Assembly (NCBI GenBank): GCA_963804845.1
Contig: CAWDSA010000002.1
Span: 318,533 to 382,532 of the forward strand
Direction: 5' to 3'
DNA: 64,000 nucleotides
DNA from: an uncultured Actinomycetota bacterium
GTDB taxonomy: Bacteria; Actinomycetota; Actinomycetes; Propionibacteriales; Nocardioidaceae
The notes under the pieces are model-generated. The model did no database searches, was not told the origin of the DNA, and saw only the letters and a list, made by a program, of their open reading frames with translations. Below are positions 1 to 64,000 of this stretch, one piece after another; within the stretch, counting starts at the first letter, position 1; every line of letters begins with the position of its first letter. The position numbers were made by a program, and so were the translations under genes.

Positions 1-178
1 CCACCTGCCTGGCAGCCACCGTGTCCTCGCCGACGATCGCGGCGAACTGCTTCGCCTGCTCCGAACCGGTCGCGTTGTGGACGTTGCCCTTGTCGGGATC
101 ACCGCCGTACGACGCTCCGATGCCGAGCGCGGCGACCAGAGCCGCCACCAGGACCGAGATCACCAGACGCACGTTCAT
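1..178 (-). CDS. secreted protein, N-terminal part only (gene runs off the window start)
   Basis: ATG at 178-176 preceded by GGAGGGTGGG Shine-Dalgarno. My translation MNVRLVISVLVAALVAALGIGASYGGDPDKGNVHNATGS is signal-peptide-like. The frame is open to position 1. Not in the ORF track because it is truncated. Confidence 0.45.
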   Translation of the reverse strand, partial: MNVRLVISVLVAALVAALGIGASYGGDPDKGNVHNATGSEQAKQFAAIVGEDTVAARQV

Positions 179-488
179 GTATGCCCACCCTCCGAGACTG
201 CGGGCAGCACGCGAGTTGGTGCTGCCCGGTGGTCCGGCCACGCTAACCCGGATGCCGATCCGGTGTGAACCCGGGGTGGCCCGAATCGCTGCGAACGACC
301 AGCTTCTGCGTACACTGGTCCCAGTTCCGGCGCGTGCCGGGCGGTACCGAGTCCGGATCCCGGCCTCGACGATCCCCCGAGACGCGCCAACCGGGCCCTG
401 ACACCAGGGCCAGCGCCGGCGGGGTGAGCGACGTTCACCCGCGGCGTGGTCGCAAAACGCAGGTCATAGCAGTTAAGGGAGCTGTTGC

Positions 489-2615
489 TTGGCTACACAG
501 CGTGACCGTCGCACCGGCGGCAACACCCGCCGTGATCGGCGTACGCCTGCCCGCAGGCGGGACAACGAGGGCCTGATCCCGGTCCTGGCGCGCGCGGTCC
601 GCGACATCGGGACCGCGATCGACCGCGGCCAGATGACGTCCCGCCAGCACGCCCGCTACCAGGCCGTCGCGCTGCTCGCCCGCACCGAGCGCGCCCGGAT
701 CCAGGCCGACGACACGATCACCGAGGCGCAGCGCGACAACTTCCTGCGCCGCCTCGAGGGCGTGGCGACCAACCTGGCGCGCCTCGCCGCCCGCCAGCCG
801 TCCCTGTTCTCGCTGCTCCAGGAGGACGCCGAGATCGGCGACGCCACCCGTGAGCTGCAGCGCGAGATGCAGGCCGCCGCCGGGCTCGAGGCCGAGGAGG
901 AGGCCGCCCCGGTCGCGACCGCCGTACGCACCGAGCGCAAGGCGGCCCCGAAGTCCGTCGTCGCGGCCCAGCTGGCCAACCCGTTCCTGGCGCCCGACTT
1001 CAGCCAGGCCGCCGCACCCAGGACGCAGGGGCGGCTCGTCGGCTGGGAGCTGATCGGCCCGCTGCTCAACGCGTTCGAGCACCCCACCCCGGGCGCCCCG
1101 GCCTGCATGGAGCTCCCCGAGCCGCGTGCGTCGCAGGTGCCGAAGGGCACCGAGCTGATGCCCCACCAGGCGCGCGTGATCACCGCCGTCGAGGGCGGCC
1201 ACCGCACCTTCCTCCTCGCCGACGAGCCCGGCCTCGGCAAGACCGCCCAGGCGCTGCTGGCCGCGCAGGCCGCCAACGCCTACCCGCTGCTCGCCGTCGT
1301 CCCCAACGTCGTCAAGACCAACTGGGCGCGCGAGTCGGAGCTGTGGACCCCCGGCAAGTCGGTGTCGGTCATCCACGGCGACGGCGACACGATCGACGGC
1401 TTCGCCGACATCCACGTCGTCAACTACGAGGTCCTCGACCGCCACGTCGACTGGATCGGCGAGCACGGCTTCCGCGGCGTGGTCGTCGACGAGGCCCACT
1501 ACATCAAGAACAAGAAGTCGCAGCGCTCCCAGCAGGTCATCGAGGTCTCCCAGCGGGTACGGCGCCGGATGGCGCGGCCGCTGCTGATGGCGCTGACCGG
1601 GACGCCGCTGATCAACGACATCGAGGACTTCCGGGCGATCTGGGAGTTCCTCGGCTGGATCGAGGAGCGCCGGCCCGGCAACACCCTCATGGCCGCGCTC
1701 GAGCAGACCGACCTCACCCCGGCCGACCACGCGTTCTACCCCAAGGCGCGGCAGGCCGTCATCGACCTCGGCATCGTCCGTCGCCGCAAGGTCGACGTCG
1801 CCGCCGACATCCCGGCCCGCCGCGTCGCCGACCTCCCGGTCGAGCTCGAGGGCGCCGTCGGCCGCTCCATCGCCGAGGCCGAGCGCCAGCTCGCCCAGCG
1901 GCTGGTCGGTCGCTACCAGGCCGCGCTCGAGCACCGCCGTGCCGGCGCCTCCACGGTCGACGAGGACGGCATCGACCACGAGCTCGTACGCCGCGTCGCC
2001 GAGCGCGAGGTCGCCGAGGGCTCCGACGACAACACCACCGGCGACAACGTCTTCGCGATGGTGCGCAAGATCGGCCGGGCCAAGACCGAGCTCGCTGCCG
2101 ACTACGCCGCGCAGCTCGCGCGCAGCGCCGGCAAGGTCGTCTTCTTCGCCAAGCACCTCGACGTGATGGACGCCGCCCAGGAGGTCTTCACCAAGCGGGG
2201 CATCCAGCACACCGAGATCCGCGGCGGCCAGTCGACCAAGGTGCGGCAGGCGGCCATCGACTCGTTCGTCAACGACCCCGACGTCTCGATCATCGTCTGC
2301 TCGCTCACCGCGGCCGGCGTCGGCATCAACCTCCAGGTCTCCTCCAACGTCGTCCTCGCCGAGCTCTCCTGGACCAACGCCGAGCAGACCCAGGCCATCG
2401 ACCGCGTCCACCGGATCGGCCAGCAGATGCCCGTCACCGCGTGGCGCATCATCGCCGCCCAGACCATCGACGCCAAGATCGCCGAGCTGATCGACGCCAA
2501 GGCCGGCCTCGCCGCCCGCGCCCTCGACGGCGCCGACGAGGACACCTCCTCCATCGACGTCCAGGCCGAGACCCTCGTCGCCATCCTCACCGAAGCCCTC
2601 ACCGAAGGCAGCTGA
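489..2615 (+). CDS. SNF2-family DEAD/DEAH-box helicase
   Basis: 708 aa ORF with helicase motifs LLADEPGLGKTAQAL (I), DEAHYIKN (II), LTGTPLIND (III) and QAIDRVHRIGQ (VI). TTG start as given by the track; the true start is uncertain. Confidence 0.9.
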   Translation: MATQRDRRTGGNTRRDRRTPARRRDNEGLIPVLARAVRDIGTAIDRGQMTSRQHARYQAVALLARTERARIQADDTITEAQRDNFLRRLEGVATNLARLAARQPSLFSLLQEDAEIGDATRELQREMQAAAGLEAEEEAAPVATAVRTERKAAPKSVVAAQLANPFLAPDFSQAAAPRTQGRLVGWELIGPLLNAFEHPTPGAPACMELPEPRASQVPKGTELMPHQARVITAVEGGHRTFLLADEPGLGKTAQALLAAQAANAYPLLAVVPNVVKTNWARESELWTPGKSVSVIHGDGDTIDGFADIHVVNYEVLDRHVDWIGEHGFRGVVVDEAHYIKNKKSQRSQQVIEVSQRVRRRMARPLLMALTGTPLINDIEDFRAIWEFLGWIEERRPGNTLMAALEQTDLTPADHAFYPKARQAVIDLGIVRRRKVDVAADIPARRVADLPVELEGAVGRSIAEAERQLAQRLVGRYQAALEHRRAGASTVDEDGIDHELVRRVAEREVAEGSDDNTTGDNVFAMVRKIGRAKTELAADYAAQLARSAGKVVFFAKHLDVMDAAQEVFTKRGIQHTEIRGGQSTKVRQAAIDSFVNDPDVSIIVCSLTAAGVGINLQVSSNVVLAELSWTNAEQTQAIDRVHRIGQQMPVTAWRIIAAQTIDAKIAELIDAKAGLAARALDGADEDTSSIDVQAETLVAILTEALTEGS

Positions 2616-2633
2616 GCCGCCAGCGTCCGGGCC

Positions 2634-3245
2634 TCAGGGCAGCGCCAGAGGCGCCGCCCACACGAACCACGCCAAGGCCGCACAGTTCGCGACGACCGTC
2701 ATCCAGAAGACGGTGCGGAACGGTTGCTTGGTCGTCTTGTGCCGGAGGACGGGTCGAGCGATCAGCGCGCCGGGCCAGCCGCCGAGCACGGCGATCAGGT
2801 GCAGTGTGGATTCCGACGTACGCCACCTGCCCTCTCGCGCCGCGGTCTTGTCCATGCGGTAGTTCAGGAATGCCAACGCGCTCATGAAGCCGTAGCCGGC
2901 CACCAACCACCCCGACACCTCGTCGAGTGCCATCAGGCCGAGCAACACGGCGAAGAACGACGCCGAGATCGCCAGCGCCACGGGTACGCCGGCGCCACCC
3001 TTCCTGCGTGACCGGGTGCGTCCGACGTATCGCACGTCGGATGCTCGCAGCCGATTGCGCTCGTCCCGTGCCTCGGCGTACGTGAGGGCACAACCGGCAA
3101 CGGGCCGCTGCCCACGCGGGAAGGCGCTCACATGGACGAACGAACGCGGCCCGCCGGCATCCGGCGTGATGAAGCCGAAACCGCGGTCGTCGTTCCAGTC
3201 CGCCAGGACGCCTTGCCGGCGACCGCCACTGTTGTCTGCAGGCAC
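2634..3245 (-). CDS. cold-shock domain protein fused to a DUF1294 membrane domain
   Basis: GVLADWNDDRGFGFITPDAGGPRSFVHVSAF is a CSD signature. The C-terminal YRMDKTAAREGRWRTSESTLHLIAVLGGWPGALIA...RHKTTKQPF is DUF1294-like with TM helices. Start placed at GTG about 3245 just upstream of the CSD; the track ORF extends to 3392. Confidence 0.8.
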   Translation of the reverse strand: MPADNSGGRRQGVLADWNDDRGFGFITPDAGGPRSFVHVSAFPRGQRPVAGCALTYAEARDERNRLRASDVRYVGRTRSRRKGGAGVPVALAISASFFAVLLGLMALDEVSGWLVAGYGFMSALAFLNYRMDKTAAREGRWRTSESTLHLIAVLGGWPGALIARPVLRHKTTKQPFRTVFWMTVVANCAALAWFVWAAPLALP

Positions 3246-3271
3246 GTACGCGACTCGTTCTTCCGTGCCGC

Positions 3272-3486
3272 TCAGGATCGCCGATGGCGATAGACGTAGG
3301 CGACCACGACGAGCACGGCACCGACCAGGACGACGTTCGACAGCGGCCAGAGAGCCGCATCGCGAATCCCGACCACCTCCTCGGCGACCCACAGGAGCCC
3401 CAGCCCGACGGCTGCCACGAGCACGCCCAGGAGCAGCCCCGCGAAGATGCGGATGCTCTTCTCGTCGCGCTCCAGCTGGCTCTGCA
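3272..3486 (-). CDS. small two-TM membrane protein (hypothetical)
   Basis: Tail of track ORF 3272..4231: VQSQLERDEKSIRIFAGLLLGVLVAAVGLGLLWVAEE...LVGAVLVVVAYVYRHRRS. GTG at 3486. The rest of the long ORF is antisense to the DinB gene and is rejected. Confidence 0.35.
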
Positions 3487-3562
3487 CACCCCCATCATGC
3501 GCCCATGAGCCGGGGTGCCGGGGCCGGAAGCCTCTGTCGGTGGTGCGGCCTAGCCTGTCTGC

Positions 3563-4291
3563 ATGCGACGCTTCGACGACGAGGACCTCACCGGCGCAGA
3601 GTTCCGCGAGTGCGACCTGAGTAGGGCTCGGATGGTCGGCGTGGTCATGCAGGACGCTGAGATCGACGGCCTGGTCACCAATCTCGTGGTCAACGGGGTC
3701 GAGGTGATGGCGTACGTCGAGGCGGAGCTCGACCGCCGCCACCCGGTGCGGTTGCTGATCCGCTCCGATGAGCCGGCCGACCTGCGGGAGGCCTGGCGAC
3801 AGCTGCGGGACGACTGGGCGACGACCAGCGAGCGAGTCCGGTCCATGCCCGAGAACAGCGAGCATCGCGGCGTCGACGGCGAGTGGTCGATGGTCGAAAC
3901 GCTGCGTCACCTTGTCTTCGTGCACGACTGCTGGTTCCGACGCTGTGTGCTCGGGCTCACCGAGCCGTTCACGGCCATGGGACTGGGTCCACCGTTCGTC
4001 ATGGACCAGGAGAACGGGCTCGACCCGTCCGCCCAACCGAGCCTCGACGAGGTGCTCGCCGTGCGCGACCGGCAGGCTGCGGGGATCGAGACGTGGCTGG
4101 CCGCGGTCACGCCTGATCAGCTCGCGCAGACCGCGCCGGTGCCCGACGACGACCGATGGCCCCCGTACGCCAAGGGGCGGACAGTGCGGCAGTGCCTCGG
4201 CACCGTGCTCAACGAGGAATGGGCTCACCACGGGTTCTGCAAACGCGACCTGGACAAGCTGTCGCGTCAGGAGTCTTCGCAGGGTTCATGA
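3563..4291 (+). CDS. pentapeptide-repeat / DinB-family protein
   Basis: 242 aa. N-terminal pentapeptide-like repeats (DLTGAEFRECDLSRARMVGVVMQDAEIDG). DinB-like four-helix region (SMVETLRHLVFVHDCWFRR ... NEEWAHHGF). Confidence 0.8.
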   Translation: MRRFDDEDLTGAEFRECDLSRARMVGVVMQDAEIDGLVTNLVVNGVEVMAYVEAELDRRHPVRLLIRSDEPADLREAWRQLRDDWATTSERVRSMPENSEHRGVDGEWSMVETLRHLVFVHDCWFRRCVLGLTEPFTAMGLGPPFVMDQENGLDPSAQPSLDEVLAVRDRQAAGIETWLAAVTPDQLAQTAPVPDDDRWPPYAKGRTVRQCLGTVLNEEWAHHGFCKRDLDKLSRQESSQGS

Positions 4292-4307
4292 GGGCAGCGC
4301 GGCGTCA

Positions 4308-5129
4308 TCACCGCGAGCCGGCCTCGCTCAGCCGGGCGGAGAGCGGCTCCAGCGTCCGGATCAGCTCGTCGAGCTCGCTCGCGCTCAGGGCGTCGTACGG
4401 CGGCATCGCGAGCCGGTCGGTCAGCGCCTCGACCCGTTCCTTGGCCGCCCGCCCCTCACCGGTGAGCCAGCCTTCGTCGTCGATCAGGCCGCGAGCCCGC
4501 ATCCCGTCGGCGATCGCCTGCAGGGTGGCCTTCGGCAGGTGGTGGATGCGACCGAACTTCTCGGCCGGCATGCCGTCGTAGAGCGCCAGCATCGCGTGTG
4601 CCTCCAGCCCGCCGATCCCCTCGGAGAGCAGCGCCGCGACGTGCCCGTCGCCGCGGTGCTCGCGCAGCATGTTCGCGGTGTGCCACAGCCGGGCGACCGG
4701 CTCGTCGGGCAGGTCGACGGTGCGCAGCGCGGCGTACATCGGCCGTCCCTCCGTCGGCGCGCTCCCCGCGGCCTTGGCCAGGAGGTCCGCCGCCCGGCCC
4801 ACCCCAGGGCTGTCGGCGAGGTCGCCGAGGATCCGGCGCACGGCGGCCGCGCTCCCCCGCAGCCTCGCTGCCAGCGCGGCCTCCGGCGTCGTGAACCCCC
4901 AGACCTTCGGGATGTGCCGCGCGACCTCACCGTCGGCGAAGTTGTAGAAGAGCGCGTGCACGACTTCCGCCGGCACCTGCCCCAGCGGCGCCGCCCGCCC
5001 GGCGAAGTAGCCGTCCCAGTAGTTGCGGCACCCCAGAGCCTTCAGCTCCTCCGTCGGCTCGTCGGCGAAGAAGGTGACCAGGCAGATCGGCTCGAGCAGC
5101 TCGAACAGGCGACGGCTCACGTAGTCCAC
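4308..5129 (-). CDS. conserved actinobacterial protein of unknown function (SCO6745-like; family name from memory, tentative)
   Basis: 273 aa intact ORF with compositionally normal sequence: MDYVSRRLFELLEPICLVTFFADEPTEELKALGCRNYWDGYFAGRAAPLG... Confidence 0.6.
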   Translation of the reverse strand: MDYVSRRLFELLEPICLVTFFADEPTEELKALGCRNYWDGYFAGRAAPLGQVPAEVVHALFYNFADGEVARHIPKVWGFTTPEAALAARLRGSAAAVRRILGDLADSPGVGRAADLLAKAAGSAPTEGRPMYAALRTVDLPDEPVARLWHTANMLREHRGDGHVAALLSEGIGGLEAHAMLALYDGMPAEKFGRIHHLPKATLQAIADGMRARGLIDDEGWLTGEGRAAKERVEALTDRLAMPPYDALSASELDELIRTLEPLSARLSEAGSR

Positions 5130-5139
5130 GGGCCAGACG

Positions 5140-6203
5140 CTAGCGAGCCACCAGGGAGGCGATGGCGTCGCCGGCCGCCTCGGTCGAGGCAGTGCCGCCG
5201 AGGTCGCGGGTGCGGGTGGCGGGGTCGCGGAGCGACTGCTCCATCGCCTCGATGACGGCCGCGGCTGCCGCCTCGTGCCCGAGGTGGTCGAGCATCATCG
5301 CCGCCGACCAGACCGCGGCGACCGGGTTGGCGACGCCCTGGCCCGCGATGTCGGGGGCCGAGCCGTGGACCGGTTCGAACATCGACGGGTGCTCGCGGGT
5401 CGGGTCGAGGTTGGCCGACGGCGCCACGCCCAGCGACCCGGAGACGGCGGCGGTGAGGTCGGAGAGGATGTCGCCGAACAGGTTGCTGCCCACGATCACG
5501 TCGAGGCTGCCCGGGTCGGAGACGCAACGGGCGGCGAGCGCGTCGATGTGCTGCTGGTCCCACTCGACGTCGGAGTAGTCCTCGGCGACCTCGCGCACCA
5601 CCTCGTCCCAGAACGGCATGGTGTGCACGATCCCGTTCGACTTGGTCGCCGACGTGAGGTGGCCGTTCCGCTCCCGGGCGAGCTCGAAGGCGTAGCGCAC
5701 GATCCGGCTCACGCCGGCCTTCGTGAACACCGCCTCCTGCACGGCCATCTCGTCGTCGAAGCCGCGGTTGAGGCGGCCGCCGATCTCGCTGTACTCGCCC
5801 TCCACGTTCTCCCGTACGACGACCAGGTCCATCTGGTCCGCCCCCCGCACCGGCGAGGACACCCCCGGCAGCGCCCGCGCCGGCCGCACGTTGGCGAACT
5901 GGCGGAACGCCCGCCGGATCGGGATCAGCAGCCCCCAGAGCGACACGTGGTCGGGCACGCCCGGCCAGCCGACCGCACCGAGCAGCACGGCGTCGTACGA
6001 CCGCAGCGTGTCGATCGCGTCGTCCGGCATCATCGCGCCGGTCTCGGCGTACCGCTGGCACGACCAGTCGAAGTCGTCGTACTCCAGCGAGAGGTCGTAC
6101 GCCGACGCCGCGGCGTCGAGCACCGACCGGGCGACCGTGATCACGTCGTGGCCGATCCCGTCGCCGGGGATGACGGCGATGCGTTGGGCTGCATCGCCGC
6201 CAT
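5140..6203 (-). CDS. tartrate dehydrogenase/decarboxylase-like (isocitrate/isopropylmalate dehydrogenase family), apparent 1-nt indel in codons 6-8
   Basis: Track ORF 5140..6144 carries SNLFGDILSDL and other family motifs. The NAD-binding IAVIPGDGIGHDV is in frame upstream of the first start codon. An ATG at 6203-6201 overlaps the transporter stop but is in another frame. Adding one C to the CCC run (plus-strand GGG 6186-6188) gives MAAMQPQRIAVIPGDGIGHDV. Confidence 0.8.
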
Positions 6204-7852
6204 CAGAGGATGATCGGGATGAGCACGGGCAGGAGCAGCAGGATCAGGATCGCGCCGATGATGTCGAAGCTGATCCCCGACCTGATCATCTTGGTGATCG
6301 GCACCGTGCCGGAGCCGTAGACGATCGCGTTCTGCGGCGTCGAGACCGGCAGCATGAAGCCGAACGACGCGGCGAACGTCGCCGCCAGCGCAGGTGTCAG
6401 TGGATCGACCCCGGCGGCGTTGGCGAGCGGCAGGATGATCGGTACGACGACCGCGGCCGAGGCCGTGTTGGACGTCGTCTCCGACACCGCGATCGCGAGC
6501 ACCACCGCGAAGATGGTGATGGCGACGCCGCTGGTGATGCCGAGCGCGTTGTAGCTGCCCTTGCCGATGGTCTCGGCCAGGCCGGAGTCCTGCAGCAGCG
6601 CGCCGAAGATGACGCCGGTGCCGAAGAGCACGATGGTGCCCCAGTCGATCTTGCGCCGCGTCGCCCCAGGTCAGCGTGAACTCGCGCTTCGCCCAGTTGC
6701 GTGGGGAGCAGGAAGAGCAGCGCTGGCGCCGATGATGGCGACCACGCCCTCGTCGAGCCGGGTCGAGATGGTCACGTAGACTCGGAGTCGGCGCCGGCGA
6801 CCAGGGCCACGATGCCGGGGAAGATCCAGAGCGCTGACGGTGACGCAGAAGGCGACCAGCGTGTTCTTCTCCGCGCGGGAGAGCGCCGCCCATCCGCTCC
6901 CGCTCGGACTTCACGTAGTCCTCGACGCCGCTCAGCCGCCGGATCTCGGGCTTGTTGAGCGTCAGCAGGATGATGCAGAGCGCGACGAACATCAGCGCGC
7001 AGACCGGGAACGCCAGCCCCATCCACTGGGCGAACGGGATCGCCTCACCGGTCGACTGCTCGATCAGCTCACGCCCGATCAGGTTGGGCGGGCTGCCGAC
7101 CGGCGTCAGCAGGCCGCCGACGCTGGCGCCGTACGCCAGCATCAGCATCAGTGCGAAGCCGACCCGCAGCCGGGTCGGGTCGAACCCGTCCATGCTCTCG
7201 CCGCTCTCGATGCGCTGCTCCTGGATCAGGTTGGCGATGACGGTGAGGATGCCGAGCGCGGTCGGCAGCAGCATGGCGACGGTCGCGGTGTTGGAGACGA
7301 ACGCCGACAGCAGGGCGGTGATCGCGCCGAACGCGATGATCACGCGCATCGTGCTCCTGCCGACGCCGGGGAGCGCGAGGATCCGGAACGCGAACCGCTC
7401 GCGCGAGCCCGTGCTTGAGCATCGACTGGGCCAGGATGAAGGCGCCGATGAAGGTGAAGATCGTGCCGGAGCCGAACGGCGCGAGTACGGCGTCCGCCCC
7501 GTCCTCCCCACCCACGCCGAGCAGGATCAGCACCGACGGCGCCGAGCATGCCGGAGACCGGGATCGGGATCGGCTCGGTGATCCACGCGATGATCACCCC
7601 GCCCAGCACCGCCGCCACGGTGTGCTGCTCCTGCGGGATGTCGAGCGGCAGCAGGAAGATGACGATCGTCGTCAGCGGCGCCAGGACGAACCCCAGGGTC
7701 CTTCGCCTCAGCTCGAACCGCTCCTCGCGCTCCGACAGCTGCTGCTCCGCCACCCCCTTGTACGTCGTCCCCCCGAGCAGCGCCTGCTCTACATCAACGC
7801 GCTCGTTGCCACCCTTGGGTGCCGGCTGGTCGCTGGTTCCTGTCGTCGACAA
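6203..7852 (-). pseudogene. DASS (divalent anion:Na+ symporter, SLC13-like) transporter, at least 4 frameshifts
   Basis: Consecutive homologous segments lie in different frames: 7340..7969 (RTLGFVLAPLTTIVIFLLPLD...ITEPIPIPVSGMLGAV), 7069..7533 (GADAVLAPFGSGTIFTFIGAFILAQSMLKHGLA), 6141..7511 (AFGAITALLSAFVSNTATVAMLLP...GGLLTPVGSPPNLIG) and 6203..6631 (...SETTSNTASAAVVVPIILP...MLPVSTPQNAIVYGSG). Possible TTG start at 7852 after GGAGG. Confidence 0.8.
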
Positions 7853-8088
7853 TGTCGCCTCCGAGTCGGTAGTCCCCGTCCCAGCACCGTATCCACATTT
7901 ACCTTTGGGTCGCCTCACCCCGTTGGTCGGTGAGGAACCGCCGGTGACGCATCCACAACGAATGTGCACTTCAGGCCTAGCCCGGAGGCGTTGCAGAATG
8001 ATCCTCGATCAGCCCTGTCGGGAAGACCGCCCGCTTCTAGCGAGCACTTGGAGGCTCACGTGAGCACAGAGGGGAAGGGGACCCTCGG

Positions 8089-8528
8089 TTGCCCCGCTAC
8101 GTGCCGTCTGCGACATCTCCAGACGTACGGCGCCGGATGCAGCCACCAGCGACGCCGAGACACGCGACCGGAAGCTTGGCGACCGCAGCGCCGCACATTC
8201 TGCAGGTTTGCGCTATCGAGTCGACATTGCCCCAGAAGATGGCATCCGTCGCCGCGCGGACCTGGTATTCCCGAGGTTGCACATCGCGGTGTTCGTGGAT
8301 GGCTGCTTCTGGCAGGCCGCCCCGACCATGCGAGCTGGCCGAAGAGCAACGCCGCTTGGTGGAGGTCGAGAAAGCTTCGAGCGGAATGTTGTTCGTGATC
8401 GCGAGACCGACCAACTGCTTGAGGAAGCTGGTTGGGTTGTTCTGCGCATCCGGCAACACCAGCCTCCCGAGGAAGCCTCAGTTCGGCTGGTTGAGGTCGT
8501 TGCGTCTCGACGAGGACTGGCCGTCTAA
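8089..8528 (+). pseudogene. vsr: very-short-patch repair endonuclease (Vsr), about 4 frameshifts
   Basis: Vsr motifs are scattered over three frames: SPDVRRRM (8089 frame), QRRRDTRPE (7964 frame), GLRYRVDIAPEDGIRRRADLVFPRLHIAVFVDGCFW (8208 frame), PKSNAAWWRSRK (7964 frame) and ERNVVRDRETDQLLEEAGWVVLRI (8208 frame). Ends TAA 8526-8528. Confidence 0.8.
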
Positions 8529-8645
8529 CCGTCGTCGGCGGGGGGCTCTCGCTAGGGGAGTCTTCCAACGAGGCGTCCTGCGGACCTACCGAACGATCTC
8601 CTGCGCCTTTCTCGCGATAGGCGCCACCAGTCATCACGGACCGGG

Positions 8646-10559
8646 TTAGCGCAACCTCTTGAGCCTTCCTGGCGAAGTCCGACGATCCGAGCTCGCTGTC
8701 GAGAATGGCCTTGTAGTGCTGATAATGCTTCGCGACTCGCTCGTGCACCTTCGCCCAGGTGAGCAACGACGTACCCGCTTCTTCCGAGTCCTTGAGCAGT
8801 CCGGGAAGAAGCGCGTAGTGGCTTCCCGTGATGAACACACCCTGGATGGTGGGATGGGCCTGCTCCCTAGTTTGCTCACGTACCGCTCGAGTTGCTGTAG
8901 GTCGTCGACTGTCGCCGCGTGTCCTGCGCGCTTGATCTCGATGACGATCAACTGACCATCGCCCTTCAGCCCGAGGAAGTCGTACCGAGTCCGGTCATCA
9001 GGATCTAGGTCGGCGTTGCCCCACTCACGGAGTTGGGCAGTGACACTCCTTTCCTCGTACAGCACCTGCCACTCAGGGTTGATGAGCCAGGGTAGCTGGG
9101 CAATGAGATCGTGGAGGTTCTCGTCGCCGACCGTCGGTGCAGTCTCTGGAGCGTTCTGGACGATCATCGTGTAGAACTTCTCGACGATGTCGATCCGTCC
9201 CTTGACGACCTCGAGGATCGCGCGGCTTCTCGAGGACCTTCCAACCTTGAATGAACTCGAGCGCCTGCTGGAAGCGCTCCGGATCGTCAGCAGCCTCGTC
9301 GAGCTCGGTGATGTAGTCATGGAACTGCCGGTACTCGAATGCTCTGATGATGGTGTCAGCCAGCTTCTGGATGGTCCGTTCAGGCTGTGCCTCCGCGCCG
9401 CCGAGAGCGCGGATCAATTCTCTGGCCTGGCTCTCAGAGGGATTGTCAAGCATCTTGAGCCTGGACAGCAGCAGAGCGCATCTTCCTCGACGTCCTTCTC
9501 GGTCTGGTCTTCGCGCCTCGTGACGCGTTCGCGCAGTAGGCGCCGCGTCAGGGCCTCGCCCCATGTACGAAGCGCCTCGACGCCTTCGTCCTCCCAGTCG
9601 ATCTCCTGGCGATCGGTCGAGATCCGGTCGGACTCGTCGTCCGTCCCATCGTCGAGGTAGTCGGCTTCGATGACTCCGGTCAAATACTTGGTGCCGTGCT
9701 GCCCACTCGCGGTGGCCTCGACCTTGAAGAAGAATGGGGGCGCTTGTGCCGTCTTGCCATTGACGAGGATCGTGAAGCCTTGGAGTTCGGTCGCCAGCAC
9801 GGTCTTGGAAAAGCCCGCCGACCACCTGATCGTTCCGCCGTCGTCAAGAGCTCTCTTCCAGCATGCCTTCTGCTGGCTCTCTGGGTCTCGAAGTTGATTG
9901 CTGGCTCGCGCAGATCTTCGCCGTTGATCTTGATTGACATCTCTCCACGCACCACGCGACTGAAGCGTCGAGCCAGTGCCCTGTGGAGTGTGTCGACGTC
10001 CAGCGGACTCTTGTGCTTGAGGGACTCCATGGTCACTTGTGTGCCACTTCCGAACGGGAATCCTTCAGGCACGGGGCCGATCCGTCCCGGAACGTCGAGA
10101 ACCTTGGGGGCGGTGGCGTCGGACTTCAGCGATGCTCCATCAAGGTGGAAACTAGTGGCAACTCCCGCCTGGACTGTCGTGACCTTCATTGTTCGTCCTA
10201 GGCCGAACCCAGCAAGCTTACCGACACCCTTCCGACCCATGACTCGGCGGCCTTCCGGCGCTGGTTGCCCTGAGGCGCGGCGGTTGCGCCCGATCACAAG
10301 GTAATTGTTCTCGACCTCGTCCTCAGACATGCCGAGACCGTCGTCCACAAGAGAGACGGCACTACTCGTCGGCAAGTACTCACTAGGCGTCGGAACGGTG
10401 ATCTCGACCCTCGTTGCCCCTGAGATGTCCCAGGAGTTGGCGACAAGTTCTGCACACTGCCACGTCTCGCCGCTTGTACATCTGCGTACCGAGATGTTCG
10501 AGTGTTCGGCCCAGCACGGTGATCGTGAAGGTCCGATCATGGGCTTGGATATCCGTCAT
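8646..10559 (-). pseudogene. GHKL (HATPase_c-type) ATPase fused to a PD-(D/E)xK nuclease-like C-terminal domain, at least 5 frameshifts; candidate restriction or effector component
   Basis: My translation from ATG 10559: MTDIQAHDRTFTITVLGRTLEHLGTQMYKRRDVAV. It then shifts into 9680..10540 (AELVANSWDISGATRVEITVP...LVDDGLGMSEDEV...GRKGVGKLAGFGLG, which are the GHKL N and G boxes). It continues in frames 9414..9800, 9073..9825, 8646..9320 (RYDFLGLKGDGQLIVIEIKRAGH, a D...ExK motif) and 8056..8838. The C-terminal end is not resolved. The ATG overlaps the methyltransferase stop (ATGA 10556-10559). Confidence 0.7.
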
Positions 10560-11681
10560 TTGCCCGAGCTGCCTTTCAGTCTTGTCGCGTCAAACGAACT
10601 GTCAGCACGAACTTCGTGCGTGCAACGCGATATGGCGAGCGATGCCCTCTGCGAGGAGTGGGGGGACGGCGTTGCCGATCTGGCTGCTCGCATTTCCGCC
10701 TTGGTGCCGAACCAGAGAAAGTCGTCCCGGAATCCTTGCAGCTTGGCGGCCTCCAGATGCGTGATCGCACGGTCGGCCGCTGGATGGAGATACCTGCCCT
10801 TCTCTGGCTTCCAGAACTCGGTGCGGATAGTGACTGACGGGTCGTCCCATCTCAGGCGTCCCATGACGTCGGCGGACCCAGTGGAATGCCCGCGCCAACA
10901 TGGTGCGAGGAGGTGCTCGGGAAGGTCGTAGCGATTGCCGCCTGCCGGGATATGTCGGTACCTCTCGAGCGAGAGGTCGGTCGGCCGTCGGCCGACGTGT
11001 AGTTCGATCGTCTTGTAGCTGCCTCGGAACCGAGCTTGCCGTTGACCATTGCGCTGGTGGTTGGGAAGATCGAAGGTAGTCCACGGTCGGTGCGATGTCG
11101 CCGATTGCGTTTCGCACGGTCACCCAAGCACCTCGATCGGGAACGTGCCCCGTCGGCAGGCCGGGGTGCCTCGACGTCGCGGCGGCTACCGATGATCACC
11201 GCCCTCTTGCGGACCTGGGGTGTCCCAAACGTGGCAGCGTTGAGCACGCCGAACTCGACTCGGTATGCGGAGAGCCGCCCGCTTCGGTGGGTCTCCCGCC
11301 GCAGGTCTCGGAACTGACCGGACCTGAGGAAGTCGGCGACGTTCTCCATCACGAAGTAGCGCGGAGACGTCAAGGCCAAGGTCTCGACGTAGCGACGCCA
11401 GAGCGCATTCCTGGGATCACGCACGCGGCGCGCGCCGAGATTCGAGAAGCCCTACAGGGCGGGCCTCCGATGACCACGTCCACTGCGGATACATCTCCGC
11501 AGATCCAATCCGCGATGTCGCCTGTGTAAACGCGCGTCGACGTGTGGTTAGCTGCAAAGGTAGCGGCGGCATAGGCGTTGCGCTCGATGGCCTCAACAGT
11601 GTGAAAGTCGCCCGCGCGAACAAATCCTTCACTGAGGCCGCCAGCGCCTGCGAACAGGTCGAGGACGCGCAGCGCTGGCAT
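10556..11681 (-). pseudogene. DNA (cytosine-5) methyltransferase, at least 5 frameshifts
   Basis: Motif I LDLFAGAGGLSEGF and motif IV GGPPC lie in frame 11370..12095. One nucleotide is missing exactly at the PCQ codon (ccc tgt agg gct; inserting c gives PPCQGFSNLGARRVRDPRNALW). ENV (FVMENV) and QVRKR lie in 10852..11424. QIGNAVPPLLAEGIARHI lies in 10602..11123. RLRWDDPSVTIRTEF...ITHLEAAKLQGFRDDF lies in 10556..10864. Confidence 0.85.
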
Positions 11682-11934
11682 GCTAGCAACCCTAGTGGCT
11701 TGACACAGGTCACGACTCCCGTGTGGGTTCTCCGGCGCTGCGTGTCTCGAGATGGCGAACGCTACGGGCAGATCGAGGGGCACTGGACGGGTAGAACGGT
11801 GCGCCGCGACCGGCGAAATGGCATCCGTGCCTTCCTCGACGCGAGAGGCTACGAGCGACACTCTCCAATCTAAGGAGACTTCTTGGACTCGACACCCACG
11901 GGAGGTGCGCTGCCAGCGAAGGCGGTCCGCCTGT

Positions 11935-13119
11935 ATGACGCACTTTGTTCGGAAACGTGCGCCCAGCGTCTCTGAGATTGCTGACCTGGCTATCTCTCTG
12001 GCGGGAGAGCGGAACGGTGCGCCAGATGGCAGACCGAACGGCAGACCTGGCCTCAACTGGGGGGCCCGGATCGTTGACCACCCTCGTGGTACCACTCCTT
12101 CTCCGTTGCGGTGGCATCGAGGTGCCGAAGGTTGGAGTCCCCGGGAGGCCCGCCGGTGGGATCGACGTGCTCGCTATGGTTCCCGGCTACGAGTGGAGTC
12201 TCAGCGCCGATGGATTCGAGCGGTCCCTGGCCCAGTGCGGCTACGCCCACACTGCCGCAAACGCCGAGTGGGCGCCTGCCGAACGCAGCTCTCTTCGCCC
12301 TGCGCCAGAGTTCTCACGGCACCCAGCAGGTGCCAGCACTGGTCGTCGCCAAGCTCGCCTGCAAAGAAGTTGGCTGCCGGCGTCCGCACGCCAGCTCTGG
12401 AGGCGCGGGTAGCAGCACACGGCAACTTTGGGGCAAGCCGGGACGATGCTCGACGGAATGCGGTGCTCTACTACGAGGTCGCCGAGTCCCTCGGCATGCG
12501 TCCGGTCGTGTTCGTGACGGGATGCGAGTGTGCCCTGCCAGCCGTACATCGGTCGTGGCGAGGCACTAATGGCTGTAGATCTGATAGCCCACCAGAACGA
12601 AGGTGATGATTGGCTTGGTCGTCACCGCGGAAAACTTTGCTCGTCGATGGCGAAGCACATCAGTGGCACAAGTCAACGCGGGAACTTGGTCCCGAGCAGG
12701 CGTTCCGACAGGCCGACGCGGACGATGCATGGAGTGTGCTTGAGGCACATCTTCGCGCTCAGGGGACCTCGGCTGAGTCATGGGTGGCCGCCGTAGGGCG
12801 CGCATCTCGCGCCTCGCGGACAACGCTTACGGCGCCTCGCCCGGGGTTCGTCCACTACAACCTGGTGAATATCCGGCGATGTCTGACCGAGGCGAATGAT
12901 CCTGCATTGGGCGACGCCCGCAGCGATGGATCCCTCGAGCCTTTTGTCGATTCGGCTGGCTGTACGTTGCTCGTCGAAAGTGGGGTCGAGGTGCGTGCTG
13001 GCGACCCGGTGCTGGATGTGAGGATGTCGGCGGGTCCGCATCCAGAGACCAACAGTCTTTTTGAGATCCAGTCTCAACCCGTACCTCGTGACAATCAGAT
13101 CTGGGAGATCTTCGACTAG
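11935..13119 (+). pseudogene. thymidine/pyrimidine-nucleoside phosphorylase-fold protein (divergent, short N-terminus), about 3-4 frameshifts
   Basis: [50 protein letters not shown] (11945 frame) aligns by eye with this window's own DeoA: [61 protein letters not shown]...VPALVVAKLACKEVG (12111 frame) matches PADKKLYALRD...IPLIASSIMSKKIA. FGASRDDARRNAVLYYEVAESLGMRPVVFVT lies in the 11752 frame. The C-terminal AGCTLLVESGVEVRAGDPVLDV lies in 12610..13119. Confidence 0.6.
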
Positions 13120-15696
13120 TGCAGAACTACACATGCTTCTGGCATCCCGAACTGGGGTATGGCGAGCGCGCCATCGACGATCCGTGCGATCAGTGCGGGC
13201 GTCCGATGGACCATCCGTTGAACGAGCCGCCTGACCAGGTCGGTGAGTACCGGATCGTCGCCACATTGGACCGCGGCTACTACGCGGCGACTTACGTGGC
13301 GGAGCAGGCTGGCGTAATCACGCGTCGGGTCTGTCTCAAGATCGCCCCCGCCGAGTTGTACGAACGGCTCGCCAAGGACTTCGAGGCGGAGTGCCGCGCA
13401 CATCAGCAGGTCGCTGAAGGTACGGCTCACCTGGTCGAGATTCAGGGCGCCTTTCGGGTGCCGGTGAATTTTGGAGCGGACCCGGACGCCGTCGACTGTC
13501 AAGTGGCAGTCCTCGATTACGTGCCCGGAGTTTCGTTGCGCAGCATCCTCGAGGGAGAGACGCAAATATCTACTCCGCTCCAGTGGCGCAGATAGCGATG
13601 GATCTGCTCGAGTTACTTGGCGAGCTCGAGCAGCGCCAGATGTACCACAACGATCTACACCCTGGAAACATCATCGTCCGCGAACTCGAAGACCGGGAGC
13701 AACGCGGCGGAGACCTGATCGATGCCTTCGTCCAGACCATTGCCGTCGACATGGGGTCGGTGCCTCGATAGCAGCAAGACCGGCGACGAGTCCGACCGGC
13801 TAGCTGACACCCATCAGGTGACTCAACACCTGATGAAGCTCGCTCGTCGCCTCAGTTCGGATCCTGCGGATGCGTCCGACGCCGACTATCGGTTGAGCCG
13901 AACGCTGAACGACATCGCCACTCTGTTGAAGCCGCGACAGCCTCCGGCAGCGTGGACAGCGCTACGCCGACTTGCAGCGAATGATTCGCACGGCCTTTGA
14001 CATCGCCAACTCTCCTTGGAAAGCGCCGTCGGGAGGCCTGTCGAGCATGTCCGACTCGTACAACGCGCAGACCATGCACGCGTGGTTCATACCAAGGCTG
14101 CTTGTGGACCCAGACGGAAACTGGCAGCGCCGTGTTGAGGCTCCCGGACCACTCGTCGTCACCGGAATGCGCGGTTGCGGGAAGACGATGCTCCTCCGGC
14201 GCCCTGCAGTTCCACGCGCGCGCCATCCTCGCCCAAGAACGTGTCTCGGCAACGGAGGGCACGACTCAGGAAATCGCACAGTTGCTTCGTAACGATGGCT
14301 ATGTCGGGCTCTATGTCTCCTGTGGACGTCTACTCGACGGCCTGGGCCAACCTCAGACTGACGCCAACGAGCCTTTCACCCGGCTATTCCTCTGCTATGC
14401 GAGGGAAGCCCTCCTAGCCCTGCGTCACCTGAGCGAAGTCGCTGGACTCGACGCCGGTTCGCCGTCGCCTGGCACAATCGCCGACATCGTCAACGGCCTC
14501 GTTGACCACGCCAAGCTCCCATCTGGTGCAAGTTCCTTCGTGCTAGAGCGGGAACTCGATTCCATGCTCCAGACGTTGGAGAGAGGCCACTCCCAGTATC
14601 AACTCAACAGCAGCCCGTCGAACGCAATGCCCAGGCTCGCCGACGCAGTTCGACGATCATCGCGACTGTGGGAGGGCCAGCGAGTCCTTTTCCTTCTGGA
14701 CGACGTGTCAACCCGGAACCTCCGCGAAGACTCAATCAGAACCCTGCTGTCGCGGTTGATGTTCACGAATGAGACCTGCGCCTTCAAGGTGACAACGGAG
14801 GCTCAGACGCTGGAACTGGTCCTCAAGTCACCCGGCCTAGTCGAATCTGCCCGGATTGGTCGCGACTACGAGACCTTCGATCTCGCTGCAGACATCCACG
14901 AGCTTCTCCGCGCGGATCACGGACGAAAAGGGCGTGCCACTTCATCGCCCAAGTACTCGAGAAGCGCAGCGAGCTCACAGGCCGACACCCGACCAGAACC
15001 CCACTTGAGGTACTCGGCGACCAGTCGCTCATCGACATCGCGCGCAGCATCGTCAACTCGACGGCGTCGTCCACCGAGCGCAAGCACGTATATCGCGGCA
15101 TGAGCGCTATAGCGGCTGTGTGCGTCGGCGACATCGGAGACGTCATCTCGATCTATCAGATGATACCTCGACAACGCCGATCGCGCAGGTCGCACGACGA
15201 CGTTTCCCGTTGCCGACGAGTTCCAGTCCAAGGCGTTCCAGGAGTACTGCTCGAAAGAGATCTGGAGACTCAACCGTCGTGCCGGGCGTCTCAAGAACTT
15301 CGCCGATGGGTTCGCCCTTGCAGCACACGAACTCCTCATGCAGTCGGGCCGCGCGGCGGGGCCAGAGCGCCTCCGGCAGTACAGCAGCATCTACGTTCGA
15401 GTAACGACAGGCGACCAAGAGCGACAGCTCCAGCAACTGCGCGAGCTCGTCCACGCTGGCGTCTTCGTGCTCACAGGCGCGCCAGACGCGCCTAGGACGA
15501 AGACACGAGACGGTGACCCCCTCACCCAGTACATCCTGACCTACAGGAAGCTTCTCGGAATCTCGCGCTATATCGGTCTCGCACAGCGGGATCGGTTCGA
15601 GCTGTCGGGTAAGAGCCTCGAAGAGTGGCTCAACGGCGAAGGCGACACTAGCGAGGTCTTGAAACGAAACGTCCAGACCGAATCGCCCGAGGGTGA
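13119..15696 (+). pseudogene. Ser/Thr protein-kinase-like domain fused to a P-loop NTPase (ORC/Cdc6- or STAND-like AAA) with a C-terminal wHTH-like region; at least 6 frameshifts
   Basis: GTG 13119 overlaps the upstream stop (TAGTG). Kinase N-lobe YRIVATLDRGYYAATYVAE...RRVCLKIA lies in 13119..13595. Catalytic loop YHNDLHPGNIIV and AVDMGS lie in 13583..13771. Walker A VVTGMRGCGKTMLLR is at 14164-14187. Walker B RVLFLLDDVS is at about 14681-14710 in 13997..15103. The C-terminus YRKLLGISRYIGLAQRDRFELSGKSLEEWL lies in 15338..16078. The 3' end is uncertain. Confidence 0.6.
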
Positions 15697-16848
15697 GGAA
15701 GGTGAAGATCCTCCGACGACCAAGAGCGGGCACCACGGGGCGGGGGCGTATCGCGCACCGCCCGAAGACAGTCAAAGTCGAACCGGGACCGACACTGTTC
15801 GACGGACCTGGCGAGGCCTCGCTCACCGCTTCCAGCTCAACTGTCGTCGAACATCAGGTCCTGACTGCGATCCCTCGCGAGATCAGCGCTCAAGAACTGA
15901 GAAAAAATCGACATTACAGAGTTCATTGTCGGCCTCGGATTCGAGGACCGCGCCATCGAGTCGTTCGGTCGCGTTCTGGAGACGGTGGACCCGCCGCGAA
16001 CCTACGCTGTTCGCTACCCGGTTCCTGCTCACGCCCCGGAGATCCTTGCAAAGCTTGAAGCGGCCGGAAGCGCAGTAGAGCATATCCCAAGCACCGATCA
16101 CGACTTCGCTCAACAGCCGGACCCTGGCCTCGGCCTCGTCGACATCACAGGGCTGTCGAAACGGTTCATCTACTCATCGATCCGCAACCTGCTGCTTCGA
16201 GATGGCAAAGTGATCGTTGCTCACACGGCCTCGGAGACGAGCTCACCCGCTGCAGGACGAGGTGCGTAGAAGCGGCTCGAACTGACTAGAAACCTCGACA
16301 TCTTTGCTCGCCTCGAAGCCTTCAATGACATCCTGACAGGCGAGTCGCCGAGTTACTCATTCGTGAGGCTCGGCGAGGGGAAGTAGCCCACGACGGGCGC
16401 CGTCGCGTGCTGCTCGCAGCAAGTTCCGCGAAGTACGAGCGGCTCTTCTCGCTGCTCCAAGAGCGCGACTACGACCACGTAGAAATAGCGATCCCAATGG
16501 ACGGTTCTCCTCAGGCCGAACTCGCCGAACTCGCCGGGTTTGTCGCGGCGCAGGACTACCACGCGTGCGATCTGCGGCCGATGGACTGAGAAATCTGCAG
16601 TTGCTCGTCGGCGAAATCGAGAGGGACTACTGGCGGTATTACGGCGACCAGAACTTCAACGTCGAAGTCGGCCTGACGGGATCGAAACTGCATGCGGTGG
16701 CGATGGCAATCGCCAGCGCGGATCTGAAGTTCGCTCAAAGGTCGGGACGTCGCCCCGGCGTCATACGATCCGGAGCTCGCCATTCTCCTCAGGGTCGGGG
16801 CAGACACGCTTCTATCTGGTTGAACGGCGGCGGCAGGTGGGGGAATGA
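15693..16848 (+). pseudogene. Rossmann-like protein with weak Csa3/CARF-type motifs; frameshifts and in-frame stops
   Basis: A possible GTGA start/stop overlap at 15693-15696 is conditional on the upstream gene terminating in a third frame, which I could not establish. A frame switch occurs at the A6 run 15902-15907. My translation is KIDITEFIVGLGFEDRAIESFGRVLETVDPPRTYAVRYPVPAH...LVDITGLSKRFIYSSIRNLLLRDGKVIVAHTA, followed by an in-frame TAG at 16267-16269. It continues with ...RLFSLLQERDYDHVEIAIP... and NFNVEVGLTGSKLHAVAMAIASADLKF. Family assignment is tentative. Confidence 0.35.
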
Positions 16849-17132
16849 CGTACGTCATCGACGTCTTCCCCCGTTCGGAGTTCGCGCCGACGAGGTTGCT
16901 CCCGACCCGGCCCTCGATGCCGCATTGGAAAGGCATGCACTGAACGCTACGGCGTTGAGAGCCGATACCGACGAAGACGTCGACTGTCCGCGGGGACACC
17001 CAGCCCAAGTGGCCTCTTGGCTTGGTCGTTCGTACCTCGTCGTCCTATTGGCGGGCTTCGTCCGGTGTCAGCGAAACCCGACCGACCGCGGCCGGAGCGA
17101 GGTCGCCTGCGCGAGCGGCGGAATGGGCTCAG

Positions 17133-18011
17133 CTACCGCCGTACCTCCGCCACCTCATCCAGCCGACCCAGCTTGAGCGGGTTGCGGATGGCGAGGATGC
17201 GGGTGATGCGGCCGTCCTCGACGGTGAAGGTCATGGCGGTCTCGAGCTCGCCGGCGGGGTCGAGGCGGGCGGCGAGGGAGCCGTTGAGCAGGAGGGTGAC
17301 GACCTGGATGTCGGGGGCGGCCTCGGCGAGGCGGGAGAGGGCGTTGGCGACGCGGTGGGCGCCGCTGATCGGGCGCGGGAGGGCCGGGGCCAGTCCGCCG
17401 CCGTCCCCGACCACGACGACGTCGGGGGCGAGGACGTCGAGGAGGCCGGGCAGGTCGCCGGTGAGGAGGGCGGCGAGGAACCGTTCGACGACCTGCTCCT
17501 GCTCGGCCCGGCTCACCGTCGTACGCGGCCGTCGCGCGGCGACGTGCTGACGCGCCCGGCGGGCGATCTGGCGTACGGCGGCCGGTGACTTGTCGAGGGC
17601 GATCGCGATCTCGTCGTGGGGTACGTCGAAGACCTCGCGCAGCACGAAGACCGCCCGCTCGGTCGGCAGCAACGTCTCCAGCACGGCGAGCATCGCGATC
17701 GACAGGCTCTCGGCGAGCTCGACGTCGTCGGCCACGTCGGGGCTGGTCAGCAGCGGCTCGGGCAGCCACTCCCCGACGTAGTCCTCCCGCTGCCGCGCCA
17801 ACGTCCGCATCCGGTTCAGCGCCTGCCGGGTGACGACGCGGACCAGGTAGGCGCGCGGGTCGCGCACCTCGGCCCGCGCGGCCTCGCCGATGCCGTCCCA
17901 CCGCAGCCACGTCTCCTGTACGACGTCCTCCGCGTCGGCCGCGGAGCCGGTCATCTCGTAGGCGACCGTGAACAGCAGGCTGCGGTGCGCCACGAACGGG
18001 TCGTCGTCCAC
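17133..18011 (-). CDS. ECF sigma factor, group ECF41-like (sigma-70 regions 2 and 4 plus a SnoaL-like C-terminal extension)
   Basis: FVAHRSLLFTVAYEMTGSAADAEDVVQETWLRW is region 2. AVFVLREVFDVPHDEIAIALDKSPAAVRQIARRARQHV is region 4. The C-terminal extension is about 100 aa. GTG 18011 lies 4 nt after the upstream CMD gene stop. Confidence 0.85.
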   Translation of the reverse strand: MDDDPFVAHRSLLFTVAYEMTGSAADAEDVVQETWLRWDGIGEAARAEVRDPRAYLVRVVTRQALNRMRTLARQREDYVGEWLPEPLLTSPDVADDVELAESLSIAMLAVLETLLPTERAVFVLREVFDVPHDEIAIALDKSPAAVRQIARRARQHVAARRPRTTVSRAEQEQVVERFLAALLTGDLPGLLDVLAPDVVVVGDGGGLAPALPRPISGAHRVANALSRLAEAAPDIQVVTLLLNGSLAARLDPAGELETAMTFTVEDGRITRILAIRNPLKLGRLDEVAEVRR

Positions 18012-18015
18012 GGCT

Positions 18016-18597
18016 CTAGGACACCACGACCGGCCGGGCGAGCGGCTCGAGCCCACAGGCCTCGGCGAACTCCTCCGACCGGATGCCGAGCGCGATGTTG
18101 GTGCGGGCAGCCAGGTTCATGAAGCCGATCCGCGCGGTCAGCTCCAGCACCGCCGGCGCACCCAGGTCGTCGAGCAGCGCCGCGACCATCTCGTCGGTCG
18201 CGGCCGGCGGCGTCTGGCTGACCGCCTCGGCGTACTCCATCGCCCGCCGCTCCACCGCCGTGAAGACCTCCGACTCCCGCCAGCGCGGGACCTCGCGCGC
18301 CTTGCGCTCGTCGAGACCCCGGTGGTGGGTCATGAAGTAGTTGAGGTCCAGGCAGGCGCTGCAGCCGATGTAGGCAGCGGTGGCCATGACGGTGTACGCC
18401 GCGAGGTTCGGCTCGACCTTGTCCCACTTCTCCGTCTTGCGGCCGATGCTCATCATGTCCTTGAAGACCTGCGGGTGGTGCCACATGACCCCGGCCGAGT
18501 TGGGCACCTTGCCGAGCATCTTCCTCATCGCGAACTTCAGCACTCCCCCGTAGATGCCGGTGATCTCGGTCGCGGGGATGCGTGCGGTCTGTGCCAT
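18016..18597 (-). CDS. carboxymuconolactone decarboxylase (AhpD-like) family protein
   Basis: Last 193 codons of track ORF 18016..20250, starting MAQTARIPATEITGIYGG...AAYIGCSACLDLNYF. ATG 18597-18595 is preceded by GGAGGAG. Confidence 0.9.
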   Translation of the reverse strand: MAQTARIPATEITGIYGGVLKFAMRKMLGKVPNSAGVMWHHPQVFKDMMSIGRKTEKWDKVEPNLAAYTVMATAAYIGCSACLDLNYFMTHHRGLDERKAREVPRWRESEVFTAVERRAMEYAEAVSQTPPAATDEMVAALLDDLGAPAVLELTARIGFMNLAARTNIALGIRSEEFAEACGLEPLARPVVVS

Positions 18598-18633
18598 CTC
18601 TCCTCCATCGGTTGTTCGTCGTGTCCCCATGAA

Positions 18634-18660
18634 GACACCGGCGGGCGGCGAAATGTGACA
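18634..18660 (-). promoter_or_regulatory. ECF41-type promoter TGTCACA-N16-TGTC upstream of the CMD-sigma operon
   Basis: The minus strand reads TGTCACA tttcgccgcccgccgg TGTC, ending 37 nt before the CMD ATG. The published ECF41 consensus, as I recall it, is TGTCACA-N16-CGTC. Confidence 0.55.
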
Positions 18661-18813
18661 TGCCGGCGCGGCGACCGACGCCAGCCTCGTTTCACCCTCA
18701 TGGGGTGAGCCGGTGACTGCTCGACGGCCACAGGGTGTCCTGTGAGACCTGCGACTCAGAAGCTGAGAACCCAGACCTGAAACGCCAGACCTGGAGCTGG
18801 AGGGAACCCTGCT

Positions 18814-19296
18814 GTGACGACGAAGAGTGCATTCACCGAGGACGAGTGGACCCGGATCACGCGAGCGCCGTTCGTGGCCGGGATGGCGATCTCGCTCGCC
18901 GATCCCGGCGGCCCGATCGAGGCCACGAAGGAAACAATCGCGACGCTCAAGAGCGCCACGAACCCGCCGAGCCGCGAGCAACTCCTGGCAGAGGTGGCGC
19001 TCGAGATCCAAGCAATGGCGCAGCAGAAGCGGAGCCCGCTGAAGGGGTACAGACCCTCGGGGGACGGTCCTCCGGCGGGAGAGCAAGTCCTTGAGGAGCT
19101 GCGTGCGACGCATGCGCTGGTTGCCGCCAAGGCCGAACCCGAGGAAGCAGCTGCGTTCGGGCGGTGGCTGGTCACCGCTGCTCAGGCAGCTGCCGATGCC
19201 GCCAAGGAGGGCGGTTTCATGGGGTTCGGCGCACAGCAGGTCAGCGACCGCGAGGAGGCCATGCTGGACCAGGTCCGCGCGGCCGTTTCCGGATGA
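18814..19296 (+). CDS. conserved hypothetical protein
   Basis: 160 aa intact ORF with normal composition (MTTKSAFTEDEWTRITRAPFVAGMAISLADPGGPIEATKE...). No family recognised. Confidence 0.55.
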   Translation: MTTKSAFTEDEWTRITRAPFVAGMAISLADPGGPIEATKETIATLKSATNPPSREQLLAEVALEIQAMAQQKRSPLKGYRPSGDGPPAGEQVLEELRATHALVAAKAEPEEAAAFGRWLVTAAQAAADAAKEGGFMGFGAQQVSDREEAMLDQVRAAVSG

Positions 19297-19397
19297 CATC
19301 ATCGGCCGGTCACAGGTGACAAAAGTGCGGCGTACGCGGGCCACTTGTCGTCCACAGTTCAGCCCCCTCTGACCCTGTCCACAGGCCTCCGATCGGG

Positions 19398-19419
19398 TGT
19401 CAGTGGTGGGTGGTTGAGT
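19398..19419 (+). promoter_or_regulatory. possible RecA-independent DNA-damage (PafBC/RecA-NDp-like) promoter, leaderless
   Basis: TGTCAGTG (19398-19405), 8 nt, then TTGAGT (19414-19419), compared with the recalled consensus tTGTCRgtg-N8-TAnnnT. The hexamer ends 6 nt before ATG 19426. The -10 lacks the conserved A at position 2. Confidence 0.3.
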
Positions 19420-19425
19420 GAGGTC

Positions 19426-20673
19426 ATGACAGCGCAGTACGACGACGTGGCCCACCCGGTGGTGGCGAGTGTCGTCGGGCTGCGCTCCGAGCTCTCCTCG
19501 TTGGCGGGGGCGCCGGTGTGGGGGATGTCGACGGCCGACACCGAGACCGCGCTGGTCGAGGTCACTGCCCTGGCGACGCAGGTGGCGCAGCTGCAGCTGC
19601 GGCTGCTGTCCCATGGCAAGCGGGTCGAGGTCGGTACGTCGGTGGGTGCGACGTCGGCGGCGAACTGGCTGGCCCACACCACGCGTACGACGCGGCCGGC
19701 GGTCCATCGTGCGGCTCGGTTGGCAGACCGGCTGGACGCCGCCCACGAGGCCGTGGACGGGGCGCTGGCCGATGCCTCGATCAATGTCGAGCAGGCGCAC
19801 GTGATCGTGGAAGCCGTCGACGACCTCCCGGCCGACCTGGTCGACGCCGAGACCCGCGACAAGGCGGAGGCGTTCCTGCTCCGTGAGGCCCGTGACCACG
19901 ACGCCAAGGCGCTGCGGATCCTGGGACGCCGGCTGCTCGAGGTGGTCGCCCCCGAGGTGGCCGACGCCGAGGAAGCCCGCCGGCTGGAGGACGAGGAAGC
20001 CGCCGCGAGGGCGAAGGCGTCGTTGACGATGTCGGACGACGGCCACGGGACGTGCCACGGCCGGTTCACCCTGCCCTCGCTGCACGGGTCGATGCTCCGC
20101 AAAGCGCTGCTCGCGATCGCGAACCCCGGCCCGCCACCCCGACCGGCCCGCCGAGACACCCACCAAGCACAAGCTCGGGCTCGCGTTCATGGAGTACCTC
20201 GAGACCCGCCCCGAAGACTCGATCCCCACCGCCGGTGGTGTCGCCGCCATCGGTGGTGGTCACCATGGACCTGGACACCCTGATGGGCGGCCTCAAGGCC
20301 GCCGGACTCGTGCGACGGCACCCGCATCTCCGCCGGCGAAGCCCGGCGGATGGCGTGCCTGGCCGGGGTCATCCCGGTCGTCGCTCGGCGGCAAGTCCGA
20401 ACCCCTCGACGTCGGCCGGCGAGCGTCGGTTCCACAGCAAGGCCCAGCGCATCGCGCTCGGCGTCCGGGACGGCGGCTGCACCGCCGAGGGCTGCGACCG
20501 GCCACCCTCGATGTGCCACGCCCACCACGACCAGCCCTGGAGCCAGGGACGGCAACACCGACGTCAAGACCGGCCGGCTCCTCTGCCAGCGCCACCACAC
20601 CCTGGCCCACGACCGCCGCTACCAGCTCAAAGCCGGCCCGAACGGCAAGGTCAGCTTCACCAGGCGGACGTGA
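19426..20673 (+). pseudogene. DUF222 / HNH endonuclease (13E12-repeat-type), at least 6 frameshifts
   Basis: The N-terminal DUF222 region is intact in frame 19345 (MTAQYDDVAHPVVASV...TMSDDGHGTCHGRFTLPSLHGSMLRKALLAIANP). Later pieces are HKLGLAFMEYLETRPEDSIPTAGGVAA (20189 frame) and VVVTMDLDTLMGGLKAAG (20052 frame). They continue with CDGTRISAGEARRMACLAGVIPVV (20350 frame) and LGGKSEPLDVGRR (20189 frame). The last pieces are RRFHSKAQRIALGVRDGGCTAEGCDRPPSMCHAHHDQPWSQG (20052 frame) and GNTDVKTGRLLCQRHHTLAHD...KVSFTRRT (20350 frame). Confidence 0.85.
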
Positions 20674-20682
20674 GCGGGAGCC

Positions 20683-21162
20683 TCAGTCGACGCGCGTGGC
20701 GGTGGCCTCGTAGCCGCCGCCCGGCCACTCCCAGGCACCCGTGACCGTCCTGGCTCGGCGGTCGATCGTGCCCGTGAACATCGCGGGCGAGTCCCGGTAG
20801 CCGTGCCAGATCCTGAGTGCGTCGCCGTCGATCTCCCAGAAGTACTCGAGCGCGAACGGGCAGAACGGGCCCGGACCCCCGCCGCTGAAGAGCATCGAGC
20901 GGAGGGAATCGGTGGTGGCGTCGTACCCGATGTACTCCATGCCGTCCTGGGGGTGCCCCTCGGTCTCGGTCCTCTGGGTCATGAAGTAGCCGCCGGGAAG
21001 CCACTCGCGGATGATGGTGCTGGTGGACGTCTCGCCGGAGGCGGGGTCGCGACTCTCGAGCCGCCACCTCCCCTCGAGGACGTCGAGGTCACGCAGCCGC
21101 GGGTGTGGCTCAGGCGCCTGCGGCATGGCCGCCGTCTCAGTGGTCTCTGTCTGGTCGATCAT
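20683..21162 (-). CDS. DUF1579-like small beta-barrel protein (hypothetical)
   Basis: 159 aa intact ORF (...LEGRWRLESRDPASGETSTSTIIREWLPGGYFMTQRTE...). Family call is tentative. Confidence 0.6.
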   Translation of the reverse strand: MIDQTETTETAAMPQAPEPHPRLRDLDVLEGRWRLESRDPASGETSTSTIIREWLPGGYFMTQRTETEGHPQDGMEYIGYDATTDSLRSMLFSGGGPGPFCPFALEYFWEIDGDALRIWHGYRDSPAMFTGTIDRRARTVTGAWEWPGGGYEATATRVD

Positions 21163-21223
21163 GCGTGGTCCGACCCGACCTCCGGTCAGAGAATCATCGG
21201 TCAGGTCCCGCTAGTCTCTGGGC

Positions 21224-21541
21224 ATGCTCATCATCGCCATCATCCTGTTCGGCATGATCATCGGCGCGGGTGCGCAGCTGATCCTCGGACGATCGCGCGG
21301 CTCCACCGACTGGACGATGGCGATCGTGGCCGGGCTCCTCGGCTCGTTCGTCGGCGGGTTGCTCATCAGCCTGCTGTCCAGTGACGGCATCGAGCTGAGG
21401 CCGAGCGGGATCATCGGGTCCCTGGTCGGCGCCGTCATCGTCACTGCGTTGTGGCGCTGGTGGGACGGCCGGAACAAGCCGACCGCGGAGGACCATGCCG
21501 CCAAGCGGTCGGGAGACCCCCGCAAGTCCAACCCGCACTGA
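21224..21541 (+). CDS. GlsB/YeaQ/YmgE-family stress-response membrane protein
   Basis: 105 aa: MLIIAIILFGMIIGAGAQLILGRSRGSTDWTMAIVAGLLGSFVGGLLISLL. Confidence 0.85.
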   Translation: MLIIAIILFGMIIGAGAQLILGRSRGSTDWTMAIVAGLLGSFVGGLLISLLSSDGIELRPSGIIGSLVGAVIVTALWRWWDGRNKPTAEDHAAKRSGDPRKSNPH

Positions 21542-21577
21542 CCCAGCAGCTTCAGCCGGCTGGTGGGCCCCAGCTGG

Positions 21578-22341
21578 TCAGGTCTCGTCGTTCAACCGAA
21601 TCGTCTGCAGCCGCCAGCCCGCGTACACCGTGGCGCCCACCGTCACCACGAGGAGCAGGATCAGACCCGTGGTGAACGACACCGCCGCTTCGACGCCGAG
21701 GAGCGACGCGCGGTCGCCGAGGATCTGGACGACGACCGACGACGCCCACTGCTGGACCGACAGCGTCTGGGCGCCGGGGGCGAGACCACCGATCAAGGTC
21801 TCCCAGATCAGGGCGTAGATCAGACCGACGACGACGGCGTTGCGGGTGATGACGGCGAGCATCAGGAAGACGGCGGCGTAGGCGACACCGGCCGCGAACG
21901 CGCCGACGGTGTAGGCCAACGTCACCGAGCCCAGCGAGCCGGTGAGGATGATGCCGGCGAAGAAGACGGGGATCACGCCGAAGGCGAGCAGGATGGCGAT
22001 CGCGACCGCGAGCTTGGTGAGGATGATCGTGTAGCGGTTGAGCGGCTTGGCGAGCAGGTAGACGATCGAGCCCTCGTCGATCTCGGGGCCGATCGAGCCG
22101 GTGCCGGCGATCAACCCGAGCAGCGGCATCATCACCGCGATCCCGAACCCGCCGAGCAGACTGGTGGCGAGGCCGCTGTCGAGCGCCTCGTTGAGCCCGT
22201 CGTCGAAGCCGGCGAGGATCCGCGCCAGGGCGCAGAGCGCGAGCAGCGCCAGCGGCAGCAGCATCAGGAGCACCGTGCGCCGCCGGCCGAGCAGGCTGCG
22301 GGCGGTGAGCTGCGCGACGGTCCGGTTCAGCAACAGGTCAC

Positions 22342-22345
<4 letters not shown>
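21578..22345 (-). CDS. ABC-2 type transporter permease
   Basis: 255 aa with six predicted TM segments. 4-nt overlap with the upstream ATPase gene. Confidence 0.75.
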
Positions 22346-23264
<919 letters not shown>

Positions 23265-23268
<4 letters not shown>

Positions 23269-24167
23269 GCCAGGGCCTTCCGGTAGCGGGCCAGCAGGGC
23301 GGCGTAGCAGCCGACGACGAGGAGGACGGCGGCCAGGCAGAACACCGCGCCCATGAGCACGCCCTCGGGCTCGGTGGCCATGACGGACTCGGCTCCGAAC
23401 GGGCCGGCCATGACGCCGTCGACCAGCGTGAACGGCGAGATCAGCCCGGCGTAGCCCGCGAACGTGTCGTTGCCGAACTCCTCGGCCAGCGCCCGCACCG
23501 TCGCCTGGATCCCCGACAGCACGAGCAGCACGCCGACGATCGCGGCGACGCCGAGCCCGCGGCGCGGGGTCATCGCGGCGACGGTCAGCCCGATGCCGGC
23601 CAGCACCACGGCGCTGATCGCGGCGCCGATCATCCCGCGCAGGTAGTCCTTCAGCTGGAGGTCGAGCGGCAGCTCCGCCAGCATCGCGCCGGCGAACAGC
23701 ATCGTGATCGGCAGCGCCATCAGGATGAAGAGCCCGGCCGCCATCCCGGCGTACTTGGCCTGGACGTACTGCTGACGCGAGAGCGGCCGCGAGAAGTAGA
23801 GCGGCGCCACCCGGAACCGCAGGTCGCGCGACATCGCGGCCGGCGCCTGCGAGCCGAGGAAGATCGTGACCGCGACCTGGAAGGCGAAGACGTACTCCGT
23901 GTAGCCGAGCGGCAGCGACGGCAGCCGGAAGTAGCCGGTCACGATGCCGATCGTCACCGCCGGGAACACCATCACCGCCAGCAGCAGGAACGGCATCACC
24001 TTGGACTTGCCCGAGCGGCCCAGGCCGTAGGTGCCGCGCAGGGTGTCGAGGAACAGCGAGCGCCGGATGTACGCCGCGCCGAGCCGCGGCCCGTCGTAGT
24101 GGCGGTAGCCGATGTCATGGATCGCACCGGTCGGCTGACCGGCAGACTGGTTGGCGGGCTGGGTCAT
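23265..24167 (-). CDS. ABC transporter permease
   Basis: 300 aa polytopic membrane protein, translationally coupled on both sides. Confidence 0.75.
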
Positions 24168-25051
24168 GTCGAGAACACCTCCACCATCCGGTGGCGCTGC
24201 CGTTCCATCCGCACCAGGCCGAGGCCGAGCTCGGCGACCGCATCCCGGACCACGTCGTACGCCGAGGCGTCGTCCACGGCGACGTGGAGCAGCCGGCCCT
24301 CGGCGTGGACGGCGATGCCGGCGGCCTCGAGCCGTGCCACCAGCGCGGCCTGGTCGCCGTCGACCTCGACCGTGACCACGGCGGTCTCGGCGGTGACGGA
24401 CGCGGTCGTGGAGTGGCGCAGCAGCTGGCCGCCGTCGATGACGACGATGCCGTCGGCGACCCGCTCGAGCTCGCCGAGCAGGTGGGACGTGACGATGACC
24501 GAGATGCCGAACTCGCCGCCGATGCGCTGGATCAGGCCGAGCATGTCGTCGCGGCCGGCGGGGTCGAGGCCGTTGGTCGGCTCGTCGAGCAGCACCAGGC
24601 TCGGGTCGTGGACCAGCGCCTGAGCGAGCTTGACCCGCTGCTTCATGCCCGTGGAGTAGCCGCCCATCGAGCGGTAGCGCTCCTCGTAGAGGCCGACGTG
24701 GCGCAGCGTGTCGGCGGTCCGCTCGCGGGCGGCGGTCATCGGCAGCCCCGACATCCGGCCCATGTGGACGCAGAACTCCGTCGCCGACACGTCGGGCGGC
24801 AGGCAGTCGTGCTCGGGCATGTAGCCGACCAGCTCCCGGATCGCCGGGCCGTCGGTCGCGACGTCGAGGTCGAGCACCCGCGCCGTACCCTCCGTCGCGG
24901 GCAGCAGGCCGAGCAGGATCTTGAGCAGCGTCGACTTGCCGGCGCCGTTCGCGCCGACCAGGCCGGTGATGCCCGGCTCGACATCGATGCTCAGCTGGCT
25001 CAGCGCCGTCACCGCGCCGAAGCGCTTGGACAGTCCCTCGGTCGTGATCAT
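24164..25051 (-). CDS. ABC transporter ATP-binding protein
   Basis: Walker A GANGAGKST, signature YSTGMKQR, Walker B VLLDEPTNGLD. Confidence 0.9.
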   Translation of the reverse strand: MITTEGLSKRFGAVTALSQLSIDVEPGITGLVGANGAGKSTLLKILLGLLPATEGTARVLDLDVATDGPAIRELVGYMPEHDCLPPDVSATEFCVHMGRMSGLPMTAARERTADTLRHVGLYEERYRSMGGYSTGMKQRVKLAQALVHDPSLVLLDEPTNGLDPAGRDDMLGLIQRIGGEFGISVIVTSHLLGELERVADGIVVIDGGQLLRHSTTASVTAETAVVTVEVDGDQAALVARLEAAGIAVHAEGRLLHVAVDDASAYDVVRDAVAELGLGLVRMERQRHRMVEVFST

Positions 25052-25254
25052 TCGTCAGCCCACTCCAGGAGGTCGCCGGGCTGGCAGTCGAGCACCCGGC
25101 ACATCGCCTCCAGTGTGGTGAACCGGACCGCCTTCGCGCGACCGTTCTTCAAAACCGCCACGTTGGCGGGCGTGAGCCCGATGCGCTCGGCGAAGTCACC
25201 CACGCTCATCTTGCGCTTGGCGAGCTCGACATCGATCCGGACCACGATGGGCAT
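25048..25254 (-). CDS. XRE-family (YozG-like) helix-turn-helix transcriptional regulator
   Basis: 68 aa: MPIVVRIDVELAKRKMSVGDFAERIGLTPANVAVLKNGRAKAVRFTTLEAMCRVLDCQPGDLLEW. Confidence 0.85.
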   Translation of the reverse strand: MPIVVRIDVELAKRKMSVGDFAERIGLTPANVAVLKNGRAKAVRFTTLEAMCRVLDCQPGDLLEWADE

Positions 25255-25751
25255 CAGATCACGGCTTCCATGTCGGTGTGCAGGGTGGTGGCCTGCCGGA
25301 GCAGCGCGCGCATCACCAGCATCAGCAACCCGACCACCGTGATCGCGAGGCCGAGGATGCCGACCGCGAGCGGGTTGCCGGGGTCGTCGGACGTCGCCAG
25401 GACAGGATGCCGAAGCCGAGCCACACCAGCCAGCCGGCCGCGATGGCGCCGAGGATCAGGTCGACCCAGCGGAAGGCCGCGTCGGTGAAGATCCGGTCGG
25501 TCCGGACCATCCCGAGCAGCTGCCAGGTGCACGACGATCACCACCTGCGCGCACAGCAGCTCGAGCTCGAGCACCACCAGCAGGATCCAGCGCTCGGTCG
25601 CGAAGCCGGGATCCTGCTCGGCCTGGTAGGCCAGCGTCCCCGGCACGCTCATGACCTGCAGCACCAGGATCGCGACGAACGCCAGCACCAGCAGACCTCG
25701 CAGCGTCGTCACCACGCGACCCGTCGTCAGCAGGTGATCAGTCGTCAGCAT
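25254..25751 (-). CDS. DUF2975-like membrane protein, two apparent frameshifts (about 25515 and 25400)
   Basis: The ends are in frame 25254..25751. The central TM segment VRTDRIFTDAAFRWVDLILGAIAAGWLVWLGFGILS is in frame 25322..25510. The second shift is repaired by restoring one C in TCCTGG (to TCCCTGG). Confidence 0.6.
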   Translation of the reverse strand: MLTTDHLLTTGRVVTTLRGLLVLAFVAILVLQVMSVPGTLAYQAEQDPGFATERWILLVVLELELLCAQVVIVVHLAAARDGPDRPDLHRRGLPLGRPDPRRHRGRLAGVARLRHPVLATSDDPGNPLAVGILGLAITVVGLLMLVMRALLRQATTLHTDMEAVI

Positions 25752-26086
25752 GCGCCGACTATCGAGTGTTTCCTATCGAATGTCAATCGATTCTGGTCGT
25801 GTCGCGTTCGGCCGTTGCCGTCTTCCGGCCGACGGAACACGGCACCGGTCCCAGCTATCAACGCGACCGCGCCGGCGGCGACGGCGTACCAGGTGAAGCG
25901 GTCGACCGCCGCCTCGCACGGGCCGGACAGGTCCGCTGCCCCGCCGCCCTTGTTCTCACCGACGACGAGGATGGCTGGGCAGGTCACGGTCTCGCCGCTG
26001 ACCTCCGCCTTCGGCCCGATCGCCAGGAGCAGCGCACAGACGAAGCCGGCGACGACGGCCACCAGGATCATCGCGATGCGCACCAT
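25745..26086 (-). CDS. small membrane protein (hypothetical)
   Basis: MVRIAMILVAVVAGFVCALLLAIGPK... with a second hydrophobic segment WYAVAAGAVALIAGTGAVF. Start chosen at the internal ATG of ORF 25745..26116. Confidence 0.4.
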   Translation of the reverse strand: MVRIAMILVAVVAGFVCALLLAIGPKAEVSGETVTCPAILVVGENKGGGAADLSGPCEAAVDRFTWYAVAAGAVALIAGTGAVFRRPEDGNGRTRHDQNRLTFDRKHSIVGAC

Positions 26087-26160
26087 CCCCTCAGCGTAGG
26101 CGCTTGCCGACCGCACTATCCGGAAGCGAAACGTCCGGAACCGGGACTAGCGTCGACGTC

Positions 26161-26562
26161 ATGGACATCAAGCCGAAGCTCGACCTGGTCATCCTCGACT
26201 GCCCGGACGCGCTCGTCCTCGGCACGTTCTACGCCGACGTCCTCGGCTGGAAGCTCGAGGACGGGGCGGAGAGCCGGTGGTGCGTGCTCGAGCCGCCGGG
26301 CGGTGGCATCTCCCCCGACAACCCCGACGGGCGTACGACGCTGGCGTTCCAGCGGATCGACGACTGGGTCGAGCCGACCTGGCCCGGCGGCAGCCACCCG
26401 CAGCAGTTCCACCTCGACCTCGCCACCCCCGACATGGACGCGACCGAGACCGCGGTCCTCGCCGCCGGTGCCCGGAAGCACGAGCATCAGCCCTCGAAGG
26501 ACGGCAACTTCCGGGTCTTCCTCGACCCCGCCGGCCACCCGTTCTGCCTGATCCGGGGCTAG
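26161..26562 (+). CDS. VOC (glyoxalase/bleomycin-resistance) family protein
   Basis: MDIKPKLDLVILDCPDALVLGTFYADVLGWKLE...FHLDLATPDMDATE...FRVFLDPAGHPFCL. ATG at 26161 within track ORF 26104..26562. Confidence 0.8.
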   Translation: MDIKPKLDLVILDCPDALVLGTFYADVLGWKLEDGAESRWCVLEPPGGGISPDNPDGRTTLAFQRIDDWVEPTWPGGSHPQQFHLDLATPDMDATETAVLAAGARKHEHQPSKDGNFRVFLDPAGHPFCLIRG

Positions 26563-27743
26563 CGGACGCGGAACGTGGCCCAGGTCGACTTGAGGCCGAG
26601 GGTGGAGCGCATGGTGTCGCCGGTGACGGCGACGGTGGACTTCGAGCCGACGAGGCGGAGGATCTCGACGCGGCCGCCCCACTGGCCGTTGCCGTCGCGG
26701 GTCGGGACGACGATCCGCTGGAGGTTGCCCAGGGCGGGCCAGGCGGACTCGAAGCGGGCGTCGGTGACCTTGACCGACCAGTCGTGGTGGGGGTTGCCGG
26801 ACCAGCCGTCGTACGGGTCCTTCTGGGCCGGGAGGTAGGGGACGGAGCCGGCGGAGGTCCAGCCGCCGCTCGACGACCCGAACTGCGTGAAGGCGGGGTC
26901 GCCGCTCCACCGCAGGATCCGGCGCCGGGTGGCGGTGACCGCCTCGTCGGAGGCGGAGTGCTCGGCGTCGGCACCGCCGTAGACCTGGCACGACCAGGTG
27001 TCGCAGAGGTCGAAGATCGAGGCGCGGGGGTGAGCGCGCTCGTACGCCGCGTAGGTGCGCGCCGCGACGGCCTGGGCGCGAACGGCGGCCGGCGACCACA
27101 GCGCCGGGATCTCGAGCGGCACCACACCGCGCAGGTACTGCTCCAGCGGCAGCGTGTTGACCGTGACCCGAGCGGCGGGCGCGTCGGCGGGTGCGAGGGC
27201 AGCGAGCTGGCCGCGGTAGGCGCGGTTGCCGGACGGCGTGACCAGCGTGACCGGGTCGCCGTCCGCGCTGAACGCACCGAACCCCTCCAGCGTGCGCCAC
27301 GGCCGCCACCGGTCGGTGTAGAAGCTGACCCGGTTCTCCCCCGACGAGAGGCGGGCGATCCGCCACCGCGTCGCGTCCTTGTCGGGCAGCACGAACGTCT
27401 CGTCGGACCCGAGGTCGCGCACGGCCAGCCGGTTGCGGGTGACCACGACCAGGTCGTCGGTGGTGTCGGCGGTGAGCTGGACCCGGATCCGGCCCTTGGC
27501 CTTCCCCCACGTCGTGCCGGGGTAGTAGAACTTCGCGATCTCGTCGTACGACAGCCCCTCGCGAGCCGCGCCCTCGGCGCCGTACTGCGACATCCCGTGG
27601 CCGTGCCCGTAGCCGTGGCCCTTGATCGTGATGGTCGCGTTGCGGGGCACGTCCCAGGAGTCGGCGCCGTAGGCCGCGTCAGCCGTCAGCGCCAGCGCGC
27701 CGGCCAGGAGGCAGGCGAGAGCGATGTGACGGAAGGGACGCAC
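26559..27743 (-). CDS. SpoIID/LytB domain-containing protein (secreted)
   Basis: 394 aa intact with a signal peptide. ITIKGHGYGHGHGMSQYGAEGAAREG and CDTWSCQVYGG are SpoIID-type motifs. Confidence 0.85.
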   Translation of the reverse strand: MRPFRHIALACLLAGALALTADAAYGADSWDVPRNATITIKGHGYGHGHGMSQYGAEGAAREGLSYDEIAKFYYPGTTWGKAKGRIRVQLTADTTDDLVVVTRNRLAVRDLGSDETFVLPDKDATRWRIARLSSGENRVSFYTDRWRPWRTLEGFGAFSADGDPVTLVTPSGNRAYRGQLAALAPADAPAARVTVNTLPLEQYLRGVVPLEIPALWSPAAVRAQAVAARTYAAYERAHPRASIFDLCDTWSCQVYGGADAEHSASDEAVTATRRRILRWSGDPAFTQFGSSSGGWTSAGSVPYLPAQKDPYDGWSGNPHHDWSVKVTDARFESAWPALGNLQRIVVPTRDGNGQWGGRVEILRLVGSKSTVAVTGDTMRSTLGLKSTWATFRVR

Positions 27744-27760
27744 GCGACCGATGGTAGGTG

Positions 27761-28958
27761 CTAGTTCACCTTCGTGATCGTGAACAGCGTGGACGGCAGA
27801 TCCCAGTCGGCGCGGAAGTCGTTGCCCGTGACGGTGTCGGAGAAGCCCGACCCGGCGGTCACCCGAACCCGCTCCACGCGCCCGCCGCGGGAGCCCTTGC
27901 CGTCGCGCTCGACGATGCGGATGAAGTCGAGGTCGTCGTAGTTGTACTCCTCCTCCATCTCTGCCGCGGTGACGGTCACCTTCCAGCCGTAGTAGTCACG
28001 CGAGTTGCCCTCGTAGCGGTCACGCTTGGCCGGGAGGTACGGCTTGCCGCCCGCCACCGTGTAGCCGCCGTTGCTGGCGGAGAACTCGGCGAAGATCGGA
28101 TTCCGGCGGTAGGTCAGCACCTGCTTCGCGGTGGCCTTCACGGCCTTGTTCGTCGCGGCTGCTTCGGCCGAGGCGCCGCCGTAGACCTGGCACAGGGCGG
28201 TGTCGCAGATGTCGTAGGCGACGTCGAGCGGGTGGTCCCTCCGCCAGGCGGCGTAGGTGCGGGACGCGACGGCCTGGGACGCGCAGCGCCTGCTGCGGCC
28301 ACGCCGCCTGCCATCTCCGAGGGCGTCACGCCGCGGATGTACTGCTCGAGCGACGACGACGTTCACCGTCACCCGGTCGCCGAAGTCGTCGACCGACGAG
28401 CGCAGCGCGCCGCGGTAGGCGACGTCGCCCGAGGGGGTCATCAGCGTGAGCTTGTTCGAGCCCGCCGTGAACTCGACGTCGCCCGCGATAGGTGTCGCCA
28501 CTCGTCCAGGCACCGTCGAAGTAGGAGACCTCGTGCCGTCGCCGCCGTCGGCGGGCTGGATCCGCCAGCGTGTGGCCGAGGCCGTCGGCCGCCGGGTCTG
28601 CGCCCGAGCCGACCTCGCGCACCTTGAGCCCGGCGACGTCGCGCACGATCGAGGTCGCCGTCGGCGTCGTCGCTGAACCAGCACCTCGACCGATCCCGCG
28701 GACCTCTGCCCACCGCGTCCGCGGGTAGTAGATGCCGAGGATCGAGCGGTAGCCCACGCCCTGGCGCGCCGCCGAGTAGGCGCCGTACTGGGACATGCCG
28801 CGGCCGTGGCCGCTGCCGTCACCCTTGATCGTGATGACCGCGTTGTTCGGCACGTCGTACCCCGGATCCGCCATCGCCGGGGCGATGGGCAGGGTCAGGA
28901 CGGCGGCAGCGGTCAGTGCGATGATCTTCATCCCCCGAGACATGCGGGCCATCCTCAC
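27761..28958 (-). pseudogene. SpoIID/LytB paralogue, at least 5 frameshifts
   Basis: N-terminus MKIIALTAAAV...ITIKGDGSGHGRGMSQYGAYSAARQG lies in 28326..28958. The middle alternates between three frames (28441..28713, 28138..28329, 27761..28822). The C-terminal half ...SRTYAAWRRDHPLDVAYDICDTALCQVYGG...TITKVN lies in 27761..28822. It is colinear with the intact neighbour. Confidence 0.8.
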
Positions 28959-30349
28959 ACGCGATGCAAACGCCGCGCCGCCTCGGCCACGGAACCGCTC
29001 ATCGAGGGGTAGACCGTGAACGCCTGCGCCAGCTGGTCGGCGGTGAGCGAGCAGTTGACCGCGATCGAGACCGGGTGGATCAGCTCACTGGCGCGCGGGC
29101 CGACGATCACGCCGCCGACGACGATGCCGGTGCCCGGGCGGCAGAACAGCTTCACGAAACCGTCGTGGACGCCCTGCATCTTGGCGCGGGCGTTGCCGCT
29201 CAGCGGCAACGTCACCGCCTCGGCCACGATCTCGCCGTCGTCGACCGCCTTCTGCGACCAACCGACGGTCGCGATCTCGGGCGCCGTGAACACGTTGGAC
29301 GAGACCTCCTTGAGGTCGAGCGGCGTCACGGCATCGCCGAGGAAGTGCCACATCGCGATCCGGCCCTGCATGGCCGCCACCGACGCGAGCATGAGGACGC
29401 CGGTGCAGTCGCCGGCGGCGTACACGCCGCGGGCACTGGTGCGCGAGACCCGGTCGACGGTGATGAAGCCGCCGTCGTCGGTCGCGACCCCGGCCTCCGC
29501 CAGGCCCAGGTCGTCGGTCTTCGGGACCGAGCCGAGGGCGAGGATGCAGTGGGAGCCGTCGACGGTGCGGCCGTCGGTGAGGGTCACGGTCACGGAGTCG
29601 CCGTTCCGCGCGACCGACTCCATCCGCGACTTCGACAGCACGTTCATGCCGCGGCGGGTCAGCACGTCCTCGAGCACCCGCGCGGCGTCGGCGTCCTCGC
29701 CGGGCAGCACCCGGTCGCGCGAGGAGACCAGGGTGACCTCGATGCCGAGGGCGAGGTAGGCCGAGGCGAACTCGGCCCCGGTGACACCCGACCCGACCAC
29801 GATCAGGTGCTCGGGCGCCTCGGTCAGGTCGTAGACCTGCTCCCACGTCAGGATCCGCTCGCCGTCGGGCTGTGCGCCCGGCAACGTGCGCGGGGCGGCA
29901 CCGGTCGCGAGCAGGACCGCGTCCGCGTCGAGGGTCTGCTCGCCGCCGTCGTTCAGGGTCACGCTGACCCGGTCGGTGGCCGCGAGACGCGCGCGGCCCG
30001 CGACGACCGAGACGCCGTCGCGCTCGAGCCGGCGGGCGATGTCGGCGGACTGGTCGTCGGCCAGCGCGAGCACCCGCTTGTTGAGCTTGCCGAGGTCGAC
30101 GGAGACCGAGGTCGCGAGGTCACCCTCGTGGTCGCGGACGTCGACGCCGAGCTCTCCGGCGTCGCCCATCTCGGTCATGACCTCGGCCGTCGCGATCAGC
30201 GTCTTGCTCGGCACGCAGTCGGTGAGGACCGCCGAGCCGCCCAGGCCGTCGCTGTCGACGACGGTGACCTCCGCGCCGAGCTGGGCCGCGACGTGGGCTG
30301 CCTCGTAGCCGCCCGGGCCACCGCCGATGATGACGACGCGGTCAGTCAT
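28955..30349 (-). CDS. pyridine-nucleotide disulfide oxidoreductase (mycobacterial LpdA / NAD(P)H-quinone reductase-like)
   Basis: Starts [32 protein letters not shown] (ATG 30349) and lacks the CxxxxC redox disulfide (TDCVPSKTL). 464 aa within track ORF 28955..30460. Confidence 0.85.
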   Translation of the reverse strand: MTDRVVIIGGGPGGYEAAHVAAQLGAEVTVVDSDGLGGSAVLTDCVPSKTLIATAEVMTEMGDAGELGVDVRDHEGDLATSVSVDLGKLNKRVLALADDQSADIARRLERDGVSVVAGRARLAATDRVSVTLNDGGEQTLDADAVLLATGAAPRTLPGAQPDGERILTWEQVYDLTEAPEHLIVVGSGVTGAEFASAYLALGIEVTLVSSRDRVLPGEDADAARVLEDVLTRRGMNVLSKSRMESVARNGDSVTVTLTDGRTVDGSHCILALGSVPKTDDLGLAEAGVATDDGGFITVDRVSRTSARGVYAAGDCTGVLMLASVAAMQGRIAMWHFLGDAVTPLDLKEVSSNVFTAPEIATVGWSQKAVDDGEIVAEAVTLPLSGNARAKMQGVHDGFVKLFCRPGTGIVVGGVIVGPRASELIHPVSIAVNCSLTADQLAQAFTVYPSMSGSVAEAARRLHRV

Positions 30350-31736
30350 CACAGGTTGATCATGTGGCCGGCGATGCCCTCGACGGCTTCCTTGACGGCC
30401 TCGGACAGCGTCGGGTGGGCGAAGACGTTGCGGGAGATCTCGTCGGCCGTGAGGTCCCACTTCTGCGCGAGGGTCAGCACCGGCAGCAGCTCGGTCACGT
30501 CGGGACCGATCATGTGTGCGCCGAGGATCTCGTTGTACTCCGCGTCCGCGACGACCTTCACGAAGCCGACCGCGTGGCCCAGGCCCATCGCCTTGCCGTT
30601 GGCGGAGAACGGGAACGACGCGGTCTTCACGTCGTACCCCCGCTCCTTGGCCTGCTCCTCGCTGTAGCCGAACGAGGCGACCTGGGGCTGGCAGTACGTC
30701 GCCCGCGGGACCATGTCGATGTCGACCGGCATCGTCTCCTCGCCGGCGATCAGCTCGGCGACGACGATGCCCTGCGCCTCGGCGACGTGGGCCAGCATCA
30801 GCTTTCCGGTGACGTCGCCGATGGCGTAGACGTGGTCGACGTTGGTGCGGCCGTACTCGTCGGTCTCGATCGCGCCCTTCTCGGTCGTCTTCACGCCGGT
30901 CGCGTCGAGGCCGTAGCCCTCCAGCCGCGGGGCGAAGCCGAACGCGGCGAGCATCTTGTCGGCCTCGAGCACCTCGCTGTCGCCTCCGTCGGCGGGGCTG
31001 ACGGTGACCTTGACGCCGGAGCCGGTGTCCTCGACGTTCTCGACCTTGGTCGAGAGCAGGACCTTCACGCCGAGCTTCTTGTAGTGCTTGAGCAGCTCCT
31101 TGGAGACGGCGGCGTCCTCGGTCGGGACCATCCGGTCGAGGAACTCCACGATGGTGACGTCGACGCCGAAGTTCTTCATGACGTAGGCGAACTCGACGCC
31201 GATCGCGCCGGAGCCGCCGATGATGATGCTCGACGGCAGCTCGGCGTCGAGGATCTGCTCCTCGTAGGTGACGACGTTGTCGCTGGTCTTCATCCCCGGC
31301 AGCATCCGGACCGTCGCGCCGGTGGCGAGGATCAGGTCGGTGCAGGTATAGGTCGTCCCGTCGACGTCGATCTCGGTGGCGACTTCAGCGTCCCCCACCC
31401 GTTGATCTCGGTGATCTTGTTCTTCTTCATCAGGTAGTGGACGCCCTTGACGATGCCGTCGCTCACCTTGCGCGAGCGGGCGTGCGTGGCGTCGTAGGAC
31501 ATCGTGGCGTCGCCCTCGATGCCGTAGAGGTCCTTCTCGTGAGCGAGCGTGTGGGCCAGCTCCGCGTTGCGCAGCAGCGCCTTCGAGGGGATGCACCCGA
31601 CGTTGAGGCAGACCCCGCCCCAGTACTTCTCCTCCACGACCGCGACCCGCTTGCCGAGCTGGGAGGCGCGGATGGCGGCGACGTAGCCACCGGGGCCGGC
31701 GCCGAGGACCAGGACATCGAAGTGGTTGTCGCTCAC
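30349..31736 (-). CDS. lpdA: dihydrolipoyl dehydrogenase, single apparent frameshift at a G5 (plus-strand C5) run 31392-31396
   Basis: N-terminus [55 protein letters not shown]...KITEINGWG lies in 31332..31736. The rest, [17 protein letters not shown]...[13 protein letters not shown], lies in 30349..31596. The frames meet at GGGTGGGGGAC. Confidence 0.88.
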
Positions 31737-31801
31737 GAGTCCACCCTAGGGCTCGGTGTCGCGAGCGGCTAACCCGGTTCGAGCGCCGCTAGCCTGCTCC
31801 C

Positions 31802-32254
31802 GTGACGTTGTACGCCGCCTACGGGACCAACCTAGATCCCGCGCGCATGGGCGAGCGTTGTCCCCACTCGCCGATGCACACGACGGGGTGGTTGACCGGC
31901 TGGCGGCTGACCTTCGGTGGCGAGGAGCACGGCTGGGACGGGGCGCTCTCGACCATCGTCGAGGACCCGATCGAGCAGGTCTTCGTCGCCGTCTACGACA
32001 TCACCCGCGAGGACGAGCTGGCACTGGACGGCTGGGAGGGCGCCGACCTCGGGCTCTACCGGAAGACCAAGGTGCGGGTCTCGACGATGACCGGCGAGCT
32101 GGTCGTGTGGACCTACGTGCTCGACGCCTACGAGGGCGGGCTGCCGTCCGCGTCCTACCTCGGCGTGCTGGCCGACGCCGCCGACGCTGCCGACGCACCT
32201 GCCGACTACGTCGCCGCGCTGCGGCGGCGGCCGTGCCGGTCCACCGGGCTGTAG
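31802..32254 (+). CDS. gamma-glutamylcyclotransferase (AIG2-like) family protein
   Basis: 150 aa: MTLYAAYGTNLDPARMGERCPHSP...WRLTFGGEE... Confidence 0.7.
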   Translation: MTLYAAYGTNLDPARMGERCPHSPMHTTGWLTGWRLTFGGEEHGWDGALSTIVEDPIEQVFVAVYDITREDELALDGWEGADLGLYRKTKVRVSTMTGELVVWTYVLDAYEGGLPSASYLGVLADAADAADAPADYVAALRRRPCRSTGL

Positions 32255-32282
32255 CCCCGGTTCGGGGACTAATGTTCGCCCG

Positions 32283-33092
32283 GTGACCGAGACCCAGGAG
32301 CTCGCCCAGGAGGCGGCCGACACCCTTGCCCGGCTGACCGGCGTACCCACCCATGACATCGCGCTGGTGCTCGGCTCCGGCTGGCTGCCGGCCGTCGACG
32401 CGCTTGCCGACAAGGATGGGTGGAGTGCGACCGCCGAGATCGCGACGACCGACCTGCCGGGCTTCAGTGCCGCAGCGGTCGCGGGCCACAGCGGGAAGAT
32501 CCGCAGCATCAGGGCCGGCGACAAGAACCTGCTCGTCTTCCTGTCACGCACCCACTTCTACGAGGGCAAAGGTGTCAGGGCCGTCGTCCACCCGATCCGG
32601 ACGGCGGCCGCGGCCGGCTGCCGGGCGATCGTGCTGACCAACGGCTGCGGCGGGCTGAAGGAGACGTGGTCGCCCGGAACGCCGGTCCTCATCTCCGACC
32701 ACATCAACCTGACCGCGACGTCGCCCCTCGAGGGCGCCACGTTCGTCGACCTCACCGACCTCTACTCGCCGCGGCTGCGCGCGATGTGCCGCGAGGTCGA
32801 CCCGAGCCTCGACGAGGGGATCTACGTCCAGTTCCCGGGCCCCCACTACGAGACCCCGGCCGAGATCGCGATGGTGCGCGCCATCGGCGGCCACCTGGTG
32901 GGCATGAGTACGACGCTCGAGGCGATCGCCGCGCGCGAGGCGGGGCTGGAGGTGCTGGGCATCAGCCTGGTCACCAACCTCGCCGCCGGCATCTCCGGCG
33001 AACCGCTCAACCACGAGGAGGTCCTCGAGGCCGGGCGCAGCGCCGCCGCCCGGATGGGCGGTCTGCTCGCGGAGATCGTGGGCAGGATCTGA
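32283..33092 (+). CDS. punA: purine-nucleoside phosphorylase (trimeric PNP family)
   Basis: 269 aa: VLGSGW...GHSGKI...RTHFYEGKG...LTNGCGGL...HYETPAEIAMVRAIGGHLVGMSTTLEAIAAREAGLEVLGISLVTNLAAG. Confidence 0.9.
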   Translation: MTETQELAQEAADTLARLTGVPTHDIALVLGSGWLPAVDALADKDGWSATAEIATTDLPGFSAAAVAGHSGKIRSIRAGDKNLLVFLSRTHFYEGKGVRAVVHPIRTAAAAGCRAIVLTNGCGGLKETWSPGTPVLISDHINLTATSPLEGATFVDLTDLYSPRLRAMCREVDPSLDEGIYVQFPGPHYETPAEIAMVRAIGGHLVGMSTTLEAIAAREAGLEVLGISLVTNLAAGISGEPLNHEEVLEAGRSAAARMGGLLAEIVGRI

Positions 33093-33161
33093 GCGTGCCC
33101 ACATCTCACGAGGCCAGCTGACCCTCGCCGGGAGCAGCCCGGTCGTGTTTGAGTGGTCGGC

Positions 33162-33464
33162 ATGAGCGAGACACAGGACGAACAAGACCAGGAGCAGGAG
33201 CAGGAGCCCGACCAGCAGGGGGGCGACAAGGAGCCGGGGACGGCCGGACTCCCCGACGCCGACGAGGTCAGTGACGAGAAGAAGGCCCAGCTCGACAAGG
33301 AGCGCGAGGAACGGCTCGACGACGACAACCGGCCCGACGGCGCCGAGGTCGACAACACCGAACGCGACTTCGACGACGCTGCCGGCATGTTCACCGACAA
33401 CCCCGACCACTCGGAGGACGAGAAGCCCTACGTCACCGAGGCCGACAAGCAAGAGGACGCGTGA
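33162..33464 (+). CDS. highly acidic, probably disordered small protein
   Basis: MSETQDEQDQEQEQEPDQQGGDKEPG... Stop overlaps the next gene's GTG (GTGA at 33461). Confidence 0.45.
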   Translation: MSETQDEQDQEQEQEPDQQGGDKEPGTAGLPDADEVSDEKKAQLDKEREERLDDDNRPDGAEVDNTERDFDDAAGMFTDNPDHSEDEKPYVTEADKQEDA

Positions 33465-34249
33465 GGGTCCTCGTCACCGGGGCGGCGGGCAGCATCGGCC
33501 GCGTCCTCTGCCCGGGCCTCATCGACCGCGGCCACGAGGTCGTCGGCGCCGACCTGCTGCCGACGCCCGACGGCTGGGACGGGCCGTGGCACGCCCTCGA
33601 CTGCGCTGACGGCCAGGCGGTCGACGCGGTCGTGTCGGCCGAGCGGCTCGACGGGATCGTCCATCTCGCCGGCATCCCGGACGAACGCGGGCTGCAGGAG
33701 TCACTGGTCTCCCACGCCGTCACCACCGCGGCGCTGCTGGACGCGATGGTCGCCCACGACGTGTCGCGGATCGTCTATGCCTCGTCCAACCACGCCGTCG
33801 GTCGTACGCCGCGCACCGACTCGCTCGGCATCGACGTCCGCCCGCGCCCCGACACCTTCTACGGCGTCGGCAAGGTCGCGGCGGAGGCGGTGCTCTCGCT
33901 CTACGCCGACCGCTACGGCATCGACGCGGTCAGCTGCCGGATCGGTTCGTTCCGGGACGAGCCGTCGACGCTGCGGAACCTGTCGACCTGGCTGTCCCAC
34001 GACGACTGCGTCCGGATGATCGAGGCCGGACTGACCACGCCGTCCCCCGGCTACGCCGTCCTCTACGGCATCAGCGCCAACACCCGCGCGTGGTGGGACC
34101 TCGAGCCCGGCCGGGCGCTGGGCTACGAACCCGAGGACGACGCCGAGGAGTGGGCCGACCAGATCCCCGAGCGCGCCGAGGACGACGTCGAGGGATCGGC
34201 GGTCGGTGGACCGTTCGTCACCGAGGAGTTCTGGCGGCCCGCCCTGTGA
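33461..34249 (+). CDS. NAD-dependent epimerase/dehydratase family protein
   Basis: MRVLVTGAAGSIGRVL (GxxGxxG), SS...YGVGK (YxxxK) catalytic motif. Confidence 0.85.
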   Translation: MRVLVTGAAGSIGRVLCPGLIDRGHEVVGADLLPTPDGWDGPWHALDCADGQAVDAVVSAERLDGIVHLAGIPDERGLQESLVSHAVTTAALLDAMVAHDVSRIVYASSNHAVGRTPRTDSLGIDVRPRPDTFYGVGKVAAEAVLSLYADRYGIDAVSCRIGSFRDEPSTLRNLSTWLSHDDCVRMIEAGLTTPSPGYAVLYGISANTRAWWDLEPGRALGYEPEDDAEEWADQIPERAEDDVEGSAVGGPFVTEEFWRPAL

Positions 34250-34301
34250 CGGATGAGCAGGTGACCGATGACTTCGGTCCGACCGCCGGGTCCACCTGTC
34301 C

Positions 34302-35168
34302 ATGACGACGACCACCCACACCCACGACGTCGGCGACGCCGTGATCACCTACGACGTCCGCGAGCCCGCGACGCCTGACGACCGACCGCCGCTGGTCATG
34401 ATCGGCGCGCCGATGACCGCGGAGGGATTCGACACGCTCGCGTCGTACTTCACCGACCGGACGGTGGTGACCTACGACCCGCGCGGCCTGGGCCGGAGCA
34501 CCCGCAGCGACGAGTCGGTCGAGCAGACGCCGACCACCAGCGCGGCCGACCTTCACTCCCTCCTGGCGGCCCTCGGCCGCGGCCCGGTCGAGATGTTCGC
34601 CAGCAGCGGCGGCGCGGTGAACGCGCTCGCTCTGGTCGCCGCCCACCCCGACGACGTCTCGCTCCTGGTCGCCCACGAACCGCCGCTGCTCGCCGGGCTG
34701 CCGGACGCCGAGAACGCGTACGCCGCCGAGGCGGCCAACCAGGCGATCTACCACCAGCGGGGCTGGGGACCGGCGATGGCCGCCTTCATCGCGATGACGT
34801 CGTGGCAGGGCGAGTTCACCGACGACTACCTCGCCGCGACGCCGCCCGACGCGAGCGCGTTCGGCATGCCGACCGACGACGACGGCACCCGCGACGACCC
34901 GCTCCTGTCGGGCATCTCCAACGGCGTCACGGCCCACGTGCTCGACGTCGGGGGCGTGACCGCGGCGCCGACCCGCGTCGTGATGGCGGCGGGGGTGGAG
35001 TCGCGCGGCACCATCACCTGGCGTACGACGGAGGCCGCTGCGGCCGCGCTCGGCGTACCGCTGACCGAGTTCCCCAGCCACCACGGCGGCTTCCTCGGCG
35101 GCGAGTTCGGCCAGGCGGGCGAGCCCGAGGCATTTGCCGCCCGGCTGCGAGAGACGCTCGGGGGCTAG
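34302..35168 (+). CDS. alpha/beta hydrolase
   Basis: 288 aa with a nucleophile-elbow-like FASSGG motif. Confidence 0.8.
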   Translation: MTTTTHTHDVGDAVITYDVREPATPDDRPPLVMIGAPMTAEGFDTLASYFTDRTVVTYDPRGLGRSTRSDESVEQTPTTSAADLHSLLAALGRGPVEMFASSGGAVNALALVAAHPDDVSLLVAHEPPLLAGLPDAENAYAAEAANQAIYHQRGWGPAMAAFIAMTSWQGEFTDDYLAATPPDASAFGMPTDDDGTRDDPLLSGISNGVTAHVLDVGGVTAAPTRVVMAAGVESRGTITWRTTEAAAAALGVPLTEFPSHHGGFLGGEFGQAGEPEAFAARLRETLGG

Positions 35169-35605
35169 GTCAGCCGTCGGCGCAGGCCCTCGACACAACC
35201 GGCCATCATCCGCGCGTGGTTCCACGCGAGCAGCGGCCGCAGCGGGGCCGCGGCGTTCAGCATCCGGCGGCGGACCACGACCTCCTGCTCGTAGTCGAGC
35301 CGGGTGCCCGGCCCCTCCTCGGCCAGCCGCCAGCGGACCGAGCCGACCAGGTCGCCACTGATCGTGGTCTCCAGCAGGCCCGGCTCGCGGTGGATCGCGG
35401 TCAGCAGCAGGTCCAGCGTGTAGGGCAGGGTGGAGCGGCACCGCACCCAGGCGTTGTCGTCGTCGAGCTTCGCGACCGCGCGTACCTGCGGCCACCAGTC
35501 CGGGTAGTGCTCGAGGTCGACCAGGAGCGCGTGCACCCGCTCGCGCGGGGCAGCCACGGTCCAGCTCTCGCGGAACTCGAAGCCGCGGTTCATGCCCGAC
35601 CTCAT
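35165..35605 (-). CDS. SRPBCC (START/polyketide-cyclase-like) family protein
   Basis: 146 aa: FEFRESWTVAAPRERVHALLVDLEHYPDWWPQVRAV... Confidence 0.7.
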   Translation of the reverse strand: MRSGMNRGFEFRESWTVAAPRERVHALLVDLEHYPDWWPQVRAVAKLDDDNAWVRCRSTLPYTLDLLLTAIHREPGLLETTISGDLVGSVRWRLAEEGPGTRLDYEQEVVVRRRMLNAAAPLRPLLAWNHARMMAGCVEGLRRRLT

Positions 35606-36151
35606 GACAGGTCCAGCCGGCGGCTCAGCTGCTCCCAGGCGCGGGCGGCCGCCCGGCGTACCGCCTCGTCGGGGTCGTCGAGATGTTCCCGTACGACGTC
35701 GGCGTGCTCGGTGTCACCGGCGACCCCCAGCGCCCGCATCGCCGCGGCCCGGACCCGCGGCAGCTCGTGGTCGGCGAGCGCCGCCGCACCGTCCCCGGCG
35801 CCCGCGACGTCATGGGCCGCGACGACCTTCAGGCACATCTCGGCCGGCCGCCAGTGCTCGTCGTCGAGCCCGGCCACGACGGCACTCGGTCGCGGCGTCG
35901 TCCCAGACGTGCAGCAGCCCGCGGGCACCCCACGTGCGCAGCCAGTAGTCGTGCCAGGTGGTGGGGTCGCGGACCGGCTCGCCGGCCGACCAGTCGTGGC
36001 CGGTCAGCCAGGGCAGCGCGTCGAGGTGGTCCTCGCGCGGCGCGCCGCGCATCAGGTCGACGCAGACGGCGGTGAACTCGTCCCGCCCGAGCCGGTCTGC
36101 CAGCTCGACGATCAGCTCCTTGGTCGGCTGGGCCTCAGGTCGCTCCCCCAT
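35602..36151 (-). CDS. HEAT-repeat protein, one apparent frameshift near 35875-35890
   Basis: The N-terminal half lies in 35810..36151 (...WLRTWGARGLLHVWDDAAT). The C-terminal half lies in 35602..35928 (AVVAGLDDEHWRPAEMCLKVVAAHDV...LDDPDEAVRRAAARAWEQL). Confidence 0.55.
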
Positions 36152-36192
36152 GACGCCATCATGGCGCGTGCAACATCCGACGGGGCACTAGC

Positions 36193-37869
36193 GTGCCTCC
36201 CATGACTCACCCGACCCTGGGCACCGACGACCTCCTCGGCCGGGCCCGCGCCTGGGCTGCCGACGACCCCGACCCGCAGACGCGGGCCGAGCTCGAGCAG
36301 GTCGTCGCCGACGTCGAGGCGGGCGGCGACCCGGCCGACCTCGCGGACCGGTTCGCCGGCACGCTCGAGTTCGGCACCGCGGGGCTGCGCGGCGCGCTCG
36401 GAGCCGGGCCCAACCGGATGAACCGGGTCGTCGTACTGCGCGCGGCGGCCGGCCTCGCGGCGTACCTCAAGGCGGAGGGCGCGCGATCCGGCAGCCCGGT
36501 CGTGATCGGGTACGACGCGCGCTTCAACTCCGACGTCTTCGCGCGCGACACGGCAGAGGTGATGAGCGGCGCCGGGTTCAAGCCGAAGGTGATGCCGCGA
36601 CCGCTGCCGACGCCGCTGCTGGCGTTCGCGATCCGCGAGCTCGGGTGTGTCGCGGGTGTGATGGTGACCGCGAGCCACAACCCGCCGCAGGACAACGGCT
36701 ACAAGGTCTACCTCGGCGACGGGAGCCAGATCGTGCCGCCGGCCGACAGCGCGATCGCGGCCCAGATCGAGGCGGTCGGGCCGGTCGGCGACATCCCCCG
36801 CGGCGACGCCGGCAGGGTGCTCAGCGACGAGATCGTCGACCGCTACCTCGACACCGTCGCCGAGCTGGCCGCGGACGGGCCGCGCGACCTGCGCACCGTC
36901 TACACCCCGCTCCACGGCGTCGGCGGCACGTCGGTGCTGCAGGTGCTCGAGACGGCCGGCTTCGACGCGCCCCAGGTCGTCGAGCAGCAGGAGCAGCCCG
37001 ACCCGCTCTTCCCGACGGTCGCGTTCCCGAACCCCGAGGAGCCGGGCGCGATGGACCTCGCCATGGCGCTGGCCGACCGCACCGGTGCCGACCTGGTCGT
37101 GGCGAACGACCCCGACGCCGACCGGTGCGCCGCGGCCGTCCCCGGCCCCCAGGGCTGGCGGATGCTGCGCGGTGACGAGGTGGGGGCCCTGCTCGGTCAC
37201 CACCTGCTCAAGACCGGCAAGCAGGGCGTCTACGCCTGCTCGATCGTCTCCTCGTCGCTGCTCGGCAAGCTCGCCGCCGCCCACGGTCAGCCGTACGTCG
37301 AGACGCTGACCGGCTTCAAGTGGATCGGCCGCGTCGACAACCTCGCCTTCGGCTACGAGGAGGCGCTCGGCTACTGCGTCGACGCCGAGCACGTCCGCGA
37401 CAAGGACGGCGTCTCGGCGCTGCTGCTGCTCTGCGAGGTCGCCGCGGCCGCGAAGGCGGACGGGCGCAACCTGGACGACCTCCTCGACGACATCGCCCGC
37501 GAGTACGGCCTCCACGCCACCGACCAGCTGTCGGTGCGCGTCAGCGACCTGTCCGAGATCGCCCGCGCGATGGAGACGCTCCGCCGTACTCCGCCCACCT
37601 CGCTCGGCGGCCTCGCCGTCGAGCAGGTCGACGACCTCAGCGAGGGCAGCGCCGACCTCCCACCCACCGACGGCCTGCGCTACCGGCTCGCCGACGGCGC
37701 GCGGGTCATCGTCCGGCCGAGCGGCACCGAGCCCAAGCTCAAGGCCTACCTCGAGGTGGTCGTCCCGGTCGAGGCCGGCGAGGACGGTGGCGTCGACGCG
37801 GCCCGGATCTCCGCCGCCGGCCGCCTCGACGCCCTCCGCAACGACATCAAGGCCGCCGCCGGGATCTGA
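36193..37869 (+). CDS. phospho-sugar mutase (phosphomannomutase/phosphoglucomutase family; probable pentose-phosphate mutase role in this context)
   Basis: 558 aa with the active-site loop GVMVTASHNPPQDNGYKVY. Confidence 0.9.
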   Translation: MPPMTHPTLGTDDLLGRARAWAADDPDPQTRAELEQVVADVEAGGDPADLADRFAGTLEFGTAGLRGALGAGPNRMNRVVVLRAAAGLAAYLKAEGARSGSPVVIGYDARFNSDVFARDTAEVMSGAGFKPKVMPRPLPTPLLAFAIRELGCVAGVMVTASHNPPQDNGYKVYLGDGSQIVPPADSAIAAQIEAVGPVGDIPRGDAGRVLSDEIVDRYLDTVAELAADGPRDLRTVYTPLHGVGGTSVLQVLETAGFDAPQVVEQQEQPDPLFPTVAFPNPEEPGAMDLAMALADRTGADLVVANDPDADRCAAAVPGPQGWRMLRGDEVGALLGHHLLKTGKQGVYACSIVSSSLLGKLAAAHGQPYVETLTGFKWIGRVDNLAFGYEEALGYCVDAEHVRDKDGVSALLLLCEVAAAAKADGRNLDDLLDDIAREYGLHATDQLSVRVSDLSEIARAMETLRRTPPTSLGGLAVEQVDDLSEGSADLPPTDGLRYRLADGARVIVRPSGTEPKLKAYLEVVVPVEAGEDGGVDAARISAAGRLDALRNDIKAAAGI

Positions 37870-37917
37870 CCGTCCTCTGATTGTTCCGCCCACCCCGCAC
37901 AGTCCTATGCTGGCTGA

Positions 37918-38896
37918 GTGACAGCCACTTCGCTCTCCCCCGACAGGCTCGACACCGGGGACGTCGCGGAGATCACCCGGAACGACGCCTCGCTGCGCCG
38001 CTTCCTGCACGGTCTCCCGGGCGTCGACCAGGTCGGCGCCGAGGCTCGGGCCGCCGGTCTCGGCACCCGCTCCATCAAGACGACGTCGAAGGCCTACGCG
38101 CTCGACCTGGCGATCCGGATGGTCGACCTGACCACCCTCGAGGGCCAGGACACCCCGGGCAAGGTCCGGGCGCTGTCAGCCAAGGCGATGCGTCCCGACC
38201 CGGCTGACCCGACCTGTCCCGCCGCCGCGGCGGTCTGCGTCTACCCCGACATGGTCGGCATCGCCAAGGAGACCCTCGGCGACTCCGGCGTCAACGTCGC
38301 CGCCGTCGCCACCGCCTTCCCGAGCGGTCGCGCCGCGATGGACATCAAGCTGGCCGACACCCAGGACGCGGTCGAGGCCGGCGCCGACGAGATCGACATG
38401 GTCATCGACCGCGGCGCGTTCCTCTCCGGTCGCTACCTGCAGGTCTTCGAGGAGATCGCGCAGGTCCGCGCGGCGTGTGCGGCGAATGAGCGCGCACCTC
38501 AAGGTCATCTTCGAGACCGGCGAGCTGCAGACCTACGACAACGTACGGCGCGTCAGCTGGCTCGGCATGATGGCCGGCGCCCACTTCATCAAGACCTCCA
38601 CCGGCAAGGTGCAGCCCGCCGCGACCCTGCCGGTCACGCTGATCATGCTCGAGGCGGTCCGCGACTGGCGCGAGGCCACCGGCCAGATGATCGGCGTGAA
38701 GCCGGCCGGCGGCATCCGCAACGCCAAGGACGCCATCAAGTACCTGGTCATGGTCAACGAGGTCGCGGGTCCCGACTGGCTCGACCCCGACTGGTTCCGG
38801 TTCGGCGCCTCCACGCTGCTCAACGACCTGCTCATGCAGCGCACCAAGATGACCACCGGTCGCTACTCCGGCCCCGACTACTTCACGCTGGACTGA
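37918..38896 (+). CDS. deoC: deoxyribose-phosphate aldolase (long actinobacterial form), one apparent frameshift near 38470-38490
   Basis: N-terminal two thirds lie in 37918..39546 (...VCVYPDMVGIAKE...ADEIDMVIDRGAFLSGRYLQVFEEIAQVRAAC). The remainder lies in 38477..38896 (AHLKVIFETGEL...FIKTSTGK...GVKPAGGIR). Confidence 0.85.
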
Positions 38897-38902
38897 TTCC
38901 TG

Positions 38903-40339
38903 ATGACCACTTTCGACTACGCCCCCGCCCCCGAGTCGCGGAGCATCGTCGACATCAAGCCGTCCTACGGCCTGTTCGTCGGCGGCGAGTTCGTGGACGG
39001 CCACGGCAAGAGCTTCAAGACCATCAGCCCGGCCACCGAGGAGGTGCTCGCGGAGGTCGCCGAGGCGGACGCCGCCGACGTCGACCTCGCCGTCAAGGCC
39101 GCCCGGCGTGCCTACACCCGCACCTGGTCGAAGATGTCGGGCTCCGAGCGGGCCAAGTACCTCTACCGGATCGCGCGCATCATCCAGGAGCGCGGCCGCG
39201 AGCTGGCGGTGCTGGAGTCGATCGACAACGGCAAGCCGATCAAGGAGACCCGCGACGTCGACGTACCCATCGCCGCGGCGCACTTCTTCTACTACGCCGG
39301 CTGGGCAGACAAGCTCGACCACTCCGGCTACGGCAGTACGCCGCTCGGCGTGGCCGGCCAGATCATCCCGTGGAACTTCCCGCTGCTGATGCTCGCGTGG
39401 AAGATCGCGCCGGCGCTGGCCTGCGGCAACACCGTGGTGCTCAAGCCCGCGGAGACCACGCCGCTGACCGCGCTGCTGTTCGCCGAGATCTGCCAGCAGG
39501 CCGACCTGCCTGCCGGCGTCGTCAACATCGTCACCGGCGCCGGTGAGACCGGGGCCGCGCTCGTCGAGCACCCTGATGTCGACAAGGTCGCGTTCACCGG
39601 CTCGACCGGGGTCGGCAAGGCCATCGCCCGCAGCGTCGCCGGCTCGGACAAGAAGGTCACCCTCGAGCTCGGCGGCAAGGCCGCCAACATCGTCTTCGAC
39701 GACGCCCCCATCGACCAGGCCGTCGAGGGCATCGTCACCGGCATCTTCTTCAACCAGGGCCACGTCTGCTGCGCAGGCTCGCGGCTGCTGGTGCAGGAGT
39801 CGGTCGCCGACGAGGTCATGAGCCGGCTCAAGCGCCGGGTCTCGACGCTGCGCGTGGGCGACCCGCTCGACAAGAACACCGACATCGGCGCGATCAACTC
39901 TGCCGAGCAGCTCGAGCGGATCAAGACCCTCTCCGACATCGGCGAGGCCGAGGGTGCCGGGCGCTGGTCACCGCCGTGCGACCTGCCCAGCCAGGGCTTC
40001 TGGTTCCCGCCGACGATCTTCACGGGCGTCTCGCAGGCCCACCGGATCGCCCGCGAGGAGATCTTCGGCCCGGTGCTGTCGGTCCTCACCTTCCGGACGC
40101 CGAGCGAGGCGGTCGAGAAGGCCAACAACACGCCCTACGGCCTCTCGGCCGGCGTGTGGACCGACAAGGGGTCACGGATCCTCAAGATCGCCAACGAGCT
40201 GCGCGCCGGCGTGGTCTGGGCCAACACGTTCAACAAGTTCGACCCGACCTCACCGTTCGGCGGCTACAAGGAGTCCGGCTACGGCCGGGAGGGTGGCCGC
40301 CACGGGCTCGCCGGCTACTTGAAGGGTGGCGACAACTGA
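38903..40339 (+). CDS. aldehyde dehydrogenase (NAD(P)+)
   Basis: 478 aa with [16 protein letters not shown] (catalytic Glu) and [16 protein letters not shown] (catalytic Cys). Confidence 0.9.
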
Positions 40340-41208
40340 TGGCACGAGTCGACGTCCGCAAGACCTACAAGCTCTACATCGGCGGAGCGTTCCCCCGCTC
40401 GGAGTCGGGACACTCCTACGTCGTGAACGACTCGAAGGGACGCTTCGTGGCCAACGCCGCCAAGGCCTCGCGCAAGGACGCCCGCGACGCGGTCCAGGCC
40501 GCCCGCTCGGCGTACAAGGGATGGGCCGGCAAGACCGCCTACAACCGCGCGCAGATCGTCTACCGGGTCGCCGAGGTCATGGAGGACCGCCGCCCGCAGT
40601 TCGTCGAGGCGCTGCGCCAGTCCGAGGGCCTGACGCCCGCCCGCGCCAACAAGGCGCTCGACGAGTCGATCGACCGGCTCGTCTGGTACGCCGGCTGGGC
40701 CGACAAGATCACCCAGGTCGTCGGCAACGCCAACCCCGTCGCCGGCCCGTTCTTCAACCTGTCGACGCCCGAGCCGACCGGTGTGGTCGCGGTCGTGGCT
40801 CCCGAGGAGTCGAGCCTGCTCGGGCTCATCAGCGTCGTCGCGCCGGTCATCGTCACCGGCAACACAGCCGTCGTGATGTCGTCGTACTCCCGTCCGCTCC
40901 CCGCGGTCACCTTCGCCGAGGTGCTCGCCACGAGCGACGTCCCCGGAGGCGTGGTGAACGTGCTGACCGGCAACCCGGCCGACACCGCGCCCTGGCTCGC
41001 CGCCCACATGGACGTCAACGCCATCGACCTCACCGGCATCGCCGGCGACCCGGAGCTGGCGACGTCCCTCGAGGTGGCTGCCGCCGACAACCTCAAGCGG
41101 GTACGCCGAGCCCCGGCCGCCGAGCCGGACTGGTCGGCCGACCCCGGCACCGACCCGATGACCGCCTTCCTCGAGGTCAAGACCGTCTGGCACCCGATCG
41201 GCGTCTGA
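40339..41208 (+). CDS. aldehyde-dehydrogenase-fold protein, short (289 aa), lacking recognisable catalytic Glu/Cys motifs
   Basis: ATG 40339 overlaps the upstream [27 protein letters not shown]... resembles an ALDH N-terminus. No ELGG or xxCxAxxR motif before the stop at 41208. Confidence 0.75.
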
Positions 41209-41274
41209 CGCCGCCTGTCCACAGGCCGACCGGAGCCGGGTTTCCCCGAGGACCTCGCGGGGCATGCTGGACGC

Positions 41275-41553
41275 ATGCACCTCGACCCCGGCGCCGTGCG
41301 CAGCGGCTGGAACCACGCGCAGAACGCGGACGACGAGATCCGTGACGCCCTCGGCCGCATCGCGGAAGCGGCGGGGAGCGGCATGGCCGACCTCGCCAGC
41401 TGTCTGAGCGACGCGGCCTCCGACATGCGCGGCGTGCTCGAGGTCGTCTCGGCCGTGGTCGCCGAGCACGGGACCAACGTCGAGGCCTGCATCGCCGACT
41501 TCCAGGCGACCGACGGGCAGAGCGCAGGTGAGTTCCATGGGTTGGCTCGATGA
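41275..41553 (+). CDS. small helical protein, EspC/DUF2580-like (type VII secretion-associated; tentative)
   Basis: 92 aa predicted all-helical, C-terminal ...ACIADFQATDGQSAGEF. Overlaps the next ORF. Confidence 0.45.
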   Translation: MHLDPGAVRSGWNHAQNADDEIRDALGRIAEAAGSGMADLASCLSDAASDMRGVLEVVSAVVAEHGTNVEACIADFQATDGQSAGEFHGLAR

Positions 41554-43039
41554 CCGTGTGAGCGACCTCCGCGGAGTGCTCGCCGACCTCCAGGACCTCG
41601 ACTTCTGGCCGCCGTGGGACGCCGCCCAGACCCTGGTCGACCTCGTCGCCCGCGCCGTCCAGATCGCGACCGAGCCCCCGGACCCCGATCCGGAGAACGT
41701 CCGCGACGCCGCCGCGGCCTGGCGGATGATCGGCTCGGACGCCGACGCGGCGGTCGGCGACCTGGAGCGGGTGCCCGAGGCCATCACCGCGGCGGTCTGG
41801 GACGGGGAGACCGGCAACGCCCTGCGGACGTCCGTCGGTCGGCTCTCCCGACGTTCCGACACCGTCGGCCCGGCCGCCCGCGGCGTCGAGCAGGCGCTGA
41901 CCACCCTCGCCGACGCGATGGCGGACGCCCGCACCCGCCACCAGCAGGCCGACGACCAGCTCCGCGACAACCTCGAGCTGAGCTGGGGCGACCTCTGGCC
42001 GTGGGAGCTCGTCGACTGGCTGAAGGGCGTCGCCGAGGGCGTGATCCACGCGGTGGAGGAGGCGATCGGCGCCTACTCCGACGCGTCCACCGCGGTCCGG
42101 ACCGCCGAGCGCGACATCGTCGCGGCGATGGACGAGATCGACCTGCCCGACCACCTCCCCGACTCCCCCGGAGTCAGCGCGGTCGCGGTCGTCAACGGGT
42201 GGGACGACGACCGCGGCCCGCTCGCGGGCGGTGCGCTGGAGCGCTACGACGGCGCCTACGACAACCTCTCGCCCGCCCAGCAGCAGGCGGTCCGTGACGC
42301 GCTGGCCGCTGCCGGCAGCGACGCCGAACGCGCCTGGATCATGGCCGGGGTCGCCTCCGGCCTGGGCGGCGCCGCACTCACCCGCTACATGGATCAGCTC
42401 GGCACGCTCACCCCGGCCCAGCTCCGTGACCTCGACCCCACGCGCTCGGCCGACGGCCTCACCCAGCCCGACCAGACGACCTGCGGCTCGTCCACGCTGG
42501 TGATGTCGCGGATGCACAACGACCCGGCCTACGCGATGTGGGTCCTCACCGGCTACAACCCGGAGACCGGGGAGACCGCGCCTCCGGGCCAGACGGTCGA
42601 GGACCGGTTCAAGGCCGAGTCGCTCGAGATGCACGACCGCACCAACTCCCCGACCGACCGCGACGGCGACCTCCAGTTCCCGTGGCCCGAGGCGATCGGC
42701 ACCCAGCCGTGGGCGCTGGCCAACGAGATGTCGGCCGAGGGCGGCTCGGGCGCACCGGGCACGGAGTACGACGTCCGGGTGACCGACCCCGACGACCGAG
42801 GCCGCAACTACGACGAGATCGCCGCCGCCAGCGAGGACGGGCACACCGTGCCGCTCTACATCGGCGACACCACCCACCCCGGCCACGTCGTGCTCGTCAC
42901 CGCCAGCGACAACGGCACCCTCACCATCTACGAGCCGGCCAACGGGGAGACTGTCACCGTGACTCGCGACGACTTCGTGAACGGCGACCTCGGGGTCGCC
43001 GGCTGGGACGAGCCATGGTTCGCGGTCACGCCACGGTGA
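41537..43039 (+). CDS. WXG-motif helical N-terminal domain fused to a papain-like cysteine-peptidase-like C-terminal domain (candidate secreted toxin/effector)
   Basis: The N-terminal 230 aa are helical and carry AITAAVWDGETGNAL (WxG). The C-terminal LTQPDQTTCGSSTLVM (Gln-x5-Cys) and HPGHVVLVTASDNGTLTIYEPANGE (His, then Asn/Glu) fit a papain-fold triad. ATG 41537 preferred over GTG 41528. Confidence 0.6.
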   Translation: MGWLDDRVSDLRGVLADLQDLDFWPPWDAAQTLVDLVARAVQIATEPPDPDPENVRDAAAAWRMIGSDADAAVGDLERVPEAITAAVWDGETGNALRTSVGRLSRRSDTVGPAARGVEQALTTLADAMADARTRHQQADDQLRDNLELSWGDLWPWELVDWLKGVAEGVIHAVEEAIGAYSDASTAVRTAERDIVAAMDEIDLPDHLPDSPGVSAVAVVNGWDDDRGPLAGGALERYDGAYDNLSPAQQQAVRDALAAAGSDAERAWIMAGVASGLGGAALTRYMDQLGTLTPAQLRDLDPTRSADGLTQPDQTTCGSSTLVMSRMHNDPAYAMWVLTGYNPETGETAPPGQTVEDRFKAESLEMHDRTNSPTDRDGDLQFPWPEAIGTQPWALANEMSAEGGSGAPGTEYDVRVTDPDDRGRNYDEIAAASEDGHTVPLYIGDTTHPGHVVLVTASDNGTLTIYEPANGETVTVTRDDFVNGDLGVAGWDEPWFAVTPR

Positions 43040-44082
43040 GAACGGCTCTGATCGCGGCGGGGCTGCTGCTGCTCGCGGGCTGCAGCCAGGACCCGGCCGG
43101 GCTGCCCACCTCCGTCGACTACGAGCGGGCCGAGCGGGTGTGGTCAGACCCGTGGCTCGCCCCCGGCACGGCCTCGGTGCCGGAAGCCGGCTGGGGCTCG
43201 CCCGACGGCTACGTACGCCGGGATGCCGGCACCCGCACCACCCGCTACACCGCAGGCAGCCCGCAACAGGCACTGCAACGTGAGATCGCGTCGGCCCAGG
43301 ACGCCGGCTGGATCCTCACCGGCCTGGTCTGTGACGGCCTCACGGCCTCGCTGGCCCGGGGCACCGGCCTCGACGACGGCGCGATCGCCGTGCTGGAGGT
43401 CGCCGCCGCCGGCCGCGGGGCCGAGGTCGTGGTGACCGGCTACGTGCCCCACCACCTCGACGGGTCGTGGCCCGCCCCGTCCACGGACCCCGCGTTCGAC
43501 GGCTCCTGCCGCAACGCGGCCGGTCAGCGTCCCCTCGCCGACGACGTGTCGCTGGGCGAGCCGTTCGACGGCGGCGAGGAGCCGGCGGAACCCGACACCA
43601 CGACCTGGCAGCGGGAGTCGCCCAGCGACGAGGAGCAAGCGCTGCTCGACGCTGTCAACGCCGACCCCTGGGTCGCGGGGCTCGGACTCGTCCTCGACTC
43701 AGAGCTCGCCGCCGACGACACCTTGCGCCGGGCCCCGACGGCCGACGCCACGGCCACCGACGCGCTGCTGGCGGACGTGGTGGCCGACATGGCCGGGTGG
43801 GAGCTGACCTGGATGTCGTGCGGCCGCGGCCGGGCCACCGAGGCCACCGCCCGCCTCGTGACCGACGACGGCGTCGCCGTGGCGCGGCTGACCGGCCTCC
43901 CGGACCGCACCGACGTGACGGTGACCCTGCCGCTGCCGGAGGCGCCCCCGCCTGACTGGATCGCCGACGTACCCGCGCTGAACTCCCCCGCCTGCCTGAC
44001 GAGCACTCCGCGCCATCGGCGCATCGTCATCCAGGGCACCCCGGTGACCACCGTCGCCGAGTCGCAGCCGGTCGCCGGCTGA
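43036..44082 (+). CDS. lipoprotein (candidate cognate immunity or partner)
   Basis: GTG 43036 overlaps the upstream TGA (GTGA). VRTALIAAGLLLLAGCSQDP is a lipobox. 348 aa with no recognised domain. Confidence 0.6.
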   Translation: MRTALIAAGLLLLAGCSQDPAGLPTSVDYERAERVWSDPWLAPGTASVPEAGWGSPDGYVRRDAGTRTTRYTAGSPQQALQREIASAQDAGWILTGLVCDGLTASLARGTGLDDGAIAVLEVAAAGRGAEVVVTGYVPHHLDGSWPAPSTDPAFDGSCRNAAGQRPLADDVSLGEPFDGGEEPAEPDTTTWQRESPSDEEQALLDAVNADPWVAGLGLVLDSELAADDTLRRAPTADATATDALLADVVADMAGWELTWMSCGRGRATEATARLVTDDGVAVARLTGLPDRTDVTVTLPLPEAPPPDWIADVPALNSPACLTSTPRHRRIVIQGTPVTTVAESQPVAG

Positions 44083-44119
44083 CCTTGCCGCGTCGTACCG
44101 TGACAGCGATACTGTCACG

Positions 44120-45013
44120 ATGCTGTTGAGCAGGAACCGCCTGCCCCGCGACCACTGGCAGCGCCGGATCGAGCAGCTCGACCCCGTCGCGGATCACGCG
44201 CAGATCTACGGCATCACGGCCCGGCACGAGTTCCCGTGGGACATGAGCCAGGCGCTGTCCTTCGCCCTGTTCCGCACCTACGCCGTGCCCAGCATCGGCG
44301 TGCTGCTGCACGACACCGGCGAGTTCACCGGGCGCACCCAGAAGCGGTACGACGACACCGCGCTCATCCTCGACCACATCGGCGAGCACGGCCTGGCCTC
44401 CGACGAGGGCCGGGCCGCCTTGCGGCGGATGAACCAGATGCACGCGATGTACGACATCAGCAACGACGACCTCCGCTACGTGCTCTCCACGTTCGTGGTC
44501 GTGCCGATCCGGTGGCTCGACGACTTCGGCTGGCGGCCGATGAGCGAGACCGAGAAGGTCGCCTCGGCCCACTACTACCGCGAGCTCGGGCGCCACATGG
44601 GCATCAAGGGCATCCCGGAGACGTGGCAGGAGTTCGCGACAGTGATGGACGCCTACGAGGCCGAGCGCTTCGCGTTCGACCCCCGCTCCCGCGAGGTGGC
44701 CGATGCCACGCTCGCGCTGATGGCGACGTTCCCACCGAACCACCACGCGCCCGCCCGGGCGGTCATCCGGTTCTCCCGGGCGTACATGGACGAGCCGCTG
44801 CTCGACGCGTTCCACTACCGCCGCCCGACCCGCGTCGAGCGTCGGCTGGCCCGCGCCGCCCTCGGCGCCCGCAACGCCTGGCTGCGCCGCCAGCCGCCGC
44901 GGCTGAGCCCCCAGCACGCGCGCGACGTCGGCAACATCCGCGGCTACCCGGACGGCTACGACGTGGCCACGCTCGGCACGTTCAGTCCCACGACCTGCCC
45001 TCGGGACCTCTGA
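44120..45013 (+). CDS. MpaB/DUF2236-family oxygenase
   Basis: 297 aa: ...FPWDMSQALSFALFRTYAVPSIGVLL...RMNQMHAMYDISNDDLRYVLSTF... Confidence 0.75.
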   Translation: MLLSRNRLPRDHWQRRIEQLDPVADHAQIYGITARHEFPWDMSQALSFALFRTYAVPSIGVLLHDTGEFTGRTQKRYDDTALILDHIGEHGLASDEGRAALRRMNQMHAMYDISNDDLRYVLSTFVVVPIRWLDDFGWRPMSETEKVASAHYYRELGRHMGIKGIPETWQEFATVMDAYEAERFAFDPRSREVADATLALMATFPPNHHAPARAVIRFSRAYMDEPLLDAFHYRRPTRVERRLARAALGARNAWLRRQPPRLSPQHARDVGNIRGYPDGYDVATLGTFSPTTCPRDL

Positions 45014-45027
45014 GGCACAATCTCCGG

Positions 45028-45645
45028 GTGCCCCCGACCACCGCGCGCGTGATCGTGCTGGCCGGCCCCTCCGGTGCCGGCAAGTCACAGCTTGCCGAAC
45101 GGCTCGGGCTGCCGGTGCTCCGCCTGGACGACTTCTACAAGTCCGGGTCCGATCCGACACTGCCCCTCATCGACTCGGGGGCGAACACCGGCATCACCGA
45201 CTGGGACCACCCCGACTCCTGGCTGCCCGACGACGCGATGGTCGCCCTGAGGCAGCTCTGTGCGGTGGGCAAGGCGACGGTGCCGGTCTACGACATCGCC
45301 CACGACGGTCGCTGCGGTGAGCAGGAGCTCGACCTGGCCGGCCGCGGCCACTTCATCGCCGAGGGGATCTTCGCGCAGGAGATCGTCCCCGACTGCGCGC
45401 GCGAAGGGCTGCTGGAGGCGGCGTACTGCGTCACCCAGCACCCCATGATCACCTTCTGGCGGCGGCTGACCCGCGACCTGCGCGAGCACCGCAAGCCGCC
45501 GCGGGTCCTGCTGCGGCGCGGCTGGGCACTGATGCGGGCGCAGCGCGAGGTGGTCCGCCACGCCGTCGCGCTCGGCTGCCGGCGGGTCTCCCCCGACGAG
45601 GCGTACGCCGCGATCCGCTCGCTGGAGCCCGCCGCGCATGGCTGA
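45028..45645 (+). CDS. uridine-kinase-like P-loop NTP-binding protein
   Basis: VIVLAGPSGAGKSQLAERLG is a Walker A motif. GTG 45028 within track ORF 44236..45645. Confidence 0.7.
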   Translation: MPPTTARVIVLAGPSGAGKSQLAERLGLPVLRLDDFYKSGSDPTLPLIDSGANTGITDWDHPDSWLPDDAMVALRQLCAVGKATVPVYDIAHDGRCGEQELDLAGRGHFIAEGIFAQEIVPDCAREGLLEAAYCVTQHPMITFWRRLTRDLREHRKPPRVLLRRGWALMRAQREVVRHAVALGCRRVSPDEAYAAIRSLEPAAHG

Positions 45646-47050
45646 GGCCGCGACCACGCCGGGCTGGTGGAACGACCGGCTCGAGAAGCTCCTCTACGCC
45701 GTGGGCATCGCGCTCGGCGGCGTGCTGGCGGTGCTGACCGCGCTCAACCAGCCCTACAACCAGAACGAGTGGGCGCAGATCCAGCCCTACGACTCGTGGG
45801 ACCCTGCCGTCGTCACCGGCGGCACCCGGCAGCCGCCGCTCGATCCGCTGCTCGGCGCCCTCGTGCAGCACCTCACCGGCGTGGGCCAGCTCCAGCAGCG
45901 GATCGTGCCGATCGTCTGCGGGACCTGTCGCTGGTGCTGATGGCGTTGCTGCTGCGCCGGCTCCGGCTCGGCCACCACGGCGTGCTGGCCGTCTGGGTGA
46001 TGGCAACGGCTCCGTTGTTCCTCCGCTACAGCGCGTATGTCCGCCCCTACGCCCTGCCGCTGACGCTCATGCTCCTGTGTGCGCTACGCCGGGAGCCGGT
46101 GGCTCGACGACGGACAGCGGCGCTGGCTCGGCGTCGGCTGTCGTCGGGGCCTTGCTGGTTCCGCTATCTCGCGTGCCTGAGCCGGTCGTGTTCCTCGGCT
46201 CATCGGCTGCGCATCCTGCTGATCGCCGGATGGCGAGGGTGGCTCACCCGCGGACCGCGCCTGGTGGCTCGGCGGCGGCTTCCTCGCGGCGCTGGCCTCG
46301 GTCGGCGCACTGACCGACCTCGATCTCGGCAGACCAGACCGCTGCGAGCGACCGGAGTCGCTGATCGACCTGGAACGCCGGCCGCGCCCTCGACCGGATC
46401 CCGACCGGGCTGCGTGACCTGCGCGACTTCGTCGCTGCCGCTGTACGCCGAGTGGTTCCCGTGGTGGCCGATCACGACTGGTCGTCGTGGTGCTCGCGCA
46501 TCGCGCTCCGGCCTCGCGGCGCCTGCTCACCGGGCTGACGACCCGTGGTGGTGGGTGCCGCTCGTCGCTGGGACCGCTGGCGTTCCTCGTGGCCTATCAC
46601 ACGGTGAACCCGTTCCCGCTCGACGTGCGCCACTACCGGAGCCGGTTCGCCTACTTCTGGATCCCTGCGCTGGTGGTGATGGTGGCCGTCGGCCGACGGA
46701 GCTGAGTCGAGCCCGGTCCCGGCTGCGCACAAGGCGGCGCGTGGGCGGGCCCCGCCCTGGTGGGCGTGCTGCTGGCGAGTCAGCTGCCCGACGACGTACG
46801 CCATGGTGACCGAGAACGACACGATCGACGTCCGTCAGGGGCGCGGCGCATCGCCGAGACCGGGTGCCCGCCGACGCGTGGTGCTCTACGACGGCCCTTC
46901 GCGCCGGTGGGCACTGGCGGCAGCCGTTCTTCGGCAGGCCGCGCTGGTTCGCCGAGGACGACCACGCCCGGATCGTCGGCAACACCAGCCAAGATCGCCG
47001 CCGGACGCGCCGACGTCGGCGAGTTCACCGGCCCGATCTACCTGTCGTGA
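45638..47050 (+). pseudogene. polytopic membrane protein (GT39/ArnT-like glycosyltransferase fold suspected), multiple frameshifts
   Basis: TM-rich pieces lie in different frames: 45638..45940 (LLYAVGIALGGVLAVLTALNQPYNQNEW...), 45667.. (SLVLMALLLRRLRLGHHGVLAVWVMATAPLFLRYSAYVRPYALPLTLMLLCAL), 46077.., and 46487..46705 (LAFLVAYHTVNPFPLDVRHYRSRFAYFWIPALVVMVAV). Family and 3' end are uncertain. Confidence 0.45.
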
Positions 47051-47293
47051 TGGACGTGCGTGCGTCTCGACTCGGTCGCCTGCGACTCGCGCGATCAGCG
47101 GGTCGGTCAGGTCGCCGGCTTGGAGGAGGTCGAGCAGTTCGACCGCTTCACGCTCTACGCGCCCACCGAGGGCCAGTCCGGCCGTGCCGGCGCGATCGAG
47201 GCGCTGGAGGCGCTGGCCCTTGCCTACGGCCCTGGCTACGCGCAGGTCAACGAGGCGGCCGCCGAGCGGCTCCGGGCGTCCGCCGGCTGATGG

Positions 47294-48376
47294 TCACTCG
47301 CTCAGCAGCGCGGCGTACCCCGGCTTCACCACGTCGTCGATGATCGCGAGCCGCTCGTCGAACGGCAGGAACGCCGACTTCATGGCATTGATCGTGAACC
47401 AGCGCAGGTCGGCCAGCGAGTAGCCGAACGCCTCCACCAGCGACCACATCTCGGCGGTCATCGACGTCTGGCTCATCAGCCGGTTGTCGGTGTTGACGGT
47501 GACCCGGAACCGCAGCTGGGTGAGCAGCCCGATCGGGTGGTCGGCGATGGTGTCGGCGGCGCCGGTCTGGACGTTGGACGCGGGGCACATCTCGAGCGGG
47601 ATCCGCTTGTCCCGGACGTACGCCGCCAGCAGGCCCAGGGTCGGCGTGCCCGCCTCGTCGACGGTGATGTCGTCGATGATCCGGACCCCGTGGCCGAGCC
47701 GGTCGGCACCGCACCACTGGATGGCCTGCCAGATCGACGGCAGGCCGAAGGCCTCGCCGGCGTGGATCGTGAAGTGGGCGTTCTCGCGCTGGAGGTACTC
47801 GAACGCGTCGAGGTGGCGGGTCGGCGGGTAACCGGCCTCCGCGCCGGCGATGTCGAACCCGGCGACACCCCGGTCGCGCCACGCCACCGCGAGCTCGGCG
47901 ATCTCGTTGGAGCGGGCCTGGTGGCGCATCGCGGTCAACAGCTGCCGCACGACGATGCGGCCCCCGGCACCGGCGACCCCCTCGTCGAACCCGGCCTGCA
48001 CCGCGGCCACGACCTCGTCGAGCGACAGCCCGGACCCGACGTGCTGCTCCGGCGCGTAGCGCACCTCGGCATAGACGACGCCGTCCGCCGCGAGGTCCTC
48101 GACGCACTCTCGGGCGACCCGGGTCAGCGCGTTCTCGGTCTGCATCACGCCCACGGTGTGGTCGAACGTCTCGAGGTAGCGCACCAACGAGCCGGAGTCG
48201 GCCGACTCGGCGAACCAGCGTCCCAGCGCGTCCGCGTCGCCGGTGCCCTCGGGCAGCTCGTGGCCGCACTCGGCCGCCAGCTCGAGGACGGTCTGCGGGC
48301 GCAGCCCGCCGTCGAGGTGGTCGTGGAGGAGCACCTTGGGTGCGCGATGTACCTGGTCTCTCGTCGGGGTGGTCAC
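47294..48376 (-). CDS. add: adenosine deaminase
   Basis: 360 aa: [15 protein letters not shown]...YAEVRYAPE...FTIHAGE...RLGHGV...CPASNVQTG...[11 protein letters not shown]. Confidence 0.92.
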
Positions 48377-48393
48377 CCTCCTATCCTTCCAGC

Positions 48394-48846
48394 ATGCGCA
48401 CCTTCACCAGCTTCGACGAGCTCAGCGAGGCCGTCGGCCAGGACCTCGGCACCAGCGACTGGCTCACGATCGAGCAGGACCGGGTCGACCAGTTCGCCGA
48501 GGCGACCGGGGACCACCAGTGGATCCACGTCGACGTCGAGCGTGCCGCCGAGGGCCCGTTCGGCGGCACCATCGCCCACGGCTACCTGACGCTGTCGCTG
48601 ATCCCCTTCCTCGGCGTCCAGGTCTTCACCCTCGACACCCCCGGCGCCAAGCTCAACTACGGCGTCAACAAGGTGCGCTTCCCGAGCCCGGTCCGCGTGG
48701 GCTCCCGGGTCCGCAACACGGTCTCGGTCAAGGAGGTCACCGACCTCCCCTCCGGCAAGCAGCTCGTGCTCGGCCACGTCATCGAGGTGGAGGGCCAGGA
48801 GAAGCCCGCCTGCGTCGCCGAGACCGTCGTCCTGCTCCTCCCGTAG
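48394..48846 (+). CDS. MaoC-family (R-hydratase-like hot-dog) dehydratase
   Basis: [10 protein letters not shown]...[39 protein letters not shown] 48394 within track ORF 48340..48846. Confidence 0.85.
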
Positions 48847-48854
48847 CCGACCCT

Positions 48855-49628
48855 CTACAGGGTGAGGGAGTAGCAGCGCTGCTCGCCGTACGGCGTGAAG
48901 CCGAGGCGTCTGAGGATGGGGGCCGAGGTGTCGTCGACCGCCTTGACGAGGGCGAAGCGGGCGGTGGTGCGGCGGGCGTCGCGGAGCCGCTGCGCGACGA
49001 GGGCGCGGTAGGCGCCGCGGCCGCGGTAGGCGGGCAGGACCGAGCCGTCCCAGAAGCGCAAGGCGTCGCCGTCGACGGTGCTGCCCGCGGCGGCGGCAGG
49101 TTCGCCGTCGACGTAGGCGACGTAGGCCCGGATCAGCCGCTCGTCCTCCGGCAGGCTCACCGACTCGATCATGTCGACGACCTGGGCCTCGGTCGGGGGT
49201 GACATGTCGAACACCTCCGCCTGGATCCGGCCGGTGAGCTCGATCCCGGCGCGGTCCTGCGTCGAGACCACGGTGACGTCGTCGGGGACAGGCAGGTCGG
49301 TGTCGACCGACAGGGCCAGCACCTCCAGCCGTTCGACGAGTCGCAGGCCGAGCGCCTGGAGCTGGGCCTCGGTGTCAGCGGGACGAGTGCGCTCGTTGAT
49401 CCACCACCGCAGCGTCGGCCTGCCGGCGGCGCGGGCGTGGTCGACGATCTCGGGCAGGATCTCCGCGAGCGGCCGGTCGGTGGCCGACCACTGCACGCTG
49501 GAGTAGTCGGTGTAGTGGGTGAGCCGGTAGTCGTCGGTGGTCACCTCGGTCGCGTCGACCGGCACCCAGATCCAGCGCGCAGCGGCGGCCCGGACCGCCA
49601 CCGGATCCAGATCGGTGTCGGGCGCCAT
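48855..49628 (-). CDS. GNAT-family N-acetyltransferase
   Basis: The C-terminal ...VLPAYRGRGAYRALVAQRLRDA... is an acetyl-CoA-binding motif. ATG 49628 lies 2 nt downstream of the deoA stop. Confidence 0.7.
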   Translation of the reverse strand: MAPDTDLDPVAVRAAAARWIWVPVDATEVTTDDYRLTHYTDYSSVQWSATDRPLAEILPEIVDHARAAGRPTLRWWINERTRPADTEAQLQALGLRLVERLEVLALSVDTDLPVPDDVTVVSTQDRAGIELTGRIQAEVFDMSPPTEAQVVDMIESVSLPEDERLIRAYVAYVDGEPAAAAGSTVDGDALRFWDGSVLPAYRGRGAYRALVAQRLRDARRTTARFALVKAVDDTSAPILRRLGFTPYGEQRCYSLTL

Positions 49629-49629
49629 G

Positions 49630-50919
49630 TCAGGGCGCGACACGGTCGAGCAGCAGCGGCGTCGCCTCGAACGACGACGCGTCGCCGATGGTGAACCCGC
49701 CCTCGAGGGAGGCCAACGCCCGGTCGAAGCGGGCCTCGTCGTCGGTGAGCAGCGTGAACAGCGGCGCACCCTCGGTGACCTCGTCACCGGGCCGCGCGTG
49801 CCAGACGACGCCGGCTCCGGCCTGCACCGGGTCCTCCTTGCGCGCACGTCCAGCCCCCAACCGCCACGCGGCGAGCCCGACGGCCATCGCGTCGAGCCGG
49901 GTGAGGACGCCGGACGCGGGCGCGACGACGTCGTGGGAGTGACGGGCAGTGGGCAGCTCGGCGTCGGGGTCGCCGCCCTGCGCGCTGATCATCTGCTTCC
50001 ACGAGTCCATCGCCTGGCCGGAGGCGAGCACGGACGCCGGGTCGACGTCGTCTCGGCCGGCGCCCGCGAGCATCTCGCGGGCCAGCGCGACGGTCAGCTC
50101 GACCACGTCGGCCGGTCCGCCACCGGCGAGCACCTCGACCGACTCGGCGACCTCGATCGCGTTGCCGGCGGTGTTGCCGAGCGGCGTACCCATGTCGGTG
50201 AGCAGGGCGACGGTGTGGACACCGGCGTCGGTGCCGAGCGCGACCATGGTCTGGGCGAGCTCGCGAGCCTGGTCGAGATCCTTCATGAAGGCACCGGTGC
50301 CGACCTTGACGTCGAGCACCAGCGCCCCGGTCCCCTCCGCGATCTTCTTCGACATGATCGACGAGGCGATCAGCGGGATCGCCTCGACCGTGCCGGTGAC
50401 GTCGCGCAGCGCGTAGAGCTTCTTGTCGGCAGGCGCCAGACCGTCGCCGGCCGCACACACGACCGCGCCGACCGACTCGAGCTGGGCGAACATCTCCTCG
50501 TTGGAGAGCGCCGCGCGCCAGCCGGGGATCGACTCGAGCTTGTCGAGCGTGCCGCCGGTGTGGCCGAGGCCCCGGCCGGACAGCTGCGGGACGGCAACGC
50601 CGCAGGCGGCGACCAACGGAGCCAGCGGCAGCGTGATCTTGTCGCCCACCCCGCCGGTGGAGTGCTTGTCGGCGGTCGGCCGCGACAGCGCGGCGAAGTC
50701 CATCCGCTCCCCCGACGCGATCATGGCGCCGGTCCAGCGGGAGATCTCGCGCCGGTTCATGCCGTTCAGGAGGATCGCCATCGCGAGCGACGCCATCTGC
50801 TCGTCGGCCACCGCGCCACGCGTGTAGGCGTCGATCACCCAGTCGATCTGGCTGTCGGACAGCTCGGCGCCGTCCCGCTTGGCGATGATCACCTCGACGG
50901 CGTCGTGCGCCCCGCTCAT
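49630..50919 (-). CDS. deoA: thymidine phosphorylase
   Basis: 429 aa: DKHSTGGVGDKITLPLAPLVAACG...GRGLGHTGGTLDKLESIPGW...PADKKLYALRDVTGTVEAIPLIASSIMSKKIAEG. Confidence 0.93.
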   Translation of the reverse strand: MSGAHDAVEVIIAKRDGAELSDSQIDWVIDAYTRGAVADEQMASLAMAILLNGMNRREISRWTGAMIASGERMDFAALSRPTADKHSTGGVGDKITLPLAPLVAACGVAVPQLSGRGLGHTGGTLDKLESIPGWRAALSNEEMFAQLESVGAVVCAAGDGLAPADKKLYALRDVTGTVEAIPLIASSIMSKKIAEGTGALVLDVKVGTGAFMKDLDQARELAQTMVALGTDAGVHTVALLTDMGTPLGNTAGNAIEVAESVEVLAGGGPADVVELTVALAREMLAGAGRDDVDPASVLASGQAMDSWKQMISAQGGDPDAELPTARHSHDVVAPASGVLTRLDAMAVGLAAWRLGAGRARKEDPVQAGAGVVWHARPGDEVTEGAPLFTLLTDDEARFDRALASLEGGFTIGDASSFEATPLLLDRVAP

Positions 50920-51370
50920 TTCGGGGTCCCGTTCGAAGCAGCGAGCGAAGTTCTTCGAATGGGGTGAATCCGACGGCCTCGAGGTCGTCGGGACCGAACG
51001 CGTCGGGCAGCACCTCGGCCATCGACCTGACCCCTGACGCCGTCATCAGCTGCAGGTCTGCCCCGCCGTGCTCCCAGAGCAGCTGCCGGCACCGGCCGCA
51101 CGGCATGATCACGTCGCCGGCGCCGTTCACGCACACGAAGTGGGTCAACCGGCCACCGCCGGTGGCGTGCAGCGACGACACCAGTCCGCACTCGGCGCAC
51201 AGCACGACGCCGTACGCCGCGTTCTCGACGTTGCAACCGACGAGCAGGCGTCCGTCGTCGGCCAGCGCGGCCGCACCGACAGGGAAGTTGCTGTACGGCG
51301 CGTAGGCACGTGCCGCCACCTCCACAGCTGCCGCCCGTAGCGTGCTCCATTCGACCGTCGTTTCGGCCAC
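50916..51370 (-). CDS. cdd: cytidine deaminase, C-terminal frame problem at a C4 run
   Basis: GTG 51370 follows GAGGAGGA. The zinc motifs VLCAECGLVS...PCGRCRQLLWE are present. The reading frame has no stop and runs into deoA. Adding one C to the CCCC run (plus-strand GGGG 50923-50926) gives ...RTGPPK-TGA, overlapping the deoA ATG (AAATGA). Confidence 0.85.
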
Positions 51371-51561
51371 CGGGTCCTCCTCTCGACGGGGACAGCCTCG
51401 CCCACCGGTACAGGCAGGGGCAATCCGGGTCAGGCTTCCCAACGTCGCAAGTCGATAACCATCCGTTCTGGGGCATTGCTGTGGCTCGACCGGAGTCAGA
51501 TTTCGGCTACCCTGACGGCCGTTGCCCCCAGTCGAGCGGGGCGGAGACTTGGAGGGCAGTT

Positions 51562-52656
51562 GTGAAGCAGAAGAGGAAGGCCTTCGTCGGAGGCATCGCC
51601 GCACTGGCGGCGACCACCGTCCTGGCCGCGTGCGGCGATGCGCCGGAGGAGACAGACAACAACGGGTCGGAGCCGCAGGCCAACGATTTCCTTCCGTGCA
51701 TCGTCTCTGACGCCGGCGGTTTCGACGACAAGTCGTTCAACCAGCTTGGCTACGAGGGCGTCGAGAAGGCCGCCGAGGAGCTCGGCTCGGAGTTCAACGC
51801 CGTCGAGTCCAACAGCGACACCGACTACGCCCCCAACATGGAGAGCCTGGTCGCCGAGGGCTGCGACGTGATCGTGGGTGTCGGCTTCGCGCTGTCCGCC
51901 GCGACGGTCGAGTCGGCCAACGCCAACCCCGAGACCGAGTACGTCCTCATCGACGACGCGGCCGACGTCGACTTCGACGGCAAGAAGGACGCCGAGAACG
52001 TCAAGCCCCTGCTCTACAACACCGCCGAGGCCGCATTCCTGGCCGGCTACGCGTCCGCCGACTTCAGCAAGACCGGAACCGTCGGCACCTACGGCGGCGA
52101 GCCGTTCCCCACGGTCACGATCTTCATGGACGGCTTCCGCCAGGGCGTGGAGTACTACAACGAGCAGAAGGGCGCCAACGTCGAGGTGCTCGGCTGGGAC
52201 GGCAAGGAGGGCAGCTTCACCGGTGGCTTCGTCGCCGGTCCGGCCGCCACCAACGCTGCCCGGCAGCTGATCGACCAGGGCGCGGACGTGCTGCTGCCCG
52301 TCGGCGGCCCGATCTACGAAGGCGCGCTGACCGCCATCCAGGACTCCGGTGAGGACGTCGTGATGCTCGGTGTCGACGCCGACGTCTTCGAGACCGACCC
52401 GCGCACCCAGGACGTCATCTTCACCTCGATCCTCAAGGGCATGGACGTCTCGACGTACGAGGCGATCATGGCCGCTGGCAACGACGAGTTCGACGCCGAG
52501 GCCTACATCGGCACCCTCGAGAACGACGGCGTCGGCATCGCCCCGTTCCACAACTTCGAGGGCGAGATCTCCGACACCCTGCCGGGTGAGCTGGAGGAGA
52601 TCGAGGCGGGCATCATCGACGGGTCCATCACCGTCGAGTCGTACCTGGCTGAGTGA
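51562..52656 (+). CDS. BMP-family (PnrA-like) ABC transporter substrate-binding lipoprotein, probable nucleoside binding
   Basis: GTG 51562. VKQKRKAFVGGIAALAATTVLAACGD is a lipobox. ...DAGGFDDKSFNQLGYEGV... Confidence 0.9.
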   Translation: MKQKRKAFVGGIAALAATTVLAACGDAPEETDNNGSEPQANDFLPCIVSDAGGFDDKSFNQLGYEGVEKAAEELGSEFNAVESNSDTDYAPNMESLVAEGCDVIVGVGFALSAATVESANANPETEYVLIDDAADVDFDGKKDAENVKPLLYNTAEAAFLAGYASADFSKTGTVGTYGGEPFPTVTIFMDGFRQGVEYYNEQKGANVEVLGWDGKEGSFTGGFVAGPAATNAARQLIDQGADVLLPVGGPIYEGALTAIQDSGEDVVMLGVDADVFETDPRTQDVIFTSILKGMDVSTYEAIMAAGNDEFDAEAYIGTLENDGVGIAPFHNFEGEISDTLPGELEEIEAGIIDGSITVESYLAE

Positions 52657-52753
52657 GCCAACGCGGAGGGAGGTCGGCATGCGCCGGCCTCCCTCTGCTG
52701 ACTCGTCCGGGGGAGATCTGCCCCCGGGGTCCCCGACCTCCTAGGATCACCCC

Positions 52754-54268
52754 ATGCAGCTGGCATTGCGCCACGTGACCAAGCGCTTCGGTTCGCTGGT
52801 GGCCAACGACGACATCTCCCTGACGGTCGAACCCGGCGAGATCCACGCTCTCCTCGGCGAGAACGGAGCCGGCAAGTCCACGCTCATGAACGTCCTCTAC
52901 GGCCTCTACCAGGCCGACGAGGGCGAGATCGTGGTCGACGGCGAGGTCCAGCACTTCTCCGGCCCCGGTGACGCCATCGCGGCCGGCATCGGCATGGTCC
53001 ACCAGCACTTCATGCTCGTGCCGGTCTTCACGGTCGCCGAGAACGTCATGCTCGGCAACGAGGCGACAGGTTTCGGCGGGGCGCTCGACATCGATGCCGC
53101 GCGGCAACGGGTCAAGGAGATCTCCGACCGGTTCGGCTTCCACGTCAACCCCGACGCGGTGATCGAGGACATGCCGGTGGGGGTCCAGCAGCGCGTCGAG
53201 ATCATCAAGGCGCTCTCGCGGGACGCACGGATCCTGGTCTTCGACGAGCCGACCGCGGTCCTCACCCCCCAGGAGACCGACGAGCTCATGGAGACCATGC
53301 GGCAGCTGCGCGAGTCGGGCGCCGCCATCGTCTTCATCACCCACAAGCTCCGCGAGGTCCGCGAGGTCGCCGACCGGATCACGGTCATCCGGCTCGGCAA
53401 GGTGGTCGGCGAGGCCAGCCCCACCGCCAGCAACGCCGAGCTCGCGTCCCTCATGGTCGGCCGCGCGGTCGAGCTGACGGTCCACAAGGACGAGCCCGAT
53501 CTCGGCGACGACGCCCTGGTCGTCGAGGGCCTCACGGTCGCCGACGCGACCGGTCTGGTCCACGTCGACGACGTCAGCTTCACGATCCGCGGGGGCGAGG
53601 TCATGGTGGTGGCCGGCGTCCAGGGCAACGGCCAGACCGAGCTCACCGAGGCCCTGCTCGGTCTCCAGGAACGGGTGCTCGGCTCGGTCCGCCTCGAGGG
53701 CAAGGAGCTGGTCGGCCGCACCGTGCGCCAGATCCTCGATGCCGGCGTCGGCTTCATCCCCGAGGACCGGCAGGTCGACGGGCTGGTCCCCAGCTTCACG
53801 ATCGCCGAGAACCTCATGCTCGACCGCAGCTTCCGGCCGCCGTTCGTCCGACGCGGGACCCTGCAGCTCGCCAAGCTCGATGAGTTCGCGCAGCACAAGC
53901 TCAAGGAGTACGACATCCGCGCGCCCGGCATCAGCACGCTGGCCGGCAACCTCTCCGGCGGCAACCAGCAGAAGGTGGTGGTCGCCCGGGAGCTGTCCCG
54001 CGACCTCCGGCTCCTGGTGGCGGCCCAGCCCACGCGCGGCGTCGACGTCGGGTCGATCGAGTTCATCCACCAGCAGATCGTGGCGACCCGCGACACCGGC
54101 GTCCCGGTGCTCGTGGTGTCGACCGAGCTCGACGAGGTCACTGCTCTCGCGGACCGGATCATGGTCCTCTACCGCGGCAAGATCGTCGGCATCGTTCCCG
54201 CCGACACCCCCCGTGAGGTCCTCGGACTGATGATGACCGGAGAGCGGCCGGAGGGGGTGGTCGCGTGA
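52754..54268 (+). CDS. ABC transporter ATP-binding protein (duplicated ATPase, sugar/nucleoside type)
   Basis: 504 aa: GENGAGKSTL..., VFDEPTAVLTPQE, and a second LSGGNQQKVVVAREL. Confidence 0.92.
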   Translation: MQLALRHVTKRFGSLVANDDISLTVEPGEIHALLGENGAGKSTLMNVLYGLYQADEGEIVVDGEVQHFSGPGDAIAAGIGMVHQHFMLVPVFTVAENVMLGNEATGFGGALDIDAARQRVKEISDRFGFHVNPDAVIEDMPVGVQQRVEIIKALSRDARILVFDEPTAVLTPQETDELMETMRQLRESGAAIVFITHKLREVREVADRITVIRLGKVVGEASPTASNAELASLMVGRAVELTVHKDEPDLGDDALVVEGLTVADATGLVHVDDVSFTIRGGEVMVVAGVQGNGQTELTEALLGLQERVLGSVRLEGKELVGRTVRQILDAGVGFIPEDRQVDGLVPSFTIAENLMLDRSFRPPFVRRGTLQLAKLDEFAQHKLKEYDIRAPGISTLAGNLSGGNQQKVVVARELSRDLRLLVAAQPTRGVDVGSIEFIHQQIVATRDTGVPVLVVSTELDEVTALADRIMVLYRGKIVGIVPADTPREVLGLMMTGERPEGVVA

Positions 54269-55558
54269 GCACGCCCGGAGACGAGGGTCCCGGCCAGGAC
54301 AAGACCGGGAAGCGACGAGGCGTCGGCCGAGACCGACCTCGCCGCCCAGCACGCACCGCCGGCCGAGGTCGAGGAGCCGCCCCGTCCGCCCGAGAGCGGC
54401 GCGTGGCACCTCGCCGTACGCCAGGTCACGACCGGCAACGCACTCGTCGGGGTCCTGGGCGTCCTCCTCGCGATGGCGATCGGCTCGCTGCTGATCCTCG
54501 CGACCGACCCGGAGGTCCGGGAGGCGGCCGGCTACATCTTCGCCCGGCCCGGCGACTTCTTCCAGGCAGCGGGCGACTCGATCTCGGGGGCCTACAGCGC
54601 GCTCTACCGGGGCGCGATCTACAACACCCGCGCCCCCGACTTCGAGACCGGCATCCGGCCGCTCACCGAGACCCTGAAGTTCGCCGGACCGCTGATCGCG
54701 GCCGGCCTGGGCGTCGGCCTGGCGTTCCGTGCCGGGCTCTTCAACATCGGCGGTCGCGGCCAGATGCTGCTCGCCGCGGCTGCGGCCGGCTGGATCGGCG
54801 TCGGTGTCGACCTCCCGTGGCCGGTGCACCTCGTCGTGGCCATCGCCGCAGGCATGGTGGCGGGGGCGCTCTGGGGCGGCATCGCCGGCTTCCTGAAGGC
54901 ACGCACCGGTGCCCACGAGGTGATCGTCACGATCATGCTCAACTACGTCGGCTTCTACCTGGTCTTCTACCTGCTCGCGACAGAGGGGCTACTGCAGGCT
55001 CCGGGGTCGGTCAACTCCAAGTCCCTGCCGATGCCCGAGACCGTCCAGCTCCCGAAGATCCTCGGAGAGACCTTCAACCTCCACCTCGGCTTCCTGCTCG
55101 CCCTGGTGTGCGTGGCCATCGTGTGGTGGATCCTCAGCCGATCCGGTCTCGGCTACCGGTTCCGGGCCGTCGGCGAGAACGCGCACGCGGCCCGCGCGTC
55201 CGGCATCGACGTCGGGCGCACCTACTTCGTCGCCATGCTCATCTCCGGCGCCCTGGTCGGGCTGGCCGGCGTCAACCAGGTGCTCGGCACGGTGACCAGC
55301 GGCGTCACCGTCGACGCCGACGCCGGCATCGGGTTCGACGCCATCACCGTGGCCCTGCTCGGTCGCTCCCACCCGCTCGGCATCCTCGGCGCCGGGCTGC
55401 TGTTCGGGGCGTTCAAGGCGGGTGGCTTCTCGATGCAGGTCTCCGAGGGCATCTCGGTCGACCTCGTCCTCATCATCCAGTCCCTCATCGTGCTGTTCAT
55501 CGCAGCACCCCCGCTGGTGCGGGCGATCTTCCGTCTGCCCGCCAAGGAGGCGTCGTGA
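54265..55558 (+). CDS. ABC transporter permease, probable indel near 54305-54312 in the N-terminal tail
   Basis: The core is track ORF 54473..55558. Its first TM helix (NALVGVLGVLLAMAIGSLLILA) begins upstream of the first in-frame start. GTG 54265 (GTGA overlap with the ATPase stop) is in another frame for about 15 codons. Confidence 0.8.
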
Positions 55559-56841
55559 GCCAGGCTCCCGCAGAAGCGCCCAAGGCGGTCACCGACGAGA
55601 TGAACGTCATCGCCGTGGCCAGCCCCAAGACCCCGATCCTCCTCGGAGTCCTCACCCTCGGCCTCGCGCTGGCGATCCTGGTGAGCCCTCAGTCCGGCGA
55701 CACCACGTTCCGGATTTCCACCCGGAACGACTTCTTCACCGTGCCCGACATCACGGTGCCCTCCCAGGGCACCGCGTGGCTCATGGTGGCCCTGCTCGCG
55801 CTGTGCACTGCCGAGTCCGTGCGCCGCTACCTCGCCAGCCGACCGACCCCGTTGTGGCTCGCCAGCCTGTTCGCGGTGCTCGCCATGTTCGGCTTCCTGT
55901 GCTGGGCAGCAGCCGGCGGCACCGTGCCCATGGTCGGCCTGCTGGGTGGCTCGCTCACCCTGGCCGTGCCGCTGGTCTTCGGTGCGCTGGGCGGCGTGCT
56001 CGGCGAGCGCGCCGGCGTCGTCAACATCGCCATCGACGGCCAGCTGCTGGCGGGCGCCTTCGCCGCCGCCCTGGTGGGCTCGGTCACCGGATCGGTCTGG
56101 GGCGGACTGTTCGGCGCCCTGGTCGCCGGGGCGCTGGTGGCCCTGTTGCTCGGCCTGTTCGCCATCACCTACTACGTCGACCAGGTGATCGTCGGCGTCG
56201 TCCTCAACGTCCTGGTCATCGGCATCACCAGCTTCATGTTCCAGCAGGTGCTCGCACCCAACGCCGCCGACCTGAACGCTCCCCCGAGGCTGAGCGCCTA
56301 CGCGATCCCCGTGCTGAGCGAGATCCCGCTGATCGGCCCCGTCTTCTTCCGGCAGTCGCCGCTCGTCTACCTGCTCTACGTCGCCGTGGCGGTCGTGACC
56401 TGGACCCTCTACCGCACCAAGTGGGGCCTGCGGGTCCGGGCGGTCGGCGAGCACCCCAAGGCCGCCGACACGGTGGGCATCAACGTCAACCGCACCCGCT
56501 ACCGCACCGTGCTGCTGGCCGGCGCGATCGTCGGCATCGGCGGGGCGTTCTACACGATGGTCTCCGCGCAGGCGTTCAACCGGGAGATGACCGGGGGTGC
56601 CGGCTACATCGCCCTGGCCGCCGTGATCTTCGGCAAGTGGGACCCGATCCGGGCCACGCTGGCGGCGCTGCTGTTCGGCTTCGCCTCCAACCTGCAAGGT
56701 GTGCTGTCGGTCCTCGGCTCCCCGGTACCCAGCCAGTTCATGCTGATGCTGCCCTACGTCGTGACCATCTTTGCCGTGGCCGGACTGGTGGGTCGGTCGA
56801 GGCCACCCGCAGCAGACGGACTGCCTTACATCAAGACCTAG
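55555..56841 (+). CDS. ABC transporter permease
   Basis: GTG 55555 overlaps the upstream TGA. 428 aa polytopic, with ...GERAGVVNIAIDGQLLAGAF... Confidence 0.88.
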   Translation: MSQAPAEAPKAVTDEMNVIAVASPKTPILLGVLTLGLALAILVSPQSGDTTFRISTRNDFFTVPDITVPSQGTAWLMVALLALCTAESVRRYLASRPTPLWLASLFAVLAMFGFLCWAAAGGTVPMVGLLGGSLTLAVPLVFGALGGVLGERAGVVNIAIDGQLLAGAFAAALVGSVTGSVWGGLFGALVAGALVALLLGLFAITYYVDQVIVGVVLNVLVIGITSFMFQQVLAPNAADLNAPPRLSAYAIPVLSEIPLIGPVFFRQSPLVYLLYVAVAVVTWTLYRTKWGLRVRAVGEHPKAADTVGINVNRTRYRTVLLAGAIVGIGGAFYTMVSAQAFNREMTGGAGYIALAAVIFGKWDPIRATLAALLFGFASNLQGVLSVLGSPVPSQFMLMLPYVVTIFAVAGLVGRSRPPAADGLPYIKT

Positions 56842-58034
56842 CGCGCGGTCAGCAGGCCGGTGACGGCGGCCTCGGCGAGCACCCGGGCGGCGATCGCCGT
56901 GGACCGCTCGTCGATGGTCAGGTTGCCCTGGTGGAGGTCGTAGGTCGGACCGTCGGGGGTGCGGGTCCCGAGCCGGCCCATCGCGCCCTTCACCCGCTCG
57001 ACGTACCAGCCGAAGTCCTCACCGCCCAGGCTCTGGGTGGTGGAGACCTGGCCGTCGTCGCCGAGCACGCGGCGTACGGCGGCGCTGAGCAGCTCGGTCG
57101 AGGTGTGCTCGTTGACCACCGGCGGAACGCCCCGCTTGTAGTCGACCTCGGCGGTGACACCGTAGGGCGCGACGATCTCGTCGATCAGGATCCGGACCAG
57201 GGACTCGGCGTCGGCCCACGCGACCGCGTCGAGCATCCGGACCGTGCCGGCGGCATAGCCGCCACCCGGGATCACGTTGTGGGCGGAGCCGGCCCGCACC
57301 AGGCCCCACACCACGCTCACGCCGGCGCGCGGGTCGAGCCGGCGCGACAGGATCGCGGGCAGCTCCACGACGAGCTTGCCGAGCGCGAACGTGAGGTCCT
57401 CGGTCAGGTGGGGGCGGGAGGTGTGGCCCCCGCGGCCGGTCAGCCTGACCGACAGGGCGTCGGCGGCGCCGGTGAGCGCCCCGTCGCGCACGCCCACCAA
57501 CCCCACGTCGAGGGTCGGGTCGCAGTGGAGCATGAAGATCCGGTCGACCCCGTCGAGCGCACCGTGGTCCATCAGCCGCAGCGCACCACCCGGCATGACC
57601 TCCTCGGCCGGCTGGAACAGCAGCCGGACCCGGCCCTGGAGCTGGCCCCGGTGGTGGGCCTCCGCGAGTGCGAGGCCGGCGCCGACGAGGCCGGCCGTGT
57701 GGACGTCGTGGCCGCAGGCGTGGGCGACGCCCGGCGTGGTGCTCGCCCAGGGCAGTCCCGTGGTGTCGTCGACCGGCAGTGCGTCGAGGTCGGCCCGCAG
57801 CGCGACCAGCGGCCCGGTGTCGCCGATGTCGGCGATCAGGCCGGTGCCGTCGATGCGGGTGAGCGCGATCCCAGCCGCCTCGAGCCGCTCGGCCACCACG
57901 TCGGTGGTGCGGGTCTCGGCCCACGACAGCTCGGGGTGGGCATGGAGGTCGCGCCGGAGCTCGATCAGGTCGTCGGCGTACTTCTCGACAACGGAGTCAA
58001 GGGTGCTGGAGGTCTCAGGAATCGGGATCGGCAT
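56838..58034 (-). CDS. M20-family amidohydrolase (N-acyl-amino-acid amidohydrolase / hippurate hydrolase-like)
   Basis: 398 aa: LRRDLHAHPELSWAETRT...HACGHDVHTA...FQPAEE... Confidence 0.88.
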   Translation of the reverse strand: MPIPIPETSSTLDSVVEKYADDLIELRRDLHAHPELSWAETRTTDVVAERLEAAGIALTRIDGTGLIADIGDTGPLVALRADLDALPVDDTTGLPWASTTPGVAHACGHDVHTAGLVGAGLALAEAHHRGQLQGRVRLLFQPAEEVMPGGALRLMDHGALDGVDRIFMLHCDPTLDVGLVGVRDGALTGAADALSVRLTGRGGHTSRPHLTEDLTFALGKLVVELPAILSRRLDPRAGVSVVWGLVRAGSAHNVIPGGGYAAGTVRMLDAVAWADAESLVRILIDEIVAPYGVTAEVDYKRGVPPVVNEHTSTELLSAAVRRVLGDDGQVSTTQSLGGEDFGWYVERVKGAMGRLGTRTPDGPTYDLHQGNLTIDERSTAIAARVLAEAAVTGLLTAR

Positions 58035-58131
58035 CGCCCGTAGAGGTTAGTTCACGCCGACCCGGCGCGTGGAATCAGGGACGGACGGGACGGGGCCCCG
58101 ACATGGCCGGGGCCCCGTCGCGTCGTTGCTC

Positions 58132-59175
58132 TCAGGCGGGCGGGAGGCCCCAGCGGACCAGCTGGCCATTGCCGTTCGACAGCACCCTGGTCGTCGCGTA
58201 GATCGCCTCCGGCGTCCACTCGACATCACCCGGCAGCCTGACCGACTTGTAGGGCTCCTTGGTCCTGGTGCCGTCCGGGACCCGCACGATCTGACCCGCG
58301 AACAGCTGCGAGACGTACAGGTCGCCGTTCTCGGCTACCGCGACACCGACCGGGCTCACCAGCTTGCCGACGACCTTCTCGCTGTCGCCGGTGGCGGGGT
58401 CGACCCGCCACACCGACCCGTTGGCGCCGAGACTTCCGTCCTCGGGTCCACCGGGCAGCGAGGACACGTAGAGCATCCCGTCAGGTCCCATCTCCACGTC
58501 GGTGGGCACGAACTCGAACCGGAAGGTGTGACGGGCCGTGCAGGGCGGCAGGCCGTTCGCCTTGGCTTCCTTCGGGCCGATCTTGACCGGGATCTTCGGC
58601 ATCACGGCAACCGTGCTGACCGTGCCGTCGGGAGCGGCGGCCAGGATCGCGTTGGCCGCAGCGTCGGCGATGTAGGTCGTTCCGACGCCGGGGAGAGTCG
58701 CGTAGGGGTGGCTCTCGACGATGCCCTTGTAGGGCAGGAGGAACGGGGGCAGCTTCTGCTTGCACTTCGGTGACAGCCCCTTGAAGCCGTACGTCGCGTC
58801 GGCGTCGGGGTTGGCGTCGCGCTCGTAGGCGCCGATGTTGGCGACCCGCTCGGCGTCACCTCCGCCGGTCATCGTGAGGAGATGGGTCTTCCTGCCGCGC
58901 GTGGTGGCGAAGGAGACCACGTCTCCAACGACGGAGACGGCACCGACCTCGGTGCCCTGCTTCGGCGCGGAGTAGGCGACCGTCGGGTCGCCGCCAGGCG
59001 GTACCTCCATGAGCAGACCGGCAAAGTTCTGGGCCACGTAGGCCGTCCCGTCCTCGGCCACGGCCGCGCTCAAGGGCGAGACCAGGTCGGTGGCGATGGG
59101 TGCGGCGCTAGCGGGCGTGATGGTGGCGGCTGTCAGGGCCGCAACGGTGGCGAGTGTGATGACGGTTCGACGCAT
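58132..59175 (-). CDS. secreted beta-propeller protein (ScyD/ScyE- or NHL-like; tentative)
   Basis: Signal peptide [24 protein letters not shown]. Repeated ...DG.(A/L)YV(A/S)Q.FAG... blades. Confidence 0.6.
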
Positions 59176-59275
59176 GGATCCCCCCAGGTGAACGTTGAAT
59201 GTTCAGACATCGACAGTCTGGACCGGACGTGGGCGTGTCGCATACCCCACAGGGGGGAATTGTTTGGCGCCGGCA

Positions 59276-60251
59276 TCAGCCTTCCGGATGACCGTCGTAG
59301 GCCTCGAGGATGAGGTCGGCGGCCACCGAGGCGTTGAGCTCGCCGGCCAGCAGCTGCCGACGTACGTCGTCGCGGATCTGCTTCACACCCGGTGAACGGC
59401 GAAGCCGATCGGCCAGCTCGTCTCGCACCAGCGCCCAGGTGAAGTCCAGCTGCTGCTCGGCCCGCTTGGCGGCGAGCCCGGCCAGCGCCGAGGTGGTCGC
59501 GGTGGGCCATGACCCGCTGCCAGACGTCGTCGACACCGTCACCGGTGAGGCCGGAGCAGGTGATGACGGGAGGCGCCCATTCGCCACGTCCATGGACCAG
59601 CCGGAGCGCGCCGGCCAGCTCGCGTGCCGCGGCGCGGGCCTCACCCTCCCGGTCGCCGTCCGCCTTGTTGACCGCGATCACGTCGGCGATCTCGAGGATG
59701 CCCTTCTTGATGCCCTGGAGCTGGTCACCGGTGCGAGCGAGGGTGAGGAAGAGGAAGGTGTCGACCATCCCGGCGACGGTGATCTCGGACTGGCCCACGC
59801 CGACGGTCTCGACCAGCACCACGTCGTACCCCGCCGCCTCGAGGACCGCCATCGCCTGGGTCGTCGCACGAGCGACGCCGCCGAGGGTGCCGGCGGCGGG
59901 CGAGGGGCGGATGTAGGCATCGGGGTCGTGGGCCAGGGTCGCCATCCGGGTCTTGTCGCCGAGCACGGACCCGCCCGTCCGCACGCTGGAGGGGTCGACG
60001 GCCAGCACTCCGACCCGGTGCCCGGCCGCGGTCAGCCGGGTGCCGAGCTGCTCGATGAACGTCGACTTGCCCACGCCCGGTACGCCGGAGATGCCGACCC
60101 GGACCGCTTCGCCCTCACCGAGCCGGTCGAGCAGCTCGCGCGCGGCAGCCCGGTGGGCCGGCTTGGACGACTCCATCAGCGTGATCGCGCGCGAGACCGC
60201 CGCTCGCTGCCGCTCCCCGATCCCGGCGACCAGCTCGTCCAGGTCAACCAT
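59276..60251 (-). CDS. meaB: methylmalonyl-CoA mutase-associated GTPase MeaB, one apparent frameshift near 59490-59500
   Basis: [25 protein letters not shown] and AVNKADG lie in 59133..60251. The C-terminal [24 protein letters not shown]...[12 protein letters not shown] lies in 59276..59644. Confidence 0.85.
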
Positions 60252-62391
60252 CGTGCCCGAGCTGCTCGGCGAGCTTCGTCAGCAGGTCGAGGGCCGACTC
60301 GGCGATGACCGTGCCGGGCAGGAACACCGCGGCCGCGCCCATCTCGTGCAGCTTCGCGACGTCGTCCGGAGGGATCACGCCCCCGACGACGACCATGATG
60401 TCCTCGCGGCCGAGGTCGGCCATGGCCTGGCGCAGCTGCGGCACGAGGGCGAGGTGGCTCGCGGCCAGCGAGGAGACCCCGACGATGTGGACGTCGGCGT
60501 CGACCGCCTGCTGGGCGACCTCGTCGGGCGTGGAGAACAGCGGCCCGACGTCGACGTCGAAGCCCATGTCGGCGAAGGCGCTGACGACGACCTTCTGGCC
60601 GCGGTCGTGGCCGTCCTGACCCATCTTCGCGACCAGGATCCGGGGTCGCCGGCCCTCGTGCTCCTCGAACTCGTCCGCCGCGGCCACCACTCGCTGGACG
60701 GGTCCGTCGCCGCCCGCCTCGTCGCGATACACGCCTGAGATGGTACGGATCACCGCCTGGTGGCGGCCGTAGACCTTCTCCATCGCCCCCGAGATCTCGC
60801 CGACCGTCGCCTTCGCGCGGGCAGCGTCGACGGCCAGCGCGAGCAGGTTGCCCTCATCTGTCTCGGCACTACGGGTCAGCGCTTCGAGGGTGCGCTCCAC
60901 CTCGCCGTCGTCCCGCTCGGCCCGTAGCCGCTCGAGCTTGGCCACCTGCTGGCGGTAGACGTCGTCGTTGTCGACGCGGTGGACGTCGAGGGGGTCCTCG
61001 GCGGCGAGCCGGAAGGTGTTGACGCCGATGACGTGCTGGTTCCCGGAGTCGATGCGCGCCTGCGTGCGCGCGGCCGCCTCCTCGATCCGCATCTTGGGGA
61101 TGCCCTGCTCGATCGCGGCCGCCATGCCGCCGGCCTTCTCCGCCTCCTGGATGTGACCCCAGGCGCGCTCGGCGAGGTCGTGGGTGAGGCGCTCGACGTA
61201 GTACGAACCGGCCCACGGGTCGATGGTGTGCGTCGTACCGCTCTCCTGCTGCAGCAGCAGCTGGGTGTTGCGCGCGATCCTGGCCGAGAAGTCGGTCGGC
61301 AGGGCGATCGCCTCGTCGAGCGCGTTGGTGTGGAGCGACTGGGTGTGGCCCTGGGTGGCGGCCATCGCCTCGATGCAGGTGCGGCCGACGTTGTTGAAGA
61401 CGTCCTGGGCGGTCAGCGACCACCCGCTGGTCTGGCAGTGGGTCCGCAGGCTGAGCGACTTGGGGTTCTGGGGCTCGAAGTCGCGCACCAGCCGGCTCCA
61501 GATCGCCCGCGCCGCGCGCATCTTCGCGACCTCCATGAAGAAGTTCATGCCGATCGCCCAGAAGAAGCTGAGCCGCGGCGCGAACCGGTCGATGTCGAGG
61601 CCGGCATCGAGTCCCGCGCGGAGGTACTCGACGCCGTCGGCGAGCGTGTACGCGAGCTCGAGGTCGGCGGTCGCCCCCGCCTCCTGCATGTGGTAGCCGG
61701 AGATCGAGATCGAGTTGAAGCGCGGCATCCGCTCGGCGGTGAACGCAAAGATGTCGGAGATGATCCGCATGCTCGGCGCCGGCGGGTAGATGTAGGTGTT
61801 GCGGACCATGAACTCCTTGAGGATGTCGTTCTGGATCGTCCCCGCGAGCTGCTCCGGCTTCACCCCCTGCTCCTCGGCCGCCGCGATGTAGAGCGCCAGG
61901 ACCGGGAGCACGGCGCCGTTCATCGTCATCGACACCGACATCTCGTCGAGCGGGATCCCGTCGAAGAGCGTGCGCGCGTCGTAGATCGAGTCGATCGCCA
62001 CGCCCGCCATGCCGACATCGCCGCGCACCCGCGGATGGTCGGAGTCGTAGCCGCGGTGGGTCGCGAGGTCGAAGGCGACGCTGAGCCCCTTCTGACCGGC
62101 CGCGAGGTTGCGGCGGTAGAACGCGTTGGACTCCTCGGCCGTCGAGAACCCGGCGTACTGCCGGATCGTCCACGGCTGGGTCGTGTACATCGTCGGGTAG
62201 GGCCCGCGCAGGAACGGCGTCAGCCCCGGCCAGGTGTCGAGCGCGTCGAGGCGCTCGAGGTGCTCCGGGCCGTACACCGGGTGGATGTCGATGCCCTCCG
62301 GAGAATGCCAAGGTTCCCCGACGGCGCTCGCGCCCGTCGAGACCATCTCCCCGGCCAGGTCGAGCCCGGCAAAGCTCTCCGGCACGCTCAC
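60244..62391 (-). CDS. mutB: methylmalonyl-CoA mutase, large (catalytic, B12-binding) subunit
   Basis: GTG 62391 overlaps the mutA TGA. ...[44 protein letters not shown]... The C-terminal B12 domain carries GQDGHDRG. Confidence 0.93.
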
Positions 62392-64000
62392 GACAGCACC
62401 TCCCGGGTCCGGCGCAGGAAGTCCAGCGCGTCCATCCCGGCGTAGCACCGGTCGTCCTCACCCAGGCTCTCGCCCTGACCCGCGACGACGACGTGGCGCG
62501 CGCCCGCATCACGCAGCGCCGTGACCAGGTCGGCTCCCCACTCGGCGTACAGCGGGTCCGGGCCGGCGAGGCAGACGACCGGCTGGCCGTCGTAGGCCGC
62601 GAGCACCGACTCGACCCCGTCGGTCGGTCCGGCCAGCGTGACCGAGACCCCGCCGGCTGCCAGGAGGTTGGCCGCGAACCCCGCCCGGGCGTTGTGGGCG
62701 GAGACGGAACCCATGGTGGCGAGGAAGACCGGCGAGGTGGCCGGGTGGTCGCGCAGCTCCTCGAACGCGGCACCCCAGCGGCGTACGTCGTCGGCCGCGC
62801 CGGATCGCTCGGGCAGCGACTCGGCCAGGTTCGGGAACTCGGTGAGGCCGGTCAGCGGACGCAGCCGTCGTGCCACGGCCTGGTCGCGGGCGGCAACGGT
62901 CTCGGCGACCCGCTGCTCGAACGCCTCCGCGCCCTCGGACTCGATCCGCCCGAGCTCCTCCCACGCCGCCAGGGCGAGGTCGTCGGTGAGCTTCTCGACG
63001 GCGTAGGACCCGCCGGCCGGGTCGGCGACCCGGCCGAGGTGTGCCTCCGAGAGCAGCAGCGGCGAGGTGTTGCGTGCGATCCGGCGCCCGAAGGCGTCGG
63101 GCTCGCCGAGCGGGCTGTCGAACGGCACCACGGTGACCGAGTCGGCCCCGCCGATGCCCGCGCCGAACGCCGCGACCGTGGTGCGGAGCATGTTCACCCA
63201 CGGGTCGTACTTGCTCATCATCGGCCGGCTGGTGACGGCGTGGAGCCGCATCGGCACTCCCGCGTCGGCACCGCTCAGGTCGAGCATCCGCGCCCACAGC
63301 CGGCGCGCCGCGCGGAACTTCGCGATCGTCGGGAACTGCTCGTCGGTCGCGGCCAGCCGGAACTCCAGCAGCCCGGCGGCCTCGGCCACGGTGAAGCCGG
63401 CGCCGGTCAGCGTCCGGAGGTACGACGCAGCGAGGGCGAGCACGTGACCCAGCTCCTGGACGTCGGACGCACCCCGGTCGTGCACGACGGTCCCGTCGAC
63501 CACGGCCGCGAGCACGCCGGCGTCGCGGGCCAGCTCGGCGATCTCGACGACGTGTTCCCCGGTGGGGTCTGCGCCGAGGTTGGTGCCGTCCGCGGGATCG
63601 ACGTAGGTCAGCAGGTCGAGGAAGGCCTTGGCCGTGTCGGGAGTGGTGCCGTCGAGCACCACCGGGGCGAGGTCGAGCAGCACGCCGTCGAGCAGCTTCG
63701 GCAGGTCGGCGTCGGCGTCGACCCACAGCGAGGTCGCGCCGGTGTCGAGGTCGGCCAGCGCCTGGTCGCGGTCCGCGGGACGGGTGCGGACGTCCCATCC
63801 GCCGGCGCGGGTCGGCCGACCGGCAGTCGTCAGGCCGTCCAGGAGCTCGGGGGTGCCGAGCGGCGTGATCGACAGCCCGTCGAGCGTCGTCCGCGCGAGC
63901 GTGTGCCAGACCAGGTCGTCGGGGTCGTCCTCACCCAGCCGACCGGCCTTGCGGAGCACGGCTGCGGCCGCCGCCTCCCATGCGGCTCGGTCGTGGTCGT
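62388..64000 (-). CDS. mutA: methylmalonyl-CoA mutase small subunit (5' end beyond the window)
   Basis: The frame of track ORF 62388..63959 stays open to the window end (...[19 protein letters not shown]). Colinear with MutA-type proteins, which lack the B12 His motif. Confidence 0.85.

Follow-up and report, generated by a model that had tools for sequence, protein, structure and literature searches.

Introduction

The ESX-4 system of M. abscessus exports the arabinanase toxin EatA together with the small partners TapA1 and TapA2, and the immunity lipoprotein EatI blocks EatA (Benedict et al., Nat Commun 2026, PMC13444075; Lee et al., bioRxiv 10.64898/2026.08.24.746431). Loci of this “eat-like” design, in which the immunity is a lipoprotein, are reported from throughout Actinomycetota, with no annotation for 47% of the payloads (PMC13444075). 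PE/PPE and Esx substrates follow an established logic in which a WxG-bearing protein pairs with a partner that bears the type VII export motif YxxxD/E, as defined in PMC7028111, and mycobacterial ESX substrates with C-terminal enzymatic extensions, such as the lipase LipY, exist (PMC7028111). Among C39-family antibacterial toxins, Cpe1 of an Escherichia coli T6SS and the CdiA-like StbD-CT of Citrobacter cleave GyrB and ParE at GG (PMC12136450; bioRxiv 10.64898/2026.05.07.723447), and for Tox-PLC39 domains only T2SS, T6SS and PVC delivery has been reported, in Bacteroidetes, Chloroflexi and Firmicutes (Zhang et al. 2012, PMC3482391). Here we analyze three co-directional, overlapping genes, designated A, B and C, in the genome of a Nocardioides-like soil bacterium of 70% GC. 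They lie in a 64-kb stretch of DNA, referred to as the window, and an earlier note on this DNA had likened them to a type VII-secreted polymorphic toxin. We see about an even chance that A and B are a type VII (ESX-type) substrate pair delivering a peptidase toxin and that C is the corresponding immunity lipoprotein.

The cassette and its genomic setting

The three open reading frames (Table 1) have GC3 values of 0.90, 0.95 and 0.93 for A, B and C, respectively, which are typical of real genes at this GC content, and the cassette can be taken as genuine. The overlap described between the 500-aa gene and its 92-aa predecessor amounts to 17 nt. B starts at ATG 41537, preceded at a distance of 5 nt by the ribosome-binding site AGGTGA; starting instead at GTG 41528, which is in frame, would yield 503 aa. 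C had been read as a 348-aa protein coupled to B through a GTGA overlap. That overlap is real (GTG 43036-38, TGA 43037-39), and a start at this GTG would indeed give 348 aa; however, C probably starts at the in-frame ATG 43015, and so overlaps B by 25 nt, since the N-terminus then obtained for a 355-aa product, MVRGHATVRTALIAAGLLLLAGC, agrees with the N-termini of homologues (MVRRHAAL...).

Table 1. Features of the cassette, with positions counted from the first nucleotide of the window.
Feature	Position	Strand	Description
Gene A	41275..41553	+	92-aa helical partner, EspC/PE-like, Tap-like; directly upstream of B in ~45 loci
A, F76-Q-A-T-D80	41500..41514	+	[F/Y/W]xxxD at end of helix 2; position of the YxxxD/E type VII export motif
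Gene B	41537..43039	+	500 aa: WXG100/PPE-like helical N-domain, helical pre-domain, C39-like cysteine peptidase
B, residues 1-210	41537..42166	+	Helical T7SS-substrate-type domain (WXG100 / WXG100_2 / PPE-like)
B, W88-D-G90	41798..41806	+	WxG in turn between two long helices (boundaries from model)
B, residues 211-300	42167..42436	+	Helical pre-domain; C-terminal half always travels with the peptidase domain
B, residues 301-500	42437..43036	+	C39-like (clan CA) cysteine peptidase domain
B, Q310 (42464-66) to C316 (42482-84)	42464..42484	+	Predicted oxyanion-hole Gln and catalytic Cys, motif QPDQTTCGS
B, H450 (42884-86) and E466 (42932-34)	42884..42934	+	Predicted catalytic His and third triad residue
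Gene C	43015..44082	+	355-aa lipoprotein, two alpha/beta domains; proposed cognate immunity/inhibitor partner
C, signal peptide MVRGHATVRTALIAAGLLLLAGC	43015..43083	+	Lipoprotein signal peptide, lipobox LAGC, lipidated Cys 43081-83; read from sequence

The A-B-C order is kept in ~45 actinomycete genomes and, with its translational overlaps, spans Propionibacteriales, Micrococcales and Mycobacteriales, a recurrence which argues that the arrangement is not due to chance. The cassette stands between phosphopentomutase-like, deoC and two aldehyde dehydrogenase genes on one side and MpaB-like, udk-like, adenosine deaminase and thymidine phosphorylase genes on the other, and the earlier view that it interrupts a nucleoside-catabolism cluster is right as to these flanks. 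However, the cassette has not been inserted recently, as at least 10 other Nocardioides-type loci hold it at the same chromosomal position (B identity 48-85%); its position is an old, vertically inherited arrangement. The synonymous divergence (dS) of the cassette equals that of the flanking housekeeping genes, so the local pattern is vertical and conserved, not hypervariable. Elsewhere in Nocardioides the cassette occurs in unrelated contexts, and its presence among genomes is patchy.

This setting bears on an explanation that we regard as rather unlikely but well short of negligible, namely that B is a housekeeping envelope enzyme. A T7SS-exported peptidase would then process or remodel a component of the producer’s own envelope, with a cell-wall peptide, a surface protein or a secreted protein as possible target and with C as membrane anchor, regulator or substrate. 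The shared chromosomal position, the matching dS and a dN/dS for B of 0.18-0.29 favor such a role, as do the precedents of EssH, a T7SS-linked cell-wall hydrolase with a role in secretion itself (PMC13059805), and of SigM/ESX-4 operons, for which envelope remodeling has been speculated (PMC13491425); the patchy presence and the unrelated contexts in other Nocardioides speak against it.

Genes A and B resemble type VII substrates

The description of A as EspC/DUF2580-like is borne out by its family, in which 7/19 members match PF10824 T7SS_ESX_EspC (best E 3.7e-6) and the [F/Y/W]xxxD motif is conserved. D80 is nearly invariant; most members have F or Y at the aromatic position, one has W, and those of Mycobacteroides have L. 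In a weak profile alignment of A to EsxG (3q4h), the motif falls on YVAQD. B, modeled by AlphaFold2 at a pLDDT of 90.8 and a pTM of 0.80, had been assigned a WXG domain, and although its residues 51-131 score 26.0 bits against Pfam WXG100, just under the 27.3 cut-off, the assignment stands at the level of the family: among 35 homologues, WXG100 and WXG100_2 are each matched by 32, PPE by 25 and PF21725 T7SS_signal by 14, and Foldseek relates the N-domain to PPE4, PPE41 and PPE15 at probability 0.90-1.0. The stretch VWDGETG does contain a WxG motif, and W88, G90 and G93 are invariant in the same 35 homologues.

The window yielded no match to EccC, EccD or mycosin and has no open reading frame above 715 aa, in agreement with the earlier observation that T7SS core genes are absent from it. 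The type VII link is strengthened by a homologous cassette in a Propionicimonas MAG (L030), which lies between eccC and the mycosin gene (mycP) in the order WXG100 (74 bits), RDD-like membrane protein, EccD, EccC (three FtsK domains), A, B, C and subtilase; homologues of this EccC are annotated EccC/EccCa. Of ~45 loci, this is the only one in an ESX location, the substrate pair of a related ESX locus (L089) is a different one, and the window has no T7SS core gene, all of which are points against a toxin. A T7SS substrate pair is nevertheless supported by the family-wide WXG100, WXG100_2, PPE, T7SS_signal and EspC matches, the PPE folds, the WxG and [FYW]xxxD motifs and L030. It is very improbable that B is instead a cytoplasmic protein whose N-region merely resembles T7SS substrates and whose lipoprotein neighbor is only adjacent. 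The sub-cut-off WXG100 score of B and the lack of a T7SS within the window would fit that explanation, but it would not account for a gene order kept with its translational overlaps across three orders, for the cassette embedded in an ESX locus, for the conservation of both WxG and [FY]xxxD, or for the co-variation of the peptidase domain with C described below.

A predicted C39-like cysteine peptidase domain in B

The C-terminal domain had been expected to adopt a papain fold. AlphaFold2 and Foldseek place it in the papain clan and, more specifically, the modeling assigns it with confidence to the C39-type (clan CA) cysteine peptidases. ComA (3k8u/5xe9) and PCAT1 (7n87) are among the top three Foldseek matches at probability 0.99-1.0, with weak E-values of 0.04-0.07, and target-normalized TM scores are 0.53-0.68 over ComA chains and 0.59 for 7n87. 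The motifs quoted earlier, QPDQTTCGSS (Q310...C316) and HPGHVVLV (H450), are present, and Q310, C316 and H450 are invariant both in 35 homologues and in 28 sequences spanning all three architectures of the domain, so that the Cys/His pair proves conserved; position 466 is Asp, Glu or Asn among relatives and Gln in one. The Gln-x5-Cys and His-x15-Asp/Glu spacings are those of C39 peptidases. Peptidase_C70 is matched by 9/35 homologues, and the Pfam Peptidase_C39 model does not match B; this mismatch, like the weak Foldseek E-values, counts against a toxin. The same fold could carry out another chemistry, as a glutamine deamidase or transglutaminase, and this would suit a toxin as well as a housekeeping enzyme. 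Toxins of papain fold that have such activities are on record (PMC3482391), and a Janibacter member (L024) weakly matches PF15644 “Papain fold toxin 1, glutamine deamidase” (E 0.0036, sub-cut-off); however, apart from this sub-threshold match, both structure and sequence comparisons lead to C39 and C70 peptidases and the residue spacing is that of C39 peptidases, making a change of chemistry improbable.

A profile search with the domain returned the StbD-CT C39 toxin chains 8ssm, 12aj and 8ssk at E 4e-4 to 4e-3 and, at E 7.5e-4, the chain 9l5u, which was deposited under DUF4150 and which we infer to be Cpe1. In the HMMER alignment, H450 falls on the GHW histidine of StbD-CT and the YEP of E466 on its YDP aspartate, positions equated with the triad residues His258 and Asp275 of that toxin (bioRxiv 10.64898/2026.05.07.723447). 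By this remote similarity, the antibacterial toxins StbD-CT and Cpe1 appear to be the closest solved relatives of the domain, which would suit a toxin of their type for which C is not the immunity protein. However, the match is limited to the His/Asp half of the domain at E ~1e-3, Cys and His are ~135 residues apart in B vs ~75 in StbD-CT, an entry or translocation domain is not recognizable in B, and a gene for a small cytoplasmic immunity is missing, Cpi1-type immunities being cytosolic proteins of 79-239 aa. In addition, the gyrase of the producing cell would be attacked by cytosolic stand-alone paralogues, whose catalytic set is intact, and Sec-exported variants make a cytosolic target unlikely. 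A toxin of this type is thus a highly doubtful explanation.

The variants take several forms. Stand-alone versions of ~165-260 aa retain the catalytic set under purifying selection and have no partner, WXG100-fused versions of ~350 aa have no conserved neighbor and hence no lipoprotein, and in further members the pre-domain and peptidase follow a Sec/Tat signal or a lipobox. A “SGLxGxALxRY...LDP” segment precedes the peptidase domain in the WXG100-fused, Sec/Tat-signal and lipobox variants as well as in B, and the Foldseek alignments with the SpeB zymogen 1dki extend over as many as 296 columns; the pre-domain may be a pro-region. Partner-less enzymes are awkward if the enzyme harms its producer, and the WXG100-fused versions likewise count against a toxin; for a housekeeping enzyme, paralogues without a partner would mean that the activity is tolerated without immunity.

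The lipoprotein and its exchange with the peptidase domain

C had been called a lipoprotein with no recognizable domain, and a Pfam scan of C gave nothing above the curated cut-off; AlphaFold2 models it at a pLDDT of 83.6, in a fold that gives no clue to function. The lipobox is conserved in 20/22 scanned homologues and is lipobox-like in the other two (ANAC, VGC), and the lipoprotein nature of C is kept in every lineage examined. Within the cassette C diverges most in every case and evolves fastest, its dN/dS of 0.44-0.56 being the highest in the region.

Two cassette types occur in Mycobacteroides. A is 90-99% and the N-part of B 91-98% identical between them, but identity drops to 58-61% for the peptidase domain and to 41-46% for the lipoprotein. 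Along the DNA of the representatives L041 and L042, identity is 93-100% up to about codon 270 of B, drops over codons ~270-300, remains at 53-77% through the end of C and returns, after one transitional window of 85%, to 92-100%. Judged from these alignments, the peptidase domain and lipoprotein are exchanged together as one block, which is the signature of a toxin-immunity pair and lends weight to the earlier suggestion that the lipoprotein could be an immunity protein. A housekeeping enzyme would hardly explain such a clean exchange in near-identical backgrounds which, like the rapid divergence of C, is typical of conflict systems. In Nocardioidaceae, on the other hand, no part of B is better conserved than the peptidase domain (63% vs 54% for the N-domain), and none of 92 full-length homologues of B has a different C-terminal domain. 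This conservation, the lack of replacement by an unrelated domain and the vertical pattern favor a housekeeping enzyme and count against a toxin, and “polymorphic” holds for Mycobacteroides, and mildly for Knoellia/Janibacter, but not for Nocardioidaceae.

Discussion

The toxin-immunity reading allows the construction of a model. This model proposes that A, a helix-turn-helix protein with a C-terminal [F/Y]xxxD, would pack as a heterodimer on the WXG100/PPE-like N-domain of B with its invariant WxG turn, and that the resulting helical bundle would offer a composite export signal to an EccC-type ATPase whose gene would lie in another part of the genome. B would bring its helical pre-domain and C39-family peptidase (Gln310, Cys316, His450, Glu466) out of the cytoplasm, and beyond the cytoplasmic membrane the peptidase may attack a protein or peptide in the cell envelope of neighboring actinobacteria. 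Such an extracytoplasmic site of action is suggested by the lipoprotein nature of C across lineages and by the Sec/Tat and lipobox variants of the peptidase. C, as a disulfide-bonded lipoprotein on the outer face of the producer’s membrane, would bind and neutralize the cognate peptidase domain.

Comparison with known systems

Like the PE/PPE and EspA/EspC pairs, the cassette places a ~95-aa helix-turn-helix partner with a YxxxD/E-type motif upstream of a larger WxG-bearing protein. However, PE/PPE signature motifs are absent from the cassette, no EspG chaperone gene lies nearby, the A family matches the EspC model in some members only, and the motif aromatic is Phe in A. The C39 domains of ComA, PCAT1 and LahT share the Gln-x5-Cys and His-x15-Asp/Glu spacing and include the best structural matches (ComA and the free PCAT1 domain), but the B domain is not attached to a transporter, has a ~60-residue insertion between Cys and His, and has no apparent double-glycine leader substrate near the cassette. 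With Cpe1 and StbD-CT it shares the Cys/His/Asp order, aligned His and Asp positions (E 4e-4 to 4e-3, four chains) and fusion of the peptidase to a delivery domain, which in B is of T7SS type; these toxins, in contrast, are delivered by T6SS or CDI in Gram-negatives to cytoplasmic GyrB/ParE and are countered by small cytosolic immunities, whereas the partner here is a 355-aa lipoprotein and the B domain has a large conserved insertion (MHxRTN...WP..GTxP...GSG.PG).

As in polymorphic toxins of the Tox-PL1 and Tox-PLC39 kinds, one domain is combined with varied trafficking modules (PPE-like N-domain, short WXG100, Sec/Tat, lipobox) and is swapped with its downstream gene as a module in Mycobacteroides. 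However, the family does not match the Pfam Tox-PL models, bar one weak match, the cassette has neither Rhs or filamentous scaffolds nor polyimmunity arrays, and none of the best 150 family members exceeds 600 aa.

The EatA/TapA1-TapA2/EatI system offers the same succession of small WXG100-like partner(s), toxin with a helical N-terminal bundle and enzymatic C-terminal domain, and lipoprotein. Unlike that system, the cassette has one partner gene instead of two, lies within a nucleoside-catabolism cluster, and belongs to a Nocardioides-type monoderm without arabinogalactan or mycolate. Like it, the cassette would be an actinobacterial T7SSa system, and a lipoprotein immunity, whether EatI or the putative immunity C, implies an extracytoplasmic target. 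The cassette thus fits the EatA/EatI architecture, described in 2025-2026, with what appears to be a new payload, a C39-like cysteine peptidase in place of the GH183 endo-arabinanase of EatA.

Gene organization of the cassette

The cassette encodes A, a small EspC/PE-like helical protein, B, a WXG100/PPE-like protein ending in a peptidase-like domain, and C, a lipoprotein, in three ORFs of coding-type GC3 (0.90, 0.95 and 0.93, respectively), with no other small ORF of coding-type GC3 inside it. The nearest proteins to the window's own come from Nocardioides, Aeromicrobium and uncultured soil Actinomycetota. B starts at an ATG with AGGTGA 5 nt upstream and shares its first 17 nt with A; starting instead at the in-frame GTG of 41528 would add three residues. 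The earlier note had coupled C to B through a GTGA overlap and started it there; the overlap is real (GTG at 43036-43038, TGA at 43037-43039), but the start of C is placed further upstream, at the ATG that creates a 25-nt overlap with B, because the resulting N-terminus, MVRGHATVRTALIAAGLLLLAGC, agrees with those of the homologues (MVRRHAAL...). The motifs quoted in that note are all present in the window sequence. A promoter and terminator scan found neither and is uninformative at this GC content (70% for the window), and matches in public runs came only from related sequence in soil metagenomes, sharing 24% of words at most, with none of the runs labelled RNA.

Coordinates of the cassette and of other features in the window and in loci from other genomes (L handles, locus coordinates)
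Feature	Sequence	Coordinates	Strand	Product or remark
Cassette A-B-C	window	41275-44082	+	three genes
A	window	41275-41553	+	92 aa
B	window	from ATG 41537	+	500 aa
C	window	43015-44082	+	355 aa
deoC	window	37918-38896		split in two reading frames
Low-GC island	window	~7600-17000		59-65% GC
Type II restriction enzyme fragments	window	9680-10540	-	in low-GC island
C5 cytosine methylase fragments	window	11370-12095	-	in low-GC island
CARF-Ser/Thr kinase-AAA gene, first piece	window	13119-13595		in low-GC island
CARF-Ser/Thr kinase-AAA gene, second piece	window	13997-15103		in low-GC island
CARF-Ser/Thr kinase-AAA gene, third piece	window	15338-16078		in low-GC island
Cassette of the M. abscessus-chelonae group	L087/L088	7692-10252		98 aa, 526 or 531 aa, ~224-aa lipoprotein; also in L035-L042, L055
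Tandem genes related to the C N-domain	L057, Segniliparus rugosus	11548-13304		278 and 273 aa
WXG100-fused forms	L045-L050, L053, L054	~9600-10700		~350 aa
Stand-alone paralogues	L010, L012, L013, L019, L020, L033, L072, L074-L076, L078, L080	~10001-10700 or 13200-13640		165-260 aa
Second ESX locus, small and large protein	L089, MAG related to L030	15645-17477		125 and 481 aa

A and B as a probable type VII substrate pair

A homologue of A lies directly upstream of B in every full-length locus, and C72, G85 and a [F/Y/W]76-x-x-x-D80 motif that ends helix 2 are common to the 19 aligned members, D80 being nearly invariant and position 76 being Phe, not Tyr, in the window and Leu in the two Mycobacteroides members. 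In PE/PPE and Esx pairs the type VII export signal is composite, the small partner contributing YxxxD/E and the second protein WxG (PMC7028111), and A is a co-encoded small partner with a YxxxD/E-type motif after helix 2; a weak profile match to EsxG (3q4h) puts this motif on YVAQD. PF10824 (T7SS_ESX_EspC) is matched by 7 of the 19 members (best E 3.7e-6), the window's A itself having a weak match to DUF6317 and no other Pfam match.

For B, 92 homologues were collected; most are full-length (~490-530 aa), and shorter fragments and a single 600-aa protein also occur. Invariant positions include W88 and G90 (assessed in 35 homologues), Q310, P311, C316, G317, S318, H366, H450, P467 and G470. The AlphaFold2 model built from 35 sequences (pLDDT 90.8, pTM 0.80) is helical over residues 1-300 and alpha+beta over the last 200, and W88-x-G90 sits between long helices in it, as expected of a WxG hairpin. 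A Pfam scan of 35 homologues matched WXG100_2 in 32 (best E 2.8e-8), WXG100 in 32 at E<=0.05 (best E 8.3e-8), PPE in 25 (best E 1.6e-6) and T7SS_signal in 14 (best E 1.1e-6), with sub-threshold matches to Peptidase_C70 in nine (best E 1.6e-4); the window's own B scores 26.0 bits against WXG100, below the 27.3 cut-off. Foldseek against the PDB aligned the N-terminal part with PPE4, PPE41 and PPE15 at probabilities of 0.90-1.0. The A-B pair is probably a T7SS-type substrate.

That the window holds no T7SS core genes, as the earlier note had remarked, was borne out across its 64 kb. Linkage to such genes was found in L030, a locus of a Propionicimonas MAG with the order WXG100 protein (74 bits), RDD-like membrane protein, EccD, EccC, A, B, C and a subtilase that occupies the mycosin position. 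The EccC of this locus is a protein of 1337 aa with three FtsK/SpoIIIE domains and homologues named EccC/EccCa, and its top 120 matches, all from Propionibacteriaceae and Actinomycetales, confirmed the gene as eccC while being uninformative on Nocardioides. This one MAG is the source of the ESX link; of the 78 related loci, the remaining 77 have no core genes in their 10-kb flanks. An EccC protein and a B that is 99% identical, at first suspected of sharing a contig because both contigs are 29,824 bp long, were found on separate contigs. A second ESX locus, L089, from a MAG related to L030, was considered as another A-B-C and rejected, its small and large proteins being a different pair: a 125-aa helical protein by the mycosin gene, ending AFDAADGD (FxxxD), and an adjoining 481-aa Gly/Ala-rich protein, which are a candidate for a different substrate pair. 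A literature search on Nocardioides and T7SS yielded nothing useful.

A remote C39-like peptidase domain

Residues 301-500 of B are modelled as a papain-like alpha+beta fold with block-mean AlphaFold2 confidence of 77-95, and Foldseek aligned this part with the C39 domains of ComA (3k8u, 5xe8, 5xe9) and PCAT1 (7n87) at probabilities of 0.99-1.0 for most chains, with target-normalised TM scores of 0.53-0.68 (ComA) and 0.59 (7n87) and weak E-values (0.04-0.07; 0.04-0.1 over the Foldseek matches as a whole), further matches being the SpeB zymogen and Josephin-type enzymes. The predicted catalytic residues follow C39 order and spacing, Q310-x5-C316 and H450-x15-[E/D/N/Q]466-P467, and the Gln, Cys and His are invariant in all architectures of the domain.

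A profile of the domain (28 sequences, three architectures) matched four solved chains, namely those of StbD-CT (8ssm, 12aj, 8ssk; E 4e-4 to 4e-3) and the DUF4150 protein 9l5u (E 7.5e-4), which we infer to be Cpe1, all over the His/Asp half only (profile positions 95-187 of 205). In the StbD-CT alignment H450 falls on the GHW histidine and the YEP of E466 on the YDP aspartate, the published triad being Cys183, His258 and Asp275 (bioRxiv 10.64898/2026.05.07.723447). These C39 toxins were detected by the domain profile only: PDB searches with full-length B found nothing, and one with a single short stand-alone paralogue found nothing relevant. The Pfam Peptidase_C39 model has no match in B at E<=1, PF15644 has one sub-threshold match in the family, and the Cys-His gap is ~135 residues in B vs ~75 in StbD-CT. 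The domain is therefore called C39-like and remote, not a curated C39 member; that its fold is C39-like we consider very probable. A conserved Gly-Gly auto-processing site was sought in the linker of B and in the inter-domain linker of C and rejected, GG being conserved in neither alignment.

The lipoprotein and its exchange with the peptidase domain

C has the features of a bacterial lipoprotein, with the lipobox LLLAGC (Cys23), and no match in Pfam (curated cut-off) or NCBIfam. A lipobox is present in 20 of the 22 scanned homologues, the other two having the lipobox-like ANAC and VGC; signal peptide and lipobox occur together in Nocardioides, Aeromicrobium, Knoellia, Janibacter, Phycicoccus, Propionicimonas and Mycobacteroides, and lipobox-like sequences in Segniliparus and a Pseudonocardiales MAG. 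The 16 close homologues share the lipobox, a VPHHLD..WP motif and four further invariant cysteines (C99, C158, C262 and C320), which are consistent with an oxidising compartment. The AlphaFold2 model (pLDDT 83.6) has two alpha/beta domains, of which the N-terminal one retains D..R, DPW.AP, GW, Cys, H.D..WP and Cys across distant lineages and stands alone in Aeromicrobium and Mycobacteroides. Fold matches to the BamC N-domain, KA1 and PsbP/DcrB/LpqN-like proteins were weak and non-specific, and no function was assigned from them. In Segniliparus rugosus two tandem genes related to the N-domain of C follow the B homologue, and these could be a duplicated immunity-like gene.

The likeness to a polymorphic toxin that the earlier note had seen depends on the lineage. 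Within Nocardioidaceae the peptidase domain is the best-conserved part of B (63% vs 54% for the N-domain), and a different C-terminal domain was found in none of the B homologues; judged from these alignments, this is not the pattern of a polymorphic toxin. The likeness does hold in Mycobacteroides, where B, annotated 'hypothetical', is very common in M. abscessus, M. chelonae, M. franklinii and M. salmoniphilum, and where two cassette types differ in peptidase domain and lipoprotein. Between the loci L041 and L042 DNA identity is 93-100% to about B codon 270, drops over codons ~270-300 (84% in a transitional window), lies at 53-77% from there to the end of C and, after a transitional window at 85%, returns to 92-100%, which sets the breakpoints at about B codon 295 and the end of C. 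Because the drop spans both and identity recovers after C, the peptidase domain and the lipoprotein have been exchanged as one module. A weaker form of this trend separates Knoellia from Janibacter (identities of 93% for the N-part, 81% for the domain and 51% for the lipoprotein), and C is the most divergent gene everywhere. Cognate specificity pairs under conflict behave in this way, and the co-variation of domain and lipoprotein is the one indirect sign that B may be toxic to neighbouring bacteria and that C may neutralise it by tight binding.

Identity between the two Mycobacteroides cassette types, and substitution rates of the window genes against their closest relatives
Gene or part	Identity between types	dS	dN/dS
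A	90-99%	0.39-0.59	0.11-0.37
B, whole gene		0.43-0.48	0.22-0.26
B, by domain			0.18-0.29
B, N-terminal ~300 residues	91-98%
B, peptidase domain	58-61%
C	41-46%	0.66-0.70	0.44-0.56
Aldehyde dehydrogenases, adenosine deaminase		0.31-0.41	0.09-0.22
MpaB-like, udk-like		0.49-0.50	0.23-0.29

M. franklinii and M. salmoniphilum each contain both types. The cassette of the M. abscessus-chelonae group is flanked by four LCM-type methyltransferase genes and GST-pntAB, and the exact M. abscessus protein used as query occurs in 702 indexed blocks of the collection. A match of the M. abscessus homologue to the SigM-regulon operons Mab_0375-0376 or Mab_1286c-1284c (PMC13491425) was considered and set aside; no GGAACCG -35 motif was found upstream of the M. 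abscessus A gene.

Distribution, inheritance and other architectures

Scanning one genome per species turned up 87 stretches that encode a relative, which were reduced to 78 distinct loci, and the order A-B-C is found in ~45 of these, counting B-C loci in which a divergent A escaped tblastn yet is visibly present. Around the cassette of non-syntenic loci only A, B and C are conserved. At E<=1e-3 an exhaustive profile search gave 1036 clusters (50% identity), of which 583 reach E<=1e-10, counts that come from a whole-protein profile and may include matches to the N-domain only. None of the top 150 profile matches exceeds 600 aa, and Rhs/CdiA-type scaffolds are therefore absent among them.

In the window the cassette neighbours genes for a phosphopentomutase-like protein, deoC, two aldehyde dehydrogenases, an MpaB-like protein, a udk-like P-loop protein, adenosine deaminase and thymidine phosphorylase. 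The earlier note had described it as interrupting this nucleoside-catabolism cluster, and the position is as described; the interruption, however, is old and vertically inherited here, because the same cluster position recurs in at least 10 other Nocardioides-type loci (B identity 48-85%) and the dS and dN/dS of the cassette and its neighbours compare as tabulated. The locus L034 was considered as a near-conspecific with a replaced cassette (B 48%) and rejected: its DNA is 87.5% identical with many gaps, pointing to frameshift noise in the MAG, whose DNA matches the window at ~88-94% identity with many indels and whose protein identities are misleading.

Two further features of the window were recorded. 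The N-terminal part of deoC (frame of 37918) is out of register with the C-terminal part (frame of 38477), the break lying near 38470-38490, and compared with the homologous locus L003 the window has 7 extra nt (2 + 5) within the stretch GCGGCGTGTGCGGCGAATGAGCGC; the split reflects either genuine pseudogenisation or an indel in the assembly. The low-GC island, set in surroundings of 70-73% GC and without high-GC3 ORFs, holds restriction enzyme and methylase fragments and a CARF-Ser/Thr kinase-AAA defence gene (PADLOC PDLC01925, profile length 1187) in three ORFs, and is probably a horizontally acquired defence island, decayed or hit by indel errors.

The peptidase domain occurs with its helical pre-domain (B residues 211-300) outside the cassette as well. 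Proteins of ~350 aa join a canonical short WXG100 domain (FDWxGxDA) through a Gly/Ala-rich linker to the same pre-domain and peptidase and are orphan genes without a conserved neighbour; L052, a locus grouped with them, encodes 250 aa without a WXG100 domain. The same unit is also found behind Sec/Tat signals or a lipobox. Stand-alone forms have intact catalytic residues, no signal peptide or partner, a first helix that resembles helix 1 of B, and dN/dS of 0.27-0.48; such a form adjoins the udk-like gene in the Nocardioides nucleoside-catabolism cluster, lies, in two loci (L078, L074), at the site that A-B-C has in the window, and coexists with full-length forms in six genomes.

These partner-less paralogues, together with the local conservation of the cassette, favour the main rival explanation, a housekeeping envelope peptidase with a lipoprotein regulator, which we nevertheless consider rather improbable. 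If it were true, the cassette would encode an envelope protease that is conserved, exported by a T7SS and paired with a lipoprotein regulator of its own, a combination of which our literature searches found no example. The paralogues also bear on whether B might act like its remote relatives StbD-CT and Cpe1, C39-family antibacterial toxins that cleave Gly-Gly in GyrB and ParE (PMC12136450; bioRxiv 10.64898/2026.05.07.723447). A gyrase-cleaving mode as in Cpe1 is very unlikely, because the partner C is extracytoplasmic and cytosolic paralogues are tolerated.

A model of the cassette and comparison with known systems

The preferred model proposes that A and the N-domain of B would form an export-competent helical bundle, that a T7SS encoded elsewhere would export the A-B complex, that the C39-like peptidase would then act on an extracytoplasmic target, possibly as a zymogen with the helical pre-domain, and that lipoprotein C would neutralise the cognate peptidase domain at the producer surface. 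The chain as a whole, from export of A-B to neutralisation by C, we judge about evenly balanced between true and false. A lipoprotein antidote would imply an envelope target, and, if that is true, this would be new among C39-type toxins as a mode of action, since the antibacterial members known so far cut gyrase intracellularly. A wider reading, which we advance tentatively and think improbable in its entirety, would make this the first protease payload of T7SSa interbacterial competition and the first in non-mycolate soil actinomycetes: where its Gram-negative relatives cleave gyrase, the C39-like peptidase might hit a target in the envelope, outside the cytoplasm; it might be restrained by its cognate lipoprotein, which diversifies rapidly; and the cytosolic stand-alone paralogues in the nucleoside cluster might be a domesticated or reservoir form. 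The cassette gives an unannotated type VII payload a concrete identity, that of a C39-like peptidase with predicted catalytic residues and a candidate immunity lipoprotein; it points to type VII-mediated competition in soil Nocardioides, and it is common in the clinically relevant M. abscessus/chelonae group, with two exchangeable peptidase-lipoprotein types there.

Fusions of papain-like toxins to WXG domains had been predicted by 2012, when C39-like toxins were assigned only to T2SS, T6SS and PVC delivery, outside Actinobacteria (PMC3482391). For delivery in Gram-negative bacteria, StbD-CT and Cpe1 rely on CDI or T6SS (PMC12136450; bioRxiv 10.64898/2026.05.07.723447), and toxins of this type have an adjacent small cytosolic immunity protein (79-239 aa), whereas B is followed by a lipoprotein of 355 aa. 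In 2026, ESX-4 of M. abscessus was shown to export the arabinanase toxin EatA with two small WXG100-like partners, TapA1 and TapA2, EatA being blocked by the immunity lipoprotein EatI (PMC13444075; bioRxiv 10.64898/2026.08.24.746431). With EatA, export of an antibacterial toxin by an actinobacterial type VII system was demonstrated for the first time. Related 'eat-like' loci across Actinomycetota encode extracellular-acting toxins with lipoprotein or membrane immunities, the topology of the immunity agreeing with the compartment of the target, and 47% of the payloads are unannotated (PMC13444075). The window cassette fits among these loci in its Tap-like small gene, in its helical N-bundle joined to an enzymatic C-domain, and in a downstream lipoprotein as the presumed immunity; it thus has the same architecture as EatA and EatI, with a different payload.
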